This document shows positions 1 to 64,000 of a stretch of DNA of 64,000 nt, piece after piece. The stretch lies in the NCBI RefSeq assembly GCF_055900595.2, contig NZ_CM148325.1; one strand, 5' to 3'. Every line of letters begins with the position of its first letter. Positions within the stretch are counted from its first letter, which is position 1. The notes beneath the pieces were generated by a model, which had not been told where the DNA came from, did not search any database, and saw only the letters and a program-made list of their open reading frames with translations. A program made the translations under genes and the position numbers.

Positions 1-220
1 CAAAGGTATAAAGACTACGTAGTGCAACTTCGCCAAGGAAATCAAAAGGCACTTTATCAAATGCCATACGGTGGAGATCAAACGCCTTCATTTTTATGCT
101 CTTATCGTGGTTTATCCACTAAAAGCATAGTCAACAGTTCATCTGCCTGGCGGCGGTGATAGCGCCTTTGAGATAAAACCCGTATTATTGCGCGCTTTCC
201 GTACGACTAAAGTGATTTTC

Positions 221-1981
221 ATGACGCAAACATTTATCCCCGGCAAAGATGCCGCTCTGGAAGATTCCATCGCTCGCTTCCAGCAAAAACTTTCAGACCT
301 CGGTTTTCAGATTGAAGAGGCCTCCTGGCTGAATCCCGTGCCTAACGTCTGGTCTGTACATATTCGCGACAAAGAGTGCGCACTGTGTTTTACCAACGGT
401 AAAGGCGCAACCAAAAAAGCGGCGCTGGCTTCTGCACTCGGTGAATATTTCGAGCGTCTGTCTACCAACTACTTTTTTGCTGACTTCTGGCTGGGCGAAA
501 CCATCGCCAACGGTCCATTCGTGCATTATCCCAACGAAAAATGGTTCCCACTGACCGAAAACGACGATGTACCAGAAGGGCTGCTCGATGACCGTCTGCG
601 CGCATTTTACGATCCGGAGAATGAACTGACCGGCAGCATGCTGATTGACCTACAATCTGGTAACGAAGATCGTGGTATTTGCGGTCTGCCGTTTACGCGC
701 CAGTCCGACAATCAGATCGTTTATATTCCGATGAATATCATTGGTAACCTGTACGTTTCTAACGGTATGTCCGCTGGCAATACCCGAAACGAAGCACGCG
801 TTCAGGGGTTGTCCGAAGTTTTCGAACGCTACGTGAAAAACCGCATTATTGCTGAAAGCATCAGCTTGCCGGAAATCCCGACAGACGTGCTGGCGCGTTA
901 CCCAGCGGTGGTTGAAGCCATCGAAACGCTGGAAGCAGAAGGTTTCCCAATCTTTGCTTATGATGGTTCGCTTGGCGGCCAGTATCCGGTGATTTGCGTG
1001 GTACTGTTCAATCCTGCTAACGGTACCTGCTTTGCCTCTTTCGGTGCGCATCCTGATTTTGGCGTAGCACTGGAGCGTACCGTGACCGAGCTGCTGCAAG
1101 GTCGTGGCCTGAAAGATTTGGATGTGTTTACTCCGCCAACCTTCGATGATGAAGAAGTTGCTGAACATACCAACCTCGAAACGCACTTTATCGATTCCAG
1201 CGGTTTAATCTCCTGGGACCTGTTCAAGCAGGATGCCGATTATCCGTTTGTGGACTGGAGCTTCTCAGGCACCACGGAAGAAGAGTTTGCTACGCTGATG
1301 GCTATCTTCAACAAAGAAGATAAAGAAGTTTATATTGCCGATTACGAGCATCTGGGCGTTTATGCTTGCCGCATTATCGTGCCTGGCATGTCCGATATTT
1401 ATCCGGCAGAAGATCTGTGGCTGGCGAATAACAGCATGGGCAGCCATTTACGTGAAACGATTCTTTCACTCCCAGGCAGCGAGTGGGAAAAAGAAGATTA
1501 CCTGAACCTCATCGAGCAACTGGATGAAGAAGGTTTTGATGACTTTACTCGCGTGCGTGAGCTGTTGGGTCTGGCGACCGGGTCGGATAACGGTTGGTAC
1601 ACCCTGCGTATCGGAGAATTAAAAGCCATGCTGGCGCTGGCTGGTGGCGATCTGGAACAGGCTCTGGTCTGGACCGAATGGACGATGGAGTTTAACTCAT
1701 CAGTATTTAATCCGGAACGCGCCAACTATTATCGCTGCCTGCAAACGTTGTTATTACTGGCGCAGGAAGAAGATCGCCAGCCGCTGCAATATCTGAATGC
1801 GTTTGTTCGCATGTACGGCGCAGATGCCGTGGAAGCCGCCAGTGCGGCAATGAGCGGCGAAGCGGCGTTTTATGGCTTGCAACCAGTAGATAGCGATCTG
1901 CACGCGTTTGCTGCACATCAGTCGTTGTTGAAGGCATACGAAAAGCTGCAGCGCGCCAAAGCAGCATTCTGGGCAAAATAA
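221..1981 (+). CDS. ycaO: YcaO-domain protein (ribosomal protein S12 methylthiotransferase accessory factor)
   Basis: 586-aa ORF recognised as YcaO; start taken at MTQTFIPGKD inside the longer six-frame ORF; conserved position upstream of focA-pflB. Confidence 0.9.
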   Translation: MTQTFIPGKDAALEDSIARFQQKLSDLGFQIEEASWLNPVPNVWSVHIRDKECALCFTNGKGATKKAALASALGEYFERLSTNYFFADFWLGETIANGPFVHYPNEKWFPLTENDDVPEGLLDDRLRAFYDPENELTGSMLIDLQSGNEDRGICGLPFTRQSDNQIVYIPMNIIGNLYVSNGMSAGNTRNEARVQGLSEVFERYVKNRIIAESISLPEIPTDVLARYPAVVEAIETLEAEGFPIFAYDGSLGGQYPVICVVLFNPANGTCFASFGAHPDFGVALERTVTELLQGRGLKDLDVFTPPTFDDEEVAEHTNLETHFIDSSGLISWDLFKQDADYPFVDWSFSGTTEEEFATLMAIFNKEDKEVYIADYEHLGVYACRIIVPGMSDIYPAEDLWLANNSMGSHLRETILSLPGSEWEKEDYLNLIEQLDEEGFDDFTRVRELLGLATGSDNGWYTLRIGELKAMLALAGGDLEQALVWTEWTMEFNSSVFNPERANYYRCLQTLLLLAQEEDRQPLQYLNAFVRMYGADAVEAASAAMSGEAAFYGLQPVDSDLHAFAAHQSLLKAYEKLQRAKAAFWAK

Positions 1982-1989
1982 AATCAAAT

Positions 1990-2058
1990 AGCCTACGCAA
2001 TGTAGGCTTAATGATTCGTCTGAGTTATATTACGGGGCGTTTTTTTAATGCCCCGTTT
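1990..2058 (+). terminator. hairpins downstream of ycaO (AGCCTACGCAATGTAGGCT and ACGGGGCG...GCCCCGT)
   Basis: two inverted repeats directly after the ycaO stop, second with T-rich loop/tail. Confidence 0.5.
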
Positions 2059-2312
2059 TACATATATTTGCATTAATAAAATAATTGTAATTATAAAGTT
2101 AAATATCGGTAATTTGTATTTAATAAATACGATCGATATTGTTACTTTATTCGCCTGGTGCTCCCTTTTAATTAACTGTTTTAGCGGAGGATGCGGAAAA
2201 AATTCAACTCATTTGTTAATTTTTAAAATTTATTTTTATTTGGATAATCAAATATTTACTCCGTATTTGCATAAAAACCATGCGAGTTACGGGCCTATAA
2301 GCCAGGCGAGAT

Positions 2313-2327
2313 ATGATCTATATCAAT
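2313..2327 (+). promoter_or_regulatory. FNR-box-like site (aTGATctatATCAAt) in focA-pfl promoter region
   Basis: matches TTGAT-N4-ATCAA consensus with one mismatch, in the AT-rich region upstream of focA. Confidence 0.45.
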
Positions 2328-2386
2328 TTCTCATCTATAATGCTTTGTTAGTATCTCGTCGCCGACTTAATAAAGAGAGAGTTAGT

Positions 2387-3244
2387 GTGAAAGCTGACAA
2401 CCCTTTTGATCTTTTACTTCCTGCAGCAATGGCCAAAGTGGCCGAAGAGGCAGGTGTCTATAAAGCAACGAAACATCCGCTTAAGACTTTCTATCTGGCG
2501 ATTACCGCCGGTGTTTTCATCTCAATCGCATTCGTCTTCTATATCACAGCAACCACTGGCACAGGAACAATGCCCTTCGGCATGGCAAAACTGGTTGGCG
2601 GCATTTGCTTCTCTCTGGGGCTGATTCTTTGTGTTGTCTGCGGAGCCGATCTCTTTACTTCCACAGTGTTGATTGTTGTTGCTAAGGCGAGTGGGCGCAT
2701 CACCTGGGGTCAGTTGGCGAAAAACTGGCTAAATGTCTATTTTGGCAACCTGGTCGGCGCACTGCTGTTTGTACTTTTAATGTGGCTTTCCGGCGAGTAT
2801 ATGACCGCGAATGGTCAATGGGGACTAAACGTCCTACAAACCGCCGACCACAAAGTGCACCATACTTTTATTGAGGCCGTCTGCCTTGGTATCCTGGCAA
2901 ACCTGATGGTATGTCTGGCAGTATGGATGAGTTATTCTGGCCGCAGCCTGATGGATAAAGCGTTCATTATGGTGCTGCCGGTCGCGATGTTTGTTGCCAG
3001 CGGTTTTGAGCACAGTATCGCAAACATGTTTATGATCCCGATGGGTATTGTAATCCGCGACTTCGCATCTCCGGAATTCTGGACCGCTGTCGGTTCTGCA
3101 CCGGAAAATTTTTCTCACCTGACCGTGATGAACTTCATCACTGATAACCTGATTCCGGTTACGATCGGTAATATTATCGGCGGTGGTTTGTTGGTTGGGT
3201 TGACATACTGGGTCATTTACCTGCGTGAAAACGATCACCATTAA
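2387..3244 (+). CDS. focA: formate channel FocA
   Basis: 285-aa product from GTG start (MKADNPFDLL...), polytopic membrane protein; the 398-aa six-frame ORF is an upstream extension through the promoter region. Confidence 0.9.
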   Translation: MKADNPFDLLLPAAMAKVAEEAGVYKATKHPLKTFYLAITAGVFISIAFVFYITATTGTGTMPFGMAKLVGGICFSLGLILCVVCGADLFTSTVLIVVAKASGRITWGQLAKNWLNVYFGNLVGALLFVLLMWLSGEYMTANGQWGLNVLQTADHKVHHTFIEAVCLGILANLMVCLAVWMSYSGRSLMDKAFIMVLPVAMFVASGFEHSIANMFMIPMGIVIRDFASPEFWTAVGSAPENFSHLTVMNFITDNLIPVTIGNIIGGGLLVGLTYWVIYLRENDHH

Positions 3245-3298
3245 TGGTTGTCGAAGTACGCAGTAAATAAAAAATCCACTTAAGAAGGTAGGTGTTAC

Positions 3299-5581
3299 AT
3301 GTCCGAGCTTAATGAAAAGTTAGCCACAGCCTGGGAAGGTTTTACCAAAGGTGACTGGCAGAATGAAGTAAACGTCCGTGACTTCATTCAGAAAAACTAC
3401 ACTCCGTACGAGGGTGACGAGTCCTTCCTGGCTGGCGCTACTGAAGCGACCACCACCCTGTGGGACAAAGTAATGGAAGGCGTTAAACTGGAAAACCGCA
3501 CTCACGCGCCAGTTGACTTTGACACCGCTGTTGCTTCCACCATCACCTCTCACGACGCTGGCTACATCAACAAAGCGTTGGAAAAAGTTGTTGGTCTGCA
3601 GACTGAAGCTCCGCTGAAACGTGCTCTTATCCCGTTCGGTGGTATCAAAATGATCGAAGGTTCCTGCAAAGCGTACAACCGCGAACTGGACCCGATGATC
3701 AAAAAAATCTTCACTGAATACCGTAAAACTCACAACCAGGGCGTGTTCGACGTTTACACTCCGGACATCCTGCGTTGCCGTAAATCCGGTGTTCTGACCG
3801 GTCTGCCAGATGCTTATGGCCGTGGTCGTATCATCGGTGACTACCGTCGCGTTGCGCTGTACGGTATCGACTACCTGATGAAAGACAAATACGCTCAGTT
3901 CACCTCTCTGCAGGCTGATCTGGAAAACGGCGTAAACCTGGAACAGACTATCCGTCTGCGCGAAGAAATCGCTGAACAGCACCGCGCTCTGGGTCAGATG
4001 AAAGAAATGGCTGCGAAATACGGCTACGACATCTCTGGTCCGGCTACCAACGCTCAGGAAGCAATCCAGTGGACTTACTTCGGCTACCTGGCTGCTGTTA
4101 AGTCTCAGAACGGTGCTGCAATGTCCTTCGGTCGTACCTCCACCTTCCTGGATGTGTACATCGAACGTGACCTGAAAGCTGGCAAGATCACCGAACAAGA
4201 AGCGCAGGAAATGGTTGACCACCTGGTCATGAAACTGCGTATGGTTCGCTTCCTGCGTACTCCGGAATACGATGAACTGTTCTCTGGCGACCCGATCTGG
4301 GCAACCGAATCTATCGGTGGTATGGGCCTCGACGGTCGTACCCTGGTTACCAAAAACAGCTTCCGTTTCCTGAACACCCTGTACACCATGGGTCCGTCTC
4401 CGGAACCGAACATGACCATTCTGTGGTCTGAAAAACTGCCGCTGAACTTCAAGAAATTCGCTGCTAAAGTGTCCATCGATACCTCTTCTCTGCAGTATGA
4501 GAACGATGACCTGATGCGTCCGGACTTCAACAACGATGACTACGCTATCGCTTGCTGCGTAAGCCCGATGATCGTTGGTAAACAAATGCAGTTCTTCGGT
4601 GCGCGTGCAAACCTGGCAAAAACCATGCTGTACGCAATCAACGGCGGTGTTGACGAAAAACTGAAAATGCAGGTTGGTCCGAAATCTGAACCGATCAAAG
4701 GCGACGTCCTGAACTACGATGAAGTGATGGAGCGCATGGATCACTTCATGGACTGGCTGGCTAAACAGTACATCACCGCACTGAACATCATCCACTACAT
4801 GCACGACAAGTACAGCTACGAAGCCTCTCTGATGGCGCTGCACGACCGTGACGTTATCCGCACCATGGCGTGTGGTATCGCTGGTCTGTCCGTTGCTGCT
4901 GACTCCCTGTCTGCAATCAAATATGCGAAAGTTAAACCGATTCGTGACGAAGACGGTCTGGCTATCGACTTCGAAATCGAAGGCGAATACCCGCAGTTTG
5001 GTAACAACGATCCGCGTGTAGATGACCTGGCTGTTGACCTGGTAGAACGTTTCATGAAGAAAATTCAGAAACTGCACACCTACCGTGACGCAATCCCGAC
5101 TCAGTCTGTTCTGACCATCACTTCTAACGTTGTGTATGGTAAGAAAACTGGTAACACCCCAGACGGTCGTCGTGCTGGCGCGCCGTTCGGACCGGGTGCT
5201 AACCCGATGCACGGTCGTGACCAGAAAGGTGCTGTAGCATCTCTGACTTCCGTTGCTAAACTGCCGTTTGCTTACGCTAAAGATGGTATCTCCTACACCT
5301 TCTCTATCGTTCCGAACGCACTGGGTAAAGACGACGAAGTTCGTAAGACCAACCTGGCTGGTCTGATGGATGGTTACTTCCACCACGAAGCATCCATCGA
5401 AGGTGGTCAGCACCTGAACGTTAACGTGATGAACCGTGAAATGCTGCTCGACGCGATGGAAAACCCGGAAAAATATCCGCAGCTGACCATCCGTGTATCT
5501 GGCTACGCAGTACGTTTCAACTCGCTGACTAAAGAACAGCAGCAGGACGTTATTACTCGTACCTTCACTCAATCTATGTAA
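3299..5581 (+). CDS. pflB: pyruvate formate-lyase (formate C-acetyltransferase 1)
   Basis: 760-aa ORF, recognisable PflB sequence including the C-terminal glycyl-radical motif region (RVSGYAV). Confidence 0.95.
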
Positions 5582-5620
5582 TTAGTTTTGACTGAAATCG
5601 TACAGTAAAAAGCGTACAAT

Positions 5621-5650
5621 AAAGGCTCCACGAAAGTGGGGCCTTTTTTA
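5621..5650 (+). terminator. rho-independent terminator after pflB
   Basis: GGCTCCAC-GAAA-GTGGGGCC hairpin followed by TTTTTT. Confidence 0.6.
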
Positions 5651-5772
5651 GCACGAGAGCCTTTTTTGTCAGCTATCTATACTTTAAGGTGACTGCCAAA
5701 ACAGACTCGACGTAGCCTTCGAGCTGCGCACCAACACGGCCTCAGATGGGCCACATCTGGAGAAACACCGCA

Positions 5773-6513
5773 ATGTCAGTTATTGGTCGCATTCACTCCT
5801 TTGAATCCTGTGGAACCGTAGACGGCCCGGGTATTCGCTTTATCACCTTTTTCCAGGGCTGCCTGATGCGCTGCCTGTATTGTCATAACCGCGACACCTG
5901 GGACACGCATGGCGGTAAAGAAGTTACCGTTGAAGATTTGATGAAGGAAGTGGTGACCTATCGCCACTTTATGAACGCTTCCGGCGGCGGCGTTACCGCA
6001 TCCGGCGGTGAAGCAATCCTGCAAGCTGAGTTTGTTCGTGACTGGTTCCGCGCCTGCAAAAAAGAAGGCATTCATACCTGTCTGGATACCAACGGTTTTG
6101 TTCGTCGTTACGATCCGGTGATTGATGAACTGCTGGAAGTAACCGACCTGGTAATGCTCGATCTCAAACAGATGAACGACGAGATCCACCAAAATCTGGT
6201 TGGAGTTTCCAACCACCGCACGCTGGAGTTTGCTAAATATCTGGCGAATAAAAATGTGAAGGTGTGGATCCGCTACGTTGTTGTCCCAGGCTGGTCTGAC
6301 GATGACGATTCAGCGCATCGCCTCGGTGAATTTACCCGTGATATGGGCAACGTTGAGAAAATCGAGCTTCTCCCCTACCACGAGCTGGGCAAACACAAAT
6401 GGGTGGCGATGGGTGAAGAATACAAACTTGATGGTGTTAAACCACCGAAGAAAGAGACCATGGAACGCGTGAAAGGCATTCTTGAGCAGTACGGTCATAA
6501 GGTAATGTTCTAA
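5773..6513 (+). CDS. pflA: pyruvate formate-lyase activating enzyme (radical SAM)
   Basis: 246 aa from [20 protein letters not shown]; CxxxCxxC radical-SAM cluster motif ([10 protein letters not shown]). Confidence 0.93.
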
Positions 6514-6522
6514 TTTCCCCGT

Positions 6523-6552
6523 AAAGCGGCAACTTTATTGAGTTGCCGCTTT
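6523..6552. terminator. bidirectional hairpin between convergent pflA and ycaK
   Basis: AAAGCGGCAACT-TTATTG-AGTTGCCGCTTT inverted repeat. Confidence 0.55.
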
Positions 6553-6594
6553 GTTATTCCGCGCTTCATTCTGCTACAGCGTTTTTAACACATC

Positions 6595-7185
6595 TTATAG
6601 TGCATCTACCATATCCCGTACCTGAGATAATAACGACTGATAATAGCTCGCGTGAAGTTCTTCCCCATCGAATACCACTGTATTACACAAGAAAGTGACA
6701 TCGGCATCTTCAATACCAAGATAACTGCACATATTTATCAAATAATCGCTTATATTTTTTTCCCAGCCCATCTGGACAAATGATTCTTTGTCTCCTCCAA
6801 CCAGCGCCACCCAACGAACTTTATTGAATGGTAATTTGTGCCCATCTCCATAAGCCAGCCCATTATTCCATACTCTGTCAATATATCCTTTTAGCATTGC
6901 TGGGAAGCTGTACCACCAGAGAGGAAAAACCACCACTAACGTGTCATGTTCAAGCAGCTCTGAATAAAGCTGATGAACCTCTGGAGAATAACGTTTATCC
7001 ATATTCTTCCAGTCTGGTTCATCTTCCGGCGTCATCACCGGGTTGAAATTACGCCGATATAAATCGAGTTCCGTCACCTGTATTTTCCGCTCCATTGCCC
7101 GCTGATGGATCGCATCAGCAATATGTGCGGTCAATGAATCATGACGAGGATGGGCCCATACCAAATAAATACGTTCAGACTGCAT
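6595..7185 (-). CDS. ycaK: putative NAD(P)H-dependent oxidoreductase (flavodoxin-like fold)
   Basis: 196-aa ORF in the conserved position next to pflA. Confidence 0.8.
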   Translation of the reverse strand: MQSERIYLVWAHPRHDSLTAHIADAIHQRAMERKIQVTELDLYRRNFNPVMTPEDEPDWKNMDKRYSPEVHQLYSELLEHDTLVVVFPLWWYSFPAMLKGYIDRVWNNGLAYGDGHKLPFNKVRWVALVGGDKESFVQMGWEKNISDYLINMCSYLGIEDADVTFLCNTVVFDGEELHASYYQSLLSQVRDMVDAL

Positions 7186-7284
7186 AATTTTACCTCCACG
7201 TTAAGTTCTGGAGCGCACTTTACGCAGGCGGCATCATCCTGTAAACGTGATGATTCAGGATGAGTTAATGAAGGATTTTCACTA

Positions 7285-8193
7285 ATGCGGATGAATATGT
7301 CTGACTTTGCCACTTTCTTTGCCGTGGCCCGTAATCAAAGCTTTCGTGCAGCAGGCGATGAGTTAGGCTTATCTTCGTCCGCCATTAGCCATAGTATTAA
7401 AACACTGGAACAACGTCTTAAAATTCGCTTATTCAATCGGACAACCCGAAGCGTATCGTTAACGGAAGCGGGTTCTAATCTCTATGAACGATTGCGCCCA
7501 GCTTTCGACGAAATCCAGATCATGTTAGATGAGATGAATGATTTTCGTCTGACACCGACAGGTACGCTCAAAATCAATGCCGCCCGGGTAGCTGCACGTA
7601 TATTTTTAATGCCTTTACTGGTTGGTTTCACACGTGAATATCCTGATATTAAAGTCGAGCTCACAACTGACGACTCTCTTGTTGATATCGTCCAGCAGGG
7701 CTTTGACGCTGGCGTTCGACTTAGTGGCATCGTCGAAAAAGATATGATCAGCGTGGCGATCGGCCCGCCAGTGAAATTATGTGTAGCAGCAACGCCAGAG
7801 TACTTTGCAAGATATGGCAAACCCCGCCATCCTCATGATCTGCTTAATCATCAATGTGTTGTTTTTCGTTATCCCAGCGGCAAACCTTTCCACTGGCAAT
7901 TTGCAAAGGAGCTGGAAATTGCTGTCGCAGGAAATATCATTCTGGATGATGTTGATGCTGAACTGGATGCCGTTTTGATGGGTGCTGGTATCGGGTATCT
8001 GCTCTATGAACAGATCAAGGAGTACCTTGATACCGGTCGTTTAGAATGTGTACTGGAAGACTGGATCACAGAGCGTCCAGGCTTCCAGATCTATTACCCA
8101 AACCGCCAGTATATGTCCTGCGGCTTGCGCGCATTTCTCGATTATGTAAAAACGGGTCAGATCTGCCAGAGTCAGCGTCACCGACCACAATAA
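7285..8193 (+). CDS. ycaN: LysR-family transcriptional regulator
   Basis: 302 aa; N-terminal HTH (LGLSSSAISHSIKTLEQRL) and LysR substrate-binding architecture. Confidence 0.85.
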   Translation: MRMNMSDFATFFAVARNQSFRAAGDELGLSSSAISHSIKTLEQRLKIRLFNRTTRSVSLTEAGSNLYERLRPAFDEIQIMLDEMNDFRLTPTGTLKINAARVAARIFLMPLLVGFTREYPDIKVELTTDDSLVDIVQQGFDAGVRLSGIVEKDMISVAIGPPVKLCVAATPEYFARYGKPRHPHDLLNHQCVVFRYPSGKPFHWQFAKELEIAVAGNIILDDVDAELDAVLMGAGIGYLLYEQIKEYLDTGRLECVLEDWITERPGFQIYYPNRQYMSCGLRAFLDYVKTGQICQSQRHRPQ

Positions 8194-9624
8194 TTATTTG
8201 CTATTCGCTTTACGCGCCAGCAGCGGGAATATCAGCCCTAATCCCACCAGCACAAACGGCGTTGCAACATTCAGCGCCAACTGGAATGTCCACTCTGCGG
8301 TGAAGGCTTCCATTTTCGGGAAAATACCAGTCAGGCAGGCAAAAGCGGTAAAGGCAAAACACCAAATTCCGACGGTCATTGCCAGCGGCTTATTACGAAT
8401 AAAGACATATTCCGGCTTATATTTCTGCGCCAGGCGAACAACTGCAATAAATGCAACAAATACCCATAAATAACGCAGCGGCATCACTACCGAGTTAAGA
8501 TTCAACAGCCATTTATAGAGATTGTTCATATCACCGATGCTGAGAGTCGGCAGCATAATCAGGATCGCCACCAGCACCAGGGTCAGAAAATAGCCATTAA
8601 CGGGCGTACCAGATGCGTTGGTACGACATAAACTGGCAGGAATATATTTGCTGTCAGCATCGCCTAATAATACTTTAAGCGGCGCATCAATCGAGAATAC
8701 CAGCGCAGCTACTTGACCCAGAGTATTCGCAATGGCGTAAATCACCATTAAAGTATTACCCATGCTGTAATACTCGCCCAGCTTCTGGAAGGCGTAATAC
8801 TGGCCGTTGGTCATTAAGTCATCGGGAATATTGCGGGAGTCAAACATCATCCCCATTGCAAGCGATCCAAGGATCGCGCACACCGCAACCATCACCGCCA
8901 GGCATAACATCCCTTTTGGAAATTCTTTTCCTGGGTTGCGCGTTTGATTAACGTAGGGAGAAATCTTCTCTGCTCCACCAACCGCAAAGACCAGCATTGA
9001 AATAGTGGTAATGTAGGTAAAGTCGATATGAGGAATAAACGTTTCCCAGGTAATGTTTGTGGTCGCAATATGCACTTCAGTAATCGCAGGCGCGGTTACC
9101 GCCATCGCCACATACAGGAGCGACATAACAAACATCGCAATCCCTGCCACAGAACCGACGATTTTCAGCGATTTCATACCGCGTGAAGCAACCCACATAA
9201 AGAAGACAAACAGCACCAGCGTTAACCCCTGTAACGCTACGACGGAATATTCTTTGATTAACGAACCGTCGCCTTTCATCGCCCAACCGAGCGCAATCAG
9301 TATTGCCTGGGGTTTTTGTGCCAGATAGGGAATATGCACTACCCAGTAGGTCCACGCGGCGAGGTAAGCCAGTCCGGGTCCCATCGTGTGTTTAATCCAG
9401 GTACTGACCCCGCCCTTCCCATCTTTGAAGGTCGAGCCTAACTGACCAACAATTAGCGCATAAGGTGTGAAATAGAGCGCAAAGATAAACACCCATGAAA
9501 AAACAACCACCAGCCCCTGGTTGGCGTAGTTATTAACAACGTTGCCAAAACCCCAGACAGTGATAAAAGACATCAGCGCAATGTTGTACCATCGCAGCTG
9601 TTTTTCCTGAACATTCCCAGCCAT
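8194..9624 (-). CDS. ycaM: APC-family amino acid transporter-like membrane protein
   Basis: polytopic membrane protein; start set at MAGNVQEKQ (476 aa) rather than the longer six-frame ORF. Confidence 0.8.
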   Translation of the reverse strand: MAGNVQEKQLRWYNIALMSFITVWGFGNVVNNYANQGLVVVFSWVFIFALYFTPYALIVGQLGSTFKDGKGGVSTWIKHTMGPGLAYLAAWTYWVVHIPYLAQKPQAILIALGWAMKGDGSLIKEYSVVALQGLTLVLFVFFMWVASRGMKSLKIVGSVAGIAMFVMSLLYVAMAVTAPAITEVHIATTNITWETFIPHIDFTYITTISMLVFAVGGAEKISPYVNQTRNPGKEFPKGMLCLAVMVAVCAILGSLAMGMMFDSRNIPDDLMTNGQYYAFQKLGEYYSMGNTLMVIYAIANTLGQVAALVFSIDAPLKVLLGDADSKYIPASLCRTNASGTPVNGYFLTLVLVAILIMLPTLSIGDMNNLYKWLLNLNSVVMPLRYLWVFVAFIAVVRLAQKYKPEYVFIRNKPLAMTVGIWCFAFTAFACLTGIFPKMEAFTAEWTFQLALNVATPFVLVGLGLIFPLLARKANSK

Positions 9625-9833
9625 AGACAAATCCTTCGCCAAAATTAAAGGGGCATCTGTAAAACGAGGGATTATGCGCGGCAAATAAGAAGTGCGGAAA
9701 TAGCGAAATGCAAAATTATAACCTGCTGCACATTTTATTTTGAAACGAATAAAATTTTGAAAAAAGCAAGTCAGAGAGAAGAAACAAAAAAGCAGAGTGT
9801 GAAACAGTAAGTTCACACTCTGCGTTAATTCAT

Positions 9834-10982
9834 TTACACGTGAGCAACGGGTTTCGGCGTATGACCGGCGTTGCGAAGCAGCATCAGCAAATAGATAAAC
9901 GATACGCTGGCGATCATGATAAACAATAAATTATCGGAGAAATTCTGCATTAGCATGGCAGTAAATGACGGGCCAAGCAGACTTCCCACAGTATAGCTCA
10001 ACAGTAAGGCCTGGTTCATCGCCACCAGTTGATGATGTTCAACTTTCTCGCAAGCCCATGCCATCGCCACCGGATATAGCGTAAAGCCAGCGGCACCGAG
10101 GATGAATAACGCTGGGGCCATCGCCGCCTGGCTAAGCATCGCGATACTGCCGAGAATGACGACAAAGACCTGGACACGCAACACCAGCAGTCGACCAAAC
10201 TTATCCGCCAGACGTCCAATCGGCCATTGTCCAAGGATACCCGCACTGACCAGTACCGCCATCCAGAAACCAATGCTGGCATTGCTCACCCCTTTGTGAT
10301 TGAGGTACAGCGGCATCAGGCCATATAGAGATCCCAGAACGATTCCTGAGATAATGCAGCCATTCACGCCAAGCCGCGCCTGACGGAGTTTTAGCATGGA
10401 CGTAATTGACGTCGAATCATGGTTTTCAGCCTGCTGATTCAGCACACGCGTAAACAACAGCGGTAAGATCCCTGCCAACGTCAAACCTGTAACCCACGGC
10501 AATACGGACATCAGCTCGGTTGAAACTTTGCTGACCAGTAACTGGCCTAAAAACGTTCCCACGTAATAAACCATCATATACGCAGCAAGCAAACGCCCAC
10601 GGTTACGTGACGTCCCACTGCACATCAGCGCGCTCTCAACAACCACCCAAATCATGGCACAGCCGACGCCGGCGACAAAACGCCACGCCAACCAGCTCCA
10701 GAATCCAATCATCAGGCCAAGGCCGGCACAGCCAGCGGCAAAAATGAAGGAGGCCAGATAATAGCTGCGGTTAAAGCCAATGCGCTTAATGACATACCCT
10801 GTCAGCAATGTACCGACCAGGTTGCCGGTAAAATAGGATGAGCTGACAACGCCTACCTGCCATGTGGACATATGTTCCTGGGCGAGCCAAAGCGGCACGA
10901 GTGTATTTAACACTGCGATCGCCAAAGTCAACAAAAGCAGGCCAGACAGCAAAAGCATGACAGGCCGGGTATACGTGGACAT
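9834..10982 (-). CDS. ycaD: MFS transporter
   Basis: 382-aa 12-TM protein in conserved position. Confidence 0.85.
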
Positions 10983-11296
10983 GAATTAAAACCGTGAGGA
11001 AGTTCAAATTTCATGCGCATCATGCCACCGCCAAAAACATTGTCAATGGGTGAAAATACGCGCATATCGCAGCTGAGGTATTATCGATTTATATTACTCA
11101 TTCATAACGCTAATGCTGGAGAGACGATTAATCTCATCTGATTGTTTTTATTGATCTAACACAAATTTCATACGCTTCGTTCAGTCGAAAAATTTCATGG
11201 TCACAGCAAACTCATATTTCCCGTCTATGCTTTCAGAGCAATGCATCGCGTCTGACCGATTTCAGACGTACCGCTGACTCTCGAAAGGAGAAGAGG

Positions 11297-11923
11297 ATGA
11301 CCAAACCGTATGTTCGTCTCGATAAAAATGATGCTGCCGTTTTGCTTGTTGATCACCAGGCTGGTTTACTTTCCCTTGTACGGGATATTGAACCCGATAA
11401 GTTTAAAAATAACGTGCTGGCGCTGGGCGACTTAGCTAAATACTTCAACTTACCAACAATTCTTACTACCAGTTTTGAAACCGGCCCTAACGGCCCATTA
11501 GTTCCGGAACTGAAAGCACAGTTCCCTGATGCACCTTACATTGCTCGCCCGGGAAATATTAACGCCTGGGATAACGAAGATTTTGTGAAAGCGGTAAAAG
11601 CGACAGGTAAAAAACAATTGATTATCGCTGGTGTGGTAACCGAAGTTTGCGTTGCGTTCCCGGCACTTTCGGCAATTGAAGAAGGGTTTGATGTCTTTGT
11701 CGTGACTGACGCGTCAGGAACCTTTAACGAAATTACCCGGCACTCGGCGTGGGATCGAATGTCGCAAGCGGGTGCGCAATTGATGACATGGTTCGGCGTG
11801 GCGTGCGAGCTGCATCGCGACTGGCGTAATGATATTGAAGGACTGGCGACGTTGTTCTCTAACCATATTCCTGATTATCGTAATTTGATGACCAGTTATG
11901 ACACGTTAACGAAGCAGAAATAA
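11297..11923 (+). CDS. ycaC: isochorismatase-family hydrolase
   Basis: 208-aa ORF, conserved position between ycaD and dmsC. Confidence 0.85.
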   Translation: MTKPYVRLDKNDAAVLLVDHQAGLLSLVRDIEPDKFKNNVLALGDLAKYFNLPTILTTSFETGPNGPLVPELKAQFPDAPYIARPGNINAWDNEDFVKAVKATGKKQLIIAGVVTEVCVAFPALSAIEEGFDVFVVTDASGTFNEITRHSAWDRMSQAGAQLMTWFGVACELHRDWRNDIEGLATLFSNHIPDYRNLMTSYDTLTKQK

Positions 11924-11928
11924 AAGAG

Positions 11929-11950
11929 AACCGGGGCCGAAACCCCGGTT
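11929..11950. terminator. bidirectional terminator between ycaC and dmsC
   Basis: AACCGGGGC-CGAAA-CCCCGGTT hairpin. Confidence 0.55.
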
Positions 11951-11958
11951 GTTACTCA

Positions 11959-12822
11959 TTAACTTGCGACGGCCATCCCCACGGTCATATGCAAACCATA
12001 GAATACGCCACGACCGATTAATTCCCCTGCCAGAAGCAGAATGAATGATACGGAAAGTAGCGGAACCGCAGGCTGATAACCTTTTAGCTGTGGTGCAATC
12101 CACAAGCACAGGGCAACAGCCAAAAGCACGATCCGCCAGGACATCAGCGCACCATAGTCCGGCACCAGCGCTGCGGCCTGCTGCACAGAGCTATGAATAG
12201 TCGCCAGCTCTGCGCCCTGCATCACTGACACCTCGCCACTCACTACCAGGGCCAGTACAGAAATAGCTGGCAGCAGACGCATCGCCCAGCCATCGACGCC
12301 AGCCAGACTCAGTAACAGGTAACCCAGTAACGGGCCGCCCATGAACATCGTCAGGAAGAAGCCCATCGGTGTCCAGATGCTGTACCAGGTGGGTACGGTA
12401 TCGATGCTGTTATAGACACGCACCATCATCCAGACAAAGACTACGCCAAGAACCATCGTCACCACCAGCCACAGCGTACGCAATGCCGGTGACAGCTTTT
12501 TCAGCATTGCCAGTAACCAGCCGATGCCACCAACAGCAAAAAAGATCGAACCGCTGGCGATTTCGTTACTGAGTGCTGAAGCCCCTACCCGGTTGAGCGA
12601 GTTAAAGGCGCGCATCGGTGAACCAAGATGAAGCATAGAGGCGATAAAGCCAATACCCATCAGCACCCATAAGCCAAACATGCAGGCAATAACACGCTGC
12701 TGGGCTTCTGCTCGCAGGTCGCCTTTGAGCAGCGCCAAAGCCAGAACGATAAAACCACCTGCTACACATTGCCCGAAGACCGTGAAGATCATCAGCGGCC
12801 ATTCATGCCATCCACTTCCCAT
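11959..12822 (-). CDS. dmsC: DMSO reductase membrane anchor subunit
   Basis: 287 aa from MGSGWHEWPLMIF; 8-TM protein downstream of dmsB. Confidence 0.9.
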   Translation of the reverse strand: MGSGWHEWPLMIFTVFGQCVAGGFIVLALALLKGDLRAEAQQRVIACMFGLWVLMGIGFIASMLHLGSPMRAFNSLNRVGASALSNEIASGSIFFAVGGIGWLLAMLKKLSPALRTLWLVVTMVLGVVFVWMMVRVYNSIDTVPTWYSIWTPMGFFLTMFMGGPLLGYLLLSLAGVDGWAMRLLPAISVLALVVSGEVSVMQGAELATIHSSVQQAAALVPDYGALMSWRIVLLAVALCLWIAPQLKGYQPAVPLLSVSFILLLAGELIGRGVFYGLHMTVGMAVAS

Positions 12823-12823
12823 C

Positions 12824-13441
12824 TCACACCTCCTTCGGGTTTGCCAGATAGCCAGTGGTATCCCCGGTCGGGCGGCTGTTGGCATTGGGTTTGATCACAA
12901 TATTCGGTTTGGTAAAGTGAGCTCGCGGCAACGGCGCAACAGCCGCCAAATCGCCATGTTTTTTACGCAGCTCGTCGATAGGGCCGAAATCCAGCGCCCG
13001 CAGCGGGCAAGATTCAACACAGATCGGCTTCTTCCCCTCCGCAACACGGTCATAACAACCATCGCATTTGGTCATATGGCCTTTCGTTTCGTTATATTGC
13101 GGTGCGCCATACGGGCAAGCCATATGGCAGTAACGGCAGCCAATGCATACATCTTCATCGACCACAACAAAACCATCTTCACGTTTATGCATCGCACCGC
13201 TCGGGCAGACTTTAGTACAAGCCGGATCTTCGCAGTGGTTACATGAAATCGACAGATAGTAGGCAAACACGTTCTGGTGCCAGACACCGTTATCTTCCTG
13301 CCAGTCGCCGCCAGCATATTCATAAATGCGGCGGAAACTGACTTCTGGCGTCAAATCTTTGTAGTCTTTACAAGCCAGCTCGCAGGTTTTGCAACCGGTG
13401 CAACGGCTGGAATCAATAAAAAATCCATACTGGGTTGTCAT
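12824..13441 (-). CDS. dmsB: DMSO reductase iron-sulfur subunit
   Basis: 205 aa with four CxxCxxCxxxCP ferredoxin-type motifs. Confidence 0.93.
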   Translation of the reverse strand: MTTQYGFFIDSSRCTGCKTCELACKDYKDLTPEVSFRRIYEYAGGDWQEDNGVWHQNVFAYYLSISCNHCEDPACTKVCPSGAMHKREDGFVVVDEDVCIGCRYCHMACPYGAPQYNETKGHMTKCDGCYDRVAEGKKPICVESCPLRALDFGPIDELRKKHGDLAAVAPLPRAHFTKPNIVIKPNANSRPTGDTTGYLANPKEV

Positions 13442-13451
13442 CGGTTACTCC

Positions 13452-15896
13452 TTACACCTTTTCAACCTGAACAAGGTTTGTATGTGACGGATTCCCCTTA
13501 GCGAGAGGAGACGGACGTTGAGTGGTCAGTACGTTGATACAACCGCCCTTATCGACACGTTTTGCATCCGGGTCATACCAGGCACCTTCACCCAGTGCGA
13601 CCACACCCGGCATCATTCGTGGCGTCACTTTCGCCTCAATATGAACCTCACCACGATCGTTAAAGATCCTGACTTTATCGCCGTTGTTGATACCGCGTTT
13701 TTGCGCATCAAGCGGGTTGATCCACATTTCCTGACGGCAAGCCGCTTTCAGCACATCAACGTTGCCGTAAGTTGAGTGAACGCGAGATTTATAGTGGAAA
13801 CCCGTAAGCTGCAGCGGATATTGTTTGTTCAGCGGATCCTGATAACTTTCAAAGCCCGGCGTGTAGATCGGCAGTGGATCGATCACATCGCCTTCTGGCA
13901 ATTCCCAGGTAGCGGCAATGTCAGCAAGCGCCTGCGAATAAATCTCAATTTTACCCGATGGCGTGGTCAGTGGATTTGCCTGCGGATCTTCACGGAAGGC
14001 TTTATAAGCAACGTGATGCCCTTGTGGGTCGCGCTTTTTAAAGATCCCCTGCTTGCGGAACTCTTCAAACGTTGGCAGTTCAGGAATCGCTTCCCGCGAC
14101 TGGGCATACAGATGCCGCATCCACTCTTCCTGTGTACGGCCTTCAGTAAACTGTTGCTCAACGCCAAGACGTTTTGCCAGTTCGCTGGTCATTTCATAGA
14201 TGGTCTTACATTCAAAGCGCGGTTTAATCACCTGATCGTTGAAAATCACGTAAGACATATTCCCGCAGGATGCATCCAGTGCAAAGTCCATCTGTTCGGA
14301 AGCGGTGCAGTCAGGCAGCAGGATGTCAGCATATTTCGCCGATGAAGTCATGTGGCAGTCGATAACCACAATCAGCTCGCACTTCTTATCATCCTGAAGG
14401 ATTTCATGGGTACGGTTGATTTCAGAATGCTGGTTAATCAGGCAGTTACCGGCATAGTTCCAGATCATTTTGATCGGCACATCCAGCTTATCTTTCCCGC
14501 GCACACCATCACGCAGCGCTGTCATTTCCGGGCCTCGTTCAATGGCATCGGTCCACATAAACATCGAAATGCTGGTCTGGATCGGGTTTTCGAGGGTCGG
14601 CATACGGACAAAAGGTAAGCTGTATGAACCTTCACGCGCGCCGCTGTTGCCCCCGTTAATACCAACGTTACCGGTCAGAATCGCCAGCATCGAGATAGCA
14701 CGGGTTGCGATTTCACCGTTAGCGTGACGCTGCGGGCCCCATCCCTGGCTGATAAACGCCGGTTTGGTACTACCGATTTCACGAGCCAATTTGATGATTT
14801 TGTCTGCCGGAACACCGGTGATTTGCGAGGCCCATTCCGGCGTTTTAGCCACGCCATCTGGCCCTTCACCCAGAATATAAGCTTTATAGTGACCATTTTT
14901 CGGCGCACTGGCTGGCAGTGTTTTCTCGTCGTAGCCAACGCAATATTTATCGAGGAATGCCTGATCCACCAGGTTTTCGGTGATCATGACATACGCCAGA
15001 CCGTTAACCAGTGCGGCATCTGTTCCCGGACGAATAGGGATCCACTCATCTTCGCGCCCGGCACCGGTGTCAGTATAGCGCGGATCGATGATGATCATGC
15101 GAGCATTAGATTTCTGGCGCGCCTGTTCAAGATAGTAAGTCACCCCACCGCCACTCATTCGCGTTTCGCCAGGGTTATTACCAAACAGCACTACCAGTTT
15201 ACTGTTTTCGATATCCGACGGGCTGTTACCATCTGCCCAGCCGCCGTAGGTATAGTTCAAACCTTCCGCAATTTGCGCGGAAGAGTAGTCACCGTAATGG
15301 TTCAGATAACCGCCGCAGCAGTTCATCAGGCGAGCGACCAGGGTATTTCCCGGCGGCCAGGAGCGGGTCATGGTGCCGCCCAGCGTACCGGTACCATAGT
15401 TCAGATAGATAGACTCGTTGCCGTACTCTTTGATCAGGCGCTGCATATTGGTCGCGATGATGTCGTAGGCTTCTTCCCAGCTAATGCGCTCGAATTTGCC
15501 TTCACCGCGCGCCCCGACTCGTTTCATCGGATATTTCAGGCGGTCCGGATTGTAGACACGGCGACGCATGGAACGCCCACGCAGACAGGCGCGCACCTGG
15601 TGCAGGCCGTCATAGTTGTCATCGCCGGTATTATCCGTTTCAACATATTTAATTTCACCGTCCACAACGTGCATACGTAGCGGGCAGCGGCTACCACAGT
15701 TAACTGTACAGGCGCTCCAGATTACCTTTTCGTCTGACTTTGCCGGAAGGGCACTATCAACAGCGTGCGCAATCCGACTAAAAGGTAATGTTAATGCGCT
15801 GCTGGCCATTGCCAGGCCGCCGATCGCTGTCGTTTTTACCAAACCACGGCGACTCACCTCAGCAGCCAATACCGCATCAGGGATTTTCGTTTTCAT
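13452..15896 (-). CDS. dmsA: DMSO reductase catalytic molybdopterin subunit
   Basis: 814 aa; N-terminal twin-arginine signal (SRRGLVKTTAIGGLAMA). Confidence 0.95.
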   Translation of the reverse strand: MKTKIPDAVLAAEVSRRGLVKTTAIGGLAMASSALTLPFSRIAHAVDSALPAKSDEKVIWSACTVNCGSRCPLRMHVVDGEIKYVETDNTGDDNYDGLHQVRACLRGRSMRRRVYNPDRLKYPMKRVGARGEGKFERISWEEAYDIIATNMQRLIKEYGNESIYLNYGTGTLGGTMTRSWPPGNTLVARLMNCCGGYLNHYGDYSSAQIAEGLNYTYGGWADGNSPSDIENSKLVVLFGNNPGETRMSGGGVTYYLEQARQKSNARMIIIDPRYTDTGAGREDEWIPIRPGTDAALVNGLAYVMITENLVDQAFLDKYCVGYDEKTLPASAPKNGHYKAYILGEGPDGVAKTPEWASQITGVPADKIIKLAREIGSTKPAFISQGWGPQRHANGEIATRAISMLAILTGNVGINGGNSGAREGSYSLPFVRMPTLENPIQTSISMFMWTDAIERGPEMTALRDGVRGKDKLDVPIKMIWNYAGNCLINQHSEINRTHEILQDDKKCELIVVIDCHMTSSAKYADILLPDCTASEQMDFALDASCGNMSYVIFNDQVIKPRFECKTIYEMTSELAKRLGVEQQFTEGRTQEEWMRHLYAQSREAIPELPTFEEFRKQGIFKKRDPQGHHVAYKAFREDPQANPLTTPSGKIEIYSQALADIAATWELPEGDVIDPLPIYTPGFESYQDPLNKQYPLQLTGFHYKSRVHSTYGNVDVLKAACRQEMWINPLDAQKRGINNGDKVRIFNDRGEVHIEAKVTPRMMPGVVALGEGAWYDPDAKRVDKGGCINVLTTQRPSPLAKGNPSHTNLVQVEKV

Positions 15897-16066
15897 AATG
15901 GCTCACTCAAGCTTGCTCACGATTGATTCCAGTAACAAACCGTATTGTGTAATTATTTCTATAGCAGGTCGCTATATAGGCTTGTATATATCGAATAATT
16001 TGAAAATCAAAGAGATATGTAGATTTTCACTCGAAAGTAGTATTACGTGTAAGTGAGGAGTAATTA

Positions 16067-16080
16067 TTGTTCGGTATCAA
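16067..16080 (-). promoter_or_regulatory. FNR-box-like site upstream of dmsA (TTGATACCGAACAA on the minus strand)
   Basis: matches TTGAT-N4-ATCAA consensus with one mismatch; lies 12 bp from the prophage att core. Confidence 0.5.
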
Positions 16081-16091
16081 AGGGAGACAAA

Positions 16092-16106
16092 AAAAGCGCC
16101 CGCAGG
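16092..16106. repeat. att core copy, integrase-proximal
   Basis: exact 15-mer shared with 53386..53400. Confidence 0.8.
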
Positions 16107-16192
16107 AGATTTAACGGTACTTACTCCTCTTGCTGATTTCCTTATTTTTCAATAAGTAAACAAAAACAAGGGGAGCAAATTATCACAAATAA

Positions 16193-17197
16193 TTACTGGT
16201 CGATGGACAGTTTATGGACACTTTCAGCCAGCGGATTAAAGCTGATCGCATCCTGTAAAAAGTCCGGTGAAAAATGCGCATACGTCATCGTTTGCTGAAT
16301 CGTGGCGTGACCCAGGATCCTCTGCAACGTGACGATGTTCCCGCCGTTCATCATGAAATGCGTGGCGAACGTGTGCCGCATGACATGCGTGGCCTGCCCT
16401 TTGGGTAAGTCGGGCTTCACCTCCTGAAGGATCTCCCTGAAACTGAGATAATCAACCTGATATAACAGGCCGGTCCGGCGGGTTTTAATTAACGGCACAA
16501 CGGAATCAGCTACAGGAACCGAGCGCGATTTCCCGTTCTTTGTGTTAAAGAACGTCACCCTGTTACCCACGATGTGTTCCCCGCGAAGCGTTGACGCCTC
16601 TTTCCATCTGGCCCCGGTCGAAAGGCACAGAATGGCAATGCGTCGTGCATCACCCTCAAGCCGTTTCAGAAGGCGATCAATCTCGTCATCTGAAAGAAAG
16701 GCCATTTCTGTATTCTGAACCTTGAGTTTACGTATTCCGCGCACAGGGTTTTCGTTATGATAAACCTCCGCGTCAATTAACAACGAAAACATCGCAGATA
16801 AGGCGCACAGGTCGCGATTGATACTGGACGGCATCAGTCCCGCCTGCAACTTATCCGAGCGATACTCAATCACGAATTTTCGTGTCATCTGGCTGGCGCG
16901 CGGGTCCCCCATTTCACGTATCACCTTCTCCAGTCTGGTTCTGTAGGTATCACCATATGCCTGATTACGACCATCAAGCATCCACCACACCTCAATCAGT
17001 TCTGATAACCGCCGTTGATCGGCGGGCCTTGCCTGCCACGGGTTATTGTGGAAATTCTGAAGAACGTATCTTTCGAATTCCTGCGCCTTTGATTTCAGGG
17101 TGAAAATCTTACGAATCCGCCTTCCTCCCGCCCCCTGAGGCCTTACATCAACCTGATAACGTCCGTCTTTGAGTTGCTTAATCGACATGATCAGCAC
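16193..17197 (-). CDS. int: P2-family tyrosine integrase
   Basis: P2 Int-like sequence (KQLKDGRYQVDVRP..., ILCLSTGARW..., catalytic region HVMRHTFATHFMMNGGNIVTLQRILGH...YAHF); true start may be the MSIKQL Met. Confidence 0.9.
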   Translation of the reverse strand: MLIMSIKQLKDGRYQVDVRPQGAGGRRIRKIFTLKSKAQEFERYVLQNFHNNPWQARPADQRRLSELIEVWWMLDGRNQAYGDTYRTRLEKVIREMGDPRASQMTRKFVIEYRSDKLQAGLMPSSINRDLCALSAMFSLLIDAEVYHNENPVRGIRKLKVQNTEMAFLSDDEIDRLLKRLEGDARRIAILCLSTGARWKEASTLRGEHIVGNRVTFFNTKNGKSRSVPVADSVVPLIKTRRTGLLYQVDYLSFREILQEVKPDLPKGQATHVMRHTFATHFMMNGGNIVTLQRILGHATIQQTMTYAHFSPDFLQDAISFNPLAESVHKLSIDQ

Positions 17198-17257
17198 CTC
17201 CGACGGATAAACCTGTTAACCCCTGCTTACTGAACGCCGCCCGTTCAATATACAGCG

Positions 17258-17599
17258 TCAGCCAGCATTGCGGCCTGATTGGGGTGATTTTTGGGTATTG
17301 CGGGTTGAAACCTGATCGTCCTCCGACTGCGTGGAGCCATCAAGAGAGAGAGCCGGGGCGATCTGACCGGCAACAGGTAGCGTCTTATCTTTGATTAGCC
17401 AGAACATATATTTTTCAAACCGATCCACTTGAAGGACGGCCTCAACAATCTTTGCTCTGGCGATCTTTTGCCCTGACTCATAATTCCTGACAGTTGCCAG
17501 AGATAACCCTGTAATATCAGCAAATTGCTTTTGAGTTAGCCCTTCCGTCTTGCGTATCAAACGCAACTTTTTCGCATAGTCTATTGACAAGATACTCAT
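17258..17599 (-). CDS. P2 C-type immunity repressor
   Basis: 113 aa, HTH (LTQKQFADITGLSLATVRNYESG) and GQIAPAL motif resembling P2 C; divergent from the early operon. Confidence 0.8.
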   Translation of the reverse strand: MSILSIDYAKKLRLIRKTEGLTQKQFADITGLSLATVRNYESGQKIARAKIVEAVLQVDRFEKYMFWLIKDKTLPVAGQIAPALSLDGSTQSEDDQVSTRNTQKSPQSGRNAG

Positions 17600-17648
17600 T
17601 TGGGGATTAATCTCCTACAAAAGATAACCGTACGATTATCTTTACAAG

Positions 17649-17667
17649 TCATCAAAAATCATCAAAA
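17649..17667. promoter_or_regulatory. direct repeats TCATCAAAA x2 in the C/early divergent promoter region (candidate operator)
   Basis: two 9-bp direct repeats 10 bp apart between the repressor gene and the first early gene. Confidence 0.4.
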
Positions 17668-17702
17668 GGCGCAACAAGCGCACCAATGCAAGAGGATAAC
17701 AA

Positions 17703-18224
17703 ATGCGGGAGATTATTGCCGACAAAGAGTTATCTGGCGCTCAACCGGTTCAGGATGATGGCGCGGACAATGAATTCATTGAAGCTGCCAACGACAACGA
17801 ACACCTGGAAACCAAAACCAGACCGTCCTACAAAAAGGGCGCAACCCTACGACTGGACGGCCCAGTCGCAGGACTTGTGTCACTGGAAAAAGGGGCTGCC
17901 TATCTGGGGGTAACAAAATCTGCGCTACGCGCCGCCATTCAGCGCGGGCAGATGCCGGGTCACAAAACGCGCTCAAATCCCGAAGATGAAAAGTCAGACG
18001 GTACATGGTGGTTTAACGCCAAAGCCTGGGACGAACTAGCCGACGAACTACTGGAGTGCGAACCGCCAGAGTGGCACAACTGGAAAAGCTACTGGACGTA
18101 CGACCGCAAGAAAAGAAAGTTTTCACCGGCAAACAAGGAGGACTGCCAGACCGTTAAAGGTAAGCAGGTTTACTCCCCCAGAGTTTCAAAACTGGAGCAA
18201 CTCAAAAACAACCAGCCCGGCTAA
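17703..18224 (+). CDS. first early-operon gene, HTH protein (Cox/excision-control analogue, putative)
   Basis: position equivalent to P2 cox; HTH-like segment LGVTKSALRAAIQRGQMPG; longer than P2 Cox. Confidence 0.5.
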   Translation: MREIIADKELSGAQPVQDDGADNEFIEAANDNEHLETKTRPSYKKGATLRLDGPVAGLVSLEKGAAYLGVTKSALRAAIQRGQMPGHKTRSNPEDEKSDGTWWFNAKAWDELADELLECEPPEWHNWKSYWTYDRKKRKFSPANKEDCQTVKGKQVYSPRVSKLEQLKNNQPG

Positions 18225-18232
18225 ACACGAAA

Positions 18233-18439
18233 ATGACCAGCAATATCATCAATGCCGTTTTGAACATTATATTCCTGGAATTAGGCGTAGTGGTGATTTA
18301 TCTGCTTGGCAAGCTAACAGGACAAAAAGAACGTTTTATTGTCCTCAACGTTCATTACGTCGCAGCTTATTCTAAAGGGCTTTTTCCAATAGTTGTTGGC
18401 GCGGGACTTACAGCGTTTGTCATCTGGCTCATCAGGTAG
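18233..18439 (+). CDS. small membrane protein (2 predicted TM)
   Basis: 68-aa hydrophobic ORF in early operon. Confidence 0.4.
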   Translation: MTSNIINAVLNIIFLELGVVVIYLLGKLTGQKERFIVLNVHYVAAYSKGLFPIVVGAGLTAFVIWLIR

Positions 18440-18721
18440 AGGCACACAACGTAATCATTCGTAGCTATATTTCCGCAATAGTATTCAAGTAAAGGAAGAC
18501 AACAACATGAAACCAAGACAAAGATTAACCTCCAGAAGTAGTGACGCATTGCACTTTAAAGCAAAAGACATAATAGCCACAACAAAGGTAGGAGCATAAG
18601 TCTATATACACTTTCAGAATTTCTATCTGGAGAGAACATTAAAAACGGAAGAGGAAGCCAATGAGTATTTGTTATTCATGAAAGATTGCATAGAAGGAAA
18701 AATAAGCGCAGGAGATAAATA

Positions 18722-19030
18722 ATGCGAAAACATTATTCACAGCCACATTTCCGCAACAGTGCACCACGCAGCAATAACCGCTGGAGCCTGCGCGAAACAC
18801 ACGCAACGCCGGGCGGTCATGCTGTAAAACAGACTGGTCAACACACCTGGCTGATTGAGCAGGCCGGACTCGTGATCCACAGATGCCACCGCAATCCGTT
18901 TACCGGAAACCGCATTTTTGCACTGAGCAGCGGCGACAATCAGTTCGGACAGGATTTCACACTGCACGAAGCCTTGCGAACTGCCGACCGCTTAATCGAG
19001 GGGCGCAGCTTTCAGCATACCGACTACTAA
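18722..19030 (+). CDS. hypothetical early protein
   Basis: 102-aa ORF with AGGAG RBS. Confidence 0.45.
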   Translation: MRKHYSQPHFRNSAPRSNNRWSLRETHATPGGHAVKQTGQHTWLIEQAGLVIHRCHRNPFTGNRIFALSSGDNQFGQDFTLHEALRTADRLIEGRSFQHTDY

Positions 19031-19068
19031 GGCAAAAGGAGTCTTAATAAGACAGAAGAGGCAGCAAG

Positions 19069-19311
19069 ATGAAAAGAGCCTATAAAGAACTCATTAACGA
19101 CGCGCTTCAGAATTACCATTACGGACTTACAAGCCGTGGCACTAACGGTGACGCTGTTTCACTTGCAGCACTGACTACAGCAATCAAGGGCCTGACCTGT
19201 TGCGCCTTTGGTTCCGGAGATAATGAAGCTCTGACGGAATTACAGGCCATTAATAAAGACCTGTCTGAAGGAAACGTAATAACCCCCTTTGTAATTCAGG
19301 AGGAAGCATGA
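19069..19311 (+). CDS. hypothetical early protein
   Basis: 80-aa ORF co-directional in early operon. Confidence 0.45.
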   Translation: MKRAYKELINDALQNYHYGLTSRGTNGDAVSLAALTTAIKGLTCCAFGSGDNEALTELQAINKDLSEGNVITPFVIQEEA

Positions 19312-19433
19312 GCGTATTTATGTCATGGTTAATTCTTATCCTTGCCATTATTTGCGCTGTGGAGATTATGCGGGTAATTAACAGCATTAACACCATTGAA
19401 TCGTTATTTACTGGCGATAAGCGCCGTAAATAA
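19308..19433 (+). CDS. tiny hydrophobic protein (41 aa, single TM)
   Basis: ATGA overlap with upstream stop; MSVFMSWLILILAIICAVEIM...; below six-frame size cut-off. Confidence 0.3.
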   Translation: MSVFMSWLILILAIICAVEIMRVINSINTIESLFTGDKRRK

Positions 19434-19513
19434 ACAGGCGTTTAACACCAGAAACAACCAGAAACATCCGCTCACGCGGAGGGGTTGACCCGCTCAAAAA
19501 GGAGAAATCAGGA

Positions 19514-19807
19514 ATGCTTAATAATAAAAAAAACCGAATCATTGATAACAGTGAACAGGTCAACAAAATAATCGAAGGCACAAACAAATTAATTAAGAAA
19601 AAAAACAAACTAAGCCGTGAATTAATGGAACATCCGGAAGAAATATTATTAGCCATGATGCACCAGACAGAAGCGATAGCCATCGCCCTTGCCGTGCAGG
19701 CGCTTTCTGAGTTCCGGGAAGAAAACATCAGGCTGGCTCAGGAGCTGAAAAACCTCAGACGTCAGCTTCAGAGCACTGAGGCTGGCACGTCATCACGAAT
19801 ACACTGA
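19514..19807 (+). CDS. hypothetical coiled-coil protein
   Basis: 97 aa, strong RBS AAAAGGAGA. Confidence 0.5.
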   Translation: MLNNKKNRIIDNSEQVNKIIEGTNKLIKKKNKLSRELMEHPEEILLAMMHQTEAIAIALAVQALSEFREENIRLAQELKNLRRQLQSTEAGTSSRIH

Positions 19808-19817
19808 GGGCCACACC

Positions 19818-20027
19818 ATGACTGCAATTCTGAGAAGACGCAATAAAACGCTTTTTACCGATACATCCGGGATGGAATACGAAGTGGAAAGCAGTGTCAT
19901 CGCCACCACCACCCGATGCCCGGCAGGTGACGAACTGATTTACGTCCACCTGACGGACGGGTCACAGATAACCGTCCTGACAGAGTCATGGCGCGAACTC
20001 GAGATAATAAGCGAGGTAAGAACATGA
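19818..20027 (+). CDS. hypothetical protein
   Basis: 69-aa ORF with GAGGG RBS. Confidence 0.45.
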   Translation: MTAILRRRNKTLFTDTSGMEYEVESSVIATTTRCPAGDELIYVHLTDGSQITVLTESWRELEIISEVRT

Positions 20028-20236
20028 GCAGCAAACACGATACCAACGCACGCAGACCAGGCAAAGAGGCGCGTCACCATATCGCCGTAATGCGCAACCT
20101 GCTTATGAGTGAAATCGACGATTTTGTGGCAGGCCTGGGGCAACCGGGCGAACCAGCAACACCAGGCCAGATACACAGGGAATTACGCCGCCGCGTGGAA
20201 AACGTCGTGGATTACGTCATAAACCCGAACGACTGA
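20024..20236 (+). CDS. hypothetical protein
   Basis: 70 aa from MSSKHDTNARRPG, ATGA-overlap with upstream gene. Confidence 0.45.
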   Translation: MSSKHDTNARRPGKEARHHIAVMRNLLMSEIDDFVAGLGQPGEPATPGQIHRELRRRVENVVDYVINPND

Positions 20237-20275
20237 CGGGAACATGGCGAGCGTCAGATGACACACGCAGGGCAC

Positions 20276-20758
20276 TTATCGGGAAAAACCGATCGTAATG
20301 GCAGCCATCATCTTTTCAGCGAAAGAGAGAGATTCACGATGACTGATATTCAGAGACATACAGGCTTTGTTGTACGCCACATTTTCCATGCATTCCAGGA
20401 CAGGAGAGTCATGCATCTCAAGCTCTGGAAGGCGTGCCAGCAGAGCTTCCGTACTGAGGAGGGCGCTTTTGGTAATCAACTCATTGTAGCGATGGGCATG
20501 CTCACTCGCCGCCTGCGCACGTTGCCCGAAACGACATATGAAATTACAGGCTCCGAGAACCACCACCACTGCCCCAAGCACCCAGCCGAAATGCCAGCCG
20601 GCTACGATGAACGCACCCGCCGCAAGGATCAAAATGTTGATGATCGCATCAAGGCGACGATTGAATACCGCCGCGATGCGCTCCAGCCAGTAGCTGTACC
20701 AGAGACGGAACATGACCTCATCCCGTTCTCTCGATTTTTTACGTTGGTTGTTTTGCAT
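20276..20758 (-). CDS. membrane protein encoded antisense to the early operon (moron candidate)
   Basis: 160 aa, RBS GAGGGAT, two hydrophobic helices (IINILILAAGAFIVAGWHFGWVLGAVVVVLGA) plus soluble C-terminal domain. Confidence 0.5.
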   Translation of the reverse strand: MQNNQRKKSRERDEVMFRLWYSYWLERIAAVFNRRLDAIINILILAAGAFIVAGWHFGWVLGAVVVVLGACNFICRFGQRAQAASEHAHRYNELITKSALLSTEALLARLPELEMHDSPVLECMENVAYNKACMSLNISHRESLSFAEKMMAAITIGFSR

Positions 20759-20992
20759 GGTGTTTTATCCCTCATCGTCATCGCTCTGCCCCTAATCAGC
20801 GCAGAGTGCAGGGTAACCTGGCTCGTGGAATTTTTGCAGCCAGACATCTTTACCCCCGGGCGTGTTGAACAAAGTGTCCGCCAGATCCACTGAACGGCGG
20901 ATTCATCAATGCTAACACGCCCTTCTTTTCCGGTTGAAGGCGAAAAAACCGGACCATTACCCCGACACAAAACAGAACAACGGAGAACAACT

Positions 20993-21547
20993 ATGCCCGC
21001 ACTTAAACCTATGGGTGTATCAGGTGTACCACCGAAGCATGTCAGAGCCTGGACACAACAGGAAGATGCTCTACTGGTCGGTTTATACCCCTCCCACACC
21101 GTACCAGAACTGACAAAACACTTTCAGAGAACCGGGCCAGCAATACGAAGCCGCATCCGTCTTTTGCTCTCTCAGGGGGTTATCCACACCAAACAACCCC
21201 CCCTGAATACAAAAGAACTCAACACGCTCATCAGGAATCGCCACACAAAAACCATCCGGGAACTCGCGAATGAACTGGGGCGCTCGACATCCACGGTGGG
21301 ACTGAACCTGAGAAAAAGAGGGTACCGGTTCAGGAAATACGGGGAACTCCACCACAGAGCCAGATACAGCGATCACCTGGTGGAGTTGGTAACTGAACTG
21401 CGCGATGAACAGGGGATGACATTCAGCGAAATCAGAAAGTACATCCGGGACACGGCCGGGATATCCCTTAAAAGATGGGTCCTCGCCCGGCTTTACGCAC
21501 GATATACCGCCGCTGACACCGTGCTTTGCGAACTGCTACCGGACTGA
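20993..21547 (+). CDS. putative DNA-binding early protein (HTH)
   Basis: 184 aa from MPALKPMG with GGAG RBS; HTH-like TIRELANELGRSTSTVGLNLRKRGY. Confidence 0.5.
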   Translation: MPALKPMGVSGVPPKHVRAWTQQEDALLVGLYPSHTVPELTKHFQRTGPAIRSRIRLLLSQGVIHTKQPPLNTKELNTLIRNRHTKTIRELANELGRSTSTVGLNLRKRGYRFRKYGELHHRARYSDHLVELVTELRDEQGMTFSEIRKYIRDTAGISLKRWVLARLYARYTAADTVLCELLPD

Positions 21548-21638
21548 GTAACCACTATGCACACACAAAAAAACCGCTTGCCATGCCGCAATCAGTCAGG
21601 TTACATTTCCGCTGCACCTCATAAAACGGGTGCCGGGA

Positions 21639-21833
21639 TTGCAACCCCCGCTGACAACTACAGCGCACAACCGCGCCAGCGGTTTTTTTGTGCGTACCGT
21701 ATCGCCACGTCTTTTTCGCGCCAGAATTATGGCGGGGCGTATGGGGCCGACTTCGGTCGGGCCGGTTTCTGTAGTTGCCGGTGGTTGCAACCCTGTACGT
21801 CTCGCCACCCAGAATTGCAACCTCTGGATGGTG
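21639..21833. repeat. TTGCAAC direct repeats (4 copies; three at ~30-bp spacing upstream of the 21868 gene)
   Basis: copies at 21639, 21766, 21796, 21827 in a ~320-bp noncoding stretch. Confidence 0.6.
21669..21690 (+). terminator. hairpin plus T-run (ACCGCGCCAGCGGTTTTTTT)
   Basis: GC stem followed by seven T. Confidence 0.45.
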
Positions 21834-21867
21834 AGTTTTCAAAACTTGCAACTACAGAGGCCACACC

Positions 21868-22092
21868 ATGGCAAACCGCAAACAACAGCGCGCATACGCT
21901 GCGCGTCGTCACATCCAGACTGAAATCAACCGCAGACTTTTCCGCGCATTCCGCGTCGCGCATATCATGCACATCAATATGCTGCATGAGCGCAGCCACG
22001 CACTGTCAAACATGTATTCCGCCGCTGTATTCAGCTACCTGGCGGATGACCTGCGCGAGCTGCAGGACCTCATTAACCAGCACCACCACTAA
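21868..22092 (+). CDS. hypothetical small basic protein
   Basis: 74 aa, RBS AGAGG, preceded by the TTGCAAC repeats. Confidence 0.45.
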   Translation: MANRKQQRAYAARRHIQTEINRRLFRAFRVAHIMHINMLHERSHALSNMYSAAVFSYLADDLRELQDLINQHHH

Positions 22093-22160
22093 TCAACATC
22101 CCGGAGCCATCCCGCCCCCGTACGCGGGAGGCTTCCGCACGTCCGTTTCCGGAGGTTCTC

Positions 22161-22574
22161 ATGAAGAGCGTTAAGGGACTTTCAGATATTCAGGATTTTT
22201 TTAACTGGATGTGGGCGGTGGATCCACGCCTCGCTTCCCGTCTCAATGACCTGCACGACTATTACCGCCGCGCCTGTAAACAGGCAGCCCGCAGCGCTGC
22301 CACATACGGGGATTTTTCCTTCACCGTTGACGACCGTTACCGCGTGGATGTCAGAGACCAGAACCACAGCCTGGAGCTGGGCCTGTTCCACATCAACGGG
22401 TGCGACAGCAGCGTTATCAGCTGGTCATCGTCAGAAATGGTGCTCGTTCTGGAAATGACCACCCACAGCGTGGTCGTGAAAGGGATTAAAACAGCAGAAG
22501 ACTTTATCGCTGAATACCAGCGCCTTCTTGTGCTGTACCGGGCTGCATTTCAGAAGGCAACAGCAGGGGAGTAA
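22161..22574 (+). CDS. hypothetical early protein immediately upstream of A
   Basis: 137 aa, RBS GGAGG. Confidence 0.5.
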   Translation: MKSVKGLSDIQDFFNWMWAVDPRLASRLNDLHDYYRRACKQAARSAATYGDFSFTVDDRYRVDVRDQNHSLELGLFHINGCDSSVISWSSSEMVLVLEMTTHSVVVKGIKTAEDFIAEYQRLLVLYRAAFQKATAGE

Positions 22575-22579
22575 GCGGA

Positions 22580-25090
22580 ATGAGCCATCACCACACGCAC
22601 CTGGCGTACCCGTGGAACGCCCCGCTGCCGGTTATTGATCCTGAGACATTCGGCAGAGCATTACCGCAGAAGCCAACCGCATTACAACGGGCAATCCGTG
22701 ACTACCTCACCGAAGACATTCGCACTGAGGCCCGGCTGGATGAAGAAACCGTGGCCTTCCTGACAACCACGGACAAAGGTAAGCAAATTAATTCACACCT
22801 TCACCGGGACGAAGAGCGGCAGATAAGGCTGGATAAGCTGGCACGACACAGACGCGAAAATCCGCCAACGGCGGTATCGGAGGCGATAGCCGAACTTCGC
22901 ACCCTGCCCTCGTTTCTTGCCAGTGTGTTGATCCGTGATCTGGCACGACTGAACCGGAAACAGCAAAGTGCCCGCAGTGAAGGTGTAAAAAACAACAGCG
23001 CATACGTGGCCGATAATTTCGTTCGCCGTGGACTGCGTGCGCGCCTGAAACGTATTGAAAGGGTTAACGACCGCTTTGCAACGCCGGCATTCAAAACCAC
23101 CGTCGTGCGCCATCGCCTTGAAGAACTGCTCACACTGCCGCAACTCACCCGTGACGAAATCCAGCGCATCGCCACACTGACAGCCCAGGCATTCGCCGCA
23201 GAATTTGAACGCATATGTGATGAAGTTCTTGAACGGACAGGCAAGGATAATGACAGCCCGGTTATCTGGCTGCTGGCCTACCAGAAGGTGGCACGCACAG
23301 CCTTAATTCTGGGCATGGTCCCGCCATACTGGCCGGAACTCGAAATCAGGCACAACCGACGCACACCGCCGGACCCTGAACGGGTTCCGGGTGCGGTACT
23401 GCGCATCACCTGCGCGACCTGGTGGAACAACCAGTTACGCCACGTCGCCGATCTCTGGCGGGAGGAGTTACTGCGCGCCGCCGGCAGAGTGTCACGTAAA
23501 CAATCCCCCTATATCAGCCATGAGTCACTACTGGAGTTCCGCGAGAAGCGCCAGCGCACCTGTGACTTTCTCAAAAGCTGGGATATTGAAAACGAAGACG
23601 GCGAGCGCCTGAGTCTGGAGGACGTGTACTGGGCTGGCCTGGGTAATCCACGCAACCGCCGCAATGAAATGATGGTCTGCGTCAGAGGGATGGAGATGGT
23701 GGCCGAATTACGGGCTGACGTCGCATTCTTCATCACAGTAACCACCCCTTCCCGCTTTCACAGCGTGAACGAGAACGGCAGCCTGAACCCGAAATACAAC
23801 GGTGCCACAGTACGAGATGCCAGTGATTATCTGGTTTACGACTTCTTCGCAGCCGTAAGAAAAAAAATAAAAAAAGAGGGGCTGGGCTGGTACGGCGTGC
23901 GAACCGCTGAGCCACACCATGACGGCACGCCACACTGGCATATGCTGGTATTCACTTCCCCGGAGAACGCAGAGCGCATCATCGAAATTATGCGCGAAGC
24001 AGCAATTAAATCAGATCGCCACGAACTGGGGGACGATATTTCACCGCGCTTTAAATGCGAGAAGATAGACCCGGAAAAAGGCACACCGGCAAGCTATATC
24101 GCAACCTATATCGGTAAGAACCTGGACGCCAGCGCTTTCCACAACAATGATCCGAAAACCGGAAAACCTTACGTTGATGAGGAATCCGGGAAAACCATGG
24201 CGGAAACCGTGGAGAACGCCATTGCCTGGGCAAGCCTTCACCGCATCCGTCAGTTCCAGTTTTTCGGCATTCCGCCCCGCCAGGTATGGCGTGAACTCCG
24301 CCGCCTTGCAAGCCAGATGGAGCGCAACCCGGCATCACCGAAGCACCTCGATCATGACGATATTGACGCCATTATGGCTGCCGCAGATGTGGGATGTTTT
24401 GCCACCTACATCATGAAACAGGGTGGTGTGCTCATTCCGCGCAACCAGTATCTGGTCCGCACCGCATACGAAACCGCAGACGAAGCCAACGACTACGGTG
24501 AACTCCCTCAACGTATCTACGGAATCTGCGCCCCGTCGCTCGGAGAGCGGTACACCATATGCACCCATCCGGACGAGTGGAAACTGGTTAAAAAAGAAAC
24601 AATACCAGACAACCGCACGGGCGAGGGTTTTGACCTTCAGGGCGACCCCGTCGCCCCTTGGACTCGTGGCAATAACTGTCCCCGGGATGAAAAAACAGAC
24701 AATCACGGACCAGAAAACAGGCAGGACCCCGGACGACTGACGCTTCCCGAAGAGAACCTGGAAAGCTGGCTGAATACGTTAAGCAGGGGCGATCGGAGAA
24801 AACTGCGTAATCAGATTAAAAATCAGCCGTCGGGCGCAAAAACCGGACAAAACGACACCACACCGGCATCTGACACCCCTGTAAGGGTGGGGATTGTCGT
24901 GCCTGCGGATACCGCGACGGACACGCAAATCGCCCGCGAACTTGATGCGCTGGGTGTGCAGTTGCCTGACGCGGCCATCATCTCCGTGCGTAACGGTGCC
25001 CGTGTGCGTCTGGATAACGGGGGAACAGCGTACTGGGATGAGTCAGCCCGTCACATCATCACAGAGCAGCCAGTGGAGGCGGGAGCATGA
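22580..25090 (+). CDS. A: P2 gpA-family rolling-circle replication initiation protein
   Basis: 836 aa; HWHMLVF histidine motif and catalytic Tyr region (YIATYIGKN) typical of P2 A. Confidence 0.85.
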   Translation: MSHHHTHLAYPWNAPLPVIDPETFGRALPQKPTALQRAIRDYLTEDIRTEARLDEETVAFLTTTDKGKQINSHLHRDEERQIRLDKLARHRRENPPTAVSEAIAELRTLPSFLASVLIRDLARLNRKQQSARSEGVKNNSAYVADNFVRRGLRARLKRIERVNDRFATPAFKTTVVRHRLEELLTLPQLTRDEIQRIATLTAQAFAAEFERICDEVLERTGKDNDSPVIWLLAYQKVARTALILGMVPPYWPELEIRHNRRTPPDPERVPGAVLRITCATWWNNQLRHVADLWREELLRAAGRVSRKQSPYISHESLLEFREKRQRTCDFLKSWDIENEDGERLSLEDVYWAGLGNPRNRRNEMMVCVRGMEMVAELRADVAFFITVTTPSRFHSVNENGSLNPKYNGATVRDASDYLVYDFFAAVRKKIKKEGLGWYGVRTAEPHHDGTPHWHMLVFTSPENAERIIEIMREAAIKSDRHELGDDISPRFKCEKIDPEKGTPASYIATYIGKNLDASAFHNNDPKTGKPYVDEESGKTMAETVENAIAWASLHRIRQFQFFGIPPRQVWRELRRLASQMERNPASPKHLDHDDIDAIMAAADVGCFATYIMKQGGVLIPRNQYLVRTAYETADEANDYGELPQRIYGICAPSLGERYTICTHPDEWKLVKKETIPDNRTGEGFDLQGDPVAPWTRGNNCPRDEKTDNHGPENRQDPGRLTLPEENLESWLNTLSRGDRRKLRNQIKNQPSGAKTGQNDTTPASDTPVRVGIVVPADTATDTQIARELDALGVQLPDAAIISVRNGARVRLDNGGTAYWDESARHIITEQPVEAGA

Positions 25091-25518
25091 CGCGATTTTG
25101 CTGCACCATGCAGCGCCCACAGTTTGAGGCCATCATGCGCCAGCGTATGCCGGTGCTGACACTGTTCAGGCCTGCCACAAGGCCACAACCGGGCGACGAG
25201 CTGGAAATCACGATAGTCAGCCCCGATCGCACCACGGAGACCACCATCGCCGACATACTCAACAGGCGGCCGGGCAGCGAGAGCCATAGCTGGACTGTCG
25301 TCATTCGTCCGCGCCGTTCGCCGGAGGAACCGGAGCCGTGCACGCCTGCCGGGAAAATCATGCAGAGATATCACGAAGAGCGGACACGCAGGCACAACGG
25401 CGGACTGGCCAGAACACTGAACACAGTCAATCACAAGGCCGCGCTGGCGCGAATGGTCTTTTCACCACAACGCAATTCATTCGCCAGACCAGCACAGAAC
25501 GGGAGGAAACAACAGTGA
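25087..25518 (+). CDS. hypothetical Arg-rich protein, translationally coupled to A
   Basis: 143 aa; ATGA overlap with A stop; RBS GGAGG. Confidence 0.45.
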   Translation: MTRFCCTMQRPQFEAIMRQRMPVLTLFRPATRPQPGDELEITIVSPDRTTETTIADILNRRPGSESHSWTVVIRPRRSPEEPEPCTPAGKIMQRYHEERTRRHNGGLARTLNTVNHKAALARMVFSPQRNSFARPAQNGRKQQ

Positions 25519-25709
25519 GCAGAATATTACTTTTTCTGCTGTTTTTCGCGCCATTCGCACAATCAGCCACGCCGAACTGCGTAGCGAAAAAGAGCAACAC
25601 CGTTGTCATTGTCCAGTGTGATGACGGCACGGTAACAATCACCGACTCGAGCAAAGGAAGCGTCATTGTCTGCCGTAAAGAGAAACCCTGTCAGCGAACC
25701 GAACTTTGA
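25515..25709 (+). CDS. small secreted Cys-containing protein (64 aa)
   Basis: GTG start overlapping upstream stop (GTGA), RBS GGGAGGA; N-terminal signal peptide ILLFLLFFAPFAQSA; 4 Cys. Confidence 0.45.
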   Translation: MSRILLFLLFFAPFAQSATPNCVAKKSNTVVIVQCDDGTVTITDSSKGSVIVCRKEKPCQRTEL

Positions 25710-25720
25710 AGGAAAAATAT

Positions 25721-26035
25721 ATGAACAGGAAACAGAAGCAGGAACTGAAAGGCTTCTTACGTAAAGAAATTGCCAGGCTGGAAGATGTGGAATCTCAGTC
25801 ATCAGATATTCCATTCGGAATGGATATCAACGACGCCTGTATGCTCCAGGTATACCGCATAGCTCAGGCTGCACTACAGGCAAAACCGTCAGATGGACTG
25901 GTTAGAGCAGTACGTTTCTATGAACTGGTAAAGCGTGAGAATCCGCCAGTCGAAACCGGAGCATGGCAAGACGCTGTTGACTGGGTGCTCAAAGAGGCTT
26001 GTCAGGTTGTAAACACTGGCATCAAAGGAGACTGA
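25721..26035 (+). CDS. hypothetical protein (104 aa)
   Basis: co-directional, 12 nt after upstream stop. Confidence 0.5.
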   Translation: MNRKQKQELKGFLRKEIARLEDVESQSSDIPFGMDINDACMLQVYRIAQAALQAKPSDGLVRAVRFYELVKRENPPVETGAWQDAVDWVLKEACQVVNTGIKGD

Positions 26036-26036
26036 T

Positions 26037-26246
26037 ATGGCTATTGCCGCAAGTTACACCATGCATCTCTATTGTGATTGTCGCCAGTGTACAAATGGTA
26101 AATATCAAACGCCAGACTTCGGTGAATATATCGGTACGTCATGGACTGGCTGTGCAAAAGAGGCGCGTAAGGATGGCTGGCGAATAAGCAAAGACAAAAC
26201 TCGTGCTTTTGCGCCCGGGCATAAAGTTTTGAGGATTAACAAATGA
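26037..26246 (+). CDS. small Cys-rich (putative zinc-binding) protein
   Basis: 69 aa with CDCRQC...C; starts 2 nt after upstream stop. Confidence 0.5.
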   Translation: MAIAASYTMHLYCDCRQCTNGKYQTPDFGEYIGTSWTGCAKEARKDGWRISKDKTRAFAPGHKVLRINK

Positions 26247-26644
26247 CCACTATAACCAAAGAGCGACTACTGACAATCAGGCAGTGGCGCGAAACATACG
26301 GACCTGGTAGCAACGTTGTACTGCCAGCCGAAGAAGCGGAAAAACTGGCACGGATTGCTTTGGCATCGCTGGAAGCAAAACCAATAGGTGCTTTCCACAT
26401 TGCAGAACAGCAGGTCGATGGCACAAGTGACTACATCAAGGATGGGGAGTACCGCTTGCTGACATCTGAAGAACAAAAGATAGCCCAACTTTTAGGCGAT
26501 GCATGGAACCTGTATTTTACATTGCCAGTTGAGCATCCAATGGGTAGAGATGAATTTTGCCGGGCAATTCATCATTGCCAAAATATGGTGTTGGCACGCC
26601 CTGCCATCAGGGCGCTGGCCAGTAAGGGGCAAGGCTATAAATAG
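26243..26644 (+). CDS. hypothetical protein (133 aa)
   Basis: overlaps upstream stop by 4 nt; followed by terminator. Confidence 0.5.
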   Translation: MTTITKERLLTIRQWRETYGPGSNVVLPAEEAEKLARIALASLEAKPIGAFHIAEQQVDGTSDYIKDGEYRLLTSEEQKIAQLLGDAWNLYFTLPVEHPMGRDEFCRAIHHCQNMVLARPAIRALASKGQGYK

Positions 26645-26650
26645 ATGAGC

Positions 26651-26679
26651 AAAACGCCCTCCTCCAGGGCGTTTATTTC
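26651..26679 (+). terminator. rho-independent terminator ending the early/cargo operon
   Basis: AACGCCCT-CCTCC-AGGGCGTT hairpin followed by TATTT. Confidence 0.6.
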
Positions 26680-26681
26680 AA

Positions 26682-26708
26682 TGCACAATAGTGCACAAAT
26701 TTGCACAA
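26682..26708. promoter_or_regulatory. three TGCACAA direct repeats at exact 10-bp phasing
   Basis: copies at 26682, 26692, 26702. Confidence 0.5.
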
Positions 26709-26856
26709 TTTTTTTGAACGACTTTTTGCCCTTCCGGCCCGTGTGGCGTCTGGATCCGTCGGGGATCCGTGCGTGCACGAAAAAAGGCCTTTTTCTGCGC
26801 GCAGGTGACGGGGGAACAGCCCGCGTTTCAGGGGGTAAATAGCATTCCCTGAACGA

Positions 26857-26874
26857 TGTTGCAGCGACACAACA
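26857..26874. promoter_or_regulatory. TGT-N12-ACA dyad (candidate Ogr-type late activator site) upstream of the 27137 gene
   Basis: TGTTGCAGCGACACAACA; a bare TGT-N12-ACA match is expected by chance several times per 64 kb, so support is weak. Confidence 0.3.
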
Positions 26875-27136
26875 GAATGGCTGTATTTCTCACGCTGAGC
26901 GTAAAAAAGACGTAAAAGCTTGATTTGATGGGGGTGAAAGATAAGGCCGTCAAAATCGCACTGAGGCAGCGAGAATATGTCGTCAGAGTTGCGGGGTTGC
27001 GTAAGCATCCGCCCGGCGATGATGGCTACAAGGTTGGAGATGTTGTGAAATTATCTGAAGGAATAACCAGCTTGCAGGAGAACCCGGGCAAAGTCAGAAT
27101 AGCGGCAGGCATCAACTCAAAAGAGGATAATGTCAT

Positions 27137-27638
27137 GAGCCACTTTAATGATTTATGCCAGATCAATCGTGAAGCTGAAGAAAAACGCGCTGAGGCAGCT
27201 CAAATTTTGCGGGATGAAGCGGCAAGGCTGATTGATTTCTATGAAGAATGGCTGGGGCTTCCATCCATGTACTGGGAAGACGATGATGGCGACCTGCACC
27301 GCTACGTGGAGACAGGCTTGCCATGTAAGACAGCGGCGGATTTTAGTCCTCTTTCAGTCCACAATATCGCATCTGCACCAGACAATATTTTCCGCATGGC
27401 CGTGCGAACCTGGGTTAAGTCATCTGACAGCAGCTACCCGGTAAGCGTGGTTATTGCACTTGAATTATATTCAGTAGATGCGGAACGGGTGTCTCTGAGA
27501 GTCCGGGTGGAAGACGATATTTCTGTTCGCGTATTTATCAATAAACCCAGCGAAGAAGCCTGGGGCGATGTTGTTATGCACATGAAAAAGCACATCGCTA
27601 ATCACCTGAAAAAGCGAGCGCCATCAGCACTTCGTTAA
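27137..27638 (+). CDS. hypothetical cargo protein (167 aa; possibly 237 aa from 26925)
   Basis: strong RBS AAAGAGGA before MSHFNDLCQ; occupies the P2 tin/old position next to the portal gene. Confidence 0.5.
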
Positions 27639-27654
27639 GCAGAGCTGGAGAGTC

Positions 27655-27677
27655 GGGGCATAAATTTTTTATGCCCC
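27655..27677. terminator. hairpin GGGGCATAAATTTTTTATGCCCC between cargo gene and portal gene
   Basis: perfect inverted repeat between convergent genes. Confidence 0.5.
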
Positions 27678-27704
27678 GGCGAAGCAGCAGACAAGCGAAG
27701 CGCG

Positions 27705-28760
27705 TCAGGATATGGGCTGGGTGTCTAACAGTGCGTAAGGGTTAAAACGGATCACCTCTTCGCCCAGCCAGTCGTTGACGTGTTTCATTGCTTCCATGAC
27801 GGGCATCAGTTCGTTAATGGCAAACACACGGGCTGCCTTCTCCACATCCCCGAATGACCCCTTCTCACCCGGCATGGCCCCCATCAGCTGCGGCGGTACA
27901 CGGTGCACGGACAGCACATCATCACGCGATGCAGCCTTGACGTTCATGAACTCATCCTTTGCGGTGATTTGCTGAAACGGCAAAATCTGTACGCCATCCT
28001 TACCACCTCCCGCCGCGTGGATGAGCAGATTTTTAAACGCCCCGCCACCACGCGCGCTTTGCAGTGTTTCCCGCAGTTTTTCCATGCTTTCACGGTCAAC
28101 CTGCGCCGCACCGATGTAGACAATACAGCCCGCGTGTGAGCCGTTATCGTAGTAGAGCTTGCGGAAGATATCGGCGGAATGTGACAGGCTGGCAGACAGC
28201 AGGCCGCCCAGGTAATCCGGCATCCCGTAAATCTCCTGGTTGATATCAGGATTCATCAGGTGGCATATCGTCCCCTCACGAAAGCGGTACTCTTCCTGTC
28301 CTTCCTGTATATACCACCATGATTTCATATCGCTGCCACGTCGCATGTATTTCGCCAGCGCCCGGCGCAGGGCCAGCGGTTCGCCAAGCATGTTGCGCCG
28401 CAGCTCAAGACAGGCATTACCGAACACAAACCAGTCCATCGCCACCCCGGCGAACTCCTGGCGGGACAGCAGAGGATGTGGAATATAGCAGCCCAGCAGC
28501 ACATTACGTTTGAAGCTGAGCGCCGACTGGTGCCAGGACGTCTGGCGGGCAGCCCGTGCCAGTCCGTACCAGTCAACGGGCGTTTCAAACCACCGCCCGT
28601 TGTCGGCGCAGTACATGCTGTCCAGCAGGTCGGCCCCTGACAGCCGGTAAGGTCCTTCAAACGTGAAGGCACTCAGTGTCGGGTCGCTTCGCAGGGAATC
28701 CGCAAGGCTGCCCTGCGCTGCGCGGGCGTTCGTACGTCGTTGTTTATTTTTTCTGCTCAT
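27705..28760 (-). CDS. Q: portal protein (P2 gpQ family)
   Basis: 351 aa, size and position match P2 Q upstream of terminase P. Confidence 0.8.
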   Translation of the reverse strand: MSRKNKQRRTNARAAQGSLADSLRSDPTLSAFTFEGPYRLSGADLLDSMYCADNGRWFETPVDWYGLARAARQTSWHQSALSFKRNVLLGCYIPHPLLSRQEFAGVAMDWFVFGNACLELRRNMLGEPLALRRALAKYMRRGSDMKSWWYIQEGQEEYRFREGTICHLMNPDINQEIYGMPDYLGGLLSASLSHSADIFRKLYYDNGSHAGCIVYIGAAQVDRESMEKLRETLQSARGGGAFKNLLIHAAGGGKDGVQILPFQQITAKDEFMNVKAASRDDVLSVHRVPPQLMGAMPGEKGSFGDVEKAARVFAINELMPVMEAMKHVNDWLGEEVIRFNPYALLDTQPIS

Positions 28761-30511
28761 CAGAACTCCGTAACACTGAAGGGGGCGGCATCATGTTCAC
28801 CGCCGACAGGTTCGTTGATAACGGCCAGCATGGTGGCCCATGCAAGATCGCCATGGCTTACGCCTCTTGCGCGATCTGTTTCGTAGGTGATAAATCCGGC
28901 CTGCGTTTTTGTTTTGCGTACCGCGTTAAAGGCGCTCACCAGTTCGCGCTCGCTGCGGTCGTACTCCCACCGCCCGGCGCGCATGAGCTGCAGCATCTTC
29001 AGAACCAGCGTGCGCTTTGATGACAGGGTGAAGGTGTAGGGAATGGCTGCCGGAAAAAAGCGCTTCACAATCTGATACACCGCATCCCCGTGACCGCCGG
29101 TTACGTCAATACCGATATGCTCAACGTTATAGCGAAAGGTGAACTCTTCAATCACCTTCGCCTGCGCCTCAAACTCCAGCCCCTGCACCCGCCGCGTCTC
29201 CACGGTGCGAAAACGCCCGCCCGGTACGGCTGGCGGCACCACCACGACAACCGCCCCGCTGTCACCGTTCCCGCTACTGCCGTTGGCGTCGTACCCAATC
29301 CACACAGGGCGGTTCCCCATCGGACGCGGTGCAAACGGCTTCCAGTCCGGCCACTCGTCGTATCCGTCAACACCGCAGCCAATCAGGATATTCAGGTTAA
29401 ATGCCGATTCCCCTTCGCGAGCAAATTCACACATGTAGAGATTGCGGAACTCGTCTTCAGTGTTATTGCGCCGGATTTTGTCAATGTTGGTTAACGTCCA
29501 TCCCTGACTGACCACATCTTCCAGCGTCACAATTTGCCGCCAGATATAGTCAGGACAGATAAGGCCGTTATGAAGCGCATTCCAGCTCACATCAAAATGC
29601 TGACGTTTATGAGTACGAAGCCCTTCATTCCAGTGATCGCCGTTCCAGTATGCATACGCCTCATGTGTTTCACTTGATGGCGTGGAAAAATAGGTACACC
29701 GCAAACCATCCAGCGTTGCCATAGCAGCAGCCACCTTGCGCAGCTCTGCGAAACGCCCCGTCCAGAAAAACTCATCAAAATACAGATTCCCTGTGTACGC
29801 TTGCGCGGTGGCCGCAGAAGTGCCGAGAAAATGCAGCTCTGCACCGTTGGAGAGGATGACTTTATCGCCCCCTTTCAGTTCCACATCAACTTCAGATGCA
29901 GCCTTCTGAATAATGCTTTTAAACTGGAGCGCCTGACGACGAGACGCAGACAAAAAAATCTGGTTACGCTGGTAAGGTTGTGCCACATCGTCACGCAGCG
30001 CCATCAGCAGCGCTTCCTGCGCAAAATACCAGGTCGCCCCAATCTGGCGGGATTTCAGGATCATCCTGTCAGTAATTCCGGCACGCTCACAGGCACCGAT
30101 AGCATCAAGCCATTTGCGCTGGTGTCCGGCCAGCCTGTCGGTAATTTTTTCCCGCAGCGCCGCGATCTGTTCCGGCGTGAAATGATTTTTGTGTTTTTTC
30201 GCCCGGCCTTTCTTTCCTGTTGCCGTCTCATCCGGCAGACCGTCATGCAGCTTTTTAAGCTGACGGGTCAGCAAATCAATTTCCTTAAAGTCCCCGCCTG
30301 TTTTATTCTGTTTTTCCGTGAGCTGAATGAGTCGCGCATCCATGGACTGCGTGACACGCTGAACCGGGGGCGTCTCATCCCACTGGTCGCGTTTTTTCCA
30401 CGAATGGATCGTGTTCTGGTTGATACCCATAAGGCGGGAAATTTCCGCAACAGGGTAACCCTGCCAGTACAGCTGGCGTGCCCGCTGGCGAACAAATGTA
30501 TCCTGAATCAT
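28760..30511 (-). CDS. P: terminase large (ATPase) subunit (P2 gpP family)
   Basis: 583 aa, P2 P-like sequence. Confidence 0.85.
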   Translation of the reverse strand: MIQDTFVRQRARQLYWQGYPVAEISRLMGINQNTIHSWKKRDQWDETPPVQRVTQSMDARLIQLTEKQNKTGGDFKEIDLLTRQLKKLHDGLPDETATGKKGRAKKHKNHFTPEQIAALREKITDRLAGHQRKWLDAIGACERAGITDRMILKSRQIGATWYFAQEALLMALRDDVAQPYQRNQIFLSASRRQALQFKSIIQKAASEVDVELKGGDKVILSNGAELHFLGTSAATAQAYTGNLYFDEFFWTGRFAELRKVAAAMATLDGLRCTYFSTPSSETHEAYAYWNGDHWNEGLRTHKRQHFDVSWNALHNGLICPDYIWRQIVTLEDVVSQGWTLTNIDKIRRNNTEDEFRNLYMCEFAREGESAFNLNILIGCGVDGYDEWPDWKPFAPRPMGNRPVWIGYDANGSSGNGDSGAVVVVVPPAVPGGRFRTVETRRVQGLEFEAQAKVIEEFTFRYNVEHIGIDVTGGHGDAVYQIVKRFFPAAIPYTFTLSSKRTLVLKMLQLMRAGRWEYDRSERELVSAFNAVRKTKTQAGFITYETDRARGVSHGDLAWATMLAVINEPVGGEHDAAPFSVTEF

Positions 30512-30573
30512 TTCTCCCCCTCATGTGATTCAGGCAGTTTACTCACCCCTTACAGGCCTCCTGCCATGCCCGG

Positions 30574-30597
30574 TGTTGTCGGCATTCGCTTACAACA
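30574..30597. promoter_or_regulatory. dyad TGTTGT-N12-ACAACA (inner TGT-N12-ACA) between divergent P and O
   Basis: perfect 6-bp inverted repeat centred about 55 bp from inferred starts of both P and O. Confidence 0.55.
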
Positions 30598-30665
30598 AAC
30601 GCACTTTGTCTGTCCCTGCCCCGTTTTGCCATCATGAGACAAACGATCATCACGAGGGCCCGACA

Positions 30666-31502
30666 ATGCCTGAACAGAAAAAAACATCCCGTAAAACATT
30701 CCGCGTGGCCGTTTCCGGTCCCACCGCAGACGGTCGCGAAATCAGTGCCGCAGATTTGCGCGCGGCGGCCAGTAACTTCAACCCTGAGATTTACGGCGCA
30801 CGCGTGAACGTGGAGCACTGGCTTTCACCGGTTCCGTCCAGTGAATTTTCCGCCATGGGTGATGTGACGGCACTGAGCACAGAAGAAATCACCGAAGGTC
30901 CGCTGGTCGGTCGTACTGCGCTGTATGCGGAAATCGAACCCACCGACCGCATGAAAAATCTGGTCTCCCGGGGTAAGAAAATTTACTCCAGTATTGAGCT
31001 GGCACGAAATTTCACCCCTACGGGCACCCCGTATCTTATTGGCCTTGCCATGACAGACACCCCGGCAAGCATCGGCACGGAGCGTCTTCAGTTCGCCCTG
31101 CAGCAGCGCCGTTCGGTCATGACCTTCAATAATCAGCAGACGGAAGCACCGATGTTCTCTGACGCCATTGAGGCTGAAGTGATCGAACTGACGGAGCGCC
31201 GCAGCGAGGAAGGTGCGCAGTGGCTTAACCGCGTGATGAACATGATTGGGCGAGGACGCAGGGCTGACGACACCCGGTTCTCCCGCATTCATGACGCCGT
31301 TGAGGGGATAGCCTCATCGCATGCCGACCTTCTCGACCGCTTCAGTGCACTGGAATCGCGCCATCAGGCAGACAGACAGAAAATCGCCACCCTGTCCACT
31401 GAGCTGGCAGAGCTGAAAAACAGACTGCGCGGACTGGACGCTGATCAGGAAAGTCGTTTTACGGCAACCGGCGGGCAGTCCAGACAACTGGCTGACTACT
31501 GA
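30666..31502 (+). CDS. O: capsid scaffolding protein (P2 gpO family)
   Basis: start at MPEQKKTSRK within the longer six-frame ORF; position between P and N. Confidence 0.8.
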   Translation: MPEQKKTSRKTFRVAVSGPTADGREISAADLRAAASNFNPEIYGARVNVEHWLSPVPSSEFSAMGDVTALSTEEITEGPLVGRTALYAEIEPTDRMKNLVSRGKKIYSSIELARNFTPTGTPYLIGLAMTDTPASIGTERLQFALQQRRSVMTFNNQQTEAPMFSDAIEAEVIELTERRSEEGAQWLNRVMNMIGRGRRADDTRFSRIHDAVEGIASSHADLLDRFSALESRHQADRQKIATLSTELAELKNRLRGLDADQESRFTATGGQSRQLADY

Positions 31503-31530
31503 CAGAAATAACCACAAGAGGTGATAACCG

Positions 31531-32670
31531 ATGAATCTGATCATGAGCGATGCCGCGCGGGCCGAGCTTTTTGCTTACCAGGCACAACAGGCGGAGATGA
31601 ATAACATCACGATATCTGCGCTCTCCTCCCGCTTTTCGGTACAGCCGGCAGTGCAGCAGAGATTTGAAAACGCATCAAAGGAAAGCCATGATTTTCTTCA
31701 GAAAGCCAACAGCATTGGTGTGACAGAGCAGAAAGGTGAAAAGGTACTCCTGGACACCACCGGGCCGGTTGCGCGCACGAACAGCAGTTATGACGGTACA
31801 AATCGTCGTAACCCGCTGAATGTGGTGGACATGAAAGCGCGACGCTATGAGTGCGAGCAGGTGAACTACGACACCTTCATCTCCTACCCTCAGCTTGACA
31901 TGTGGGCCGGACACCCTGACTTCCAGCTGCGTGTGAGTCGCCAGATTGCCAGACAGGTGGCACTTGATCGCATCATGACAGGTTTTAACGGTACGCACCA
32001 TGCGGAAGTCTCGGATATAAAAAAACACCCGCGACTTGAGGACGTCAATAAGGGGTGGCTGCAGGATATCAGGGACCAGGCCCCGCAACGCGTCATGAAA
32101 GACGTGATGCTGACTGCGCGCAATATGGACAATTCGGTGGCATACACAGGCAGATACGCCAATCCCGATGCACTGGTCCAGGATGCACGCTCATCCCTGC
32201 TTGATGAATGGCACAAGGACGCAGACGACCTCGTTGTCATCATGGGGCGAAACCTCTTTAACTCCCTGCGCCTGCCGGTCCTGAACAGTATCAGCATGCA
32301 GAATGCGAATGCCGAACTGCTTGCCGGACAGCTCATTGTGTCAACGCGGACCATTGGCGGCCTTGATGTGTACCTTGCGCCATTTTTCCCGGCTCAGTCA
32401 ATGCTCATCACCTCATTCAGCAACCTGTCGGTTTACTGGCAGAAGGGGTCCATGCGTCGTCTCATGAAGGATGAGCCCGAATACAACCGTATCGCCATCT
32501 ATCAGTCCGTTAACGACTGCTATGTGGTTGAGGACCATGGTAAGTGCGCACTGATTGAGAATATCAGCTTTGCCACATATGACCATGACGCGCCGGACTG
32601 GTACCGGGAGGGCATAAAAGCACTGTCAGCGCAGGCTGAAGACAAGGATGCAGGGGAAGAGGAGGATTAA
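31531..32670 (+). CDS. N: major capsid protein (P2 gpN family)
   Basis: 379 aa with clear similarity to P2 N as recalled. Confidence 0.85.
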   Translation: MNLIMSDAARAELFAYQAQQAEMNNITISALSSRFSVQPAVQQRFENASKESHDFLQKANSIGVTEQKGEKVLLDTTGPVARTNSSYDGTNRRNPLNVVDMKARRYECEQVNYDTFISYPQLDMWAGHPDFQLRVSRQIARQVALDRIMTGFNGTHHAEVSDIKKHPRLEDVNKGWLQDIRDQAPQRVMKDVMLTARNMDNSVAYTGRYANPDALVQDARSSLLDEWHKDADDLVVIMGRNLFNSLRLPVLNSISMQNANAELLAGQLIVSTRTIGGLDVYLAPFFPAQSMLITSFSNLSVYWQKGSMRRLMKDEPEYNRIAIYQSVNDCYVVEDHGKCALIENISFATYDHDAPDWYREGIKALSAQAEDKDAGEEED

Positions 32671-32672
32671 CC

Positions 32673-33449
32673 ATGCTGACACCGGCACAGGCTCATTTCC
32701 AGCACGTGATGGCTTTACGGGCAGGAACGGCAGCAGAAAACGAGGATATCGTGGCCCGCACGGCTCATGAGCAGGTCCTTCACCGTCTGCGCCTGGCACA
32801 GCAACGCATAAAGGGCGTCCAGGCAAAAGCGGCAAAGGCCGCGCTCAAGCGTGAAATGCTGCCGGGTTTTGCAGGCTGGATAGACGGCACGCTGGAAGCC
32901 GACGGCGGACAGCAGGATGAGGTGATAGCCACACTCATGGTGTGGGCCGTGGACTGTGGCGACCTGGCGCTTGCACTGCGCATCGGGGATTATGTGGTTC
33001 GCCACAACCTCACGATGCCTGACAACTTCGGGCGTACGGCAGCCACGGTACTGACCGAGGAAATCTGCAACCCTGTTCTGACACAGGCCGGAACGGATGC
33101 ACACGCCGATTTGTCCGGCTACATCGAACCGCTGGACACCCTCTGGCAAATTGTCGCGAACCGGGACATGCCCGATGAGGTCCGCGCCAAGCTGTGCAAG
33201 GCATGCGCCTTTGCCCGTCGTGGCCTGACCGATGCCGACAGCATGGCGGTGAGTCTGAAGCTGTTCCGTGAGGCAATGCACCTTAACCCGAATGCGGGGG
33301 TAAAACGTGAGATTGCCACGCTTTCACGGGCCCTGAAAAAGGCCGGACAGGATGAAGCCGCTGCCGCACAGGAGCCTGCGGCACAGAAAGATACAACCAG
33401 AGAACAGACCACGACGCCGAAGGCGAAAGCGAAGGCGAAACGTGGTTAA
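32673..33449 (+). CDS. M: terminase small (endonuclease) subunit (P2 gpM family)
   Basis: 258 aa, position after N. Confidence 0.8.
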   Translation: MLTPAQAHFQHVMALRAGTAAENEDIVARTAHEQVLHRLRLAQQRIKGVQAKAAKAALKREMLPGFAGWIDGTLEADGGQQDEVIATLMVWAVDCGDLALALRIGDYVVRHNLTMPDNFGRTAATVLTEEICNPVLTQAGTDAHADLSGYIEPLDTLWQIVANRDMPDEVRAKLCKACAFARRGLTDADSMAVSLKLFREAMHLNPNAGVKREIATLSRALKKAGQDEAAAAQEPAAQKDTTREQTTTPKAKAKAKRG

Positions 33450-33550
33450 CGGCTGACCCCGTCAGAAGGCGGCGTGCCGGGCGTTCCGGTTACGGTTTTC
33501 CGTTCCCCTTACACCCGGCACCCACCGCTTTTTTTCTGAAGGAGCGATTT

Positions 33551-34045
33551 ATGAGCATGGTCGCAAGACCGGAAGCCGCCCCTGCACGGGACGATATCCC
33601 CGACACCGACGACGGCGACGCCACCATCACCGCCGGGGCATTCTGGCCGGAGATTGTGCTGCGGGAGCTGCGCCTTGCAGTACGCCTGCCGGGCCGCATC
33701 ACCTCCACACGTCTGGCGCACGTTGCCACGGGAGCCGTGGCTCACGTCACGCGGGAGCTGGAAGAGTGGCAGAAGGCGCAGTCTGCCGCAGGGTTCAGCA
33801 TCCTCGCAGAAGTGCCTGCCGCCACCATCAACGGTGAGAGCGTCAACGTATGGCATTACCGCAACGCCGTCTACAGCGCCACCCGCGCCCTGATTCTGGA
33901 ACGCTGGCGGGATGTGGACACCACTGATAAAGGGGACCGCCGGGCTGACGCACTGGATGAGCAGATGGAAGACTTATGGCGCGATGTGCGCTGGTCCGTG
34001 GCAGATATTCTGGGTCGCCCCCGTCTTTTTGCGGAGCTGGTGTGA
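33551..34045 (+). CDS. L: head completion protein (P2 gpL family)
   Basis: 164 aa, position and size. Confidence 0.75.
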   Translation: MSMVARPEAAPARDDIPDTDDGDATITAGAFWPEIVLRELRLAVRLPGRITSTRLAHVATGAVAHVTRELEEWQKAQSAAGFSILAEVPAATINGESVNVWHYRNAVYSATRALILERWRDVDTTDKGDRRADALDEQMEDLWRDVRWSVADILGRPRLFAELV

Positions 34046-34242
34046 TGAAAGTGAGGGCACTCCAGGGGGATACCGTCGATTTACTCTGTTTCCGGCACTA
34101 CGGCACCACGCAGGGGGTGACCGCACAGGTACTTGATGCCAATCCAGGGCTCTGCCGCCAGGTAATTCTGGAAGCGGGACAGGAGGTGGAGATGCCGGAG
34201 CCGGAAAGGAAACAGCAACGCGAAAAGGTAAAGCTATGGTGA
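34045..34242 (+). CDS. X: tail protein X
   Basis: 65 aa from MKVRALQGDTVD; ATGA-type coupling to L. Confidence 0.7.
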   Translation: MKVRALQGDTVDLLCFRHYGTTQGVTAQVLDANPGLCRQVILEAGQEVEMPEPERKQQREKVKLW

Positions 34243-34526
34243 CGGGATTTTTTCAGCGCGTCAGTGACTGGATCACCTTCTGGGCGTCAGTGACGGCAAC
34301 AACCATTGGTGTTATGACCATCAGCGAAAAAATTGCGCTGGCCGGGCTGCTTCTGGGGTCACTTTCCGCCATCCATGCCTGGTGCCACCGCAGGCGTACG
34401 GAGCAGGCAATGAAGCGCCGCAATGACCTTATCGCCCGCATCCTGGCACGTTCAGAAAACCGCGAGCTTCACGACGGTGAGAGACGGGCACTGGACAGCG
34501 TGAGACAGGACGGAGAAGAGCGGTGA
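34236..34526 (+). CDS. holin (putative)
   Basis: 96 aa, hydrophobic helices followed by charged tail, directly upstream of endolysin. Confidence 0.65.
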   Translation: MVTGFFQRVSDWITFWASVTATTIGVMTISEKIALAGLLLGSLSAIHAWCHRRRTEQAMKRRNDLIARILARSENRELHDGERRALDSVRQDGEER

Positions 34527-35068
34527 AACTGCCGGTAAAACGTTATGCGGTGGCGGCCATTGTGGCGCTGGGCGTCTCCATGGCACCCGGTGAACTGAGA
34601 ACCTCACGGGAAGCACAGATAAAAATCGCCACCCGGGAAGAGTGCCGGGCGACACCGTACCGTGATATTGCAGGAGTAATGACCGTGGGATGTGGTTCAA
34701 CAGGGGGCGTGGAGAACCGGGTTTACGGAGAAAAGGAGGTGGCCCGCCGCTGGGTGAATGACCTGCGGCACGCGGAAAACTGTATCAACCAGAACTTCAG
34801 CGGTGCCGCCATGCCCCAGTCCGCCTTTGAGGCGATGACCGACGCGGCGTTCAACGTCGGCTGTACCGGCCTGATGTGGTACCGGGACAGGAGCGGCAAC
34901 CGGCAGCGCACCACCATCTGGAAGCACGCACAGGCGCACCGCTGGGTGGCGATGTGCGGGAGACTGACCGATTTTGTCAACAGTGGCGGACGCCGCTCAC
35001 AGGGGCTGGTTAACCGCCGGGAGGAGTTCAGACAGTGGTGTCTTCGCGACACGGGAGGCAGCACATGA
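34523..35068 (+). CDS. signal-anchor-release (SAR) type lysozyme endolysin (putative)
   Basis: 181 aa; N-terminal hydrophobic segment YAVAAIVALGVSMAPG followed by E-8-D-5-T catalytic pattern (EECRATPYRDIAGVMT). Confidence 0.7.
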   Translation: MKLPVKRYAVAAIVALGVSMAPGELRTSREAQIKIATREECRATPYRDIAGVMTVGCGSTGGVENRVYGEKEVARRWVNDLRHAENCINQNFSGAAMPQSAFEAMTDAAFNVGCTGLMWYRDRSGNRQRTTIWKHAQAHRWVAMCGRLTDFVNSGGRRSQGLVNRREEFRQWCLRDTGGST

Positions 35069-35472
35069 GACCGGTTTACGCCGTGATTGTTGCCCTCATG
35101 GTGACCACCCTGACGGCGGCGGCCATGTGGCAGTCATACCGGCTGGGGCGTGCCGGTGAGGCACGTGACGCCGCAGAGCAGCAGCTGGGCGAATACAGCC
35201 GGGCGCTGCGTGAGTCCTCCGCCGTTATCAGCGATGCCTCCGCCGTACTGCATGAGGTGATGACGCAGCGACAGAAAAGGGCACAGGAAGGAGAAGTCAG
35301 ACGTGAACAGCTTCGCGAAATTGCTGCGACGGATGAGTGCGCCGGCACTCTTCCTGACCACCGTTTTACTGACCGGCTGCGCGAACACACGGAACGCGCC
35401 ACTGCCCGCGCCCTCCTTCCGGTTCATTCCGGCGGGACTGACGACGGGAACACGGCCCCCGCCCTTCCCTGA
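35065..35472 (+). CDS. i-spanin (Rz/LysB-like)
   Basis: 135 aa from MRPVYAVIVALMV, N-terminal TM then charged coiled-coil domain; ATGA overlap with endolysin stop. Confidence 0.65.
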   Translation: MRPVYAVIVALMVTTLTAAAMWQSYRLGRAGEARDAAEQQLGEYSRALRESSAVISDASAVLHEVMTQRQKRAQEGEVRREQLREIAATDECAGTLPDHRFTDRLREHTERATARALLPVHSGGTDDGNTAPALP

Positions 35473-35617
35473 ACACCCCACCTGGGGAAATATCGGGATA
35501 TGGAGCGACAGCCTCCTGGATGCACTGGAAACCTGCAACGCAGACAAACGGGCCATTGAGGCGATGGAGCGCCGGAGACTCAACCGACAGAACGGAGAGG
35601 CGCATGCTGAAAAGTAA
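35333..35617 (+). CDS. o-spanin lipoprotein (Rz1/LysC-like), overlapping the i-spanin gene in another frame
   Basis: lipobox LLTGC, Pro-rich; starts inside the i-spanin gene and extends past its stop. Confidence 0.6.
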   Translation: MSAPALFLTTVLLTGCANTRNAPLPAPSFRFIPAGLTTGTRPPPFPEHPTWGNIGIWSDSLLDALETCNADKRAIEAMERRRLNRQNGEAHAEK

Positions 35618-36068
35618 ATCCCTGAGCACACACATGAGTACAGCGTGCCGGTGGTGCAGGGCCAACCCGGAAAAGTTCACCGTGTTCATTGAACGTGGCG
35701 GGATAGAGACCACCGGCGAGACGCCGACGTTCGTGTACAACTACCGGCTGGTGATGTTCGTGATGGACTACACGGGCGATCTGGACAACCTGACGCTTCC
35801 ACTGATTGTCTGGCTGGCAGAGAACCAGCCGCAGTTGCTGCTTAATCCTGAGCGCAACAACGATATTCAGTTCACGGCGGCCATTAACGACGACGACAGC
35901 GCGGACGTGCTGTTTGAGCTGCCGTTACGTGAACGCGTGCGCGTCACCCGCAGGGATGACGGCACCCTCATGACAGAACATCTACCGGAGCCGAAATCAC
36001 GCATCCCGCAGGACGGCGACTGGTCACACATTCTGGAGGATGTGACGTGGAACATTGTCACCGGATAA
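35604..36068 (+). CDS. R: tail completion protein (P2 gpR family)
   Basis: 154 aa from MLKSKSLSTHM; position. Confidence 0.65.
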   Translation: MLKSKSLSTHMSTACRWCRANPEKFTVFIERGGIETTGETPTFVYNYRLVMFVMDYTGDLDNLTLPLIVWLAENQPQLLLNPERNNDIQFTAAINDDDSADVLFELPLRERVRVTRRDDGTLMTEHLPEPKSRIPQDGDWSHILEDVTWNIVTG

Positions 36069-36083
36069 CACGCGGAGAATGTT

Positions 36084-36740
36084 ATGGGGAAACTGAGATA
36101 CCGTAACCTCGTTCCCGCTGAAGGAATGAGTAACATGTTTGTCAATATCCGGCTGGCAACCAGCCCGCAGGCAGTGAAGCGCATTGCCGCGCATGTGGGT
36201 AAGGAGCTGCGGCGCGTGAACCAGAGCCGGATGCGCGCCCAGAAAGCGCCGGACGGTTCGGTGTGGACACGCCGTAAACGCCGTATATCACGCCTTCAGG
36301 AGCGCATCAGCTTTATCTGGCAAAACCAGAACCGCACCCTGAAAAACTGGCATCACGGTTCAGGAAAATACGGCCAGACCATCACCGGCTGGGATGAAGA
36401 CCGGAGCGGCATACGTACCTTTTACCGGAGTGATATCCTCCGTTTCCTTGAAATCAGGACACGCCGCATCAACCGTGACACCACAAAAACGGTGCCGATG
36501 TTTGCGAAGCTGCGCACGGCCCGTTATCTGAAAGTGAAGGCGGACGCATCAGGCGTGACGGTGGGCTACAGCGGCGTGGCGGCACGCATTGCCCGCGTTC
36601 ACCAGTTCGGGGAGCGCGACCGGGTGGCCGCAGGGATGTATACGGATTATCCGGCCCGTGAACTTCTTGGAATAACACCGGCAGATGAACGACTTATTCA
36701 GCGTATCATTATGGACAATATCGCGAGGGCTGTGGCATGA
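36084..36740 (+). CDS. S: tail completion protein (P2 gpS-like)
   Basis: position between R and V; start uncertain. Confidence 0.6.
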   Translation: MGKLRYRNLVPAEGMSNMFVNIRLATSPQAVKRIAAHVGKELRRVNQSRMRAQKAPDGSVWTRRKRRISRLQERISFIWQNQNRTLKNWHHGSGKYGQTITGWDEDRSGIRTFYRSDILRFLEIRTRRINRDTTKTVPMFAKLRTARYLKVKADASGVTVGYSGVAARIARVHQFGERDRVAAGMYTDYPARELLGITPADERLIQRIIMDNIARAVA

Positions 36741-37318
36741 ACGCGGAATTAATGCGCCTTATCAGCAACATCATCAGAACCGGCGTGATTTTCGACGTGA
36801 ACCCGCAGACCTGGGAGGTCCGGGTGCGCAGTGGCGGACTGGAGACAGGCTGGCTTCGCTGGAGCACCGCGCGGGCGGGCGCGTTCAGTGTCTGGGTGCC
36901 GCCAGCCACCGGTGAACAGGTGGCGTTCGTCTGTATCGGTGGTAATCCCGAAACCGCGATAATCATCGGCAGCCTCTGGAGCGATGATATCCCGGCACCG
37001 GGCAGCACACTGAAGGAAATCATCATGACAGCACCGGACGGTGCGGTATTCCGCTACGATGCAGACGCCGGTGCACTGGAGGTTAAGGGGATTAAAACAG
37101 CCAGCATTCAGGCCGACACGCGCATCACCCTGGACACGTCGGAGGTGGTGTGTACCCGCAAACTTATCACCGCCACCCTGGAGGTGCAGAACGGCGGCGA
37201 GATGCGCGGCAGCATATCCCACAGCGGCGGCAGCCTGACATCCAACGGTATCACCGTTCATACGCACACCCACGGTGGCGTCAGGACGGGCCCGGGCACC
37301 ACGGGAGGCCCGCAATGA
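36737..37318 (+). CDS. V: baseplate assembly protein V (spike)
   Basis: 193 aa, P2 V-like. Confidence 0.8.
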   Translation: MNAELMRLISNIIRTGVIFDVNPQTWEVRVRSGGLETGWLRWSTARAGAFSVWVPPATGEQVAFVCIGGNPETAIIIGSLWSDDIPAPGSTLKEIIMTAPDGAVFRYDADAGALEVKGIKTASIQADTRITLDTSEVVCTRKLITATLEVQNGGEMRGSISHSGGSLTSNGITVHTHTHGGVRTGPGTTGGPQ

Positions 37319-37665
37319 CCGCTGTTTACAGGGGGATGAACCCGCAGGGAACCGGCACGCTGAGCGACAGCGAACACCTGAAAAACAGCGTGCGGGATAT
37401 CCTGACCACACCGCCAGGCAGCCGGGTGATGCGCCGCGAATACGGCAGCCTGTTACCGGACCTCATCGACGAGCCCATGAACGACACCACGCGTTTACAG
37501 TGCATGAGCGCCACGGTGACTGCGCTGGCGCGCCATGAACCCCGTATAGCACTGCAGAACGTCGATGTGAACTGGCGGGCTGGCGGACGCGCCGTGGTGA
37601 CGTTATCCGGCATCATCACCGAAACCATGCAGAACATCACATTCAGTATCACCCTGAGGGAGTAA
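37315..37665 (+). CDS. W: baseplate protein W (gp25-like)
   Basis: 116 aa from MTAVYRGMNPQG; overlap with V stop. Confidence 0.8.
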   Translation: MTAVYRGMNPQGTGTLSDSEHLKNSVRDILTTPPGSRVMRREYGSLLPDLIDEPMNDTTRLQCMSATVTALARHEPRIALQNVDVNWRAGGRAVVTLSGIITETMQNITFSITLRE

Positions 37666-37668
37666 ATC

Positions 37669-38565
37669 ATGCCTTCCGTTGACCTGTCACAGTTACCGGA
37701 ACCGGCCATCATCGCGCAGCCGGATTTTGAGTCCATCCTGGCAGACATTAAAACCATGATGGTGAGCTCCTTCCCGGAAGAATACCGCGCCGCCGTCACC
37801 CGTGCCCTTACTCTGGAATCCGAGCCATTGAACATCATTTCCCAGGCCATGGCCTTTCGTGAAATGCTGCTTCGCCAGCGCATCAATGAAGCCGCCCGCG
37901 CCTGCATGCTCAGCCTCAGCCGGGGCAGTGACCTGGACAATCTGGCCGCCAACAACAACACCCGCCGCCTGGTCATTCATCCGGCCACTGATACCACGGA
38001 AGCAGTGATGGAAAGCGACACATCGCTGCGTCTGCGTGCCCAGTCAGCCTGGGACGGCCTGAGTGTGGCCGGACCGTCCGGCGCGTATGAGTATTTTGCC
38101 CGGAGCGCAAGCGGTCTTGTCCGTGATGCGCGCGCCATCAGCCCGTCACCGGCCACAGTCACCGTCTCCATCCTGTCAGCAGACGGTGACGGCACCGCCG
38201 GTGAGGCGTTACTGAACACGGTGCGCACCGCCCTGAATGCCGAGAACGTGCGCCCGGTTGCCGACCGCCTGACTGTGCAGAGTGCTACCATCGTGAACTG
38301 GGTAATGGAAGCGAAGCTGTATTTTTATCCAGGGCCGGAGTCTGAACCCATGCTTGCGGCCGCTGACGCCGCTTTCCGTGCATGGCTGGCAGACCAGGGC
38401 CGTATCGGTCAGGACGTGGCCCTGTCAGCCATCACTGCAGCGCTGCATGTTCACGGTGTCCAGCGCGTTGAGGTCATAAAACCCACGCAGAACATCACCA
38501 TCAGTGACACTCAGGCAGCCAGATGTACCACATTCAGCATCAGCGAAGGAGGACGCAATGAGTGA
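37669..38565 (+). CDS. J: baseplate assembly protein J
   Basis: 298 aa, P2 J-like. Confidence 0.8.
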   Translation: MPSVDLSQLPEPAIIAQPDFESILADIKTMMVSSFPEEYRAAVTRALTLESEPLNIISQAMAFREMLLRQRINEAARACMLSLSRGSDLDNLAANNNTRRLVIHPATDTTEAVMESDTSLRLRAQSAWDGLSVAGPSGAYEYFARSASGLVRDARAISPSPATVTVSILSADGDGTAGEALLNTVRTALNAENVRPVADRLTVQSATIVNWVMEAKLYFYPGPESEPMLAAADAAFRAWLADQGRIGQDVALSAITAALHVHGVQRVEVIKPTQNITISDTQAARCTTFSISEGGRNE

Positions 38566-39121
38566 CAGGAAAAAAACAGACAGCGCACAGCACAGTACAT
38601 CACTGCTTCCACCGTCCGCAGGGCCATTCATGCGCGCCACAGAGGCGACAGGAGTACGCATCAGTACCATACCGGTGGACGCCGACACCCTGTGGTCGCC
38701 GGACCGCTGCCCTGCTCACCTCCTGCCCTACCTTGCATGGGCATGTTCCGTTGACTGCTGGGACCGCAACTGGCCGGAAGAGACCAGGCGACAGGTGATT
38801 CGGGACGCATGGATGATACATCGCCACAAAGGGACCATCAGTGCACTCCGCCGCATCGTTGAACCACTGGGCTACCTCATCCGTGTATCAGAATGGTGGG
38901 AGTTTGACGGCTCGCCCGGGACCTTCACCATTGAGATTGGCACACTTGAAACCGGAGTAAGTGAAGAGCTGCATGAAGAAATGGAGCGTCTGATTGCCGA
39001 TGCGCGCCCCGTCAGCCGCCACCTCGTGGGGCTTAGTATCATCCAGGAAATACACGGTGCCATTTACGACGCTGCCGCAGGTTACGACGGCGACATCATC
39101 ACCATTTACCCGGAAGACTGA
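38558..39121 (+). CDS. I: baseplate/tail fibre-associated protein I
   Basis: 187 aa from MSDRKKTD. Confidence 0.75.
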   Translation: MSDRKKTDSAQHSTSLLPPSAGPFMRATEATGVRISTIPVDADTLWSPDRCPAHLLPYLAWACSVDCWDRNWPEETRRQVIRDAWMIHRHKGTISALRRIVEPLGYLIRVSEWWEFDGSPGTFTIEIGTLETGVSEELHEEMERLIADARPVSRHLVGLSIIQEIHGAIYDAAAGYDGDIITIYPED

Positions 39122-39124
39122 ACC

Positions 39125-41359
39125 ATGAGCACGAGAAAATTCAGAACCCTTATCACCGACATCGGGCTGGCAAAGCTGGCCGCAACAACGGCGCCTGGCG
39201 GTAGACCTGTACGCCTTACGCACATGGCTGTAGGGGACGGCAATGGAGAGCTTCGTCAGCCGCAGAAAAACCAGACATCGCTTTACAATGAGGTTTGGCG
39301 CCAGTCTGTCAACCGCGTCTTCACCGACCCGGAGAACCCGAACCGCCTCATCGCCGAACTGGTCATTCCTCCTGAAACCGGCGGATTCTGGGTGCGTGAA
39401 ATTGGTGTGTTTGATGATACAGGTACAATGATTGCAGTAGGAAATACCGCTGAAAGTTACAAGCCCACCAGAGAGGAAGGTTCAGGGCGGGCGCAGATAT
39501 TCCGTGCAGTAATCACCGTCACCTCCGACGCCGTGGTGGAACTGGTCATGGACACAACAACAATTCTGCCGACCACGGACTACATTGATGAGAAAATGGC
39601 GGAACACGCACGTTCCCGTAACCACCCTGACGCGACACTGACAGAAAAAGGATTCACCCAACTGAGCAGCGCCACAAACAGCACCTCTGAAACACTGGCC
39701 GCCACACCGAAGGCCGTCAAGGCTGCATATGACCTTGCAGCCGGTAAAGCACCCGCCAGCCACACCCACCCGTGGAATCAGATAACTGGTGTGCCATCAG
39801 CCTCGCTGACGGCAAAAGGCACCGTACAGCTGAGCAGTGCCACAAACAGTGAGTCAGAGACTGAGGCGGCCACCCCCAAAGCGGTTAAAGCCTTACACGA
39901 TATGGTGACGAGCAAGTATACAGGACAGGATGCAACCACCGGACGCAAAGGCATCGTACAGCTGAGCAGCGCCACAAACAGCAATTCCGAAACACTGGCG
40001 GCCACACCGAAGGCAGTAAGTGATGCACTGAGCATGGCGTTCGTGAAGCCAACAACATCCCTGGGGGAAACAGACCTGAACACTCTGGGGCGTAAGGAAG
40101 ACGCGGGAGATTATTACCAGCAGAGTGACTCAGGTGCGAGAACAGACAGAAACTATCCTGTAGAGAAGGCAGGAGAGTTACGCATCCGTGTTGGTGCATG
40201 GGGATTCTGCCAGCATGAATACACGAGCTGGGATCCGCCACGAAAATTTATCAGGACAGTTACCGGAAACTTTAACGGTAACGGCCCATGGTCAGAGTGG
40301 GTGGAGGTGACAAACACAGATGCAACAACTGGACGCAAAGGCATCGTACAGCTGAGCAGCGATACAAACAGCAATTCCGAAACGCTGGCGGCCACACCAA
40401 GAGCCGTCAAGGCTGCATATGACCTTGCAGCCGGTAAAGCACCCGCCAGCCACACCCACCCGTGGAATCAGATAACAGGTGTGCCATCAGCCTCGCTGAC
40501 GGCAAAAGGCACCGTACAGCTGAGCAGTGCCACAAACAGTGAGTCAGAGACTGAGGCCGCCACCCCCAAAGCGGTTAAAGCCTTACACGATATGCTGACG
40601 AGCAAGTATACAGGACAGGATGCAACCACCGGACGCAAAGGCATCGTACAGCTAAGCAGCGCCACAAACAGCAATTCCGAAACGCTGGCGGCCACACCAA
40701 AAGCTGTTAAAGCTGCGTATGACCTTGCCAACAGCAAAGCCTCGGCAGCCCACACTCATCGCTGGGCTCAGATCACAGACGCCCCTGTTTTTTCGTCTGT
40801 TGCCCGCGTCATCATGGGTAAACAAAGCATAAAAGATATTCTTGATTACTTTGGTTTAGGAGAAGGCTCGACGCTGCCAGTTGGCGTACCCGTTCCGTGG
40901 CCTTCGTCAAGACCACCTGAGGGGTGGTTACAGTGCAACGGTGCCGCATTCACGCGTACAAAATACCCAAAACTGGCGGTGGCCTACCCTGACCTCAGGC
41001 TACCAGATTTGCGCGGGGAATTTATTCGTGGATGGGATGACCTGCGAATGATTGACAGGGGACGCTTATTGTTATCCACACAGGAAGCAACATATATTTG
41101 TACCGCCATACAGGCGTACCACGGCGTAGCGGGAGGTGCAGATATTCAGGCAGGGATTTCATTTGCATCACATGATAACGACATCATAAACATAACCCCT
41201 GATCAACCCAGAACCGGTAACGGCATCCTGTACGGCACAAAACCAGTTGACAGATGGGCAATAGCCAGAGCCGGTAAGCTGGTGAGTAATGAAAAAGACA
41301 GATGGATAGCGATCAGACCGCGCAATATCGCTTTTAATTATATTGTGAGGGCAGTTTAA
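39125..41359 (+). CDS. H: tail fibre protein (P2 gpH family) with internal repeats
   Basis: 744 aa; repeated GxVQLSSATNSxSETxAATPKAVK units. Confidence 0.85.
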   Translation: MSTRKFRTLITDIGLAKLAATTAPGGRPVRLTHMAVGDGNGELRQPQKNQTSLYNEVWRQSVNRVFTDPENPNRLIAELVIPPETGGFWVREIGVFDDTGTMIAVGNTAESYKPTREEGSGRAQIFRAVITVTSDAVVELVMDTTTILPTTDYIDEKMAEHARSRNHPDATLTEKGFTQLSSATNSTSETLAATPKAVKAAYDLAAGKAPASHTHPWNQITGVPSASLTAKGTVQLSSATNSESETEAATPKAVKALHDMVTSKYTGQDATTGRKGIVQLSSATNSNSETLAATPKAVSDALSMAFVKPTTSLGETDLNTLGRKEDAGDYYQQSDSGARTDRNYPVEKAGELRIRVGAWGFCQHEYTSWDPPRKFIRTVTGNFNGNGPWSEWVEVTNTDATTGRKGIVQLSSDTNSNSETLAATPRAVKAAYDLAAGKAPASHTHPWNQITGVPSASLTAKGTVQLSSATNSESETEAATPKAVKALHDMLTSKYTGQDATTGRKGIVQLSSATNSNSETLAATPKAVKAAYDLANSKASAAHTHRWAQITDAPVFSSVARVIMGKQSIKDILDYFGLGEGSTLPVGVPVPWPSSRPPEGWLQCNGAAFTRTKYPKLAVAYPDLRLPDLRGEFIRGWDDLRMIDRGRLLLSTQEATYICTAIQAYHGVAGGADIQAGISFASHDNDIINITPDQPRTGNGILYGTKPVDRWAIARAGKLVSNEKDRWIAIRPRNIAFNYIVRAV
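39690..40010 (+). repeat. internal direct repeat copy 1 within tail fibre gene
   Basis: near-identical to 40350..40690. Confidence 0.7.
40350..40690 (+). repeat. internal direct repeat copy 2 within tail fibre gene
   Basis: near-identical to 39690..40010. Confidence 0.7.
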
Positions 41360-41970
41360 TGAGTAACACTGCAGTTCTGGATGAAAACGGTATCGCCACT
41401 TTCGCAGGCGATATCACTGTATATCACTATGATGAGGAAACCCGGGAATACACCTCATCCTCTGTGGAGTATCTCGCCCTGGGGGTGGGTACCCCGGCAC
41501 ATTCATGCGCCGATGCCCCGCCAGAGGCAATGCCGGGTTACGTGATTTGCCGGACGTCCACGCTGGACGGGTGGGAGTATGTCCCCGATCATCGTGGAGA
41601 GACGGTATACAGCACAGAGAACGGTAATCCGGTCCAGATTACCCAACCAGGTGACTACCCGGAAGGGACAACGACAAAACAGCCTGCCACACCATGGGAT
41701 ACCTGGAACGGTGAGGCGTGGGTAACCGATACAGAACGGCAGCAAGCCGAAGAGCTGGAGGTTGCCAGACAGCAACGCAAGGAACGGGTGGATCAGGCGA
41801 TGAAGTCCATCGACCTCATCAACCTTAAGTTGCGGGCAGGTCGCAGTCTGACACCAGAAGAAACGGCAAAACTGAATGCCGTGCTGGATTATATCGACGA
41901 GCTGAACGCACTGGATATCAGCACGGAGCCTGAAATAAGCTGGCCGGAAACACCACCAGAAATGGAATGA
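41359..41970 (+). CDS. G: tail fibre assembly chaperone (P2 gpG family)
   Basis: 203 aa immediately after H with ATGA-type coupling. Confidence 0.8.
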   Translation: MSNTAVLDENGIATFAGDITVYHYDEETREYTSSSVEYLALGVGTPAHSCADAPPEAMPGYVICRTSTLDGWEYVPDHRGETVYSTENGNPVQITQPGDYPEGTTTKQPATPWDTWNGEAWVTDTERQQAEELEVARQQRKERVDQAMKSIDLINLKLRAGRSLTPEETAKLNAVLDYIDELNALDISTEPEISWPETPPEME

Positions 41971-42023
41971 GCGGGGAAAAGGAACGGGCATTCATAAATA
42001 ATTCATCATGCAGGTGCCGCAAG

Positions 42024-42043
42024 AATGCGGCACATTACCTTCA
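42024..42043. terminator. bidirectional hairpin between convergent G and U (GTGCCGCA-AGAA-TGCGGCAC)
   Basis: perfect 8-bp stem. Confidence 0.5.
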
Positions 42044-42529
42044 CATCAGATCATTTACGCCGCTTACTGTGGTATTCCAGACCGAACTTAACTTCCCTTT
42101 CATTCCCGAAAGCATATCAGACACCGGCGACGAGGCCATACTCTCCCGCAAATCCTCATCACAGCGTTCCAGACTGACAGTGAACTCAATTTTTTTGGCC
42201 TTACCGTGGCGGTCAAGTTCGCTTCGCGTTGTGCGGACAGCCGTTATCACATACATGCCGTATATCTGCCCCACACCGTCAATCAGCGGCCATGGGCGAC
42301 CAGTGTAAGCCTGCGTCGTTAAAAGGCTGAGGGAAACCTCACCGCCGGTAATTTCGGGATAAAGCACACCGGACAACGTGATCTGGTCGTCACCCGCCCC
42401 GATATACTGCCAGCTGGCCGAACGATTGATGCGTTCATTTTTAACGTGGCGCCAGGTTTTATTATGTTGCAGTTGTTGATGAGGCAGCGTACGCAACTCA
42501 AAAACAAACATGCCGTAAATCATCATCAT
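42041..42529 (-). CDS. U: tail protein U
   Basis: 162 aa, P2 U-like (MMMIYGMFVFELRTLP...). Confidence 0.85.
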   Translation of the reverse strand: MMMIYGMFVFELRTLPHQQLQHNKTWRHVKNERINRSASWQYIGAGDDQITLSGVLYPEITGGEVSLSLLTTQAYTGRPWPLIDGVGQIYGMYVITAVRTTRSELDRHGKAKKIEFTVSLERCDEDLRESMASSPVSDMLSGMKGKLSSVWNTTVSGVNDLM

Positions 42530-42540
42530 GCGAGGTACTC

Positions 42541-45500
42541 CTAATCTCTGTCACGGAAACTACCGACTGTCTGGCGGATACGGCGTTCCATTTCCGCACG
42601 GACGGCATCACCCACCATTTTTGCCAGTTCGCGCGGGTTTTGCGTGTGAACATCATGCAGGTGAATATGCAGTTCGCCAGTTAATCCCCATGGTGCCGGC
42701 TCACTCTGGCGCGGTCGGGGCGATGCGGGGGATATGGGCTGGCGCACAGCCTCAACCACCGGACGGGATGTTGCCGCCATCACTGGTGTCATTAGCGGGG
42801 AGAACGTCGGCATGACATCGTGAGTCATAACCGGTTTGATCACCGGCGGAACCACTGGCGTAATATTACCGGACAGTACCGGACGGACGACCGGAGGAAT
42901 AACCGGCACATTATTCACGGACACCACCGGCTTCACGACCGGCGACACGTTCGCCGTGGTGGATATCAGCGGCGAAACACTGACAGGCGGTGGCGCTGGC
43001 AGCGGTGGCAACGAAGGCACACTGACCGACGGCACCTGCGGCAGTCTGACAGGTGGCTCACTGACACTACCCGGTAACAGGGAAGCTGCTCGGTTAAAGC
43101 GTTCCTCCTTCCACTCACCACGAACGGCCAGCGCTTCCGGCAGGTTTTTAAAGATAATATCGCCGGGACCAGCGCGTTTTTTCGCCTGTTTCGCCTCATC
43201 CAGCAGACCACCGGTGTTATCGACGATTTTGTTCAGGCGGCGCATAGTGCCGGTATTCTCCCCCGTCAGGGGTGGTTGCCCCCCTTTGGGTTTTTCGCCG
43301 TCTTTTTTATCCTCGTCCTTTTTCGGCGGATTAATGACGTTAACATCCGCCAGAAGCATGGCAGCTTTCTCGTTCAGCAACTCCTTCTGTTTTAGTTCTT
43401 CCGCCTTTTTCCGGGCGCGCTCAACCGCCGACGGAATCAGCCCGAGTTTTTCCAGCACCCGGGTTAATGAGTCAATCAGCAGCGTAACCGGACCGGTCAC
43501 CAGATTGCTGATAAACTCCCCGACCTTCTGCCCGAACGTACGCCCGGCTTCCGTGCACTTGTCCAGCTCATCCTTTGTTGTGCTTACCGGCGCGAACAAA
43601 TCCACGAACCACTGCCACACACGCCCGATTGTCTGCCCGACATACTCAAACAGCGGTCCCAGTGGTGCCACAGCCTCGCGCAGTGGCGTAAGCCCCTGCC
43701 ACAGGCCGGACAAGAACCCGCCCACGACAGCCTTCAGCTGGTCCCAGTGCCGCCAGATAAGCACTGCCGCACCGACCAGTGTCGCCACCACAAGGCCCAC
43801 CGGACTTAACAGAAAACCCAGCGCCCCGCCAAGTGCGCCCACCGCACCACTCACCATCCCCCACAGTGCGGGCAGACCTGACAGTCTGAGCGCCAGTATT
43901 CCGATACCGCGCCCCAGTGAAATCAGTGCGCCGCCAGGTGAAGTGAACGCAGCCAGCAGACCACCACGCAGCGCGCCAAGTCCCGCCTGCACACCACGAA
44001 GCCGCCCCGCAACTACGCCCAGCAGTGCAGCAAACCGTCCGGCACCGGAGGTGATACCGACAAACAGCACGCGCCAGCCACCGATACCGCCCAGCGGACC
44101 ACCGAGTACGCCGCGCAGCTGCGTCAGTAACGGCAGCGCACGACCGAGGCCGGATGTGCCGGTCAGCAGGGCAAACCCAAGACGCAGTTTTGCCAGCGGC
44201 CCCATCAACACACCAGTGGCAAGTGACAGCGCCCCCATGGCCGCAACCGCAGCCAGCAGTACACCACCGGCAATCAGCAGTTGTTTTGTCAGTTCAGGGT
44301 GCGCCTGAGCCAGCGCGGTGACTTTCGCAATAACCCGGGTGAACGACTGCGTGACAGAACGCAGCGGCCCGTCAACGAGGTCAGCGACACGGATACGCAG
44401 TCCTTCCCATGCGCTGTTCAGTGATTTCAGGTCACCGTCCAGGTTATCAGCCATAACACGGGCAGTGTGATTAAGTTCCCCGGTGGCCAGTTCAATCTCC
44501 TGCGTAAGACGGGGAAGATTATTTTCCCCCGCCGCAGTGACAAGATTCATCAGGGAAACATAGGACTCCTGCCCGGCAATAGCCCTGAAAAAGGAGACCT
44601 GCGCGGCATTACCGTATTTTCGGGTGGCCTGGTACAGCTCATTCAGGATATTTTCCATCCGGCGCATGTTCCCGTAAGCATCCTGCGTCTCCACGCCAAG
44701 CTCTTTCAGTGCCATTGCAGCGGCCTTCGGCGGATCAACCAGACGTGACAGACTGGCACGCAGCGCCGTACCTGCATCACTTCCACGGATCCCCACACTG
44801 CCAAGGACACCCGTCATGGCTGCCGCCTGTTCAAGGGACAGGCCAAGTGAAGCTGCAACCGGACCCGTGTACTTCATGGTTTCACCCAGCGAACGGAGAT
44901 CCGTATTGGTTCGTGTGAAGGTGGCGGCCAGCGTGTCACCCACGCGATCCATCTGGTCAGCGGACAGACCAAACTGTGTGAGGATATTCGAACTGATATC
45001 GGCAGTCTGTCCCAGGTCCATCCCTGCAGCCATTGCCAGATCAAGCACGCCGGGTAGCGCCGCCTGTATGGCCTGTGGTGTGAAGCCGGCCATGGCAAGG
45101 AACGCCTGACCGCTGGCAGCATCACCGGCGGTAAACTGCGTTTCAGAGCCCAGCTTAATGGCCTGTTCGCGCAGCGCCTTAAACTGCGGACTGTTTTTGT
45201 CAATACGGGTCAGCGCCTGGACGCGCGACATCTCCTTACCAAAACTGACCGCCGGTTGCAGGAAACGTCCGGCCGCATAGCCGCCTGCCGCCGCCGTACC
45301 AACCGCCGTAAGTCCGACCGTTTTAAGTTTTCCCGCCGTCTCCTGAGCACGGGAATATTGCTGGCGTGCCTGCGTGACACGTGCCAGCGCCTGCCGTTCG
45401 CGTTCCAGCTGGTCGTTGTATTGCTGTGTTCGCCGTATGGCCTGTTGAATGGTGTTGTCACTGCCGGAAAGCGCAATACCGTGGCGCCGCAGCTCACCAC

Positions 45501-45852
45501 CCAGTTCGCGCATTCGCTGAACTTCACGCGCACGGACCTCATTGAGACGCTCAAGTTTGAGGCTCAAATCGTTCATCAGCTTTTTCTGTTTGTCAGACAG
45601 CACGGTTCCGGCGCGCTGAATTTGCTGAAGTGCGCTTAACTGGCGTTGCGCCCTGACAATGCCGTTTCCGGCCTTGTTTGCAGCCTCGCGGGCGCGATCA
45701 AATGAACGGGCGTGGCGTTCCAGGTTTTTGATCGCACCCTGCGTTCTCTGTATGGAGTCGCCAAGCTGGCCCATCATGCGACGGGCGTTTTCGGTGGGAC
45801 GGGTCAGCCTGTCAACAGCGCTGAAGGCGACCCGTATATCAAGCGTTTTCAT
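42541..45852 (-). CDS. T: tail tape measure protein (P2 gpT family), extended
   Basis: about 1100 aa; start taken at MKTLDIRVAF where E' terminates; C-terminal Pro/Val-rich repeat region. Confidence 0.85.
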   Translation of the reverse strand: MKTLDIRVAFSAVDRLTRPTENARRMMGQLGDSIQRTQGAIKNLERHARSFDRAREAANKAGNGIVRAQRQLSALQQIQRAGTVLSDKQKKLMNDLSLKLERLNEVRAREVQRMRELGGELRRHGIALSGSDNTIQQAIRRTQQYNDQLERERQALARVTQARQQYSRAQETAGKLKTVGLTAVGTAAAGGYAAGRFLQPAVSFGKEMSRVQALTRIDKNSPQFKALREQAIKLGSETQFTAGDAASGQAFLAMAGFTPQAIQAALPGVLDLAMAAGMDLGQTADISSNILTQFGLSADQMDRVGDTLAATFTRTNTDLRSLGETMKYTGPVAASLGLSLEQAAAMTGVLGSVGIRGSDAGTALRASLSRLVDPPKAAAMALKELGVETQDAYGNMRRMENILNELYQATRKYGNAAQVSFFRAIAGQESYVSLMNLVTAAGENNLPRLTQEIELATGELNHTARVMADNLDGDLKSLNSAWEGLRIRVADLVDGPLRSVTQSFTRVIAKVTALAQAHPELTKQLLIAGGVLLAAVAAMGALSLATGVLMGPLAKLRLGFALLTGTSGLGRALPLLTQLRGVLGGPLGGIGGWRVLFVGITSGAGRFAALLGVVAGRLRGVQAGLGALRGGLLAAFTSPGGALISLGRGIGILALRLSGLPALWGMVSGAVGALGGALGFLLSPVGLVVATLVGAAVLIWRHWDQLKAVVGGFLSGLWQGLTPLREAVAPLGPLFEYVGQTIGRVWQWFVDLFAPVSTTKDELDKCTEAGRTFGQKVGEFISNLVTGPVTLLIDSLTRVLEKLGLIPSAVERARKKAEELKQKELLNEKAAMLLADVNVINPPKKDEDKKDGEKPKGGQPPLTGENTGTMRRLNKIVDNTGGLLDEAKQAKKRAGPGDIIFKNLPEALAVRGEWKEERFNRAASLLPGSVSEPPVRLPQVPSVSVPSLPPLPAPPPVSVSPLISTTANVSPVVKPVVSVNNVPVIPPVVRPVLSGNITPVVPPVIKPVMTHDVMPTFSPLMTPVMAATSRPVVEAVRQPISPASPRPRQSEPAPWGLTGELHIHLHDVHTQNPRELAKMVGDAVRAEMERRIRQTVGSFRDRD

Positions 45853-46002
45853 GCTCTGCGTTCCCGCTGCGAAGGGCCGCCCGCTCACGCCAGGCGACCA
45901 CCTCGCCGGGATCCATCAGGAAGATTTCAGCGGGAGACCAGTTGAAAATAACGGCGATATCCGCCACAAAGTCTTCAATGTGCTCAAAGGGCACGACGGT
46001 TA

Positions 46003-46365
46003 TCAGCCTGCCGTCGCCGCCCCACTCTTCCCGCCAGAGTCCTGACCGGCCAAAAAATTAACCGCCACCCCGCACAGCTGAATAAAATCAGCGGACCCCA
46101 TGCGCTTAAGCAGAACCTCGTCCAGTCGCGGCGAAGTGACGCGCGGGAGTAACTCAAACATCGCGTCCGTTTTCATGTTCAGCACGTCAAGCAGTGACAG
46201 CCCGCGCAGTGAACCGGCCTGCTGTACAGCAGGCGTGATTTCCACATACGTGATTTTTTTGTTACCGAGCACAAGGGGCGTTTTCAGCGTCACGCCGCGC
46301 TCACTGGTCACGTCCGCCGCATCAGCACCGTCAGTAACAGGGGCAACAACCGGATTTTCTTTCAT
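46003..46365 (-). CDS. E: tail assembly chaperone E (E' produced by -1 frameshift, extending to 45839)
   Basis: position between FII and T; slippery TTTTTTG near 3' end; -1 frame stays open until overlapping the T start. Confidence 0.75.
   Translation of the reverse strand: MKENPVVAPVTDGADAADVTSERGVTLKTPLVLGNKKITYVEITPAVQQAGSLRGLSLLDVLNMKTDAMFELLPRVTSPRLDEVLLKRMGSADFIQLCGVAVNFLAGQDSGGKSGAATAG
46051..46057 (-). other. programmed -1 ribosomal frameshift slippery heptamer TTTTTTG (E/E')
   Basis: heptamer 14 codons before the E stop; -1 frame open for about 70 codons. Confidence 0.65.
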
Positions 46366-46415
46366 GCATAAAACCTCAAATCAGGGGGCGACGCCGCGCG
46401 CCGCCGTGGGAAACA

Positions 46416-46934
46416 TTAACCACCAAGACCAATCGCCGAGCGCACGCGGTCCGGGAAGACGTTTTTGCCGTCCTTGCGTTCGATGTGGTTCAGTAAATCA
46501 ATCTCCAGCACCGGACGGTCGTTAATGCTGAGTTTGTAGTAGGTACTCCTGACCGCATAGGTGTGAGACGTGACCTCACCCTGTTTTGCCTCCCCCGTAT
46601 CAATTTCCGTCACGCGGCCGCGAAGCTCAATTTCATACAGGTCGCTCTGCTCTTCATCGTTGTAGTACTCACCGACAAAGCGCAGCAGCGTACCGTCGAT
46701 CGTGCCGCCGTACTTAAGGAACAGTTCGCGGGTCGGCCCGCCCATGGTGAAACTCGCATCCAGCGCGCCGTCATCCAGACCAAGGTCGATATTCACCGCG
46801 CCGGCCATACCACCACCGCGATAGGCTTCCGTTTTACGGGTCAGTTTGGGGGGGGTGAAGCCGGTCACCCTGCCAATCTGGTTCACCCCGTCAGTAAACA
46901 GCGTGAACACCCTGAGATTTTTTGGTACGGCCAT
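46416..46934 (-). CDS. FII: tail tube protein (P2 gpFII family)
   Basis: 172 aa, P2 FII-like. Confidence 0.85.
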   Translation of the reverse strand: MAVPKNLRVFTLFTDGVNQIGRVTGFTPPKLTRKTEAYRGGGMAGAVNIDLGLDDGALDASFTMGGPTRELFLKYGGTIDGTLLRFVGEYYNDEEQSDLYEIELRGRVTEIDTGEAKQGEVTSHTYAVRSTYYKLSINDRPVLEIDLLNHIERKDGKNVFPDRVRSAIGLGG

Positions 46935-48127
46935 TAAGCACCTCCAAGCGTCGCAAATGCAGGACCAAAGAATTCATCAGTAAACGTCTGGTAAAGTTCC
47001 ATATCCTCAAGCGGCGGAACGGGCGTGTACTTGTAGCGGATACGCACGCGTCCCTGACGAAGTTCCGTGGTGCTGTTATCCACCACGTCATACCAGCACT
47101 CCGCACCAATGAGACGTCCTGACGTAACCAGCGCATCCAGTTTTGCGCGAATTGCGCTTAACACGTCTTTCACATTAGCAGGGGTCAGCGGGGCATCAAT
47201 CGTTTCAAACTGCGCTTCCGCAATGGAATCAGCCAGCACCTGAGCGGTTCGCGTGTACACCTCAAAGAGATACGCCTTCGTTTCCGGCGTACGGTTGCCC
47301 CAGAAGCGGAAACCGTTACGGCAAATGATGGTAGTGATTTCCTTGTTGTTGAGATTGTTGGCATCGCTGTCTTCGGACTGAAGGGACCAGAACACCGGGC
47401 TGGAAATACCCAGCACATTTCTTACCGGCACGTTGGACAGCGATTTATGCCAGCCCTGTTCGTGGTCAATACGTGCACGTAAACCGCAGGCGTACGCCGC
47501 AGCCGGGAAGACCTCATTAGCGCCGGATTTCGGGTTATGGGCGATGAAGTCCGGCCAGACCAGCATAAGTTCGCGCTCGTTAAATCTGGCGCGGTAGCTG
47601 ATTGCATCGGCGGGCTTCTTGCAGTTGTGACAGCCCGCGTAGACAAATGCGCGAAGTTTTTCTGCAATTACACACAGGGATTTTGTGACAGCTTCAGTAT
47701 CCAGTCCGGGAGCTGCGATGATGCGCGGACGGTAACCGATGGCATCATCCTGTTCAGCTATCAGAAGTGCATACATGCCGGTATAGTTTCCGTCATCATC
47801 AGAACCACCGATAACGAGTTTGTCCTGGGTTTGTCCTGAATGCGTCTCTTCCTTAAATTCAGGAACGCGCACCACAATCACCTTCGTGCTCACCTGGTCG
47901 GCGACAGCCTTAAGCGATTTGTAAAGCGTCCCCTTTGTGCCGGCCTTACCCAGCACATCACTGACGCGGGTCAGCAGTGTGGGTTTGTTCAGCGGGAACA
48001 GAGTTTCATCCGCGTCATCTGCCGTAGCCACAATACCAATAACACTGGAATCCACATCATTAATGGCGGTGGCAAGGCCGGTACTTTCCCTTACGCGCGC
48101 ACCATGAAAGCGTGTTTCACTCATATG
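46934..48127 (-). CDS. FI: tail sheath protein (P2 gpFI family)
   Basis: about 397 aa from MSETRFHGARV; the six-frame ORF extends further upstream. Confidence 0.85.
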   Translation of the reverse strand, partial: HMSETRFHGARVRESTGLATAINDVDSSVIGIVATADDADETLFPLNKPTLLTRVSDVLGKAGTKGTLYKSLKAVADQVSTKVIVVRVPEFKEETHSGQTQDKLVIGGSDDDGNYTGMYALLIAEQDDAIGYRPRIIAAPGLDTEAVTKSLCVIAEKLRAFVYAGCHNCKKPADAISYRARFNERELMLVWPDFIAHNPKSGANEVFPAAAYACGLRARIDHEQGWHKSLSNVPVRNVLGISSPVFWSLQSEDSDANNLNNKEITTIICRNGFRFWGNRTPETKAYLFEVYTRTAQVLADSIAEAQFETIDAPLTPANVKDVLSAIRAKLDALVTSGRLIGAECWYDVVDNSTTELRQGRVRIRYKYTPVPPLEDMELYQTFTDEFFGPAFATLGGA

Positions 48128-48198
48128 TTTCACCCTTGTCTGGCTGGTTGATTTTGCGTAATCATTACCCACACACGCGGTAATCTCACCCCTTTGAT

Positions 48199-48220
48199 GT
48201 TGTCTCCTGACAGCGACAAC
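48199..48220. promoter_or_regulatory. dyad GTTGTC-N10-GACAAC (contains TGT-N12-ACA) in divergent FI/D intergenic region
   Basis: inverted repeat centred about 55 bp from inferred starts of both FI (minus) and D (plus). Confidence 0.55.
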
Positions 48221-48285
48221 AAAACAGCCATTCAACGCCGCTGCGGTGCATGAAACCATTACAGAACGCACCAGGAGAGAACACC

Positions 48286-49377
48286 ATGAAAGAGCTGTCA
48301 GTTACCGTTCCGTCACCGGATATCGACATCACCATCAACAACAACACACTGGCAAACCTCACAGAGCGACTCATGACGCTGACCCTGACGGATAACCGGG
48401 CCTTTGAGGCAGACCGCGTCACCCTCACCCTTGACGATACGGACGGGCAGTTACAGTTGCCACCACGTGGCGCACGCCTGAGAGTGATGATTGGCTGGCG
48501 AGGAGAATCACTGGTTAACAAGGGCACCTACGTCGTTGATGAGGTTGCGTGGGAAGGACCTCCAGATAAACTGATCATCACCGCCAGCAGCGCAGATTTT
48601 CGGGAAGAGTTCAACGTGAGGCGGGAGGTATCCTGGCACGACGTGACCGTAAAACAGGTTGTGTCAGCCATCGCTCACCGCTACGGCCTGAAGACACAGA
48701 TAAGCGAAATCCTCATGGATATCGAAATTGACCACGCTGACCAGACCGAAGAGAGCGATATATCCTTCCTGACCCGCATGGCTGAAATGCTGGGTGCGAT
48801 TGCCACCGTAAAAAACGGCAGCCTGTTATTCATTCTGCCGGGTGGCGGAACCGGGCCGGACGGAAGAGCCCTGCCTTCGTTCGCCATTACCCGCAGCAGC
48901 GGCGACAGTCACCGCTTTCGCATTGCTGACCGTGATGCGTATACGGGGGTCCGGGCGCACTGGCTCGATCTGAAGTTCGGGCAAAAGAAAAAAGTGAACG
49001 TGAAGCGACGCAGGGAAGCCGGGAAACAGAAACAGGAGAAGAGCAGCAGCCGGGAGGGTGATTACATGGAAGGCGCGGAAGGGAACGTCTACGTTCTGCG
49101 CAGGACTTACCAGAATGAAGAAACCGCACGACGTGCAGCTGCGGCAAAGTGGCAGGAGTTACAGCGGGGAGCAGCGGCATTCTCCATCACTCTGGCACGG
49201 GGTCGTGCCGACCTGTATCCCGAAATGCACGGCAGGGTAACAGGTTTTAAAAGCGAGGTGGACAATCAGGACTGGATTATTGCCAGGGTGGAGCACATCA
49301 TAGATGAAAGCGGCTTCACCACACAACTGGAGCTGGAAGCGAAAATCCCCGAATGGATAGCAGATTCAGGCGGATAA
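48286..49377 (+). CDS. D: tail protein D (late control D family)
   Basis: about 363 aa from MKELSVTVPSP (ORF opens at 48250). Confidence 0.8.
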   Translation: MKELSVTVPSPDIDITINNNTLANLTERLMTLTLTDNRAFEADRVTLTLDDTDGQLQLPPRGARLRVMIGWRGESLVNKGTYVVDEVAWEGPPDKLIITASSADFREEFNVRREVSWHDVTVKQVVSAIAHRYGLKTQISEILMDIEIDHADQTEESDISFLTRMAEMLGAIATVKNGSLLFILPGGGTGPDGRALPSFAITRSSGDSHRFRIADRDAYTGVRAHWLDLKFGQKKKVNVKRRREAGKQKQEKSSSREGDYMEGAEGNVYVLRRTYQNEETARRAAAAKWQELQRGAAAFSITLARGRADLYPEMHGRVTGFKSEVDNQDWIIARVEHIIDESGFTTQLELEAKIPEWIADSGG

Positions 49378-49420
49378 AATTAAAATGAGCCATCTCCACT
49401 CAGCCAGATAAGGAGAAGCC

Positions 49421-49672
49421 ATGTTCCGTTGTCCCCTATGCGGTGCATCCGCACGTATCCGCACCAGTCGCAATGAAAATGATTCAGGCACAGTTCGCCT
49501 GAAGTACTACCAGTGCAATAACCTCGAATGCGGGATCGGCTTTACCACACTGGAGGGTTTTAACAAATTCACATCAAAACGCGCCCCGTCGCCGCAGGGT
49601 ACAGAGCGGATACCGTGGGAAGATTTTCCGGGATCTCACAGGGGGAATACTCAGATTAATCTTGATATTTAA
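49421..49672 (+). CDS. ogr: Ogr/Delta-family zinc-finger late transcription activator
   Basis: 83 aa; CPLC...C..NLEC zinc-binding arrangement like P2 Ogr. Confidence 0.85.
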   Translation: MFRCPLCGASARIRTSRNENDSGTVRLKYYQCNNLECGIGFTTLEGFNKFTSKRAPSPQGTERIPWEDFPGSHRGNTQINLDI

Positions 49673-49784
49673 GAACAATAATCAGGTTGAGAGGACATCA
49701 TAAGGCAAGTAGATTAACGGCAGATACTTTCCCGCAACCACGGGCAAGTATTTAATTATCCATGATGAAATATGACCTAAATTG

Positions 49785-49817
49785 TTTTTTGCCCGCCGGA
49801 AAGCGGGCATTTTTTTA
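49785..49817 (+). terminator. terminator hairpin copy 1 (GCCCGCCGGAAAGCGGGC plus T-run)
   Basis: first of nine near-identical hairpins in 49.8-53.0 kb. Confidence 0.7.
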
Positions 49818-50030
49818 TTCTTTTGTGGTTATGGGGTCATCAGGAACCACGTGCAGATTATATTTTTGTTTTTTTGGCGTTCCTCCGGCAGCAACGAGTT
49901 CATCAATAAGACACTGACACGCCTGAACATCCCGGGCATGTCTTAGTTTCACCTTTATTGATTTAACCTTATCCTCACCGGAGGAGAAATGCAGTTCAAT
50001 CTCAATATCGTTTCTTCGGAACAATCTCAT
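49815..50030 (-). CDS. 71-aa hypothetical protein, intact copy of a repeated gene
   Basis: MRLFRRNDIEIELHFSSGEDKVKSIKVKLRHARDVQACQCLIDELVAAGGTPKKQKYNLHVVPDDPITTKE; decayed paralogues at 51101..51199 and 51784..51855. Confidence 0.55.
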   Translation of the reverse strand: MRLFRRNDIEIELHFSSGEDKVKSIKVKLRHARDVQACQCLIDELVAAGGTPKKQKYNLHVVPDDPITTKE

Positions 50031-50123
50031 ACGCCCCCTGAATATATCAGAAATACTAGTATCGAAAAATGAGAAAACAGTTAGACAGGAGAAACATATT
50101 AACACAAATCATTTATACCTATA

Positions 50124-50141
50124 GATGAAATTATAATTTCA
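50124..50141. promoter_or_regulatory. perfect 18-bp palindrome ATGAAATTATAATTTCAT with embedded TATAAT
   Basis: about 95 bp upstream of the 71-aa gene; related imperfect palindromes upstream of the decayed copies. Confidence 0.55.
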
Positions 50142-50250
50142 TTCATGAATATGATAGATAACTATATTGTGAACAAAATGAAAAATGGCTAAATTAAAAA
50201 TGGGCATGGAGGAATGCCCGGTTATCAATATAATGTGACGTAGATCATTG

Positions 50251-50281
50251 TTTTGCCCGCCGGAGAGCGGGCATTTTTTTT
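50251..50281 (+). terminator. terminator hairpin copy 2
   Basis: GCCCGCCGGAGAGCGGGC plus T7. Confidence 0.7.
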
Positions 50282-50450
50282 GCGCCTGCCATCGAGGCGC
50301 CTTCCCTGGCGCACACAAAGCAGCCCTGATTTTCCATGAAAACTTCAGGGTTGAGCTGCGGGCACAAAGTGAGTAGATTAGCTACGGGTACCTCCCCCTG
50401 ACAACAGGAAGGGTGTCCATTATCCATGATATACAAACGAAAAGTCTTGT
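50282..50450 (+). ncRNA. repeated ~170-nt structured module S1 (candidate small RNA)
   Basis: bounded by terminator hairpins; internal hairpins (GCGCC..GGCGC, CCCTGA..TCAGGG, CCTTCC..GGAAGG); four paralogous copies. Confidence 0.35.
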
Positions 50451-50481
50451 TTTTTGCCCGCCGAAGCGCGGGCATTTTTTT
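50451..50481 (+). terminator. terminator hairpin copy 3
   Basis: GCCCGCCGAAGCGCGGGC plus T-run. Confidence 0.7.
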
Positions 50482-50607
50482 ATGCATCAGACAAGATACA
50501 GCCCACCCCAACTGACACCTGAAATATTGCCGCAACAAAAAGAAACAGTTAAATTACGCGCGGGTGCCTTTCGGCTGATGGCCGGAGGGAAAACCTGAAG
50601 GCCGGAT

Positions 50608-50841
50608 GTGGAAAGGCCCCGGAAAACATTTCTGTTTAACCGAGGCCCTAACCGCATTACCTTGACAAGTGAAAGGTTAGCGCCTCTCCGGAAAAGGAGC
50701 AAGTGCTATGTCGCAAAAATCGCTTACGGCCATCACGTTCTGCGTGACGGCAATCCTCATCATCTGGATATTGCACGGTTCGCTGTGCGAAATACGGATG
50801 AGCTTCTGGGGAGCGGAGTTTGCGGCGTTCTTACAATGTAA
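50608..50841 (+). CDS. mok-like overlapping reading frame of hok locus
   Basis: 77-aa ORF starting upstream of and overlapping the hok-like frame, as in hok/mok/sok loci. Confidence 0.5.
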   Translation: MERPRKTFLFNRGPNRITLTSERLAPLRKRSKCYVAKIAYGHHVLRDGNPHHLDIARFAVRNTDELLGSGVCGVLTM

Positions 50842-50848
50842 GAAGTAA
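50708..50848 (+). CDS. hok: Hok/Gef-family type I toxin (intact)
   Basis: 46 aa MSQKSLTAITFCVTAILIIWILHGSLCEIRMSFWGAEFAAFLQCKK; single TM plus conserved SLCEIR motif; 5' GGGTGCCT (50552) complementary to 3' AGGCACCC (50906). Confidence 0.8.
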   Translation: MSQKSLTAITFCVTAILIIWILHGSLCEIRMSFWGAEFAAFLQCKK

Positions 50849-50934
50849 GGAAACCGCGACGGGGGAGCAATCCCCCGTCAATCGGTTGCCAGGGTAAGGT
50901 CGATAAGGCACCCTATCTCACAGACATGAACAAC

Positions 50935-50970
50935 AAACCCGCAGCATAAAAACTGCGGGTTTTCTTTTTG
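50935..50970 (+). terminator. rho-independent terminator of hok transcript
   Basis: AACCCGCAG-CATAAAAA-CTGCGGGTT followed by TTCTTTTT. Confidence 0.7.
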
Positions 50971-51100
50971 GTGTCCTCACCGACTTGAAACAGTGATCAG
51001 ACTATAAGACAAAGCCCGCAATGTTGCGGGCTTACTCTACCTCTCGAAAATGTGGTCACTGCGTGGACATACGCTGATACAAATCCTTTATATCAATAAA

Positions 51101-51199
51101 TTAAATCTTTGTTTTTTTCATCAACAATGATTTAACCTTATCCTCACCGGAGGAGAAATGCAGTTCAATCTCAATATCGTTTCTGTGGAACAGCCTCAT
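51101..51199 (-). pseudogene. truncated paralogue of the 71-aa gene
   Basis: MRLFHRNDIEIELHFSSGEDKVKS then divergent and stop after 32 codons; retains AGGAGG RBS. Confidence 0.55.
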
Positions 51200-51414
51200 A
51201 AGACAACCTCCTGAATTCATCAGAAACACAGTCAACTGAAAACCAGAAAGCAGACAAACAGTGGACACACATTAATACAAATCATTTATACCTATAGATG
51301 AAATTGCAGTTTCATCTATAACATGACAGGTAACAATATTGTGAAAAAACTCAAAACTCGTTAGATTAAAGACGGACAGAGCAATGCTACTTTATCAATA
51401 ACATGTAACCTGTA

Positions 51415-51445
51415 CTTCCTTATTTTGCCCGCCGAAGCACGGGCA
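51415..51445 (+). terminator. terminator hairpin copy 4
   Basis: GCCCGCCGAAGCACGGGC plus T-run. Confidence 0.7.
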
Positions 51446-51621
51446 TTTTTTTTGCGCCTGCCATCGAGGCGCCTTCCCTGGCGCACACAAAGCAGCCCTG
51501 ATTTTCCATGAAAACTTCAGGGTTGAGCCAAAAGCACAAAGACAGTAGATTAACCACGGGTGCCTTCCACCTGACAACAGGAAGGGTGTCCAGTATCAAT
51601 GACAGACAACTCACATTGCTG
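51446..51621 (+). ncRNA. structured module S2
   Basis: paralogue of S1. Confidence 0.35.
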
Positions 51622-51651
51622 TTTTGCCCGCCGGAAAGCGGGCATTTTTTT
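51622..51651 (+). terminator. terminator hairpin copy 5
   Basis: GCCCGCCGGAAAGCGGGC plus T-run. Confidence 0.7.
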
Positions 51652-51783
51652 ATTCTTTTGTGGTTATTGGGTCATCAGGAACAACATGCAGATTATGCTT
51701 TGATTTTTTTGGTGTTATTACAGCAGCAACGAGTTTATTAATAAGACACTGACATGCCTGAACATCCCTGACATATCATAATT

Positions 51784-51855
51784 TCACTTTATTTTTTTAG
51801 CTTGTCCTTTCTGGAGCAGAAATATCTCAACATCGTTTCTGTGGAACAACCTCAT
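51784..51855 (-). pseudogene. decayed paralogue of the 71-aa gene
   Basis: MRLFHRNDVEIF then frameshift; 3' region still alignable to the intact copy. Confidence 0.5.
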
Positions 51856-52071
51856 TTGCCCCTGAATGTATCATAAATATCAGCATCGGAAAACCAACAG
51901 CAATACAGAAGAAACATGTTAATGCAAATCACTTATACCTATAGATGAAATTACAGTTTTGTTCATAAATATGATAAGTAACTATATTGTGAATAAAATG
52001 AAAACTAGCTAAATTAAACGTGGGCATGGTGGAATGCCTCGTAATCAATAATACATGATCCGTACTTCCTT

Positions 52072-52102
52072 GTTTTGCCCGCCGGAAAGCGGGCATTTTT
52101 TT
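52072..52102 (+). terminator. terminator hairpin copy 6
   Basis: same hairpin. Confidence 0.7.
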
Positions 52103-52270
52103 GGCGGTTACCATCGCCTCACCTTCCTGGTTCACATGAAGCAACCCTGATTTTCCATGAAAACTTCAGGGTTGAGACAAAAGCACAAAGACAGTAGATT
52201 AACCACGGGTACCTTCCACCTGACAACAGGAAGGCTGTCCAGTATCAATGACAGACAACTCACATTGCTG
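52103..52270 (+). ncRNA. structured module S3
   Basis: paralogue of S1/S2. Confidence 0.35.
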
Positions 52271-52299
52271 TTTTGCCCGCCGGAAAGCGGGCTTTTTTT
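52271..52299 (+). terminator. terminator hairpin copy 7
   Basis: same hairpin, T-run after GGGC. Confidence 0.7.
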
Positions 52300-52471
52300 G
52301 GCAGTTATCATAGCCGCACCTTCCTGGCACATATGAAGCAACCCTGATTTTCCATGAAAACTTCAGGGTTGAGACAAAAGCACAAAAACAGTAGATTAAC
52401 CACGGGTGCCTGCCACCTGACAACAGGAAGGGGTGTCCATTATCCATGATATACAAACGAAAAGTCTTGTC
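52300..52471 (+). ncRNA. structured module S4
   Basis: paralogue, 3' end like S1. Confidence 0.35.
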
Positions 52472-52501
52472 TTTTGCCCGCCAAAGCGCGGGCATTTTTT
52501 T
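52472..52501 (+). terminator. terminator hairpin copy 8
   Basis: GCCCGCCAAAGCGCGGGC plus T-run. Confidence 0.7.
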
Positions 52502-52712
52502 ATGCATCAGACAAGATACAGCCCACCCCAACTAACACCTGAAATATTGCCGCAACAAAAAGAAACGGGTGCCTTTCGGCTGATGGCCGGAGGGAAAACC
52601 TGAAGACCGGATGTGGAAAGGCCCCGGAAAACATCTGTGTTTAACCGAGGCCTGACCCTTCCTACCGTGACAAGTGGAAGGTTAGCGCCTCTTTGTAAAA
52701 GGAGCAAGCGCT

Positions 52713-52853
52713 ATACCGCAAAAAACGATTATTGTTGGCATTTTATGCCTGACAATAACCCTGGTCATCTGGATGGTCCACGATTCGTTATGTGAATTCA
52801 GCTTTGATATCTGAGGAGCGCGTTTTGCGGCGTTCTTGCAGTGTAAACCGTAA
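52713..52853 (+). pseudogene. hok-like toxin pseudogene (second copy)
   Basis: paralogous to 50708..50848 but start codon is ATA and an in-frame TGA replaces the Trp codon; mok-like frame 52613..52795 retained. Confidence 0.7.
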
Positions 52854-52948
52854 GAAACCGCAGCGGGGGAGAAATTCCCCGCTATCCGGTTGTTGGGGTG
52901 GGCCGATATGGCGCCCTTTCCCTGTAGAGACAAAACAAAAAACCAGAT

Positions 52949-52975
52949 TTGCCCGCCATTGAGAGGGCTTTTTTG
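52949..52975 (+). terminator. degenerate terminator hairpin copy 9
   Basis: GCCCGCCATTGAGAGGGC plus T6. Confidence 0.45.
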
Positions 52976-53003
52976 TCACCCTCACCAGTGAGGGCATCAT
53001 CAT

Positions 53004-53231
53004 TCAGAGGCGCGTAAGCCACCCGGCGTTAACATCCTGCCTGTCAACCCTGGCCGCAGAGTCTGAACGGCAGGTACCGGAAGGAGTACCAAAAACATCC
53101 CTGACAAGTTCCGCCACCTTCCCGATATCATCAGGTGTCACATTCCTCACCTCGGCCGTGATCCGTGGCGTACCATCATCGTTAACAAGAGTGGCTTTAA
53201 AGCTGGTGCGAAGGGAAAACAACATCAACAT
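53004..53231 (-). CDS. hypothetical small protein at prophage end (75 aa)
   Basis: RBS AGGGAGGGG upstream of ATG; last ORF inside the att boundary. Confidence 0.4.
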   Translation of the reverse strand: MLMLFSLRTSFKATLVNDDGTPRITAEVRNVTPDDIGKVAELVRDVFGTPSGTCRSDSAARVDRQDVNAGWLTRL

Positions 53232-53385
53232 CCCCTCCCTTTGGTTCGTTGCACTGACGGCACGACACCATCAGGAAAAAGAAAAGCCCACAACGTCAGT
53301 ATTGTGGACTTTTTTCTTCAAAGATGGACATTATCTGGACACATGAAAATAAAATCCATTTATTTTCATATAGTTAAGTACCATG

Positions 53386-53400
53386 CAAAAGCGCCCGCAG
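53386..53400. repeat. att core copy, serS-proximal (forms the serS terminator hairpin)
   Basis: AAAAGCGCCCGCAGG identical to 16092..16106; continues as GCGCTTTTT. Confidence 0.8.
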
Positions 53401-53429
53401 GCGCTTTTTAGATTCAGAAAAATTGGGTA

Positions 53430-54743
<1,314 letters not shown>

Positions 54744-54812
54744 TTAAATGGGAGATGTGGCCACAGCCTGCGACCACAGGGATACAGTAACAACATTACC
54801 GCAACGATAACA

Positions 54813-56156
54813 TTAACGGTAGCGTTTTATGGGGCTATTTTGATCCTGTTCAGCCAGCCAGGCGAGCTTTTCGCCAATCTTGCCTTCAAGGCCCCTGTTT
54901 GTCGGGAAATAATAGCGTGTTTGTGCTATTTCCGGCGGGAAGTAAACCTCACCGGCAGCATAAGCGTTTGCTTCATCATGAGCATAACGATATTCCTGAC
55001 CGTAGCCCATTTCCTTCATTAATTTCGTCGGCGCATTACGCAAATGAACCGGCACGTCATAATCCGGACGTTCGCGAGCATCGGCCAGCGCGGCTTTAAA
55101 TGCGGTATAGACAGCGTTACTTTTTGGCGCGCAGGCCAGGTAAACAATCGCCTGAGCAATGGCACGTTCACCTTCAGCCGGACCAACGCGAGTAAAGCAA
55201 TCCCAGGCCGCAATTGCCACCTGCATCGCCCGTGGGTCAGCATTACCCACATCTTCAGACGCAATCGCCAGGCAGCGACGCGCGACATATAACGGATCTC
55301 CACCGGCGGTAATAATTCGCGCATACCAGTACAGCGCCGCATCGGGTGCGCTCCCACGCACCGATTTATGCAGTGCAGAGATCAGATCGTAAAAGCGATC
55401 GCCTTTGTTATCAAAGCGGGCGCTACGCTCACCGGCGATTTCGGTCAGTAATTCAGGCTTCAGGACTCGCTTACCGCTATCATCGACTTCAGCCATATCC
55501 GCCATCATTTCCAGCGTATTTAACGCGCGGCGCGCGTCGCCATTCACCAATTCAGCGATGGCGCGTCTTGTTTCACCCGGCAGAACGATATCCTGACCAC
55601 CATAACCGCGGGTTTTGTCTTCCATCGCCTGAGTCAGTACCTGTTCGATATCCTCTGTACTCAGGGATTTCAACAGGTAGACACGGGCACGGGAAAGCAG
55701 TGCCGAATTAAGCTCAAATGACGGGTTTTCAGTGGTTGCACCAATAAAAGTGATGGTGCCGTCTTCGATATGTGGCAGAAATGCATCCTGCTGACTTTTG
55801 TTGAAACGGTGAACTTCGTCAACAAAAAGAATAGTGCGGCGACCAGCATTGCGGTTTTGCCGAGCGCGCTCGATCGCCTCGCGAATCTCTTTCACGCCAG
55901 AGGTGACGGCAGAAATACGTTCCACATCAGCGTTCGCATAACGGGCTATAACTTCAGCGAGGGTTGTTTTGCCGGTACCCGGTGGCCCCCAGAGGATCAT
56001 AGAATGCAAATGCCCAGCTTCGATAGCGCGCGGCAATGGCTTCCCGGCAGCCAGCAAATGTTGCTGGCCGATATACTGTGCTAAATTTTCTGGCCGCATA
56101 CGCGCGGCCAGAGGTTGAAAAGTATTATCCGAAAAATCGAGCGACAGATTGCTCAC
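54813..56156 (-). CDS. rarA: replication-associated recombination protein A (AAA+ ATPase)
   Basis: 447 aa; Walker [10 protein letters not shown]. Confidence 0.93.
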
Positions 56157-56166
56157 TCAGGTGCCT

Positions 56167-56781
56167 CTACTTACGTTGATCATCTACCGTGACGCCTTGC
56201 GGCGGGGTGAAGGTAAATTTCGCTGCATCCACAGCCCCATTTTGCTGGGATTTCAGCTGATAACTGCTGCGCTGATCGTCCTGCTCCACCGCGCTAAACT
56301 GATGGATTGTGCCATCACGCCCTACGTTAATGGTGAACTGCTTCAAATTGCCATTGCTGGCTTTCGGCGTCAGGACAAAGTCATCGCCATTCTGTTTGAT
56401 ATTGTACTGCTGCCAGTCGCTGGACTGGTTGCGGGCAATCAGCATAAACGGCGTATTACCGGTGGCATCTTTCAGCCAGGTTGCCGTAGCTTGCTCAACG
56501 AACGGGTTATAGAACCACAGTGTTTTACCGTCAGAAACCAGAATGCTTTCGTCAGGTTGAGTCATATGCCAGTTGAATAAGTTTGGACGTTTCACCCACA
56601 GATCGCCCTGACCTTCCTGCACCGCAGCGCCGCTACCGTCAGTCACTTTTTGTGTGAAACTGGCGTGGAAGCTGCTGACTTTATCCAGACGGCTTTTCAG
56701 ATCGCTTGCGGCATCAGCCCAAACACTGGACGCCACTAAACTTGAGAGTAATGCACAGGTGATGGCAATTTTTTTCATCAT
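56167..56781 (-). CDS. lolA: outer-membrane lipoprotein carrier protein LolA
   Basis: 204 aa with signal peptide. Confidence 0.93.
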
Positions 56782-56890
56782 TGTTCCTCAAATTACGTCA
56801 CTCCCGATCGGGAGTTCCCTCTACTCTCTATTCCAGGCTAATAATCAGCTTGAGGAAAGAAGAAAATACTGAATTTTCAGTTGATAGAGT

Positions 56891-56926
56891 GCCGGATGCA
56901 ACGCTACCTCGCCTTATCCGGCCTAC
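56891..56926. repeat. REP (repetitive extragenic palindrome) element
   Basis: GCCGGATGCAACGCTACCTCGCCTTATCCGGCCTAC in the ftsK-lolA intergenic region. Confidence 0.75.
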
Positions 56927-56936
56927 GATGCATTAA

Positions 56937-59900
56937 TTAGTCAAACGGCGGTGGGGCCAGCACTTCACGATTACCGTTGTGCCCCTGTTCGCTGACAATC
57001 CCTTGCGCTTCCATCTGTTCGATAATACGCGCTGCACGGTTATAACCAATGCGGAACTGACGCTGTACGCCTGAAATTGACGCTTTGCGTTTTTCAATGA
57101 CAAACTGCACCGCCTGATCGAACAACGGATCCAATTCTTCAGCGCCATCGAAACCACCCGCACCACCTTCGCTTTCGCTGTCGGAGGTGATGCCGTCAAC
57201 ATACTGTGGGCGACCACGCGCTTTCCAGTCCTGCACCACGGCATGAACTTCCTGATCGCGAACAAAAGCACCATGAACACGTACCGGCAACGTGGAGTTC
57301 GGCCCAGAGTAAAGCATATCCCCCATACCCAGCAGTGATTCCGCGCCAGCCTGATCAAGAATGGTACGGGAGTCAATCTTGCTGGAAACGGTAAAGGCAA
57401 TACGGGTCGGAATATTCGCTTTAATCAGACCAGTAATAACATCAACCGATGGACGCTGCGTTGCCAGTACGAGGTGGATACCTGCAGCACGGGCTTTTTG
57501 CGCCAGACGTGCTATCAGCTCTTCCACTTTTTTACCTACCGTCATCATCAGGTCGGCAAATTCGTCCACCAACACCACAATGTACGGTTCTTTTTTCAGC
57601 ACCGGATGCTGGGCATCCATACTGTCACCCGGCTTCCAGTACGGGTCTGGAATCGGACGCATCATGCGATCGGCTTCAGCAATTTTTTCGTTATAACCCG
57701 CCAGATTACGCACACCCAGTGCAGACATCAGTTTATAACGACGCTCCATCTCGTTAACACACCAGCGCAGCGCGTTGGCGGCATCTTTCATATCGGTAAC
57801 AACTTCCGTTAACAGGTGCGGAATGCCTTCATAAACCGAAAGCTCCAGCATTTTCGGGTCGATCATGATGAAACGCACATCTTCTGGCTGTGCTTTATAA
57901 AGCATGCTCAGGATCATCGCGTTCACACCGACAGATTTACCGGAACCGGTAGTCCCCGCAACCAACAAGTGCGGCATCTTCGCCAGATCGGCAACCACCG
58001 GCTCACCGGCGATATCTTTACCCAGCACCACGGTTAATGGCGACGGATTATCGCGGAATTTGGCGTTATCCAAAACTTCGCGCAGATAAACGGTTTGTCG
58101 TTTTTTATTCGGTAACTCCAGACCTACATAAGGTTTGCCAGGAATAACTTCAACGACACGCACCGCGACCGTCGAAAGTGAACGGGCAAGGTCACGAGAC
58201 AAGTTAGAAATGCGCGCCGCTTTTACGCCCGGTGCCAGATTCAATTCAAAGCGAGTGATAACCGGTCCCGGAGAGTAATTGACGACATCGGCTTTAATAC
58301 GGAAATCAGCCAGACGCGCTTCCACCAGACGCGCCATTTGTTCAAGCGCAAAGGTATCTACCGGTTCCACTTCGCTCGGTGGCGGTGTCAGCAAATCCAG
58401 AGAAGGCAGCGGCGTCGTCGGTTTATGCAACGGACGGCTGTCGCCATTACGCATCAACAGCGGATGAAGCAGGGTATCCTGCGGCTGCGGCGCAACCGGT
58501 TGTTGTGGCTGCTGATACTGCGGCTGCGGCGCAACTGGCTGTTGCGGCTGCTGATATTGCTGCTGTGGTGCAACCGGCTGTTGCGGCTGCTGATATTGCT
58601 GCTGCGGTGCAACCGGTTGTTGTGGCTGCTGATATTGCTGCTGCGGCGCTACCGGTTGTTGTGGCTGCTGGTATTGCTGCTGCGGCGCTATCGGTTGTTG
58701 CGGCTGCTGATACTGCGCCTGTGGCACTACCGGTTGTTGCGGCTGCTGTACAGGTTCAACAATTGGCGTAAACAGCGGTTCGTGTGGCCCATCATCCAGC
58801 AAAGCTTTCATTGGCGAAAATTCGAAATCATCCAGCGAGAACGGATTCGCCCCAGCCGGTTGTTCGCCCGAATAACGTTGCTGTTGAGTTTGAGCAAACT
58901 GACGAGCCAGTTCTGCCTCTGCTGCAGCATCTGTATCTTCTGCGTTGACTGGCACATCATGTTGATACTGTTCGCCATAGCGTTGCTGCTGCGTCTGGGC
59001 GAACTGACGCGCCAGTTCATCCTGCTGCATCGCATCGATTTCATCATCGTTATACTGATCGCCGGAATCGTACTGATTGCGCTGGGCTTCACGGGCTTTT
59101 TCTTCTGCTGCACGCTGTGAGGGCAGCTTAATGCCATATGACGCCAGTTCACGACGAGTTGGCACCCGGATACGTTTCGGTCGTGGCAACTGCGGGCCAA
59201 TCCCCTCTTTAACCTGCGGACGCGGTCCACCGCTATTTGCCAGACTGAAGACTGGTGCGGCAACGGTTGCGGCAGCCCCCGTCGCCAATGTCGCTTTTTT
59301 CACGCCAGATGCCAGCGGAGAAACAGCGGCAGCGGCTTCTACTGGAGGTACTGCTGTAACAGAAGGTGCTTTCAGCGATGATTTAATCGGTTCTGGTTCT
59401 TTAACCGGTTCAGGAATCGGTTGATACCAGGCCGCAAGTTGTTCACGTTCACGGGCACGCTTCTCTTCCACTTCTTCAAAATAGTAAAGCGGCGGACGTG
59501 CGGGTTTTGTCTCTTCTACAACGGGTTCAGGCTCCGCAACAGGCTGCTGTTCAACGGATTGCGGCTGTTGGTATAACGGTTCTTGAGCGGCTGGCTGCTG
59601 ATAAGTTTGCTCCGTCTGGTATGTAGACTGTGGAGCAAAAGTGGATTGCTGCTCTTCGGCTTGCCAGGCGTTACCTGCCACCGGTTGTTCTGGCGCAGGG
59701 GCGTAATACGGCTGTTGCGCAGACTGTTCCGGCGCAGGAGCGTAGTAAGGTTGTTGCACAGGCTGTTCAGCTGCAGGCGCATAATACGGCTGCTGTGGCT
59801 GTACAGGTTGTTGCAGCGGCTCATTATATTGCACTGCAGGCTGCGCATATTGTGGCTGCTGAGGGTAACCTTCCGGTGCAGGAGCAATAACCGGCTCTCC

Positions 59901-61004
59901 CGTTTGTGGCCCCGGTACAGGCTGCCAGGCTACTGTAGGTTGCGCAGGTGGAACATCAACAGAGGCAACTGGCGGCGTCTGAGTCACAGGTTCAACCGGT
60001 GCAGCCCAGCTTTGTGTCGCCGTGGTAGCAGCAGCTGCTACAGCAACAGGTTCGGTAATTGGCGCACCGTTTAATAATGGATCGTATTCGTCATATTCTG
60101 GCTGCGTTGCACGATTGCCCGAAAAGAGGACGTCGTCAGGGTCGGCAGCCACACCGCGTGCAGTGTAGGTAATCTCTTCTTCATCATCCATCCGCTTACC
60201 GGAGAACAACGCAGCATCTGTTTGCCGCCCCATCGGATTAATGAATTTTTCCGCCAGACGTTTACGACGTGCTAGCGCGCCGCGAAGAATACGGGCACGG
60301 CGCGATTCATGCTGTTTGCCGCGATTTTCATCTTCATATTCTTCGTCGTCTTCATACTCATCTTCATCGACCCAGGTATCATCGCGACGGGTACGATTAC
60401 TGGCGAAGGTGAGAATGTTTAAAATCCAGCCGCCGAGTTTTTCAGCAATGGTCACCCATGACCAACCGGTGAACAGCGTCAGGCCCGCTGCCCAAACGCA
60501 GAGCAGCGCAATAGTTCCCCCGCTACTGTGTAGCAGTGGTTGTAGCGTAGTGCTTAGTAAGCTGCCGATGACGCCACCAGAGGCAAAATACCAGATATCG
60601 TCAGCGTTGATTGCCGCCAGACCACAAGAGGTAAGGATGAGCGCCAAAACGCCAATGATGCGTAGCGAAACGGCAAAATAATCAATGTATTCGTCACTGG
60701 ACTGATGACGCCAGGCAAACCAACAGCCGCCGACGATAATGACGGGAATGGTGTAAGCCATCACGCCAAAAATAAAGAACAGCGTATCTGCCAGCCACGC
60801 ACCGGGCATTCCACCTAAATTATGGATAGGCTCATGCCAGGCCGTTTGCGACCAGCTGGGGTCCGAAGGGTTAAAGCTTAGTAAGGCAGCCATCAACCAG
60901 ACGGCAAACAGGACAATAAGGATCAGCAACGCCTCCAGAAGGCGGCGGCCGCTACTTAACTTTGTCAATGTGACTTCTTTGTCTTCAGTGTATTCCTGGC
61001 TCAA
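56937..61004 (-). CDS. ftsK: DNA translocase FtsK
   Basis: 1355 aa; N-terminal TM domain, Pro/Gln-rich linker with tandem repeats, C-terminal motor with Walker A (GTTGSGKS). Confidence 0.95.
58478..58750. repeat. 39-bp tandem repeats (about 7 units) inside the ftsK linker
   Basis: repeating CTGCGGCTGCTGATATTGCTGCTGCGG units encoding [13 protein letters not shown]. Confidence 0.8.
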
Positions 61005-61137
61005 GAAAGGCTCTCCAGGTTACAGGCTTTTCCTGCCCGATGCTAAAACGGACAACAGTACCAGGTTACCCCAGTACTGTTGCTGTATGGATTAACAGGA
61101 GTGTAATCAAAATACGCCGATTTTGCACCTGTTCGTG

Positions 61138-61632
61138 TTAGCGCGTCTTAATAACCAGACGATTACTCTGCTTGACTTCTTCCATAACAACGTATGTCCG
61201 TGTGTCATTGACGCCAGGCAGACGCAGCAGGGTTTCCCCCAACAACTTACGGTAAGCTGACATATCCGGCACGCGTGTTTTCAACAGGTAGTCGAAATCA
61301 CCGGATACTAAATGACACTCCTGAATTTCTTCAAGTTTTTGTACAGCGGTATTGAATTGTTCAAACACATCCGGTGCGCCACGATTCAGAGTAATCTCAA
61401 CGAATACCAGAAGTGATGCATCCAGATAATGGGGGTTCAGCAGCGCTGTATAGCCCTGAATAAACCCTTGTCTTTCCAGCCGACGCACACGCTCAAGGCA
61501 CGGCGTTGGGGAAAGTCCCACACGTTTAGAAAGCTCGACGTTAGAAATACGCCCATCCTTTTGCAACTCATTAAGAATGTTACGATCGATACGGTCGAGA
61601 TCTTTGCCAGGGCGCTTCTTGCTATCTACCAT
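61138..61632 (-). CDS. lrp: leucine-responsive regulatory protein
   Basis: 164 aa from MVDSKKRPGKDLDRIDRNILNELQKDGRISNVELSKRVGLS. Confidence 0.95.
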   Translation of the reverse strand: MVDSKKRPGKDLDRIDRNILNELQKDGRISNVELSKRVGLSPTPCLERVRRLERQGFIQGYTALLNPHYLDASLLVFVEITLNRGAPDVFEQFNTAVQKLEEIQECHLVSGDFDYLLKTRVPDMSAYRKLLGETLLRLPGVNDTRTYVVMEEVKQSNRLVIKTR

Positions 61633-62059
61633 TATTATTGTCTCTCTGTATTCCTTCCCTACTCCTGTCTGACCCTGAAACATCACTGTTCAGAGTCGCT
61701 ACCCGTCACGATAGACCGAAATCATTAAGATTCACGGCGCGCAATGCCTGGTCTACGGTGAGAAGACCGTTGCCTGGTGGCAGCTATCGACATCACGAAT
61801 GGCGTCTGTCCACGCCATACGTAGATTTCACTAGCACGGTAAACATGGTATTTACATGCATGGTTATGCGCATATAAGAATACTGTTTTTTTTCTTCCTC
61901 GAATGTTTTCGCAAAACACCAGGGGATTGTCAAAGCAAAACATCGATTTTTAGTACAACATGCCAGATATTCATTAACAGGGGCGTTTATTCATCATTTA
62001 ATCGGCTTATAACGCGGGAAATTTAAGTAGCAGAGGTGATAATGCCGGAGGGAGTTTGA

Positions 62060-63142
<1,083 letters not shown>

Positions 63143-63170
63143 TTTTACAAATCAGTAACAAAAGTAAAGA

Positions 63171-63210
63171 AGGCGACACCATGCGACTATGGGTCGCCTT
63201 TATTTTTTCC
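63171..63210 (+). terminator. terminator after trxB
   Basis: GGCGACACC..GGTCGCC hairpin followed by TTTATTTTTT. Confidence 0.55.
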
Positions 63211-63264
63211 CCGTTGTAACATTGCTCTGCAAATAATTCTGATAACTCACCTGCTAAGCGTGCA

Positions 63265-64000
63265 ATGAATAAATCCCGTCAAAAAGAGTTAACCCGCTGG
63301 TTAAAACAGCAAAGCGTCATCTCCCAACGTTGGCTGAATATTTCTCGTCTACTGGGCTTTGTGAGCGGCATATTGATCATTGCCCAGGCCTGGTTCATGG
63401 CGCGAATTCTGCAACATATGATTATGGAGAATATTCCCCGTGAAGCCCTGCTGCTTCCCTTTACGTTACTGGTTCTGACCTTTGTACTGCGCGCATGGGT
63501 GGTCTGGTTACGAGAACGGGTGGGTTATCACGCCGGGCAGCATATCCGCTTTGCCATCCGACGTCAGGTTCTCGACCGTCTGCAACAAGCAGGGCCAGCG
63601 TGGATTCAGGGTAAACCGGCGGGGAGCTGGGCGACGCTGGTACTCGAGCAAATTGACGATATGCATGATTACTATGCGCGCTACCTGCCGCAAATGGCGC
63701 TGGCAGTGTCGGTGCCGTTGCTGATTGTGGTGGCTATCTTCCCCTCTAACTGGGCTGCGGCGCTCATTCTGCTGGGCACTGCTCCGTTAATTCCGTTGTT
63801 TATGGCGCTGGTTGGAATGGGGGCTGCCGATGCTAACCGACGTAACTTTCTCGCTCTTGCTCGCTTAAGTGGGCATTTTCTTGATCGCCTGCGCGGCATG
63901 GAAACATTGCGTATTTTTGGTCGTGGCGAAGCTGAAATTGAAAGTATTCGTTCTGCTTCGGAAGATTTCCGCCAACGGACAATGGAAGTGCTACGGCTGG
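63265..64000 (+). CDS. cydD: cysteine/glutathione ABC exporter CydD (5' part; continues past window end)
   Basis: MNKSRQKELTRWLKQQSVISQRWLNISRLLGF; ORF open to window edge. Confidence 0.85.
   Translation, partial: MNKSRQKELTRWLKQQSVISQRWLNISRLLGFVSGILIIAQAWFMARILQHMIMENIPREALLLPFTLLVLTFVLRAWVVWLRERVGYHAGQHIRFAIRRQVLDRLQQAGPAWIQGKPAGSWATLVLEQIDDMHDYYARYLPQMALAVSVPLLIVVAIFPSNWAAALILLGTAPLIPLFMALVGMGAADANRRNFLALARLSGHFLDRLRGMETLRIFGRGEAEIESIRSASEDFRQRTMEVLRL

Follow-up and report, generated by a model that had tools for sequence, protein, structure and literature searches.

The closest described counterpart to the protein considered here, a tape measure protein (TMP), is that of Escherichia phage P88 (Xuanwuvirus, Peduoviridae; YP_009113088.1, 935 aa). 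It is 68% identical over the full length, with an alignment starting at residue 1, and shares the gene order, a conserved motif and a C-terminal module, between which it carries a short Pro/Val/Ala-rich spacer holding the likely ancestral unit PVVAASSRPVAEAIRSPV. The P88 spacer is however about 61-63 aa long, compared with about 140 aa in the protein described here, and the central hydrophobic region of the P88 protein is shorter by 87 aa. The gpT protein of phage P2 (NP_046782.1, 815 aa; 31% identity) has the same TP901-type core and the same position in the tail operon, but neither the GPGDIxFKNLP motif nor a spacer, and it continues for 99 aa after the LEKLG motif, as opposed to 299 aa here. 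The last 40 aa of gpT display a comparable strand-helix-like pattern (EYHISLTGG...LQDALEKYERDKRARARASMMHDG), and this visual likeness suggests homology of the two terminal modules; a BLASTP comparison of the C-terminal 65 aa of gpT with the last 239 aa of the present protein gave no significant alignment.

Outside the P2-like phages, siphophage TMPs also change in length through duplication and loss of repeated units (Belcaid et al. 2011, PMC3271669), but these 11-residue repeats belong to the helical ruler part, carry Phe/Trp markers and scale with tail length (PMC3271669; PMC8616913). The spacer described here has periods of 4 and 16 aa, a Pro marker and a position between the body and the putative terminal docking module, and contains no tandem 11-aa units with aromatic markers. 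As for the C-terminus itself, the terminal helix and extended tail of the Pa193 TMP bind the tail tip and hub (PMC11456595), and in phiTE the puncturing apparatus is bound by C-terminal TMP residues (PMC11972413). Pa193 gp41 (residues 840-858) and the phiTE TMP both end in an amphipathic helix with a short extended tail behind it, an arrangement predicted at aa 1073-1103 here; no sequence similarity to either was detected, and hub docking of the present protein would follow by analogy.

The gene was analysed within a window of 64,000 nucleotides (RefSeq assembly GCF_055900595.2, contig NZ_CM148325.1), which contains the following features of the tail operon:

42541-45852, minus strand: TMP gene, 1103 aa, stop codon at 42543-42541 (from the open reading frame list and translation)
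45839-45994, minus strand: GpE', the frameshift part of the tail chaperone; open reading frame; identical loci carry the annotation 'GpE family phage tail protein'
42041-42529, minus strand: gpU-like tail protein; open reading frame, WP_000979935.1 ('phage tail protein') in identical loci, positioned as P2 U
44248-45285, minus strand: TP901-type tape measure core domain, aa 190-535 (TIGR01760), with PF10145 inside it at aa 228-427
43753-44304, minus strand: central Gly/Ala/Leu-rich hydrophobic region, aa 517-700 (composition scan and alignments)

The minus-strand frame is uninterrupted from 42541 to 45888 (1115 codons); its first start is a GTG at 45888, while the conserved ATG at 45852 yields the 1103-aa product. 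The start of the gene overlaps the end of GpE' by 14 nt, the gpU-like gene is the immediate downstream neighbour, and the minus-strand order sheath, tube, E, E', T, U is annotated identically in the identical loci, in P2 and in P88. The product matches PF10145 (180 bits, cut-off 33.2, 6.1e-53, aa 228-427), TIGR01760 (262 bits, cut-off 28.8, 6.7e-78, aa 190-535) and phrog_28 (6.8e-182), and the identical protein is found in NCBI/UniRef on 173 contigs under the name 'phage tail tape measure protein'. The gene is the intact TMP of a P88-like (Peduoviridae), P2-like E. coli prophage. A preliminary description, made from the sequence alone, had already called the product a tape measure protein and set its length of about 1100 aa against about 815 aa for P2 T; the domain matches, the location between gpE/E' and gpU and the lengths found (1103 and 815 aa) confirm this.

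The C-terminal part of the protein is organized as follows:

43108-43170, minus strand: conserved motif GPGDIIFKNLPEALAVRGEWK at aa 895-915, which bounds the spacer upstream
42688-43107, minus strand: Pro/Val-rich spacer, aa 916-1055, 140 aa, 24% Pro and 19% Val (from composition; missing from aligned relatives)
42943-43092, minus strand: Ser/Pro/Val-rich first half of the spacer, aa 921-970, containing degenerate 8-aa (24-nt) units PPVRLPQV / PSVSVPSL / PPVSVSPL
42751-42942, minus strand: four tandem 16-aa (48-nt) units, aa 971-1034, PVVKPVVSVNNVPVIP / PVVRPVLSGNITPVVP / PVIKPVMTHDVMPTFS / PLMTPVMAATSRPVVE
42688-42798, minus strand: last unit and tail of the spacer, aa 1019-1055, PLMTPVMAATSRPVVEAVRQPISP..., aligning with the short spacer of relatives (alignment A5, columns 258-300)
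42544-42687, minus strand: conserved C-terminal module, aa 1056-1103, 48 aa, with the strand ELHIHLH, a helix and a terminal GSFRDRD

The preliminary description had reported a C-terminal Pro/Val extension at 42541-43200 and attributed to it the excess length over P2 T. The repeat segment is real, but it is internal: the interval takes in the motif (aa 895-915), the spacer and the 48-aa module (aa 1056-1103), the Pro/Val portion alone being 42688-43107. The repeats explain only part of the 288-residue excess over P2 gpT, in which 140 residues are Pro/Val-rich, about 100 belong to the central hydrophobic region and about 60 to the region of the motif. The central region comprises 181 aa in the window TMP, 94 in P88 and 81 in P2 T; its aa 573-659 (87 aa), missing from P88, are found in most relatives, among them P0057 and phiT5282H.

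Both boundaries of the spacer are conserved. The motif that precedes it, GPGDIIFKNLPEALAVRGEW, has the family form GPGDIxFKNLPxALAVRGEW; its columns G98-P108 are invariant in alignment A5, its G/I/F residues are invariant across 29 diverse relatives, and a pattern search with it brought up 31 genome loci and 440 viral loci. The module that follows is kept in all relatives aligned and consists of an alternating-hydrophobic strand, ELHIHLH, and a predicted helix (aa 1073-1096, 42565-42636) with AlphaFold pLDDT of 76-90, so that the window TMP has the P88-like C-terminal architecture of motif, spacer and strand-helix module ending in GSFxDxD. Pairing of the strands DIIFKN of the motif and LHIHLH of the terminus, which would reduce the spacer to a simple loop, was looked for in AlphaFold monomer models of long and short forms, built on shallow alignments, and these contained no strands. 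The HxHxH strand was also considered as a metal site and rejected, relatives carrying FQLVFN or IEINIH at this place.

Within the spacer, 33 of the 140 residues are Pro and 27 are Val, and these two account for 60/140 positions, compared with 9.8% elsewhere in the protein (binomial tail 1.7e-24); 11% of the spacer residues are charged. The AlphaFold model shows no secondary structure along the spacer (pLDDT 44-63). The segment is also repetitive, with a best off-diagonal self-alignment score of 173 against 70 +/- 12 in shuffles, a self-identity z-score of 5.3 at offset 16 and over-representation of multiples of 4, the dominant periods being 16, 12, 8 and 4. These statistics and the Pro/Val enrichment substantiate the repeated PVV/PPV units reported earlier, and the peptide quoted for them, VSPVVKPVVSVNNVPVIPPVVRPVLSGNITPVVPPVIKPV, is located at aa 969-1008. 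The 24-nt units of the first half form a direct repeat family (D1) at 71% identity. The 16-aa units are degenerate and based on a P-V-V-x tetrad, with Pro kept at positions 1, 5 and 13, aliphatic residues at positions 2, 3, 6 and 7, only one aromatic residue among the four units and pairwise nucleotide identities of 46-69%. DNA copies 48 nt apart are detectable at 63-75% identity, and Tandem Repeats Finder (TRF) finds only one array in the window, 12 bp x 2.5, which indicates that the duplications are old. The segment at aa 1019-1055, in which PV is invariant or almost so in the alignment columns shared with the short spacers, is, judging from this alignment, the likely ancestral unit. Tandem duplications of 8-aa and 16-aa units, in frame and going back to the ancestral P-V-V-A-A-S-R-P-V unit, have lengthened the linker.

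The length of the spacer sets the window TMP apart from the family, in which it spans 34-72 aa in more than 100 relatives, compared with about 140 aa here. Representatives of 24 Enterobacterales species have spacers of 39-72 aa; a set of 20 diverse cluster representatives, drawn from 74 matches in 1.8 billion proteins, ranges over 34-68 aa with a median of 50; and 76 of the 80 IMG/VR loci fall at 44-61 aa. Of the 1419 E. coli genomes in which the family occurs, about 1390 have the short form, and no phage record with a long spacer was found in the INPHARED collection. Long forms have nevertheless arisen repeatedly. The CM2-type E. coli allele has a spacer of 216 aa owing to an extra 231-nt duplication at 72-80% identity. 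In E. coli strain 1439 (complete genome; WP_200145770.1, 1005 aa) a 105-nt unit is present three times, giving a spacer of about 131 aa, and in the contig IMGVR_UViG_2541047897_000007 (1110 aa) six times, giving about 236 aa. These P88-type arrays are in-frame expansions at exactly the same spacer, but they are recent (98% identity among the 35-aa units), and their unit is longer and takes in the end of the motif (GEWQERK...), whereas the units in the window are old, shorter and diverged. Expansion is recurrent and in frame, and the P88-type array arose independently of the window/CM2 type, in a separate lineage. The window-type protein occurs in 22 complete genomes from several continents, and its locus lies inside complete prophages at two different chromosomal sites; together with the 173 contigs that carry the identical protein, this implies that the TMP is viable. 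The TMP gene is a recombination mosaic, as revealed by comparison of the window and CM2 alleles, whose spacers differ by only three substitutions, two synonymous and one non-synonymous, too few to test selection.

The segment is an internal low-complexity linker, the short form of which is present in the P88-like relatives surveyed; it constitutes neither a novel domain nor a novel activity. Signatures of an enzyme or of a folded domain are absent from it, and the frame stays open through the linker to the conserved terminus. The only unusual aspect left is the 2- to 4-fold expansion. Overall, this is best explained, with a probability of roughly 0.5, by an expanded, passive and extended tether between the TMP body and the C-terminal module that adds little or nothing to tail length. 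The linker would join the body, ending in the motif, to the strand-helix module, whose helix, by analogy with other myophage TMPs, may dock the TMP trimer on the baseplate hub or spike (gpD/gpV). It would then run in the lumen at the baseplate end as a proline-stiffened tether, for which a minimum of about 35 aa is apparently needed while surplus length would be tolerated as slack, and would exit the tail together with the remaining TMP when the phage infects. A tether of minimum length is expected to produce a sharp lower bound and rare long outliers, as seen in the distribution of spacer lengths. The narrow range in most relatives could equally reflect a functionally tuned length; if so, lengthening the spacer 2- to 4-fold would be expected to show a phenotype. 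In addition, the P-aliphatic-aliphatic-x regularity retained across old, diverged units hints at more than neutral slack.

It is possible, though unlikely, that the extra residues instead extend the ruler: placed between the hub and the remaining TMP in the lumen of the tube, they would push the N-terminal end outward. Window-type tails would then be longer than P88-type tails (about 80 extra residues measure about 12 nm as a helix and as much as about 25 nm in extended form), and repeat copy number would act as a natural tail-length dial. The tail of P2 is about 135 nm long. P88, whose TMP has 120 residues more than P2 gpT, all of them after the LEKLG motif and exactly in this C-terminal region, has a tail of 137-140 nm (PMC5285337). 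Since P88 (935 aa) and P2 (815 aa) have tails of about the same length, the spacer region probably contributes little to the ruler, the compared lengths being rough negative-stain estimates from different laboratories. In favour of a ruler, tail length is set by the length of the TMP, and in other TMPs the number of repeats scales with it (PMC3271669; PMC8616913); the spacer belongs to the same chain, its proline-rich sequence cannot pack compactly as a helix, and stepwise variants with 1, 3 and 6 copies exist. The known ruler repeats, however, are of the aromatic-marked, helical 11-aa kind. The gene itself is ordinary, and its value lies in the allelic series of otherwise similar P2-like prophages whose TMPs differ only in the length of one presumably hub-proximal linker, 61, about 131, about 140, 216 or 236 aa, which would permit a direct test of whether residues at the baseplate end count in the ruler of a contractile tail and of the role of the poorly understood C-terminal part of TMPs.

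A more speculative proposal, which we regard as improbable, is that the spacer is a natural copy-number-variable length module, the proline-aliphatic repeats of the trimeric TMP forming an ordered, extended rod. Such a rod would either change tail length stepwise or set the periplasmic reach of the ejected TMP. If true, E. coli P2-like phages would tune tail or injection geometry by repeat slippage.

A role after ejection is likewise quite improbable. The proline-stiffened repeats would here serve as a rigid rod that spans the periplasm or threads the peptidoglycan, like the TonB spacer, or would offer a handle to chaperones or prolyl isomerases of the periplasm, with a longer spacer aiding DNA delivery in particular hosts. 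The periplasmic spacer of TonB is proline-rich, with alternating runs of Glu-Pro and Lys-Pro. Both are proline-rich, non-globular and presumably extended segments of proteins that act in the cell envelope, but the spacer described here is aliphatic (Val/Ile/Leu/Met), has few charges and lacks X-Pro runs of the EP/KP type, and no homology was found between them. The TMP does leave the P2 tail at infection (bioRxiv 10.1101/2023.02.25.529910), and HK97 injection is reported to depend on the TMP together with a periplasmic chaperone and an inner-membrane protein (Cumby et al. 2015); the regular pattern kept by the diverged units and the concentration of long alleles in poultry-associated strains would also fit. 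The poultry bias, however, could stem from sampling or from clonal spread, since the same 5,067,659-bp genome accounts for eight records, and a search for homologues of the Pro/Val segment alone returned just two fragments, both from the same E. coli TMP lineage. Searches of the PMC and bioRxiv literature yielded no description of a proline-rich TMP spacer.

The suggestion in the preliminary description that the C-terminal part may carry an additional lytic, binding or enzymatic activity in a distinct domain is very hard to sustain. Some TMPs do have muralytic domains, for example the CHAP domain of phiCbK (PMC3556154), but the last 194-219 aa match no Pfam or NCBIfam family and, in PHROGs, only families of unknown function that are themselves TMP C-terminal fragments, while the whole protein has no Pfam/NCBIfam family beyond the core domain and no catalytic domain (lysozyme, LT, M23 or CHAP). 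In the PDB, the full protein found matches confined to the N-terminal and central portions of other TMPs (9g8s, 9m8o), and a search with a C-terminal module profile brought up nothing but designed helical repeats, an uninformative result; the spacer is low-complexity, repetitive and devoid of predicted secondary structure, and relatives do not retain the His residues of the HIHLH strand. Relatives of 990-1043 aa without a distinct C-terminal domain largely settle the matter against the suggestion.

The idea that the gene is decaying or mis-assembled, with the Pro/Val stretch as untranslated junk past a truncation, can practically be dismissed, because, although RefSeq (PGAP) labels the long alleles pseudogenes ('incomplete; missing C-terminus') and leaves at least the final 735 nt unannotated in long-type genomes, and although strain 135 has a real 10-nt deletion splitting the TMP gene, the frame is unbroken in the window, in CM2 and in 23CRST011, the conserved module follows in frame beyond the spacer, every insertion is a multiple of 3, the same sequence recurs across many independent complete assemblies, GenBank and UniRef list the full-length TMP, and pN/pS across the gene is 0.12-0.27. 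In practice, intact genes with long spacers are being reported as truncated pseudogenes, and complete prophages can therefore look defective in surveys of prophage intactness. An antisense open reading frame of 490 aa (42836-44308) was taken to be a by-product of the GC-rich coding strand.

The interval 42541-43200, described in the preliminary description as a C-terminal Pro/Val-rich repeat extension of a tape measure protein (TMP), lies in the 3'-terminal part of one long ORF, and the repeats form a defined spacer within its product.

42541..45888, minus strand: single long ORF, from the ORF list
42688-43107, minus strand: Pro/Val-rich spacer, aa 916-1055, defined by composition

The start codon of the TMP is the ATG at 45852, which is common to all relatives. 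The final part of the gpE' ORF overlaps this codon, precisely the arrangement annotated at identical loci. The resulting product of 1103 aa agrees with the approximately 1100 aa previously estimated, and the 815 aa quoted there for P2 T is the actual length of P2 gpT, which is 31% identical to the window protein. Profile searches matched the protein to PF10145 (6e-53) and TIGR01760 (7e-78), the surrounding gene order is sheath, tube, E, E', T, U, and the host prophage is complete and P2-like, its insertion site in E. coli lying between dmsA and serS; the nearest characterised relatives, with 68% identity, are the TMPs of P88-like phages (Xuanwuvirus, Peduoviridae). The product of 42541-45852 is a true TMP. 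The GC richness and codon bias of the coding strand probably account for a 490-aa antisense ORF with a TTG start that lies opposite the TMP gene (42836-44308, plus strand).

The Pro/Val repeat region is real and statistically solid, as originally reported: 33 Pro and 27 Val account for 60 of the 140 spacer residues, compared with 9.8% Pro plus Val elsewhere in the TMP (binomial tail 1.7e-24), and the best off-diagonal self-alignment score is 173 against 70 +/- 12 for shuffles. Identity peaks at an offset of 16 residues (z = 5.3), with offsets in multiples of 4 dominating; in the four 16-aa units at aa 971-1034, positions 1, 5 and 13 are consistently Pro and each Pro is followed by aliphatic residues. 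The Ser/Pro/Val part upstream carries 8-aa units. Because the units are only 46-69% identical at the DNA level and are barely detected by TRF, the duplications are old rather than products of recent slippage.

The spacer is not a C-terminal extension but is internal: it is directly preceded by the motif GPGDIIFKNLPEALAVRGEW and followed by a 48-aa module, GLTGELHIHLHDVHTQNPRELAKMVGDAVRAEMERRIRQTVGSFRDRD, conserved in every relative examined. Nor do the repeats account for all of the extra length, since only 140 of the 288 residues by which the TMP exceeds P2 gpT belong to the spacer, with about 100 in a central Gly/Ala/Leu-rich hydrophobic region (81 aa in P2, 181 aa in the window) and about 60 in the motif region that is missing from P2 T. 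Relatives of considerable length do exist, typical TMPs of the family having 970-1043 aa, and these carry no Pro/Val expansion. An 87-aa Gly/Ala/Leu-rich stretch (aa 573-659, 43876-44136) is missing in P88 and present in most relatives, and is thus a deletion in P88. The TMP gene as a whole is a recombination mosaic; the window allele and that of strain CM2 have a synonymous divergence of 0.40 across the TP901 core domain (44248-45285), against 0.02-0.08 for the N-terminal part, the hydrophobic region and the spacer.

Spacer length, measured as the distance from the motif to the last 48 residues, was compared across relatives.

Spacer length in TMPs
24 TMPs from Enterobacterales species-representative genomes: 39-72 aa
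20 diverse representatives out of 74 matches in a 1.8-billion-protein library: 34-68 aa, median 50
76 of 80 IMG/VR loci: 44-61 aa
Window: 139-140 aa

Across the family, the distribution breaks off sharply near 35 aa at its lower end and has its mode at 45-65 aa; far longer spacers are rare outliers. Both flanking elements are found in TMPs of 1419 of 5426 complete E. coli genomes, nearly all with the short form. At least 80% of the long query is covered in 26 complete E. coli genomes: 22 have the window-type allele, three have a still longer one, and one has a 10-nt deletion. One further record, Br_112_kylling, carries another variant covering 73%. The longer allele (CM2, 23CRST011 and CS5L) has a 216-aa spacer arising from an additional 231-nt segmental duplication with 72-80% identity. 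No long-form spacer was found among isolated phages of the phage collection searched, and the Pro/Val segment searched alone has no detectable relatives beyond this E. coli lineage. Chicken or poultry-associated E. coli are over-represented as sources of the long-spacer alleles, which may reflect clonal sampling; eight records are the same 5,067,659-bp genome.

Near-perfect tandem arrays of a different, 105-nt (35-aa) unit occupy the same site in other P88-type TMPs.

4143-4772, IMG/VR contig IMGVR_UViG_2541047897_000007: 105-nt array
3494-3808, locus L121, a second P88-type TMP: 105-nt array

The IMG/VR protein, of 1110 aa, carries 6.0 copies of the unit (GEWQERKIAQVSKPAPAINITPVVPAPLPPALVPG) with 98% identity; three copies occur in five complete E. 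coli genomes, including strain 1439, where the TMP is annotated as intact (1005 aa), and a single copy in about 1330 genomes. The array is thus a copy-number polymorphism within a structural gene. It arose independently at the same place, so in-frame tandem expansion recurs in this spacer, for which lengths of about 61, 131, 140, 216 and 236 aa are known. It is established that siphophage TMPs evolve in length as 11-aa aromatic-marked repeats are duplicated or lost, and the number of these repeats scales with tail length (PMC3271669; PMC8616913). In contrast, the repeats in the window have periods of 4 and 16 aa, are marked by Pro and adjoin the proposed docking end instead of lying in the helical ruler; the TonB proline-rich spacer is alike only in being proline-rich and probably extended. 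The spacer or its polymorphism is not described in the open-access papers and preprints searched, a scope that makes this weak evidence of absence.

Taken together, the spacer is a low-complexity, duplication-expanded linker in a structural protein, with a conserved element on either side. AlphaFold modelling of aa 798-1103 for the long form and of the P88 short form leaves the spacer without secondary structure (pLDDT 44-65) and predicts a confident helix at aa 1073-1096 (pLDDT 76-90). The predicted shape of the module matches that of the solved TMP C-termini of the myophages Pa193 (PMC11456595) and phiTE (PMC11972413). There the extreme C-terminus consists of a helix and a short, extended tail and is bound to the tail tip and hub in the baseplate. 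By analogy, the module would dock there and the spacer would tether this docked end to the TMP body in the lumen. Such a tether would have to reach a minimum distance and would tolerate slack, which agrees with the length distribution, with its lower limit, mode and rare long outliers. We assign this passive-tether reading a probability of roughly 0.5. The long forms are found in strains from several continents, within complete prophages inserted at two sites in the chromosome, and this spread implies that they are viable.

That extra spacer residues act as a ruler and lengthen the tail is less probable than the passive tether. A large effect is opposed by the P88 TMP, which exceeds P2 T by 120 residues, every one of them in this C-terminal region, yet supports a similar tail length, by an admittedly crude comparison. 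The P2 tail is about 135 nm long. The P88 tail measures 137-140 nm (PMC5285337). A post-ejection role, in spanning the envelope or as a chaperone handle, is less probable still. The chief use of the spacer is that its lengths form a natural allelic series in which to test the contribution of the hub-proximal end in a contractile-tail tape measure.

Nothing points to the additional activity raised as a possibility for the Pro/Val part, and a distinct enzymatic C-terminal domain is very improbable: the last 194-219 aa have zero matches in Pfam and NCBIfam and in PHROGs match only families of unknown function that consist of TMP C-terminal fragments, solved structures gave no informative match by sequence or by profile, and secondary structure is not predicted in the spacer. 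Rather than a terminal domain, the Pro/Val region is an internal linker that has expanded. A metal site at the HIHLH strand was rejected: relatives have FQLVFN or IEINIH there, so the strand is an alternating-hydrophobic one.

In RefSeq, PGAP calls long-spacer alleles "incomplete; missing C-terminus" pseudogenes, leaving the 3' 0.7-1.7 kb (the last 735 nt or more) unannotated.

42541-43650, window: long-spacer allele called pseudogene
10770-12312, long-spacer locus L003: same call
4696-6043, CM2-allele locus L004: same call
4276-6022, long-spacer locus L005: same call
27531-28659, long-spacer locus L040: same call

Despite this call, it is highly improbable that these are pseudogenes, and we rejected that reading: all ORFs checked are intact, every spacer insertion is a multiple of three, the conserved terminus stays in frame, and the exact protein occurs on 173 contigs, named as TMP in GenBank and UniRef. 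Such calls on intact TMPs could make complete prophages seem defective. A genuine frameshift is present in E. coli strain 135 (NZ_CP080260.1, 2154238-2157539), whose otherwise window-type allele is 10 nt shorter over its final 735 nt and appears in the annotation as two TMP fragments.

The same TMP allele, with nearly identical tail genes, is found next to zapB/glpF in L003 and at dmsA/serS in L040 and the window, which indicates recent mobility or module exchange. Between the ogr/hok end of the prophage and serS, about 3.5 kb (about 49900-53430) contain no ORF above 110 aa, with GC down to 35-45%. No Rfam family reaches the gathering threshold there, and sequenced phages resemble this DNA hardly at all, with one match of 146 nt. 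Beside the related prophage at the other insertion site lies a comparable stretch, also unannotated (L003, 2568-4833).

What the first reader, a model, noticed from the sequence alone, without database searches (positions are those of the whole stretch)
45839..46365. E/E' programmed -1 frameshift signal
TTTTTTG lies 14 codons before the E stop, and the -1 frame stays open for about 70 codons, ending exactly where the tape measure start overlaps. This matches the conserved tail-chaperone frameshift arrangement.
Basis: partly seen in the sequence, partly recalled or inferred. Interest (0 to 1): 0.3.

Follow-up and report, generated by a model that had tools for sequence, protein, structure and literature searches.

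The report
P2-type tail chaperone frameshift site
This is the well-known programmed -1 ribosomal frameshift that lets P2-like phages make two tail-assembly proteins (E and the longer E+E') from one start codon; it sits in an E. coli prophage, is real, and is ordinary.

Summary
On the minus strand, gene E (46365..46003, 120 aa) contains T TTT TTG at 46057..46051 in the phase needed for a tandem -1 slip. The -1 frame opens right there, after a TAA, and runs 70 codons to a TGA at 45841..45839, 14 nt inside the tape-measure gene T (ATG 45852).

The -1 frame codes for protein. It matches Pfam Phage_P2_GpE and phrog_1756, and the 175-aa fusion aligns across the junction with P2 E+E' (36% identity, E 2e-27). 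The reference P2 record marks its frameshift at the same heptamer.

In 81 distinct related loci (15 clusters), E' is always in the -1 frame and an in-phase X XXY YYZ heptamer always sits at the homologous position. Background is 0.1-0.3% per codon. Many lineages have no start codon for E', which argues against independent initiation. Variant heptamers with runs of only 3-4 T argue against transcriptional slippage. No downstream RNA structure is conserved.

RefSeq annotates E' here as a separate 51-aa gene, which is probably a mis-annotation. Known biology, low interest.

The parts
46003..46365 (-). Gene E: zero-frame product, 120 aa, the tail assembly chaperone body. ATG at 46365, TGA at 46005..46003.
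   Evidence: ORF. phrog_103 'tail protein' E 4.7e-31. Homologous to P2 gpE. Lies between the tube and tape-measure genes.
46374..46377 (-). GAGG Shine-Dalgarno of E, 8 nt upstream of the ATG. It is the only ribosome-binding site serving both E and E+E'.
   Evidence: Read directly from the sequence.
46051..46057 (-). Slippery heptamer T TTT TTG (E codons 104-105 plus the preceding T). This is the site of the -1 shift.
   Evidence: Phase check. Same heptamer and position as in P2. An in-phase X XXY YYZ heptamer is present at this position in 81 of 81 distinct loci.
45839..46051 (-). E' extension in the -1 frame: 70 codons (46051..45842) plus TGA at 45841..45839. G46051 is read twice.
   Evidence: Translation. 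PF06528 Phage_P2_GpE E 4e-12. phrog_1756 E 8e-32. The linker motif W..ER.GDG is conserved in the -1 frame.
45839..46365 (-). Predicted E+E' fusion CDS, join(46365..46051, 46051..45839), 175 aa.
   Evidence: BLASTP against P2 E+E': 36% identity, E 2e-27, aligned through the junction. AlphaFold model pLDDT 85.7, pTM 0.75, with pLDDT of at least 90 across the junction.
45839..45852 (-). 14-nt overlap between the end of E' and the start of the tape-measure gene T (ATG 45852..45850).
   Evidence: Overlaps of 8-38 nt are found in most of the related loci where a T start could be assigned.
42541..45852 (-). Gene T, the tape measure protein (1,103 aa) and presumed client of E and E+E'.
   Evidence: PF10145 E 6e-53. 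TIGR01760 E 7e-78. Aligns end-to-end with P88 T.
46416..46934 (-). Gene FII, the tail tube protein, immediately upstream of E.
   Evidence: PF04985 E 1.8e-44.
46065..46071 (-). SD-like GGGGUGG whose GGGGUG core ends 8 nt 5' of the heptamer. Possible stimulator, not established.
   Evidence: Duplex with the anti-SD -9.5 kcal/mol, in the top 1.8% of background positions. Comparable elements occur in 6 of 15 lineages.

Best explanation
This is the P2-type E/E+E' programmed -1 ribosomal frameshift of a P88-like (Xuanwuvirus-type) P2-family prophage in E. coli. Ribosomes start at the E ATG (46365). Most of them terminate at 46003 and give the 120-aa E protein. A minority slip back one nucleotide on T TTT TTG (46057..46051) and continue in the -1 frame for 70 codons, giving a 175-aa E+E' protein that ends inside the start of the tape-measure gene. 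By analogy with lambda G/GT and P2 E/E+E', both proteins act as tail assembly chaperones for the tape measure. The shared E part would bind the tape measure, and the E' domain would link it to tail tube assembly. Their ratio is fixed by the slip frequency. Shown here: the anatomy, the homology of both parts to P2 E+E', and conservation of an in-phase slippery heptamer across relatives. Inferred: that slipping actually happens at this locus, how efficient it is, and the chaperone function.
For: Anatomy and phase are as described. The -1 frame encodes the conserved E' domain: PF06528 at 45.8 bits against a 23-bit cutoff, and phrog_1756 at E 8e-32. The fusion aligns with P2 E+E' across the junction at E 2e-27. 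tblastn with the fusion finds 389 phage records, those listed nearly all matched as two pieces, meaning two reading frames. The reference P2 record has a joined E+E' CDS and a 'site of -1 translational frameshift' at the end of the homologous TTTTTTG. Burkholderia phage Musica is annotated the same way. In 81 distinct loci forming 15 clusters, E' is always in the -1 frame and an in-phase X XXY YYZ heptamer is always at the homologous position: T TTT TTG 55, A AAT TTT 14, C CCT TTC 9, T TTT TTC 2, T TTT TTA 1. The background rate is 0.12-0.26% per codon. Many lineages have no ATG, GTG or TTG in the -1 frame before the conserved domain, and no candidate start has an SD. The literature reports that in P2 the -1 shift at TTTTTTG gives E (91 aa) and E+E' (142 aa), that this is conserved in P2-like phages, and that no downstream hairpin is present (PMC3091744, PMC3931495). 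For lambda, G/GT are made at about 30:1 and this ratio is crucial for tail assembly (PMC5009743).
Confidence: 0.93

Rival explanations
1. E' is an independent small gene, a 51-aa protein initiated at GTG 45994, as annotated in RefSeq ('GpE family phage tail protein') and in the P88 and Chuche records. On this reading the heptamer is incidental.
For: A GTG exists at 45994, and the ORF 45839..45994 is annotated as a separate CDS in E. coli GF4 and P88.
Against: No SD precedes this GTG. In many related lineages the -1 frame has no ATG, GTG or TTG at all before the conserved domain. The linker upstream of the GTG (GLW.EE.GGDG) is conserved in the -1 frame. The slippery heptamer is conserved in 81 of 81 loci. 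P2 E' is reported to lack a ribosome-binding site (PMC3931495).
Confidence: 0.03
2. The fusion arises by transcriptional slippage: RNA polymerase inserts an extra U in the U6 run, and the edited mRNA is then read normally into the E' frame.
For: A homopolymeric T6 run is present. A one-U insertion would give a 175-aa product (...NFFGR...) identical to that of a P-site-only ribosomal slip, so sequence alone cannot exclude it for this locus.
Against: Relatives keep a tandem-slip heptamer while shortening the homopolymer to 3-4 T (A AAT TTT A, C CCT TTC T). That fits tRNA re-pairing, not polymerase stuttering. From my own knowledge, six residues is short for efficient bacterial RNA polymerase slippage. 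The P2 site is described as translational (PMC3091744).
Confidence: 0.03
3. The signal is an inactive relic: the prophage is defective and no E+E' is made, and the tape-measure gene is a pseudogene as RefSeq says.
For: PGAP flags T as 'incomplete, missing C-terminus'.
Against: In the window T is one uninterrupted 1,103-codon ORF that aligns end-to-end with P88 T. FI, FII, E, U, D and ogr are all intact with strong family matches. The E-E' region is 93-94% identical at protein level to two viral contigs, with heptamer and frames preserved.
Confidence: 0.01

Closest known systems
Bacteriophage P2 E / E+E' (-1 frameshift in the FETUD tail operon; Christie et al. 2002, cited through PMC3091744 and PMC3931495; RefSeq NC_001895 P2p25/P2p26)
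   Same: Identical heptamer T TTT TTG in the same phase at the homologous xFL position. The E' domain is homologous (PF06528). The fusion is 36% identical to P2 E+E' with the alignment crossing the junction. E' ends inside the T start. There is no downstream hairpin. The position between FII and T is the same.
   Different: E is longer here (120 against 91 aa), as is the fusion (175 against 142 aa). The zero-frame tail after the slip is 15 codons against 6. The linker carries an extra conserved ~10-residue W..ER.GDG segment. The FI-FII-E-T-U block is inverted relative to D and ogr.
Escherichia phage P88 and other Xuanwuvirus-type P2-like phages (closest sequenced relatives)
   Same: Same gene order and orientation. 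74-79% nucleotide identity over the E-E' region. 70-codon extension.
   Different: P88-type sequences read A AAT TTT TTG, which gives two overlapping heptamers, and a sister group reads A AAT TTT ATG, which leaves only A AAT TTT. The window has GTT AAT TTT TTG, with only T TTT TTG available. Their records annotate E' as a separate ORF.
Lambda G / GT tail assembly chaperones and the conserved frameshift of dsDNA phage tail genes (Levin 1993; Xu, Hendrix and Duda 2004, 2013, 2014, as summarised in PMC5009743)
   Same: [quoted passage not shown] The presumed role is to chaperone the tape measure.
E. coli dnaX -1 frameshift (A AAA AAG with an upstream SD and a downstream hairpin; my own knowledge)
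   Same: Tandem-slip heptamer. In this window an SD-like GGGGUG lies 8 nt upstream.
   Different: There is no downstream hairpin. The upstream SD-like element is absent from 9 of 15 lineages and its spacing varies.

Membership tests
P2 gpE / gpE+E' frameshifted tail protein pair | The gene lies between the tail tube gene (FII) and the tape-measure gene (T). | tested here: met
   FII is PF04985 at E 1.8e-44. T is PF10145 at E 6e-53 and TIGR01760 at E 7e-78. U is PF06995 at E 2.8e-41.
P2 gpE / gpE+E' frameshifted tail protein pair | The zero-frame product is homologous to P2 gpE. | tested here: met
   BLASTP against P2 E+E' gives E 2e-27, and the alignment covers the E body. phrog_103 at E 4.7e-31. 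Neither Pfam nor NCBIfam has a model that hits the E body.
P2 gpE / gpE+E' frameshifted tail protein pair | The -1-frame ORF encodes the conserved E' domain (Pfam PF06528). | tested here: met
   PF06528 scores 45.8 bits against a 23-bit cutoff on fusion residues 134-169. phrog_1756 at E 8e-32.
P2 gpE / gpE+E' frameshifted tail protein pair | A slippery X XXY YYZ heptamer (T TTT TTG in P2) lies in E phase where both frames are open, at the homologous position. | tested here: met
   Found in 81 of 81 distinct relatives.
P2 gpE / gpE+E' frameshifted tail protein pair | E' has no translation start or ribosome-binding site of its own. | tested here: inconclusive
   The window has a GTG at 45994 without an SD. 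Many relatives have no start codon at all in the equivalent stretch. This argues strongly against independent initiation, but the window sequence alone cannot prove it.
P2 gpE / gpE+E' frameshifted tail protein pair | The 3' end of E' overlaps the start of T. | tested here: met
   14-nt overlap. Overlaps of 8-38 nt occur in most of the relatives where a T start could be assigned.
P2 gpE / gpE+E' frameshifted tail protein pair | The fusion protein is actually made, and both products are needed for tail assembly. | not testable with these tools
   This needs mass spectrometry, western blotting and genetics.
Tail assembly chaperone (lambda G/GT-type) functional class | The fold resembles solved tail assembly chaperones. 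| tested here: inconclusive
Tail assembly chaperone (lambda G/GT-type) functional class | The protein binds the tape measure, is absent from mature virions, and a fixed short-to-long product ratio is required. | not testable with these tools
   Biochemical properties, known for lambda (PMC5009743).
dnaX-type stimulated -1 frameshift site | A downstream stimulatory hairpin or pseudoknot. | tested here: not met
   Single-sequence z-scores of -0.45 and -0.71. Alifold on 15 lineages predicts no pairs.
dnaX-type stimulated -1 frameshift site | An upstream internal Shine-Dalgarno at about 10 nt. | tested here: inconclusive
   The window has GGGGUG ending 8 nt upstream, -9.5 kcal/mol, top 1.8% of background. 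6 of 15 lineages have something comparable, rough Fisher p of 1e-4. It is not universal, the spacing varies, and it may be a by-product of Gly, Val and Glu codons.

The most novel reading that the evidence does not exclude
In a subset of P2-family E/E' sites, including this one and P2 itself, an internal Shine-Dalgarno-like element a few nucleotides upstream of the heptamer (here GGGGUG, 8 nt upstream) pairs with 16S rRNA and tunes the slip frequency. That would set lineage-specific E:E+E' ratios, perhaps matched to tape-measure length (1,103 aa here against 815 aa in P2). This would be a dnaX-like stimulator not described for tail-chaperone frameshifts, which are usually said to lack stimulators.
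Probability: 0.15. Interest if true: 0.3.

Novelty: already known. Interest (0 to 1): 0.1.

Why it matters
For biology it matters little. The E/E+E' frameshift of P2 and its conservation in P2-like phages have been known since 2002-2004, and this is another instance. The practical value is for annotation. In RefSeq this prophage's E is called a 'hypothetical protein', E' is a free-standing 51-aa gene, and the intact tape-measure gene is called a pseudogene. The P88 and Chuche phage records likewise lack the joined CDS. The comparative set also shows that selection maintains the slippery pattern X XXY YYZ, not the TTTTTTG sequence itself. That supports a ribosomal mechanism over a transcriptional one.

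Tried and rejected
1. Downstream stimulatory RNA structure. Folding 51 and 91 nt after the heptamer gave z-scores of -0.71 and -0.45. Seven relatives gave z between 0 and +1. Alifold on 15 lineages found no pairs. Rejected.
2. Independent initiation of E'. Rejected on start-codon and SD absence in relatives.
3. Frame-specific conservation in the overlap. The -1 frame is only slightly better conserved than the zero frame (27.8% against 21.2% pairwise identity over 14 codons), which is weak by itself.
4. Sequence search of the PDB with the fusion and with a 23-sequence profile found nothing. Foldseek against the PDB found nothing significant.
5. NCBIfam has no model for E or E+E'. Pfam has no hit on the E body even at E of 10 or less.
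6. The single-protein scan of viral contigs gave only 2 loci. The alignment-based scan was needed.
7. The primary P2 paper (Christie et al. 2002; PMC135442) is not held, so its content is cited second-hand.
8. A search for any frameshift discussion about P88 found none in the P88 paper.

Full report
OBSERVATION. The genes lie on the minus strand. E runs from ATG 46365 to TGA 46005..46003 (120 aa) and is preceded by a GAGG Shine-Dalgarno 8 nt upstream. TTTTTTG occupies 46057..46051 in the phase (AA)T TTT TTG, which makes codons 104 (TTT) and 105 (TTG). This is the X XXY YYZ arrangement a tandem -1 slip needs. The E stop is codon 121, so 15 sense codons follow TTG.

In the -1 frame a TAA sits immediately 5' of the T-run. 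The frame is then open for exactly 70 codons after the slip and ends at TGA 45841..45839. The tape-measure ATG is at 45852..45850, so E' and T overlap by 14 nt. RefSeq/PGAP chooses the same T start. A -1 slip would give a 175-aa E+E' protein.

IS IT MORE THAN CHANCE? The heptamer alone means nothing: it occurs 27 times in the window against 16.5 expected. In 11 genes of this prophage (5,210 codons) there are 17 in-phase X XXY YYZ heptamers, and 4% of positions have a -1 frame open for at least 70 codons, with a median of 10. That predicts about 0.7 chance coincidences. The E site is the only one observed. The window-only statistics are therefore modest, and the case rests on homology and comparison.

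WHAT IT IS. The neighbours are:
- tail sheath FI and tail tube FII (PF04985, E 1.8e-44);
- tape measure T (PF10145, E 6e-53; TIGR01760, E 7e-78);
- U (PF06995, E 2.8e-41);
- on the other strand, D (PF05954) and Ogr (PF04606).

The E body matches phrog_103 (E 4.7e-31). The -1-frame peptide matches phrog_1756 (E 8e-32) and Pfam PF06528 'Phage_P2_GpE' (45.8 bits against a 23-bit cutoff, fusion residues 134-169). The -1 frame therefore encodes a conserved protein domain.

The conceptual fusion aligns with P2 E+E' at 36% identity (E 2e-27), and the alignment runs straight through the junction. tblastn with the fusion finds 389 phage records, those listed nearly all matched as two pieces, meaning two reading frames, and P2 is among them. 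The reference P2 record (NC_001895) carries a joined E+E' CDS ('-1 frameshift; essential tail protein') and a 'site of -1 translational frameshift' feature at the end of GGT TTT TTG, the homologous heptamer. Burkholderia phage Musica annotates its homologue as a frameshifted tape-measure chaperone.

The window is 100% identical to a prophage in the E. coli GF4 chromosome, and 27 of 5,426 complete E. coli genomes carry at least 80% of this module. Its closest described relatives are P88-type phages (Xuanwuvirus), at 74-79% nucleotide identity and with the same gene order.

COMPARATIVE TEST. I gathered 87 loci: the window, 4 annotated phage records and 82 loci from viral contigs. They give 81 distinct E-E' sequences in 15 clusters at 85% or more nucleotide identity.

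In every locus E' is in the -1 frame relative to E. Every locus has an in-phase X XXY YYZ heptamer at the homologous 'xFL' position:
- T TTT TTG in 55;
- A AAT TTT only in 14;
- C CCT TTC only in 9;
- T TTT TTC in 2;
- T TTT TTA in 1.

The background rate of in-phase heptamers in the same loci is 0.12% per codon in the upstream part of E and 0.26% in T. With a median overlap zone of 27 codons, about 3-7% of loci should show one by chance. The observed figure is 100%, always at the same place. Where the T-run is broken, another valid heptamer replaces it, so selection acts on slipperiness and not on the sequence. The geometry is also conserved in most lineages: 14-17 codons from slip to E stop, extensions of 64-76 codons, and E' ending inside the T start. 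P2 and the Burkholderia phage are shorter (6 and 14 codons to the stop; 57 and 55-codon extensions).

RIVALS.
(a) Independent initiation of E'. RefSeq/PGAP and the P88 and Chuche records annotate a separate 51-aa ORF that starts at the GTG equivalent to 45994. No SD precedes it. Many lineages have no ATG, GTG or TTG anywhere in the -1 frame between the slip site and the conserved domain. The linker upstream of that GTG carries a motif (W..ER.GDG) conserved in the -1 frame. P2 E' is also reported to lack a ribosome-binding site (PMC3931495). I reject this rival.
(b) Transcriptional slippage on the T6 run. It cannot be excluded from this sequence alone. However, relatives keep tandem-slip heptamers with only 3-4 consecutive T, which fits tRNA re-pairing and not polymerase stuttering.
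(c) Dead relic. All the tail genes are intact, and T aligns end-to-end with P88 T.

MECHANISM. The step best supported by inference is this. A ribosome with tRNA-Phe on UUU (P site) and tRNA-Leu on UUG (A site) shifts back one base to UUU UUU and then reads GGC CGG UCA and onward. A P-site-only slip before the UUG codon is decoded would give Phe instead of Leu at residue 105. The two differ only in that residue, and mass spectrometry can tell them apart.

No downstream stimulatory structure exists. Window folds give z of -0.45 and -0.71, relatives give z between 0 and +1, and alifold predicts no pairs. This agrees with reports for P2, KS5, KS14 and KL3 (PMC3091744).

An SD-like GGGGUG ends 8 nt upstream of the heptamer. 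Its duplex with the anti-SD is -9.5 kcal/mol, in the top 1.8% of background positions. Comparable elements occur in 6 of 15 lineages, P2 included (rough combined p about 1e-4). They are absent from 9 lineages, their spacing varies, and they may simply reflect Gly, Val and Glu codons. I treat this as a possible stimulator, not an established one.

FUNCTION. By homology to P2, where both E and E+E' are annotated as essential tail proteins, and by analogy with lambda G/GT, the pair should chaperone the tape measure during tail assembly. In lambda the G part binds the tape measure, the T part recruits the tube protein, and a ratio of about 30:1 is crucial (PMC5009743).

NOVELTY AND VERDICT. The feature is the known P2-type E/E+E' frameshift in a P88-like prophage. 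It differs from P2 only in detail: a longer E, a longer linker and an inverted tail-gene block. The added value is an annotation correction and a comparative demonstration that the slippery pattern is what is conserved. Interest is low (0.1). Confidence in the frameshift reading is 0.93.

Noticed in passing
window 42541-45852 (-): RefSeq/PGAP annotates the tape-measure gene of the identical E. coli GF4 prophage as a pseudogene ('missing C-terminus'), plus a second pseudo-fragment. The window has one uninterrupted 1,103-codon ORF that aligns end-to-end with P88 T (935 aa). It differs by two insertions: a hydrophobic Gly/Ala/Leu-rich segment at about aa 508-573 and a Pro/Val-rich segment at about aa 935-1030. 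The pseudogene call is probably an annotation artefact. The longer tape measure would predict a longer tail.
   Followed up: partly
window 42041-49672: The FI-FII-E-E'-T-U block is on the minus strand, while D (48250-49377) and ogr (49421-49672) are on the plus strand. The block is thus inverted relative to P2's co-linear FI FII E T U D ogr. P88 has the same arrangement, with a DNA invertase gene next to U.
   Followed up: partly
window 46003-46365 and 45839-45994 (-): In RefSeq (E. coli GF4) E is named 'hypothetical protein' (WP_000662443.1) and E' is a separate 51-aa 'GpE family phage tail protein' (WP_001115715.1). No ribosomal-slippage join is annotated. The P88 and Chuche phage records do the same. 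Pfam's 'Phage_P2_GpE' model actually covers the E' (-1 frame) part, not the E body.
   Followed up: yes
L008-L024 (A AAT TTT ATG), L047-L059 and L076 (C CCT TTC TTG), L066/L073 (T TTT TTC), L057 (T TTT TTA): Related prophages replace TTTTTTG with other valid tandem-slip heptamers at the same position. Within the P88-like cluster, half the sequences read A AAT TTT TTG (two overlapping heptamers) and half read A AAT TTT ATG (only the upstream one). This suggests the shift can occur one codon earlier in that group.
   Followed up: partly
window 46065-46071 (-): An SD-like GGGGUGG has its GGGGUG core ending 8 nt upstream of the heptamer (-9.5 kcal/mol against the anti-SD, top 1.8% of positions). 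Similar elements occur in 6 of 15 lineages, P2 included, but with variable spacing. It could be a dnaX-like stimulator or a codon-composition by-product.
   Followed up: partly
window 46058-46060 (-): In this lineage a TAA in the -1 frame lies immediately 5' of the T-run (GT TAA TTT TTT G), so the E' frame opens exactly at the slip site. Other lineages have the -1 frame open 2 to 134 codons before the slip, so this is not a conserved feature.
   Followed up: yes
window 29951-29957 (-), inside the ORF at 28760-30511 that I labelled P (label not checked against any family): A second in-phase T TTT TTG occurs at codon 187 of 584 in the ORF I labelled P. The -1 frame is open for only 10 codons there, so this is most likely chance.
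   Followed up: partly
window 49785-52975: Eleven of the window's 27 TTTTTTG matches cluster in about 3 kb just past ogr, a stretch with few long ORFs. It may be AT-rich accessory or hotspot DNA at the prophage end. P88 carries a hok/MokW-like gene near the equivalent position. I did not examine it.
   Followed up: no

Follow-up and report, generated by a model that had tools for sequence, protein, structure and literature searches.

The window, a 64,000-nucleotide stretch of contig NZ_CM148325.1 (assembly GCF_055900595.2), contains a P88-like (P2-type) Escherichia coli prophage bordered by direct repeats of AAAAGCGCCCGCAGG at 16092–16106 and 53387–53401. Its right end carries an extra 3.7-kb block of accessory cargo comprising a working hok locus, a dead hok copy, decayed copies of a 71-amino-acid protein gene (p71), attachment-arm remnants, two orphan small-protein genes and eight small-RNA-like genes of two new, previously unannotated families. 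An initial annotation of the DNA had called these 3.7 kb extra because ogr adjoins the attachment site in P2. The block is indeed cargo, as it travels with the phage and occurs in shorter versions on the same phage integrated beside zapB and beside copA, but ogr does not adjoin the attachment site in P88-like relatives, where hok or hok plus com/methyltransferase intervenes.

The intact hokW-like hok/mok locus lies on the plus strand at 50527–50965. Its promoter (TTGCCG-N17-TAAATT, 50527–50555) is followed by the 5′ end GGGUGCCUU at 50562, the mok (50608–50841) and hok (50708–50848) frames, the 3′ fold-back element AAGGCACCC at 50905–50913 and a terminator at 50935–50962; Sok antisense RNA is presumed to map to about 50590–50660. 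The hok frame matches PHROG 251 ('MokW-like host killing', E = 8.5e-22) and is annotated Hok/Gef by PGAP. The locus as a whole shares 90–95% identity with its counterpart in P88-like phages and about 81% with that in Stx phages. Within the block, a hok segment of 231 nt (50561) recurs at 52566 with 81% identity, within a second plus-strand copy (52566–52975) delineated by alignment and repeats D3, D8 and D14. This copy is dead: its −10 box is lost to a 15-nt deletion, its ATG is replaced by ATA and a TGG codon by TGA. The Rfam sok model gave 46.2 bits on the intact locus and 42.8 bits on the dead copy, and so stays below its gathering score of 59 even on these true loci. The earlier call of one intact and one inactivated toxin locus is borne out.

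The p71 gene is intact on the minus strand at 49815–50030 (PGAP hypothetical protein WP_001236182.1). Its product matches PHROG 14142 (E = 4.9e-12; unknown function), and Pfam and NCBIfam searches gave no match. P4-like elements and one prophage end encode distant homologues, which are 57-aa proteins or the C-terminal part of 128–133-aa proteins, and structure prediction returned a low-confidence beta-beta-alpha fold (pLDDT 63.5). The start region of the gene is present in three copies, in agreement with the proposal of one intact and two decayed genes: the second, in the open reading frame list and in repeat D12 (89% identity), is truncated (51101–51199, minus), and the third, identified from the sequence and repeats D4 and D13, is decayed and frameshifted (approximately 51660–51855, minus). 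Between p71 and the first family B gene lies a divergent control region (50088–50145) containing the palindrome ATGAAATTATAATTTCAT and an attachment-arm-like stretch belonging to repeat D9. What the initial annotation had described as operator-like sites before the p71 copies takes in a second RNA family of three copies, family B, which it had not set apart. Adjoining the attachment site, a second orphan frame of 73/75 codons (53004–53231, minus) encodes a hypothetical protein (WP_029490443.1) found in related prophages; all homologues found were from E. coli, and it has no similarity to the P88 frame at the equivalent position.

The block is unusually rich in terminator-like sites, with 17 observed versus 4.9 ± 2.4 in shuffled sequences. 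All nine reported copies of one terminator hairpin were located, in a segment running from TTTGCCCGCC to GCGGGCATTTTTTT at 49788, 50252, 50453, 51424, 51623, 52074, 52272, 52473 and 52948. The terminator scan called eight of the nine; the ninth (52951) has a degenerate stem. Copies differ chiefly in their loops, and module borders coincide with terminators. Four hairpin modules of about 170 bp had been described, and four copies of a 174-nt unit do exist (50305, 51477, 52126 and 52323), but the array is better parsed as eight promoter-plus-terminator RNA genes: eight intrinsic terminators on the same strand each lie 80–100 nt downstream of a promoter, and a fifth module-type copy, additional to those four, sits directly 3′ of ogr (49687–49816), which makes four or five modules of ~200 bp. 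Open reading frames across the modules read through the terminators and shift frame between copies, indicating that the modules are non-coding. Rfam gave no match at gathering score for the modules, so that these and the 71-aa protein do fall outside named families, as the initial annotation had supposed, PHROG 14142 being the only match.

Anatomy, conservation, homologies and distribution of the two gene families can be observed directly. Family A has five plus-strand copies in the window with the promoter TTGAG(A/C)-N17-TAGATT: A1 (49687–49816), A2 (50351–50481), A3 (51523–51651), A4 (52172–52299) and A5 (52369–52501). All are supported by the five-copy alignment and by predicted folds, A1 also by promoter and terminator scans, A2 and A3 by repeats and the terminator scan, and A4 and A5 by promoters called by scan; a consensus scan called three A promoters independently. 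Five of five copies retain both boxes at a distance of 17 bp, although the sequence of the spacer and the flanks has diverged, above all in A1. In A1 the −35 TTGAGA at 49687 and −10 TAGATT at 49710 predict a start near 49722, and the terminator (49790–49809 plus U-run) doubles as the first terminator after ogr. Apart from these boxes, the terminator, a short motif and the shape of the hairpin, A1 has diverged nearly throughout, and its predicted fold has an energy of −27.7 kcal/mol (z = −3.4). The 5′ hairpin of family A is paired in 92% of alignment cells, versus 35–59% when the partners are slid, with double changes at two pairs and the same shape built from a different sequence in A1; covariation is weak, there being six distinct sequences and a score reached by 15 of 500 shuffles.

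Family B has three plus-strand copies, with the promoter TTGTGA-N17-TA(A/G)ATT, and every copy again retains both boxes and the spacing amid diverging spacers and flanks. B1 (50167–50281; TAAATT version of the promoter, predicted start near 50202, terminator 50254–50273) and B3 (51987–52102) are supported by the three-copy alignment, terminator scan and fold; B2 (51339–51453), identified by alignment and fold, keeps promoter and terminator with a degraded 5′ hairpin. B folds were no better than those of shuffled sequences (z = −0.7 to −1.1), the hairpin being lost in B2.

Each A or B gene is predicted to yield an 80–100-nt RNA from a sigma-70 promoter, and the predicted folds follow one common architecture: a 5′ hairpin, an unstructured stretch of 30–40 nt, UUUU, the GC-rich terminator hairpin common to all, and 7–8 terminal U. 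Family A has three or four versions of the unstructured stretch and family B three, about six in all, and the stretch is swapped between A copies on a conserved scaffold, giving a mosaic in which A2 and A5 share an identical variable region, as do A3 and A4, and A6, known from shorter arrays, is a variant. Base-pairing sRNAs of the Hfq type are usually built in this way; transcription, Hfq dependence and trans-acting regulation are inferred. Most likely the RNAs would be made in the lysogen, with the U-rich stretch, the terminator and the U-tail as contacts for Hfq, and the unstructured stretch would base-pair with mRNAs of the host or of rival phages. No target emerged: complementarity of A and B RNAs to the window, P4 and P88 was at background level, and pairing with the hok, p71 and p75 mRNAs, sodB and GcvB was no better than in shuffled controls.

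Family A probably derives from hok. The A and hok promoters and 5′ ends can be aligned (z = 5.7–5.8; A3, z = 5.7), pointing to homology that covers the promoter, the start site and the initial ~10 nt; the A-module profile matches the hok promoter of phage Chuche (E = 0.019), and A1 occupies the position after ogr where P88-like relatives carry hok. At the end of the dead hok copy, what is left of an A-type promoter is fused to the degenerate ninth terminator (52948–52974), as seen in the alignment of GAGACAAAAGCACAAAAACAG with GAGACAAAACAAAAAACCAG (z = 4.5).

The true right end (53282–53401), defined by terminator scan, alignment of Chuche with attR and the border repeats, consists of a bidirectional terminator (53282–53313), an arm (TGGACA-N6-TGGACA) and the core AAAAGCGCCCGCAGG, which is half of the serS terminator. 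By alignment with Chuche and this attR, a second bidirectional terminator (51012–51033) and arm relic lie inside the block at 50990–51130; the relic comes from a Chuche/P88-like right end, the aligned Chuche sequence being just upstream of its attP and integrase, and its junction with the truncated p71 copy is GATTTAACC. Repeat D9 connects 50088, 51063, 51261 and 51908 with the true arm at 53335, and the B-module profile matches 51065–51126 (nhmmer). Such relics between units suggest that modules from phage right ends were joined and recombined unequally as the array expanded, with shared promoter and terminator sequences serving as joints that would multiply and reshuffle the units. The repeated duplication of an accessory module proposed earlier thus holds in that units are duplicated and partly decayed, but the pattern looks like right-end accretion and recombination instead.

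Among 5,426 complete E. coli genomes, 30 carry the block; every other species representative searched lacks it, and A or B modules occurred in none of 77 related IMG/VR loci. Nested arrays increase in length from L003 through L002 to the window. In other lysogens a minimal block without hok consists of intact A1, p71, B, A6 and A5b. Copies are near-identical wherever found, with almost no sequence diversity; given so narrow a spread, conservation may merely reflect youth. Observations of the initial annotation were confirmed and its interpretation partly supported: the suggested maintenance or exclusion system found no backing, as nothing links the RNAs or the 71-aa protein to one and the minimal block has four RNA genes without hok.

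The eight candidate genes are likely to represent prophage sRNA families that are new, next to a hok/sok locus of the ordinary kind. The full account, a patchwork of right ends carrying trans-acting Hfq-type sRNA genes derived from hok, is in our estimate about evenly poised between true and false. Evolutionary debris is a less probable but serious alternative: phage ends and hok loci, duplicated and with internal deletions, would have accumulated recently, and the apparent sRNA genes would be leftover hok promoters running into leftover terminators and serving solely to block read-through out of the prophage. The promoters could be inherited hok promoters with no new function. The homology of the A promoter and 5′ end to hok, the promoter fused straight to a terminator in the dead copy, the arm relics, tiny distribution, near-identity of copies and negative target searches fit this reading. 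Decay of hok and the protein genes within duplicated units (both p71 copies, hok2), seen also in B2, indicates that duplicates are not obviously under selection. Yet beside these decaying genes both boxes and spacing persist in eight of eight promoters, terminator differences fall mainly in loops, A1 has kept its boxes, hairpin shape, short motif and terminator through almost complete divergence, and the hok-less minimal array retains four intact promoter–hairpin–terminator units.

There is a slim chance that the A RNAs act on hok itself, pairing in trans with hok mRNAs of their own or a rival phage and altering when the toxin mRNA is translatable. They could do so because they retain the 5′ 'tac' GGGUGCCUU and a fold-back-like partner strand; the first 9 nt of A3 and A5 equal those of the hok mRNA, whose 3′ end holds the exact complement AAGGCACCC, and the A2–hok1 and A5–hok2 junctions are co-duplicated (repeat D8, 98% identity). 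However, the A 5′ end is held in a stable hairpin, changes in A1, A2, A4 and A6 track their own hairpin partner rather than hok, minimal arrays have no hok in cis, and neither hok1 mRNA nor its antisense gave duplex energies better than those of shuffles (z = +1.4 to −2.2). Slimmer still is the chance of a DNA-level role, with palindromes and arm-like repeats binding integrase, excisionase, IHF or a repressor, terminators serving for recombination or as secondary attachment sites, and the RNAs being incidental. The arm-like p71–B intergenic regions, the attachment core that is itself half a terminator hairpin and the module borders at terminators speak for it, but the family terminator is unlike the core beyond GCCCGC, and conserved promoter boxes and a hairpin that survives base changes would be left unexplained.

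The sRNA reading can be set against known systems. The locus at 50527–50965 resembles hok/sok in its Hok-family frame, overlapping mok, complementary 5′ and 3′ ends and terminator, whereas the A RNAs have neither mok/hok frames nor a Sok-pairing region and are about 95 nt long with another terminator, compared with about 400 nt for hok mRNA. OmrA/OmrB, PrrF1/PrrF2 and LhrC1-5 are sibling sRNA sets that arose by tandem duplication, and their conserved part is the target-pairing region. The A and B genes are likewise adjacent paralogues, each with its own promoter and terminator, but here the scaffold is conserved and the presumed pairing stretch varies as a mosaic. AgvB, AsxR, Esr41, DicF and PasA-D are Hfq-binding prophage sRNAs of pathogenic E. 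coli (PMC4104026, PMC8550237, bioRxiv 10.64898/2026.05.13.724894). Like the candidates, their genes are short, stand alone in the accessory regions of prophages, end in an intrinsic terminator with a U-tail, are strain-specific and can be multi-copy. The AgvB model reached 23 bits against a gathering score of 56, and the A and B profiles found nothing in the PasA/PasD2 locus (nhmmer). These sRNAs are known in lambdoid phages, whereas the candidates lie on a P2-type phage and are known from sequence alone; moreover, the preprint by Zhu et al. stresses that Pas copies are not tandem, in contrast to up to eight A and B genes in tandem. P88 and Chuche, P88-like Peduoviridae, also have cargo inserted between ogr and their attachment site and share the right-end order of small minus-strand frame, terminator, arm and core; the P88 slot holds only hok and one frame and that of Chuche hok and com/methyltransferase, whereas the present block carries the A and B modules too.

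The 3.7-kb block closes a P2-type prophage of ~37 kb in the E. coli chromosome, whose borders are two directly repeated copies of AAAAGCGCCCGCAGG (16092-16106 and 53387-53401) and whose flanks are dmsA/STnc130 and serS. Among sequenced phages it is closest to the P88-like Peduoviridae (~78% identity, covering 44% of the early and head genes), and its right end runs from gpD (48250-49377) through ogr (49421-49672) and the block to attR. Twenty-five complete E. coli genomes carry an identical block; PGAP annotation there is limited to ogr, serS, a Hok/Gef protein and a hypothetical protein of 71 aa. Shorter forms occur in the same phage type at other sites, of 2.6 kb beside zapB in strain SCU-115 and of 1.3 kb beside copA in strains CS5L and CM2; the block is therefore part of the phage and not of the integration site.

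SCU-115 has the same core, AAAAGCGCCCGCAGG, inside another terminator-like hairpin by zapB (L002 5790-5850), and the copA-adjacent prophage of CS5L and CM2 has a different junction (L003 5760-5860). In the window, the phage integrated into the hairpin that terminates serS and also forms the 3′ end of STnc130, whose Rfam match (15987-16121, plus strand; 128 bits) extends across attL (16092-16106). The hairpin is restored for serS at attR; at attL its 3′ half is now phage sequence (GCGCCCGCAGGagattt), and STnc130 may therefore be without its terminator in lysogens. In the prophage early region, 21614-21812 (plus strand) matches both IsrK-like RNA (60 bits) and C4 antisense RNA (80 bits). Because both matches exceed the Rfam gathering scores, this P2-type phage appears to carry a P4/P1-style RNA immunity module, in contrast to P88, which uses a C/Cox switch.

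The block holds one intact and one inactivated hok-type toxin locus, as the initial annotation had proposed. The intact locus, hok1 (50527-50965), encodes a small hydrophobic toxin of the Hok/Gef family (PHROG 251, 'MokW-like host killing', E = 8.5e-22; PGAP Hok/Gef). Its NCBIfam HokA score of 30.7 bits is under the cut-off of 89, indicating a family member and not a HokA equivalog. The mok frame (50608-50841) overlaps hok (50708-50848) in a different frame. Complementary mRNA ends (tac/fbi) were read from the sequence as GGGTGCCTT at 50562-50570 and AAGGCACCC at 50905-50913, and the 5′ end, GGGUGCCUU, pairs with AAGGCACCC close to the 3′ end. A putative antisense Sok gene matches Rfam RF01794 below threshold (46.2 bits, E = 3.7e-8; gathering score 59), its candidate minus-strand promoter being identified by eye only. 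Judged from its sequence, hok1 is an intact, typical hok locus and probably an ordinary hok/sok one, with toxicity and neutralization by Sok predicted. The second copy, hok2 (52566-52975), has lost its −10 box and start codon and gained a nonsense codon.

All of the repeat classes described earlier were recovered in the block, and its terminator-like sites are 3.5-fold above shuffles. The 170-bp modules are real repeated units but are better parsed as plus-strand promoter-terminator units, of which there are five with the copy directly after ogr. Aligned in this way, the five copies (family A, A1-A5) have an invariant GGTTGAG, a 17-bp spacer and AGTAGATTA, then ~95 nt to a common terminator. 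The stretch previously read as operator-like also holds three copies of a second unit (family B, B1-B3), which comprises TTGTGA-N17-TA(A/G)ATT and then ~80 nt to the same terminator as family A; a palindrome in the block, ATGAAATTATAATTTCAT, may be a site for the 71-aa protein or the phage repressor. Because the A and B alignments put a predicted promoter before each, eight of the nine terminators can be assigned as unit ends; the ninth ends hok2, whose tail is an A-type promoter joined directly onto the terminator. Eight terminators carry 7-8 T, and TTTT lies immediately 5′ of every stem. All eight A and B copies keep both boxes, −35 and −10, at a 17-bp spacing. A consensus promoter scan called three of the unit promoters, with a region total (9, compared with 7.4 in shuffles) that is not above background. 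A coding reading of the modules was rejected because ORFs run through the terminators and the frame shifts between copies. In four A copies an imperfect palindrome, CCCTGATTTTCCATGAAAACTTCAGGG, is conserved immediately before the −35 box (50305-50350, 51477-51522, 52126-52171 and 52323-52368). A1 does not have it, and one copy of the copA-site lysogens has a changed form; it is a candidate regulator binding site that matches no recognized site.

The predicted RNAs share one layout: the 5′ end forms a hairpin, 30-40 nt without structure follow, and UUUU leads into the terminator hairpin and its 7-8 U. Such a layout is the build of Hfq-dependent small RNAs (sRNAs), in which a terminator with a long U-tail after a U-rich stretch forms the Hfq-binding module. 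In A1 the sequence has changed but the shape of the hairpin is kept. Across six distinct A hairpin sequences, 92% of cells are paired, compared with 35-59% when partners are slid, but double changes occur in only two pairs and 15 of 500 shuffles attain the observed covariation score, so the structural support is suggestive and not strong. Family B folds no better than shuffles, and B2 is without its hairpin. The middle stretches form a mosaic in family A, in which A2 equals A5, A3 equals A4, A1 has its own version and A6, a copy seen in the lysogens at copA, carries a modified A3/A4 version; they differ among all three window B copies. Six A and four or five B variants occur across all sequences fetched.

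The 71-aa gene (49815-50030, minus strand) is indeed present as one intact and two decayed copies, and the earlier failure to place its product in a named family held in searches of Pfam, NCBIfam and PDB sequences, none of which gave a match. Its sole relatives are 57-aa proteins by P4-like satellite replication repeats and proteins of 128-133 aa at a prophage end; the latter match it in their C-terminal part, and their extra N-terminal domain has no Pfam match. The homologous genes (L008 3400-4180; L012 3990-4800) adjoin runs of tgtaat or gtgatgg that resemble iterons; one follows the primase gene in a P4-like satellite and the other is at an element end beside raiA. AlphaFold models the protein as beta-beta-alpha at low confidence (pLDDT of 63.5), too weak for a fold search. 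The 73/75-aa ORF at 53004-53231 (minus strand) has homologues only among E. coli orphans, and its 75-aa form shows no relationship to the P88 ORF in the corresponding place.

A likely origin of family A is suggested by its promoter, start region and first ~10 nt, which align to the neighbouring hok mRNA promoter and 5′ end (z of 5.7-5.8 versus shuffles). An A-module profile also matches the hok promoter of phage Chuche weakly (E = 0.019). No significant homology links A to the 3′ end of hok. In P88-like relatives ogr is followed directly by the hok promoter, and A1 holds exactly that place in the window lineage. Our favoured account of the block includes descent of family A from the hok promoter. 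Chuche fills the space between ogr and the att site with hok, then com and a DNA methyltransferase in a Mu mom-like arrangement (L099 1232-3060), which makes the slot a place of changing cargo among P88-like phages.

Relics within the block point to how it grew. Positions 50990-51130 match the Chuche terminator and attachment-arm region preceding attP, this relic adjoins a truncated 71-aa copy at short microhomology, and the intergenic regions between the 71-aa gene and family B are arm-like (repeat D9). Three arrays are nested: the copA lysogens read A1-p71-B-A6-A5b-p73, where p71 is the 71-aa gene, p73 (or p75) the 73/75-aa ORF and A5b a further A copy; SCU-115 reads A1-p71-B1-A3-p71''-B3-A4-A5-hok2-p75, where p71'' is a decayed copy; and the window adds an extra 1,172-bp unit and hok1 to the SCU-115 array. 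Right ends of related phages would have been joined, for example by tandem lysogeny then deletion, and units would then have multiplied via unequal recombination at the common promoter and terminator sequences. In 100-bp bins, the block is 99-100% identical to that of the copA lineage and the upstream genes are 66-100% identical; the high block identity may reflect recombination rather than constraint.

The A module was found in 30 of 5,426 complete E. coli genomes, at 3-10 places each, and in three IMG/VR contigs and five metagenome contigs, which added no new variants. It was found in no record of the phage collection, in none of 100,044 GTDB species-representative genomes (pattern scan) and in none of 77 loci with Ogr 70-72% identical (nhmmer).

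The modules belong to no named RNA family, in agreement with the initial annotation. Rfam searches (E ≤ 1 and gathering score) returned only sub-threshold sok matches and terminator-driven AgvB, RyhB and leader matches; AgvB (RF02702; 23.2 bits, gathering 56) and RyhB (RF00057; 24.4 bits, gathering 55) were rejected accordingly. Full-text searching for the terminator sequence gave no hit. A3 and A4 (51598-51651 and 52247-52299) and A6 have CUCACAUUGC in common with the RyhB conserved core and can fold a small AgvB-like hairpin with a C/A-rich loop. Neither mimicry was borne out against shuffled controls: sodB start-region pairing gave a z of −0.3 (−2.4 for the RyhB control), and pairing with GcvB R1, as expected of an AgvB-like sponge, gave −0.2 (−2.5 for the AgvB control). 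The GcvB sequence was verified against genomes, and both positive controls stood out.

Collectively, these results bear out the earlier observation of repeated, decayed cargo, support its interpretation in part and recast its modules as candidate sRNA genes of two families. We favour, at roughly even confidence, a reading of the block as prophage-end cargo in which an ordinary hok/sok locus accompanies candidate Hfq-type sRNA genes, at most eight in number and falling into two undescribed families, one hok-promoter-derived; accretion and recombination would have built the block. The main rival, which we regard as rather unlikely, holds that the units are silent debris; the block would then be merely a decaying hok/phage-end pile-up of little wider interest. 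In the search for targets of the predicted RNAs, complementarity (exact and G-U-tolerant) was at background level in P4, P88 and the remainder of the window. The best match, a perfect 13-nt complement to the A3/A4 variable stretch lying antisense to int (16817-16829, plus strand), has ~0.05 expected per query, which is not negligible, and is probably chance. Duplexes with the hok1 mRNA, its antisense, the p71 and p75 mRNAs and ogr were not better than shuffles. The predicted unstructured stretch had no target above background in the window, P4, P88, hok, p71, p75, sodB or GcvB. Modulation of hok by A RNAs is unlikely because the 5′ bases that resemble hok lie within the hairpin and co-vary with their own partner, and minimal arrays are hok-free.

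A bolder extension of the favoured sRNA-gene reading, which we consider improbable, is that A and B constitute a 'cassette' system of toxin-mRNA descent, in which regulatory RNAs carried by the phage would combine a fixed scaffold with interchangeable pairing stretches. The scaffold would comprise the hok-derived promoter, 5′ hairpin and common terminator; recombination at the shared ends would multiply and exchange the pairing stretches, and the phage could thereby quickly retarget host or rival-phage genes.

The block offers a readable example of prophage-end cargo growth by right-end accretion, with attachment-arm relics left between units. If its units are expressed, it would show clearly that sRNA genes can arise from the promoter and 5′ end of a type I toxin mRNA, and, with all eight expressed, it would be the densest stand-alone sRNA gene array known to us on a P2-type phage. 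The Pas sRNAs (PasA-D) of enteropathogenic E. coli (EPEC) were rejected as relatives: they occupy a different locus and nhmmer gave no hit, and strain E2348/69 is absent from the 30 genomes with the A module. The PasA/PasD2 locus lies between esterase and holin genes of a lambdoid prophage, whereas the A and B units lie at a P2-type phage end. In these units the scaffold is conserved and the predicted pairing stretch variable; classic sibling sRNAs show the opposite.

Follow-up and report, generated by a model that had tools for sequence, protein, structure and literature searches.

A probable 5'-truncated PHROG 14142 gene and an allele-specific palindrome between ogr and attR of a P2-like prophage

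A 71-aa ORF near one end of a P2-like prophage in E. coli is, on sequence comparison, a 5'-truncated, domain-only member of the PHROG 14142 family and the remnant of a real gene, and the perfect palindrome upstream of it is best read as an allele-specific feature where a relic att arm meets an sRNA-like gene. The reading that we prefer, with somewhat better than even confidence, therefore combines a truncated PHROG 14142 gene with an incidental palindrome located where the relic att arm meets the upstream region of that sRNA-like gene, here called T2. As first proposed, the ORF and palindrome would have formed a compact autoregulated prophage switch; the evidence reduces this to a truncated, recurrent gene of P2-like prophages. 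All coordinates below refer to the window, which is the whole 64-kb stretch of E. coli DNA that was analysed. The prophage and the interval that contains the ORF are delimited by the following features:

~16095-16110, attL, inside STnc130 (15987-16121), with a core identical to the attR core
~16194-17189, int
49421..49672, plus strand, ogr/Delta-like late activator gene (ORF list and RefSeq annotation of identical DNA)
50562..50848, plus strand, hok/sok type I toxin-antitoxin locus with an intact 46-aa Hok
53320..53400, apparently functional attR, consisting of a P arm (ATGGACAttatCTGGACA and an A/T element) and the core AAAAGCGCCCGCAGG

The prophage lies between dmsA and serS and is integrated in the STnc130 sRNA gene. 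Its core AAAAGCGCCCGCAGG is the 3' end of STnc130 and occurs at ~16096 and 53387, with the displaced 3' end at 53387 directly preceding serS. P2-type Int arm repeat pairs are present on both sides of the core (ATGGACAttatCTGGACA at 53326-53343, GATGGACAgtttATGGACA at 16203-16221) and agree with the published consensus for P2-type arm sites, tgTGGaCa (PMC3448106); the active P arm covers 53320-53385. sRNA loci are documented as sites of phage attachment, e.g. sdsR (PMC3333887), and the integration of this prophage lineage into STnc130 is of wider interest. The last conserved P2 gene is ogr, and the interval of ~3.7 kb from ogr to the true P arm is rich in repeats: it contains nine terminator copies, three copies of the 71-aa gene, two hok/sok loci (one of them intact) and five copies of a 44-nt repeat, D9. 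The match to sok is below the gathering score (46.2 bits vs 59), and hok/sok is found directly after ogr in related P2-like phages.

The three copies of the 71-aa gene are all on the minus strand, and the first of these is intact:

49815..50030, minus strand, 71-aa ORF with ATG start (coordinates include the stop codon)
50034..50039, minus strand, Shine-Dalgarno-like AGGGGG, 3-4 nt upstream of the ATG
51101..51199, minus strand, ORF copy 2, 32 codons with an internal deletion
~51650-51855, minus strand, ORF copy 3, decayed, with an 8-nt deletion and a frameshift

The intact ORF is present exactly where the original prediction had placed it, both in the ORF list and in RefSeq, which calls it WP_001236182.1 ('hypothetical protein'), and it is convergent with ogr. 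Residues 1-56 match positions 72-127 of the 128-position profile of PHROG 14142 (E 4.9e-12), an uncharacterised ~128-aa family of enterobacterial P2-like prophages, and two full-length relatives match the whole profile at 1.6e-67 (P0009) and 1.3e-41 (P0011). An exhaustive HMMER search of 1.84 billion representatives likewise returned relatives of 128 and 133 aa, aligned at their residues 72-124. Scans of genomes and viral collections gave 21 family loci, of which the complete ones mostly encode ~128-aa proteins; the diverged loci from outside E. coli are on P2-like prophage contigs and in a Citrobacter and a Sodalis genome. Conservation of the ORF in related prophages, the lack of which would have told against the original prediction, is borne out by this family. 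The family-invariant residues M72, D79, E81, E83, L100, R101 and C109 are all present in the 71-aa protein, and besides Met72 the invariant motif reads N-D-x-E-x-E ... K-L-R ... C-x-x-L. This allows WP_001236182.1 to be linked to PHROG 14142, which is useful for annotation, if unsurprising.

The start codon of the ORF corresponds to the invariant Met72 of PHROG 14142, so that the ORF lacks the N-terminal 71 family residues, and with these the full-length ~128-aa architecture with its ~71-aa N-terminal domain. When the upstream DNA was compared for 15 family genes, the homology of the ORF to the family was found to end ~12 nt upstream of the Met codon, which together with the position of the start identifies the ORF as a 5'-truncated, domain-only member on sequence grounds. 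In the full-length genes, the AGGGGG motif of the short gene has its homologue in the GCAGGGG (Ala-Gly) codons located just before Met72. The truncated gene would thus still be translatable, with only the C-terminal, predicted beta-beta-alpha domain left, and translation would start from what had been the internal Met72 with the preceding GGGG-rich codons serving as ribosome binding site. Met72 was also considered as a conserved internal start in the full-length genes and rejected, as a properly spaced Shine-Dalgarno-like motif is found only in close relatives and is ~14 nt from Met72 in divergent members. A 75-aa ORF beside the true attR (53004-53231) was rejected as a divergent family member as well (hhalign probability 0.2%). 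With regard to genomic position, the family relatives are the last prophage gene, with only a hairpin and the attR P arm before host DNA; in two loci (L006 and L007) the family gene is directly convergent with ogr, and in another (L004) tail-fibre genes, not ogr, are found beyond it. The 71-aa ORF shares this niche, being located after ogr and in the same orientation, and the P arm that adjoins it is a relic.

The loss of the N-terminal 71 family residues also fits a reading of the ORF as a dead pseudogene remnant, with no function left anywhere in 50031-50142, which we regard as possible, if doubtful. It is in line with the existence of 57-aa and 71-aa alleles, which arise through a poly-A/T tract (with R30T in addition in the L100 allele), with the decay of two of the three copies in the window, and with the limited distribution of the cassette, which only 30 of the 5426 complete E. 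coli genomes carry; moreover, tblastn searches with the 71-aa protein and a 128-aa relative did not find the family in 50,697 deposited phage genomes. It does not sit easily with the retention of the invariant residues of the C-terminal domain, the Met codon and the Shine-Dalgarno-like motif, nor with domain-only versions found elsewhere, i.e. the 57-aa P0010 and the Sodalis locus L012, which has an in-frame stop before the domain.

The original prediction had left the protein unrecognised and had proposed profile and structure searches, of which the former gave PHROG 14142 and the latter gave no structural match. There was no match to the 71-aa protein in Pfam (with either the single sequence or the family alignment), NCBIfam or PADLOC, no meaningful match with a sequence profile in the PDB (the top match, a ferritin at E 0.07, is noise), and no meaningful Foldseek match in the PDB (best E 0.6); no HTH, RHH or other DNA-binding family was matched in Pfam, NCBIfam, PHROG or PDB. 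AF2 predicted a beta-beta-alpha core for the 71-aa protein at a low confidence that supports no fold claim (pLDDT 60, core 60-73), and the model of a full-length family protein was poor (pLDDT 50). Residues 53-71 form a lineage-specific tail in the alignment and are predicted by AF2 to be disordered. Nothing points to DNA binding by the 71-aa protein, and the AF2 models are too weak to exclude a DNA-binding fold. In our preferred reading the protein would be a small accessory protein expressed in the lysogen, which may act via protein contacts and not through DNA binding.

A palindrome or palindrome-like sequence is found upstream of each of the three ORF copies:

50125..50142, perfect 18-bp palindrome ATGAAATTATAATTTCAT, 94 bp upstream of the ATG
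51298-51315, imperfect palindrome ATGAAATTGCAGTTTCAT, upstream of ORF copy 2
51945-51962, degenerate palindrome ATGAAATTACAGTTTTGT, upstream of ORF copy 3

The perfect palindrome with TATAAT has the sequence originally described, while its coordinates are 50125-50142 and not 50124-50141, and the distance to the ORF start of about 95 bp agrees with the 94 bp measured here. The TATAAT is at 50132-50137 and is the sole consensus -10 box of the interval. The related imperfect palindromes that had been reported upstream of both decayed copies were found as ATGAAATTGCAGTTTCAT and ATGAAATTACAGTTTTGT, and the former is part of a 28-bp near-palindrome, TATAGATGAAAT-TGCA-GTTTCATCTATA, at 51293-51320. 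That degraded palindromes accompany degraded ORFs is compatible with the joint decay of a functional pair, and counts against our preferred reading. First-order Markov simulations of the window gave an expectation of 0.28 perfect palindromes with arms of at least 9 bp per 64 kb, with 26% of the simulated windows containing at least one, and of 0.016 for the 3.6-kb ogr-attR region alone, compared to two observed in the window (the second is at 46217-46234); by this measure the palindrome is unusual, but not extraordinary. Its own sequence or a near match occurs in the window only at 50125 and 51298, and a search of the left end of the prophage and of other places in E. coli genomes found no further copy. 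In IMG/VR, the exact palindrome and the adjacent 19-mer were found only in the same E. coli lineage and in unrelated AT-rich phages.

The three copies of the window (c1, c2 and c3) were aligned with the loci L010 and L013-L015, and neither the dyad nor the TATAAT is conserved in this alignment. In gene orientation, the promoter-proximal half of the palindrome together with what comes after it (ATTTCATCTATAGGTATAAATGATTTG) is conserved in all aligned copies and alleles, whereas the distal half varies between ATGAAATTAT, ATGAAACTGC and ACAAAACTGT, and the position of the TATAAT of copy 1 is taken by TGCAAT or TGTAAT in the paralogues (ATTGCA/ATTACA on the plus strand). One locus (L015) has an intact 71-codon gene preceded by the imperfect, TATAAT-less ATGAAACTGCAATTTCAT. 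Going by these alignments, the perfect symmetry and the TATAAT are an allele-specific state and not a conserved operator. Upstream of the full-length relatives, where the hairpin and P arm are located, no comparable dyad was seen on inspection. The half-sites of the palindrome were also considered as C/Cox-type operators, and this was rejected as they do not recur in the immunity region of the prophage.

To the right of the palindrome, and also between ogr and the ORF, are members of a set of eight sRNA-like units on the plus strand, named T1-T8, of which those nearest to the ORF are:

49687..49817, plus strand, T1, sRNA-like, promoter TTGAGA-17-TAGATT (49687-49715)
50167..50281, plus strand, T2, sRNA-like, type B, promoter TTGTGA-17-TAAATT (50167-50195), predicted start at ~50203
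50252-50281, plus strand, terminator copy 2, one of nine copies
50351..50482, plus strand, T3, sRNA-like, type A, preceded by the 27-bp imperfect palindrome CCCTGATTTTCCATGAAAACTTCAGGG

The predicted T1 RNA of ~96 nt (~49722-49817) has a 5' hairpin and terminator copy 1 (fold z -3.3), with the terminator abutting or overlapping the stop codon of the 71-aa ORF. T2 combines terminator copy 2 with a 5' hairpin and the single-stranded motif UUAUCAAUA, and its promoter, stable 5' structure and Rho-independent terminator with U tail are all computational predictions. It aligns over its whole length with the seven other units, and all eight (8/8) have TTGAGA or TTGTGA and TAGATT or TAAATT separated by exactly 17 bp, with an identity across the units of 0.84 and 0.93 for the hexamers versus 0.50 for the spacers and upstream DNA. 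Each unit has a predicted RNA of ~80-100 nt with a 5' hairpin that differs in sequence, a U-rich stretch, the common terminator and a conserved single-stranded motif, UAUC(A/C)AU(G/A)A. The T2 promoter scores 7.3, which makes it the top plus-strand candidate in the interval albeit not above the chance level of 8.3, and it was assigned because its register is conserved among the paralogous units. It is located ~25 bp to the right of the palindrome, and the predicted T2 start ~60 bp to the right. The original prediction had a short plus-strand RNA running from the palindrome to terminator 2; such a unit is plausible and a short RNA ending at terminator 2 probably exists, but it would be transcribed from its own conserved promoter at 50167-50195 and not from the palindrome.

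None of the units matched an Rfam family at gathering score, with only weak, terminator-driven matches obtained; the best match to AgvB was 23 bits versus a gathering score of 56, and most of this came from the terminator. An IMG/VR scan with the terminator pattern, a covariance model run on IMG/VR-derived loci and a metagenome scan all found the units only in this E. coli lineage, and literature searches for the terminator sequence and for P2-like, ogr and sRNA found nothing. Pairing of the conserved motif with nearby mRNAs was rejected, with no convincing target within the window. A derivation of the units from STnc130 was also rejected at a match of 18/23 (z ~2.5), and has been kept as a lead. 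The array comprises eight tandem sRNA-like genes new to Rfam, would be an unusually dense phage-borne sRNA array if expressed, and is a more interesting by-product of this analysis than the palindrome itself.

Transcription of the 71-aa ORF would have to initiate close by, given one further feature of the T2 region:

50202..50219, minus strand, terminator-like hairpin and T-run, the complement of the T2 5' hairpin

Read on the minus strand (50219-50202), this hairpin would stop read-through from the right, and a promoter for the ORF, if it is expressed, must therefore lie in 50031-50200, where the best -10 box is the TATAAT of the palindrome. This need for a promoter in a region where the palindrome holds the best -10 box counts against our preferred reading, as the palindrome may then have some part in regulation. 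A scan for σ70 consensus promoters found no site using the palindrome on either strand. With a weight matrix, the minus strand gave CTATCA-16-TATAAT (-35 box CTATCA at 50157-50152) with a score of 6.8, compared to a best score of 8.3 +/- 1.3 in shuffled sequence of the same composition, and for the plus strand there was no usable -35 box to go with the -10 box of the palindrome. At most, and with roughly one chance in three, the TATAAT would be the -10 box of a weak minus-strand promoter of the ORF.

The autoregulated or bidirectional promoter of the original prediction found no support here, since the promoter candidates at the palindrome are not above chance, the dyad is not conserved and the protein has no recognisable DNA-binding domain. 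In its explicit form, the palindrome would be an operator overlapping a promoter, at which binding of a dimer of the 71-aa protein leads to repression of its own gene, of the divergent short RNA or of both, and we consider this very unlikely. An operator would be in keeping with the perfect dyad and its TATAAT at 94 bp before the ORF, with the expectation of only 0.016 such palindromes in the 3.6-kb region, with the decay of the dyads where the ORF copies have decayed and with the local promoter required by the minus-strand hairpin; however, both dyad and TATAAT are lost in the paralogues and in L015 with its intact ORF, a plus-strand -35 box is lacking and the minus-strand candidate scores below chance, and the plus-strand unit comes with a promoter of its own, which keeps register with those of seven paralogues. 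The protein, with its predicted beta-beta-alpha core, matched no HTH, RHH or other DNA-binding family, and inspection of the upstream regions of the full-length relatives gave no comparable dyad.

The palindrome could alternatively serve T2 as the site of an activating or repressing host or phage transcription factor, centred ~70 bp upstream of the predicted start of this type-B unit. The element is 23-24 bp from the -35 box in 3/3 type-B units, and the type-A units carry CCCTGATTTTCCATGAAAACTTCAGGG abutting their -35 box, with ATGAAA/TTTC half-sites common to both. We hold this to be quite improbable, as little of the right arm is conserved between the three type-B units and there is no further such site in the immunity region of the prophage or the rest of the window; to our knowledge, and judged by inspection, the palindrome does not match the consensus of Fur, ArgR, CRP or LexA.

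The DNA between the palindrome and the ORF is itself repetitive and contains one of the copies of the D9 repeat, another of which is located at the true attR. The two copies needed here are:

50076..50124, degenerate D9 copy (c1), with GTTAGACA/GAGAAACA, which resemble Int arm sites, and then A/T-rich ACAAATCATTTATACCTATAG
51040..51110, relic P arm 2a, the best-preserved D9 copy, with TGTGGTCActgcGTGGACA and, after it, an A/T element resembling an IHF site

Relic arm 2a aligns with the true attR P arms of L010 and L011 (z ~10) and also with the other repeats (z 11 with 2b, 6.1 with c1 and 6.9 with c3), while 2b and c1 align with a z of 25. On its own, c1 has no significant alignment with the true P arms, which counts against our preferred reading, and its link to these arms runs via 2a and 2b. 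The arm repeats are clear in 2a (TGTGGTCA/GTGGACA), half-clear in 2b (CAGACAA/GTGGACA) and degenerate in the copy adjoining the intact ORF (GTTAGACA/GAGAAACA). Judged by these alignments, the ~110 bp before the ORF belong, in degenerate form, to a repeat of which the best-preserved member is a P arm of P2-type attP. The D9 alignments extend through the left arm of the palindrome, which indicates that this left arm is part of the relic att arm.

The palindrome could also be a core-type site for a tyrosine recombinase, either a relic or with residual activity, as the crossover region of an old attP or attR with the adjacent D9 repeat as its P arm, left behind when P2-like phages integrated serially or recombined. 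An Int-arm/IHF-like relic does directly adjoin it on the expected side, the form in copy 2 is a 12-4-12 near-palindrome (TATAGATGAAAT-TGCA-GTTTCATCTATA), inverted arms with a short spacer being the typical layout of a core site, and the region contains at least two tandem prophage 'right ends'. Still, a core is shared by attL and attR and the palindrome is not; the true cores are G+C-rich terminator hairpins at ~25 nt from the A/T element, whereas the dyad is A/T-rich and closer; neither the left end of the prophage nor any other place in E. coli genomes has a partner copy, the arm repeats of c1 have degenerated, and palindromes of this size with a free spacer are by our estimate not rare by chance. 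We consider a core-type site unlikely, and return to the preferred reading, in which the palindrome would lie at the meeting point of the relic arm and the T2 upstream region and at most supply a -10 box for the ORF.

The sRNA-like units and the 71-aa gene co-occur in the same 30/5426 complete E. coli genomes, and the perfect palindrome is identical in three prophage lineages, i.e. those at serS/STnc130, copA (L010) and ihfA (L100). The gpD sequences of these lineages are 92% identical, compared to 98-100% for the block from ogr through the T2 promoter, which shows that this mosaic block was exchanged recently; that the lineages have the same palindrome is therefore uninformative on selection for the dyad. 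That the c1 palindrome is perfect, holds a consensus -10 box and is identical in three lineages is among the observations that count against the preferred reading. According to that reading the ORF would be part of a mosaic cargo block stretching from ogr to attR, alongside the eight sRNA-like genes and the hok/sok loci. More broadly, the ogr-attP end of P2-like phages presents itself as a hotspot for cargo, in which relic att arms record serial recombination. A more far-reaching proposal is that the cassette is a new regulatory module of eight Hfq-type sRNAs, perhaps derived from or targeting STnc130, and a beta-beta-alpha protein, with the palindrome as a regulator site that coordinates divergent expression of the protein and the type-B sRNA; we rate this as highly doubtful.

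When compared to known systems, the arrangement of a dyad with a -10 box upstream of a small gene resembles the palindromic operators of autoregulated phage and toxin-antitoxin genes, but here the dyad is not conserved in the homologous copies, the protein has no recognisable DNA-binding domain, the dyad is far from the start codon (94 bp) and a convincing -35 box is lacking. There is also a likeness to a P2-type attP P arm, in that a D9 repeat upstream of every ORF copy aligns with the true arms via 2a and the left palindrome arm falls inside the D9 homology; the differences are the degenerate repeats near the intact ORF, the lack of a matching core or partner and the location internal to the prophage. 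With PHROG 14142 the ORF has in common the profile match, the invariant residues of the C-terminal domain, and the niche after ogr, convergent and on the attP/attR side, whereas it represents only the C-terminal half with a lineage-specific tail of 14 residues, lies beside a relic and not an active P arm, and has been triplicated, with two copies decayed.

Similar to the moron-type cargo at the ogr-attP end of other phages (e.g. hok/sok in P88, 500465-2 and PhiR44_2), the insert is a small autonomous unit bounded by terminators and is mosaic between phages that differ elsewhere, although the related public phages have hok directly after ogr, without the 71-aa gene, the palindrome or the sRNA-like units. 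Finally, while T1-T8 differ from Hfq-type prophage sRNAs such as the anti-sRNA AgvB in lacking an Rfam family and in forming eight tandem paralogues, they share with these their own promoter, an RNA of ~80-100 nt, a 5' hairpin, a conserved single-stranded motif, a U-rich stretch and an intrinsic terminator, all of these as computational predictions.

Within the ogr-attR cassette, the plus strand at 49687-52502 carries a tandem array of eight paralogous sRNA-like genes, all preceded by a promoter of the form TTGAGA/TTGTGA-17-TAGATT/TAAATT and all containing a 5' hairpin, the conserved motif UAUC(A/C)AUGA and a terminator common to the eight. None of these units matched an Rfam family, and they turned up in no lineage other than this rare one of E. 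coli P2-like prophages.

Features of the cassette and the prophage right end
about 49722-49817, 50203-50281, 50384-50482 and 51375-51453, plus strand: sRNA-like units 1-4
about 51556-51652, 52023-52103, 52205-52300 and 52402-52502, plus strand: sRNA-like units 5-8
50305-50350, 51477-51522, 52126-52171 and 52323-52368: regions with the 27-bp imperfect palindrome of type-A units
about 49868-49875: poly-T run, equivalent to about 3160 in L100, a related prophage at the ihfA site
50562-50848: hok/sok-type locus 1, with an intact 46-aa Hok
52567-52880: hok/sok-type locus 2, decayed
51040-51110: inner P2-type P arm (2a)
53320-53385: second P2-type P arm, at a spacing of 2.3 kb

The 27-bp imperfect palindrome (CCCTGATTTTCCATGAAAACTTCAGGG) is located ahead of each type-A unit, where it abuts the -35 box, and it has ATGAAA/TTTC half-sites in common with the 18-bp palindrome near the 71-aa ORF. 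Another perfect 18-bp palindrome, GCCTGCTGTACAGCAGGC, is present in the prophage tail-gene region (46217-46234). Type-A units also share an 18/23 stretch (z about 2.5) with the sRNA gene STnc130, a resemblance which could be due to chance or to distant derivation. The 3' end of STnc130 is the integration site of the prophage (15987-16121 and 53387-53410), and its original terminator, displaced by the prophage, adjoins serS.

The 71-aa ORF contains a homopolymer run of either 7 or 8 T (plus strand), on which it depends whether the product has 71 aa or 57 aa (P0003), 57 aa being the length typical of the family. A further allele, in the related locus L043/L015 (IMGVR_UViG_3300008491_000056), combines an intact ORF with an imperfect palindrome; at its right end an IS10-type end (CTGATGAATCCCCTAATGATTTT) breaks the cassette just past the T4-type sRNA-like unit. 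Adjoining the P arm of the active attR, with a hairpin intervening, is a 75-aa ORF (53004-53231, minus strand) in the position held by PHROG 14142 in other prophages; it matched no family, no relation to PHROG 14142 could be detected, and in L100 its place is taken by hicAB.

The inner P arm 2a has no adjacent core, and to its right the entire post-ogr cassette recurs in decayed form. This arrangement suggests either that prophages integrated in tandem or serially, with deletion afterwards, or that the cargo was duplicated. The insert totals 37.3 kb. Two Rfam matches, isrK (60 bits) and C4 antisense RNA (80 bits), are neighbours in the early region of this P2-like prophage (21614-21812, plus strand), just upstream of a gene named 'derepression protein' by RefSeq. 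The Rfam sok matches of hok/sok-type loci 1 and 2 (46 and 43 bits, respectively) are both below the gathering score of 59; in the related phages P88, 500465-2 and PhiR44_2, hok directly follows ogr.

Follow-up and report, generated by a model that had tools for sequence, protein, structure and literature searches.

A hok-type toxin locus at the end of a P2-like prophage of Escherichia coli and its predicted regulatory anatomy

Among the described members of the Hok family, hokW-sokW of the Stx2 prophage Sp5 is, like the locus considered here, a prophage-borne hok/sok module; toxin and antitoxin activity have both been demonstrated for it, and it doubled the phage released after mitomycin C (Takada et al. 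2021, PMC8621323). Hok peptides have also been catalogued on a larger scale. In a set of 1264 of them (Escalera-Maurer et al., bioRxiv 10.1101/2025.08.07.668861), the peptide family of the present locus is cluster 72, two members of which, 72_1621 and 72_1589, were assayed by arabinose induction; just three of the 45 peptides tested were non-toxic, all of them from other clusters. The enrichment of hok genes in prophages and the existence of tandem hok “islets” have likewise been reported earlier. At the RNA level, the conformational switch of the hok family was established from coupled covariation, in which a tac-type 5′ element covaries with two partners. The peptide catalogue deliberately left out mok, Sok and mRNA structure. 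It is this regulatory anatomy that is covered here, which is therefore a new analysis and not a new kind of biology.

The toxin gene and the prophage that carries it

The DNA analyzed (the window) is a stretch of 64,000 nucleotides from contig NZ_CM148325.1 of RefSeq assembly GCF_055900595.2. The toxin gene is located at 50708–50848 on the plus strand and begins with ATG. Its 46-aa product, MSQKSLTAITFCVTAILIIWILHGSLCEIRMSFWGAEFAAFLQCKK, has a single transmembrane helix, with a hydrophobic stretch at residues 6–23 and the motif SLCEIR at residues 25–30; helix and motif had both been recognized in the original prediction, made from the sequence alone, and are seen as described. A comparison with the Hok/Gef family had also been proposed there, and the databases agree: Pfam PF01848 (HOK_GEF) matches residues 7–44 (E = 9.8e-7), PHROG 251 matches end to end (E = 8.5e-22), and the RefSeq product, WP_000078913.1, is named “Hok/Gef family protein” (PGAP). 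The best NCBIfam family is HokA, the HokA and Hok matches both being significant and below the curated cut-offs. All seven residues listed as conserved in the Hok catalogue are present with unchanged spacing, logo positions M1, C16, T18, L30, C31, E32, and E41 corresponding to M1, C12, T14, L26, C27, E28, and E37 of the window peptide, and C44 of the peptide is logo position 48.

Peptides of this type are conserved in E. coli, Shigella, E. albertii, Salmonella, Klebsiella, and Citrobacter, and the 601-bp hok region is found at 100% identity in many complete E. coli chromosomes. The window peptide is identical to 72_1621 at 44 of 46 residues, the differences being I21M and K46Q. Since 72_1621 was in the tested set and outside the non-toxic three, the toxicity test suggested with the original prediction has in effect already been done. 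Taken together, and judging from sequence comparison, the locus very probably encodes a type I toxin of the Hok family, has the mRNA architecture of a hok locus, and is located inside a prophage.

Junctions and gene content identify the carrier as a P2-like prophage, integrated at the serS terminator in an E. coli other than K-12. In K-12, the serS-dmsA spacer is 238 bp long and uninterrupted. In the window, K-12-like sequence on the dmsA side extends to 16112 and that on the serS side resumes at 53387, the two flanks overlapping by 21 nt at the junctions. The overlap is the att core, AAAAGCGCCCGCAGG..., which is the serS terminator and is found at both 16092 (attL, 16092–16112) and 53387 (attR, 53387–53407, where the serS terminator is intact). 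Between them lies an insert of 37.3 kb with an integrase ORF adjoining attL (16193–17197, minus strand), P2-family head genes, tail genes, and ogr (49421–49672). The hok gene lies between ogr and attR, 2.5 kb inside the latter. No further copy of the att core was found within the window, so the stretch from ogr to 53387 is all part of the integrated element, with hok as prophage cargo. The flanks are 97–98% identical to K-12 and 100% identical to other E. coli chromosomes. The locus had originally been called prophage-borne on the grounds that none of the K-12 chromosomal hok loci is at this position; the reasoning from position holds, and the att cores place the gene in the prophage, but the host is not K-12. 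A prophage start at about 32 kb, based on an assumed identity to strain LH10-b-1, was considered and rejected, as the window differs there and attL is at 16092.

Several other features of the prophage were observed in passing. In its early region, an Rfam isrK match (60 bits; 21614–21689, plus strand) adjoins a C4 antisense RNA match (80 bits; 21725–21812, plus strand). A match to the STnc130 sRNA of Rfam (128 bits; 15987–16121, plus strand) spans attL, and its 3′ terminator half comes from the phage side, because the phage integrated in a hairpin that it has in common with the serS terminator. Just inside attR, a 75-aa ORF (53004–53231, minus strand) has no PHROG or PADLOC match and is unannotated in a near-identical RefSeq record.

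Predicted mRNA and antisense RNA

The hok promoter is predicted at 50527–50555 (plus strand), with a −35 box TTGCCG (50527–50532), a 17-nt spacer, and a −10 box TAAATT (50550–50555). The predicted transcription start is at 50562, to which position 1 of the Rfam sok/hok-leader model maps, and the promoter and 5′ end align with those of Salmonella hok copies. A generic promoter scan of 50400–51100 found no site at its own threshold, so this promoter and the Sok promoter described below rest on manual reading and homology; both are weak matches to the consensus. The predicted full-length mRNA (50562–50970, plus strand, about 409 nt) runs from the tac 5′ end to the T-run of an intrinsic terminator (50935–50970, plus strand). 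A clean terminator had been noted at first reading, and the hairpin scan recovers it as a hairpin at 50935–50962 followed by the T-run. P2-type homologues also have a terminator, but the Stx-phage copy has none. In phage and plasmid homologues, conserved sequence extends from about 50550 to about 50913.

The minimum-energy fold of 50562–50970 (−181.2 kcal/mol, z = −8.5) pairs 50562–50576 with 50898–50913, bringing together a tac-like element at the 5′ end and a complementary fbi-like element toward the 3′ end (both plus strand). Complementarity of this sort was part of the original prediction. Its 3′ sequence, AGGCACCC, is indeed at 50906 (50906–50913), and the match is beyond chance, but the 5′ sequence, GGGTGCCT, is at 50562 (50562–50569) and not at 50552.

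Conservation of pairing was examined in 17 aligned loci, from E. coli, E. albertii, Salmonella, K. oxytoca, C. braakii, P88, and Sp5. The tac/fbi helix, of 15 bp, is 93% paired in these, and five of its 15 pairs are changed on both sides. For the structure as a whole, 84.5% of alignment cells are paired, vs. 40–44% with the 3′ partners slid, a control that favors the tested structures in that they were taken from the window sequence. A set of 80 IMG/VR loci obtained with the alignment query is nearly identical throughout and adds little covariation.

An alternative partner for tac is found in a ucb-like element, GUGGAAAGGCCCC (50608–50620, plus strand). When the RNA is cut after the post-stop hairpin (50857–50880, plus strand) and refolded, the 5′ end re-pairs with this element, in a tac/ucb helix of 12 pairs that is 89% paired across the alignment, with four pairs changed on both sides. 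Alignment columns 49–50, in tac, covary with fbi columns 402 and 401 and also with ucb columns 90 and 89. Folds and covariation together suggest fbi as the partner of tac in the full-length RNA and the ucb-like element as its partner after 3′ trimming. The post-stop hairpin itself is 98.7% paired, with five of nine pairs compensatory, and is found by the hairpin scan too; it could halt an exonuclease and is likely to be the 3′ boundary of the processed, active mRNA.

Two local hairpins complete the leader. The one at 50615–50647 (plus strand), which would be the Sok target in the full-length form, has compensatory changes in its helices, which are 97% and 91% paired. It can be aligned to the leaders of hokC and hokB, and its complement is the terminator hairpin of the predicted Sok. 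The other (50675–50708, plus strand, 92.5% paired) sequesters the Shine-Dalgarno (SD) sequence of hok: its 5′ arm (50678–50689) includes an anti-SD CUCC at 50686–50689, and the hok SD, GGAG, is at 50696–50699. In the truncated fold, 50642–50654 pairs with 50675–50686, and this helix is 95% paired.

A Sok-like antisense RNA of about 65 nt is predicted on the minus strand from about 50666 to about 50600, its 5′ end being placed by alignment to the annotated sokC. Its predicted promoter has a −35 box TTGCTC (50702–50697), a 17-nt spacer, and a −10 box TAACCT (50679–50674). Of 47 unique homologues, 45 retain AGGTTAG, the complement of this −10 region, although mRNA structure could account for this conservation instead of the −10 box. 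The predicted RNA consists of a 5′ tail and a long hairpin (−31.1 kcal/mol, z = −4.9), and in the E. coli copies its terminator has a short U-run only. The leader aligns base for base with those of K-12 hokC/sokC and hokB/sokB, including the annotated sok genes. It matches the Rfam sok/hok leader model RF01794 over its full length (1–157) with 46.2 bits (E = 6.2e-9); the gathering score is 59, and at the gathering threshold no hok/sok family is found in the window. The sub-gathering score marks what appears to be a divergent subfamily and not a non-member.

Sequence and comparison thus indicate an mRNA (about 350–410 nt, from about 50562) that is closed by the 15-bp tac/fbi pairing, with the hok SD buried in its local hairpin. 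From the folds and the coupled covariation, the following sequence of events can be proposed. Slow 3′ trimming, back to the hairpin at 50857–50880, would remove fbi; tac, thus freed, would pair with 50608–50620; and the released segment 50642–50654 would then capture the anti-SD arm at 50675–50686, opening the hok SD. By homology with sokC and sokB, a short, unstable Sok (about 50666 to 50600), whose promoter overlaps the hok SD, would pair with the leader of the trimmed mRNA and block expression, probably triggering cleavage by RNase III.

Related copies and repeat units

In Salmonella, P2-like prophages at several unrelated sites have the same Hok subfamily immediately following ogr, in one to three tandem copies. 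In the Salmonella arrays, two to three apparently intact copies are spaced about 500 bp apart, either after ogr or adjoining HP1_ORF34-type tail genes. Further members occur in P88-like phages and, in IMG/VR, at the ends of many prophage contigs, and more distant copies (81% nucleotide identity) adjoin lom in Stx phages, including Sp5 and 933W. A scan of genome contigs yielded seven loci only, several of them probably on contaminant contigs in unrelated MAGs. Near-identical hok genes of the E. coli type on short contigs labelled Collinsella, Planococcaceae, and Xanthomonas pisi are most likely contamination.

The original prediction described a single hok copy, missing a second, dead one 2 kb downstream and the repeat array around it. 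The second locus (52567–52975, plus strand) is 78–81% identical to the first and is a pseudogene, having lost its −10 box to a 15-nt deletion and its start codon to a change from ATG to ATA (52713), with the frame stopping after 33 codons (52812). It keeps a sok-like leader (Rfam sok, 42.8 bits), with the predicted antisense promoter and hairpin included, and may therefore be an orphan antitoxin gene. The possibility that the two hok copies are remnants of successive integrations was rejected, as there is no extra att core between ogr and serS.

The repeat array is made up of at least five units of about 200 bp (49640–49822, 50279–50487, 51451–51657, 52101–52306, and 52299–52507). Each has a promoter-like part with an invariant TTGAG(A/C), a 17-nt spacer, and TAGATT, followed by a transcript start GGGT(G/A)CC(T/C) resembling that of the hok mRNA; the first 9–10 transcribed bases are common to both. 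Some 90 unrelated bases come next, and then a hairpin, TTTGCCCGCC..GCGGGCA, with a T-run; this hairpin occurs nine times in all. The units are unannotated, matched no Rfam family, and are present in 30 of 5426 complete E. coli genomes. Going by these common parts, they could be a tandem array of hok-derived small-RNA genes and not debris. The idea that they are internally deleted hok genes was also tried, using gap-tolerant alignment to whole hok loci, and was dropped because the alignment was too noisy to show this; the solid common parts of the units and hok are the promoter, 5′ end, and terminator only. Interleaved with the units are two small ORFs, at 49815–50105 and 51101–51268 (both minus strand), which are related to each other and belong to PHROG 14142 (unknown function), the second being a shortened copy. 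PADLOC has no model matching Hok or the neighboring small ORFs.

Upstream reading frames, possible roles, and comparison with known hok systems

A mok-like frame overlapping hok was another part of the original prediction. The open frame exists (50608–50841, plus strand, GTG start, 77 codons), but it is not conserved and the canonical start position is empty. It begins 100 nt 5′ of hok, vs. 57–58 nt for the mok starts of hokC, hokB, hokW, and R1, and the leader alignment shows no start codon where the hokC mok has its ATG. Of 47 unique homologues with hok intact, 22 lack any ORF, in whichever frame and with ATG, GTG, or TTG as its start, that extends to the hok SD; P88, the Sp5 copy, most Salmonella copies, and very closely related prophage copies from E. 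coli are in this group. Another five have an upstream ORF that reaches the hok SD and lacks an SD of its own, and in the remaining 20, the window copy included, such an ORF has an SD-like motif, so that mok-like coupling may occur in this particular copy. Since it is missing in close relatives, the 50608 frame is not under selection and is treated here as a chance ORF. The sequences corresponding to a “mok SD” (GAGG, 50642–50645) and to “dcb” are conserved, apparently as RNA-pairing elements. With no conserved mok frame in the subfamily, translation of Hok is therefore most likely to start from its own strong SD, and this mok-independent step is proposed with moderate confidence.

The locus could also be read as a canonical mok-dependent one. 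The GTG at 50608 (or else the ATG at 50606 or the TTG at 50662) would then be the start of mok, translation of which would open the hok SD. The frame stays open from 50608 past the start of hok and is preceded, at 6 nt, by a GAAGG motif, and the 20 homologues that keep an SD-preceded upstream ORF could be counted on the same side; the start at −100, the empty mokC ATG position, and the 22 variants without any upstream ORF reaching the hok SD nevertheless make this an unlikely account. Repression by Sok through blocking of the leader ORF, for which the overlap of the predicted Sok with the 50608 start might be cited, is equally unlikely. The mok-independent reading is preferred here, and a further step can tentatively be taken from it. 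Cluster 72 would have a mok-independent switch worked by a three-step helix exchange, in which tac exchanges fbi for ucb, the GAGGCC-CUAACC arm, now free, takes up the anti-SD arm, and the SD of hok is exposed; Sok would act by sequestering the GAGGCC-CUAACC arm, restoring the hairpin that buries the SD; and the units of about 200 bp would be small-RNA genes derived from hok. This combined proposal is a speculative one, clearly less secure than the mok-independent step by itself.

As for what such a module does, it may serve in prophage retention, help lysis on induction as hokW does, or exclude other phages. That it is the same kind of module as hokW-sokW in role as well, with Sok lost on induction and early membrane damage by Hok leading to more phage release, is conceivable but doubtful. 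Although the doubling of phage release after mitomycin C was seen with hokW-sokW in an Stx2 prophage, and Sp5 also has a homologue of the window locus, adjoining lom, the published hokW belongs to another subfamily and lies at another locus, 13 kb away in that phage. P2-like phages, moreover, are generally not SOS-inducible, and the location at the prophage end is just as compatible with prophage retention or the exclusion of other phages. It is very improbable that the locus has no role at all, being a silent relic, as most chromosomal hok loci of K-12 are, intact in sequence but with the toxin never made and nothing selected. The copy 2 kb downstream is clearly dead, and the weakness of the promoter matches would suit a relic, but the ORF, SD, tac, fbi, ucb, and hairpins of the first copy are all intact, with compensatory changes across genera; the peptide is conserved from E. 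coli to Salmonella, Klebsiella, and Citrobacter; many complete genomes have the locus at 100% identity; and a near-identical peptide is toxic.

Overall, the locus is of an already known kind, annotated in RefSeq and in phage records, represented in cluster 72, and with a near-identical toxic peptide. Its discovery value is accordingly low, the exact protein being in RefSeq and the enrichment of Hok in prophages being known. Just two points appear to go beyond the routine, the lack of a conserved mok and the seemingly hok-derived repeat array.

Among K-12 paralogues, the closest to the window peptide is HokA, with 40% identity over 47 residues and the SLCE core and AAFLxCK tail in common. The window peptide is shorter (46 vs. 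50 aa) and scores 30.7 bits against a HokA equivalog cut-off of 89 bits, and the K-12 hokA is disrupted by IS150 and lies outside any prophage. HokW, of 51 aa, is HokD-like and 31% identical to the window peptide, and it has an in-frame mok start 57 nt upstream. The window locus was considered as a possible copy of the published hokW, and this was rejected: the hokW primers map to 57.8 kb in VT2-Sakai, vs. 44.5 kb for the window homologue, and the peptide identity is low. Its match in Sp5 is a second, uncharacterized hok adjoining lom, with 81% nucleotide and 70% amino acid identity. The Stx2 phage Sp5 has two different hok loci, hokW and this 46-aa hok near lom (VT2-Sakai 44540–44906). It is the lom-adjacent type that has the label “MokW-like host killing” (PHROG 251), and this type is a Hok, not a Mok. 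Some caution is called for with the “MokW-like” label of phage databases, placed as it is on a family that is neither Mok nor the published HokW.

The likeness to R1 hok/sok, hokC/sokC, and hokB/sokB lies mostly in the RNA. All have tac/fbi end-pairing and an alternative tac/ucb pairing with coupled covariation, a leader hairpin opposite a short antisense gene (predicted in the window), and a toxin of about 50 aa, and the GAGG...GCCUC “mok-SD/dcb” helix is also present in the window. The peptides are less alike, with HokB and HokC 24–26% identical to that of the window. Unlike the R1-type loci, the window locus has no conserved mok start 57–58 nt upstream and has an extra intrinsic terminator about 20 nt beyond fbi; its RF01794 score is below gathering, and its carrier is a prophage and not a plasmid. 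As a clean, comparison-ready example from a prophage, it would allow a direct test of whether hok needs mok as in R1.
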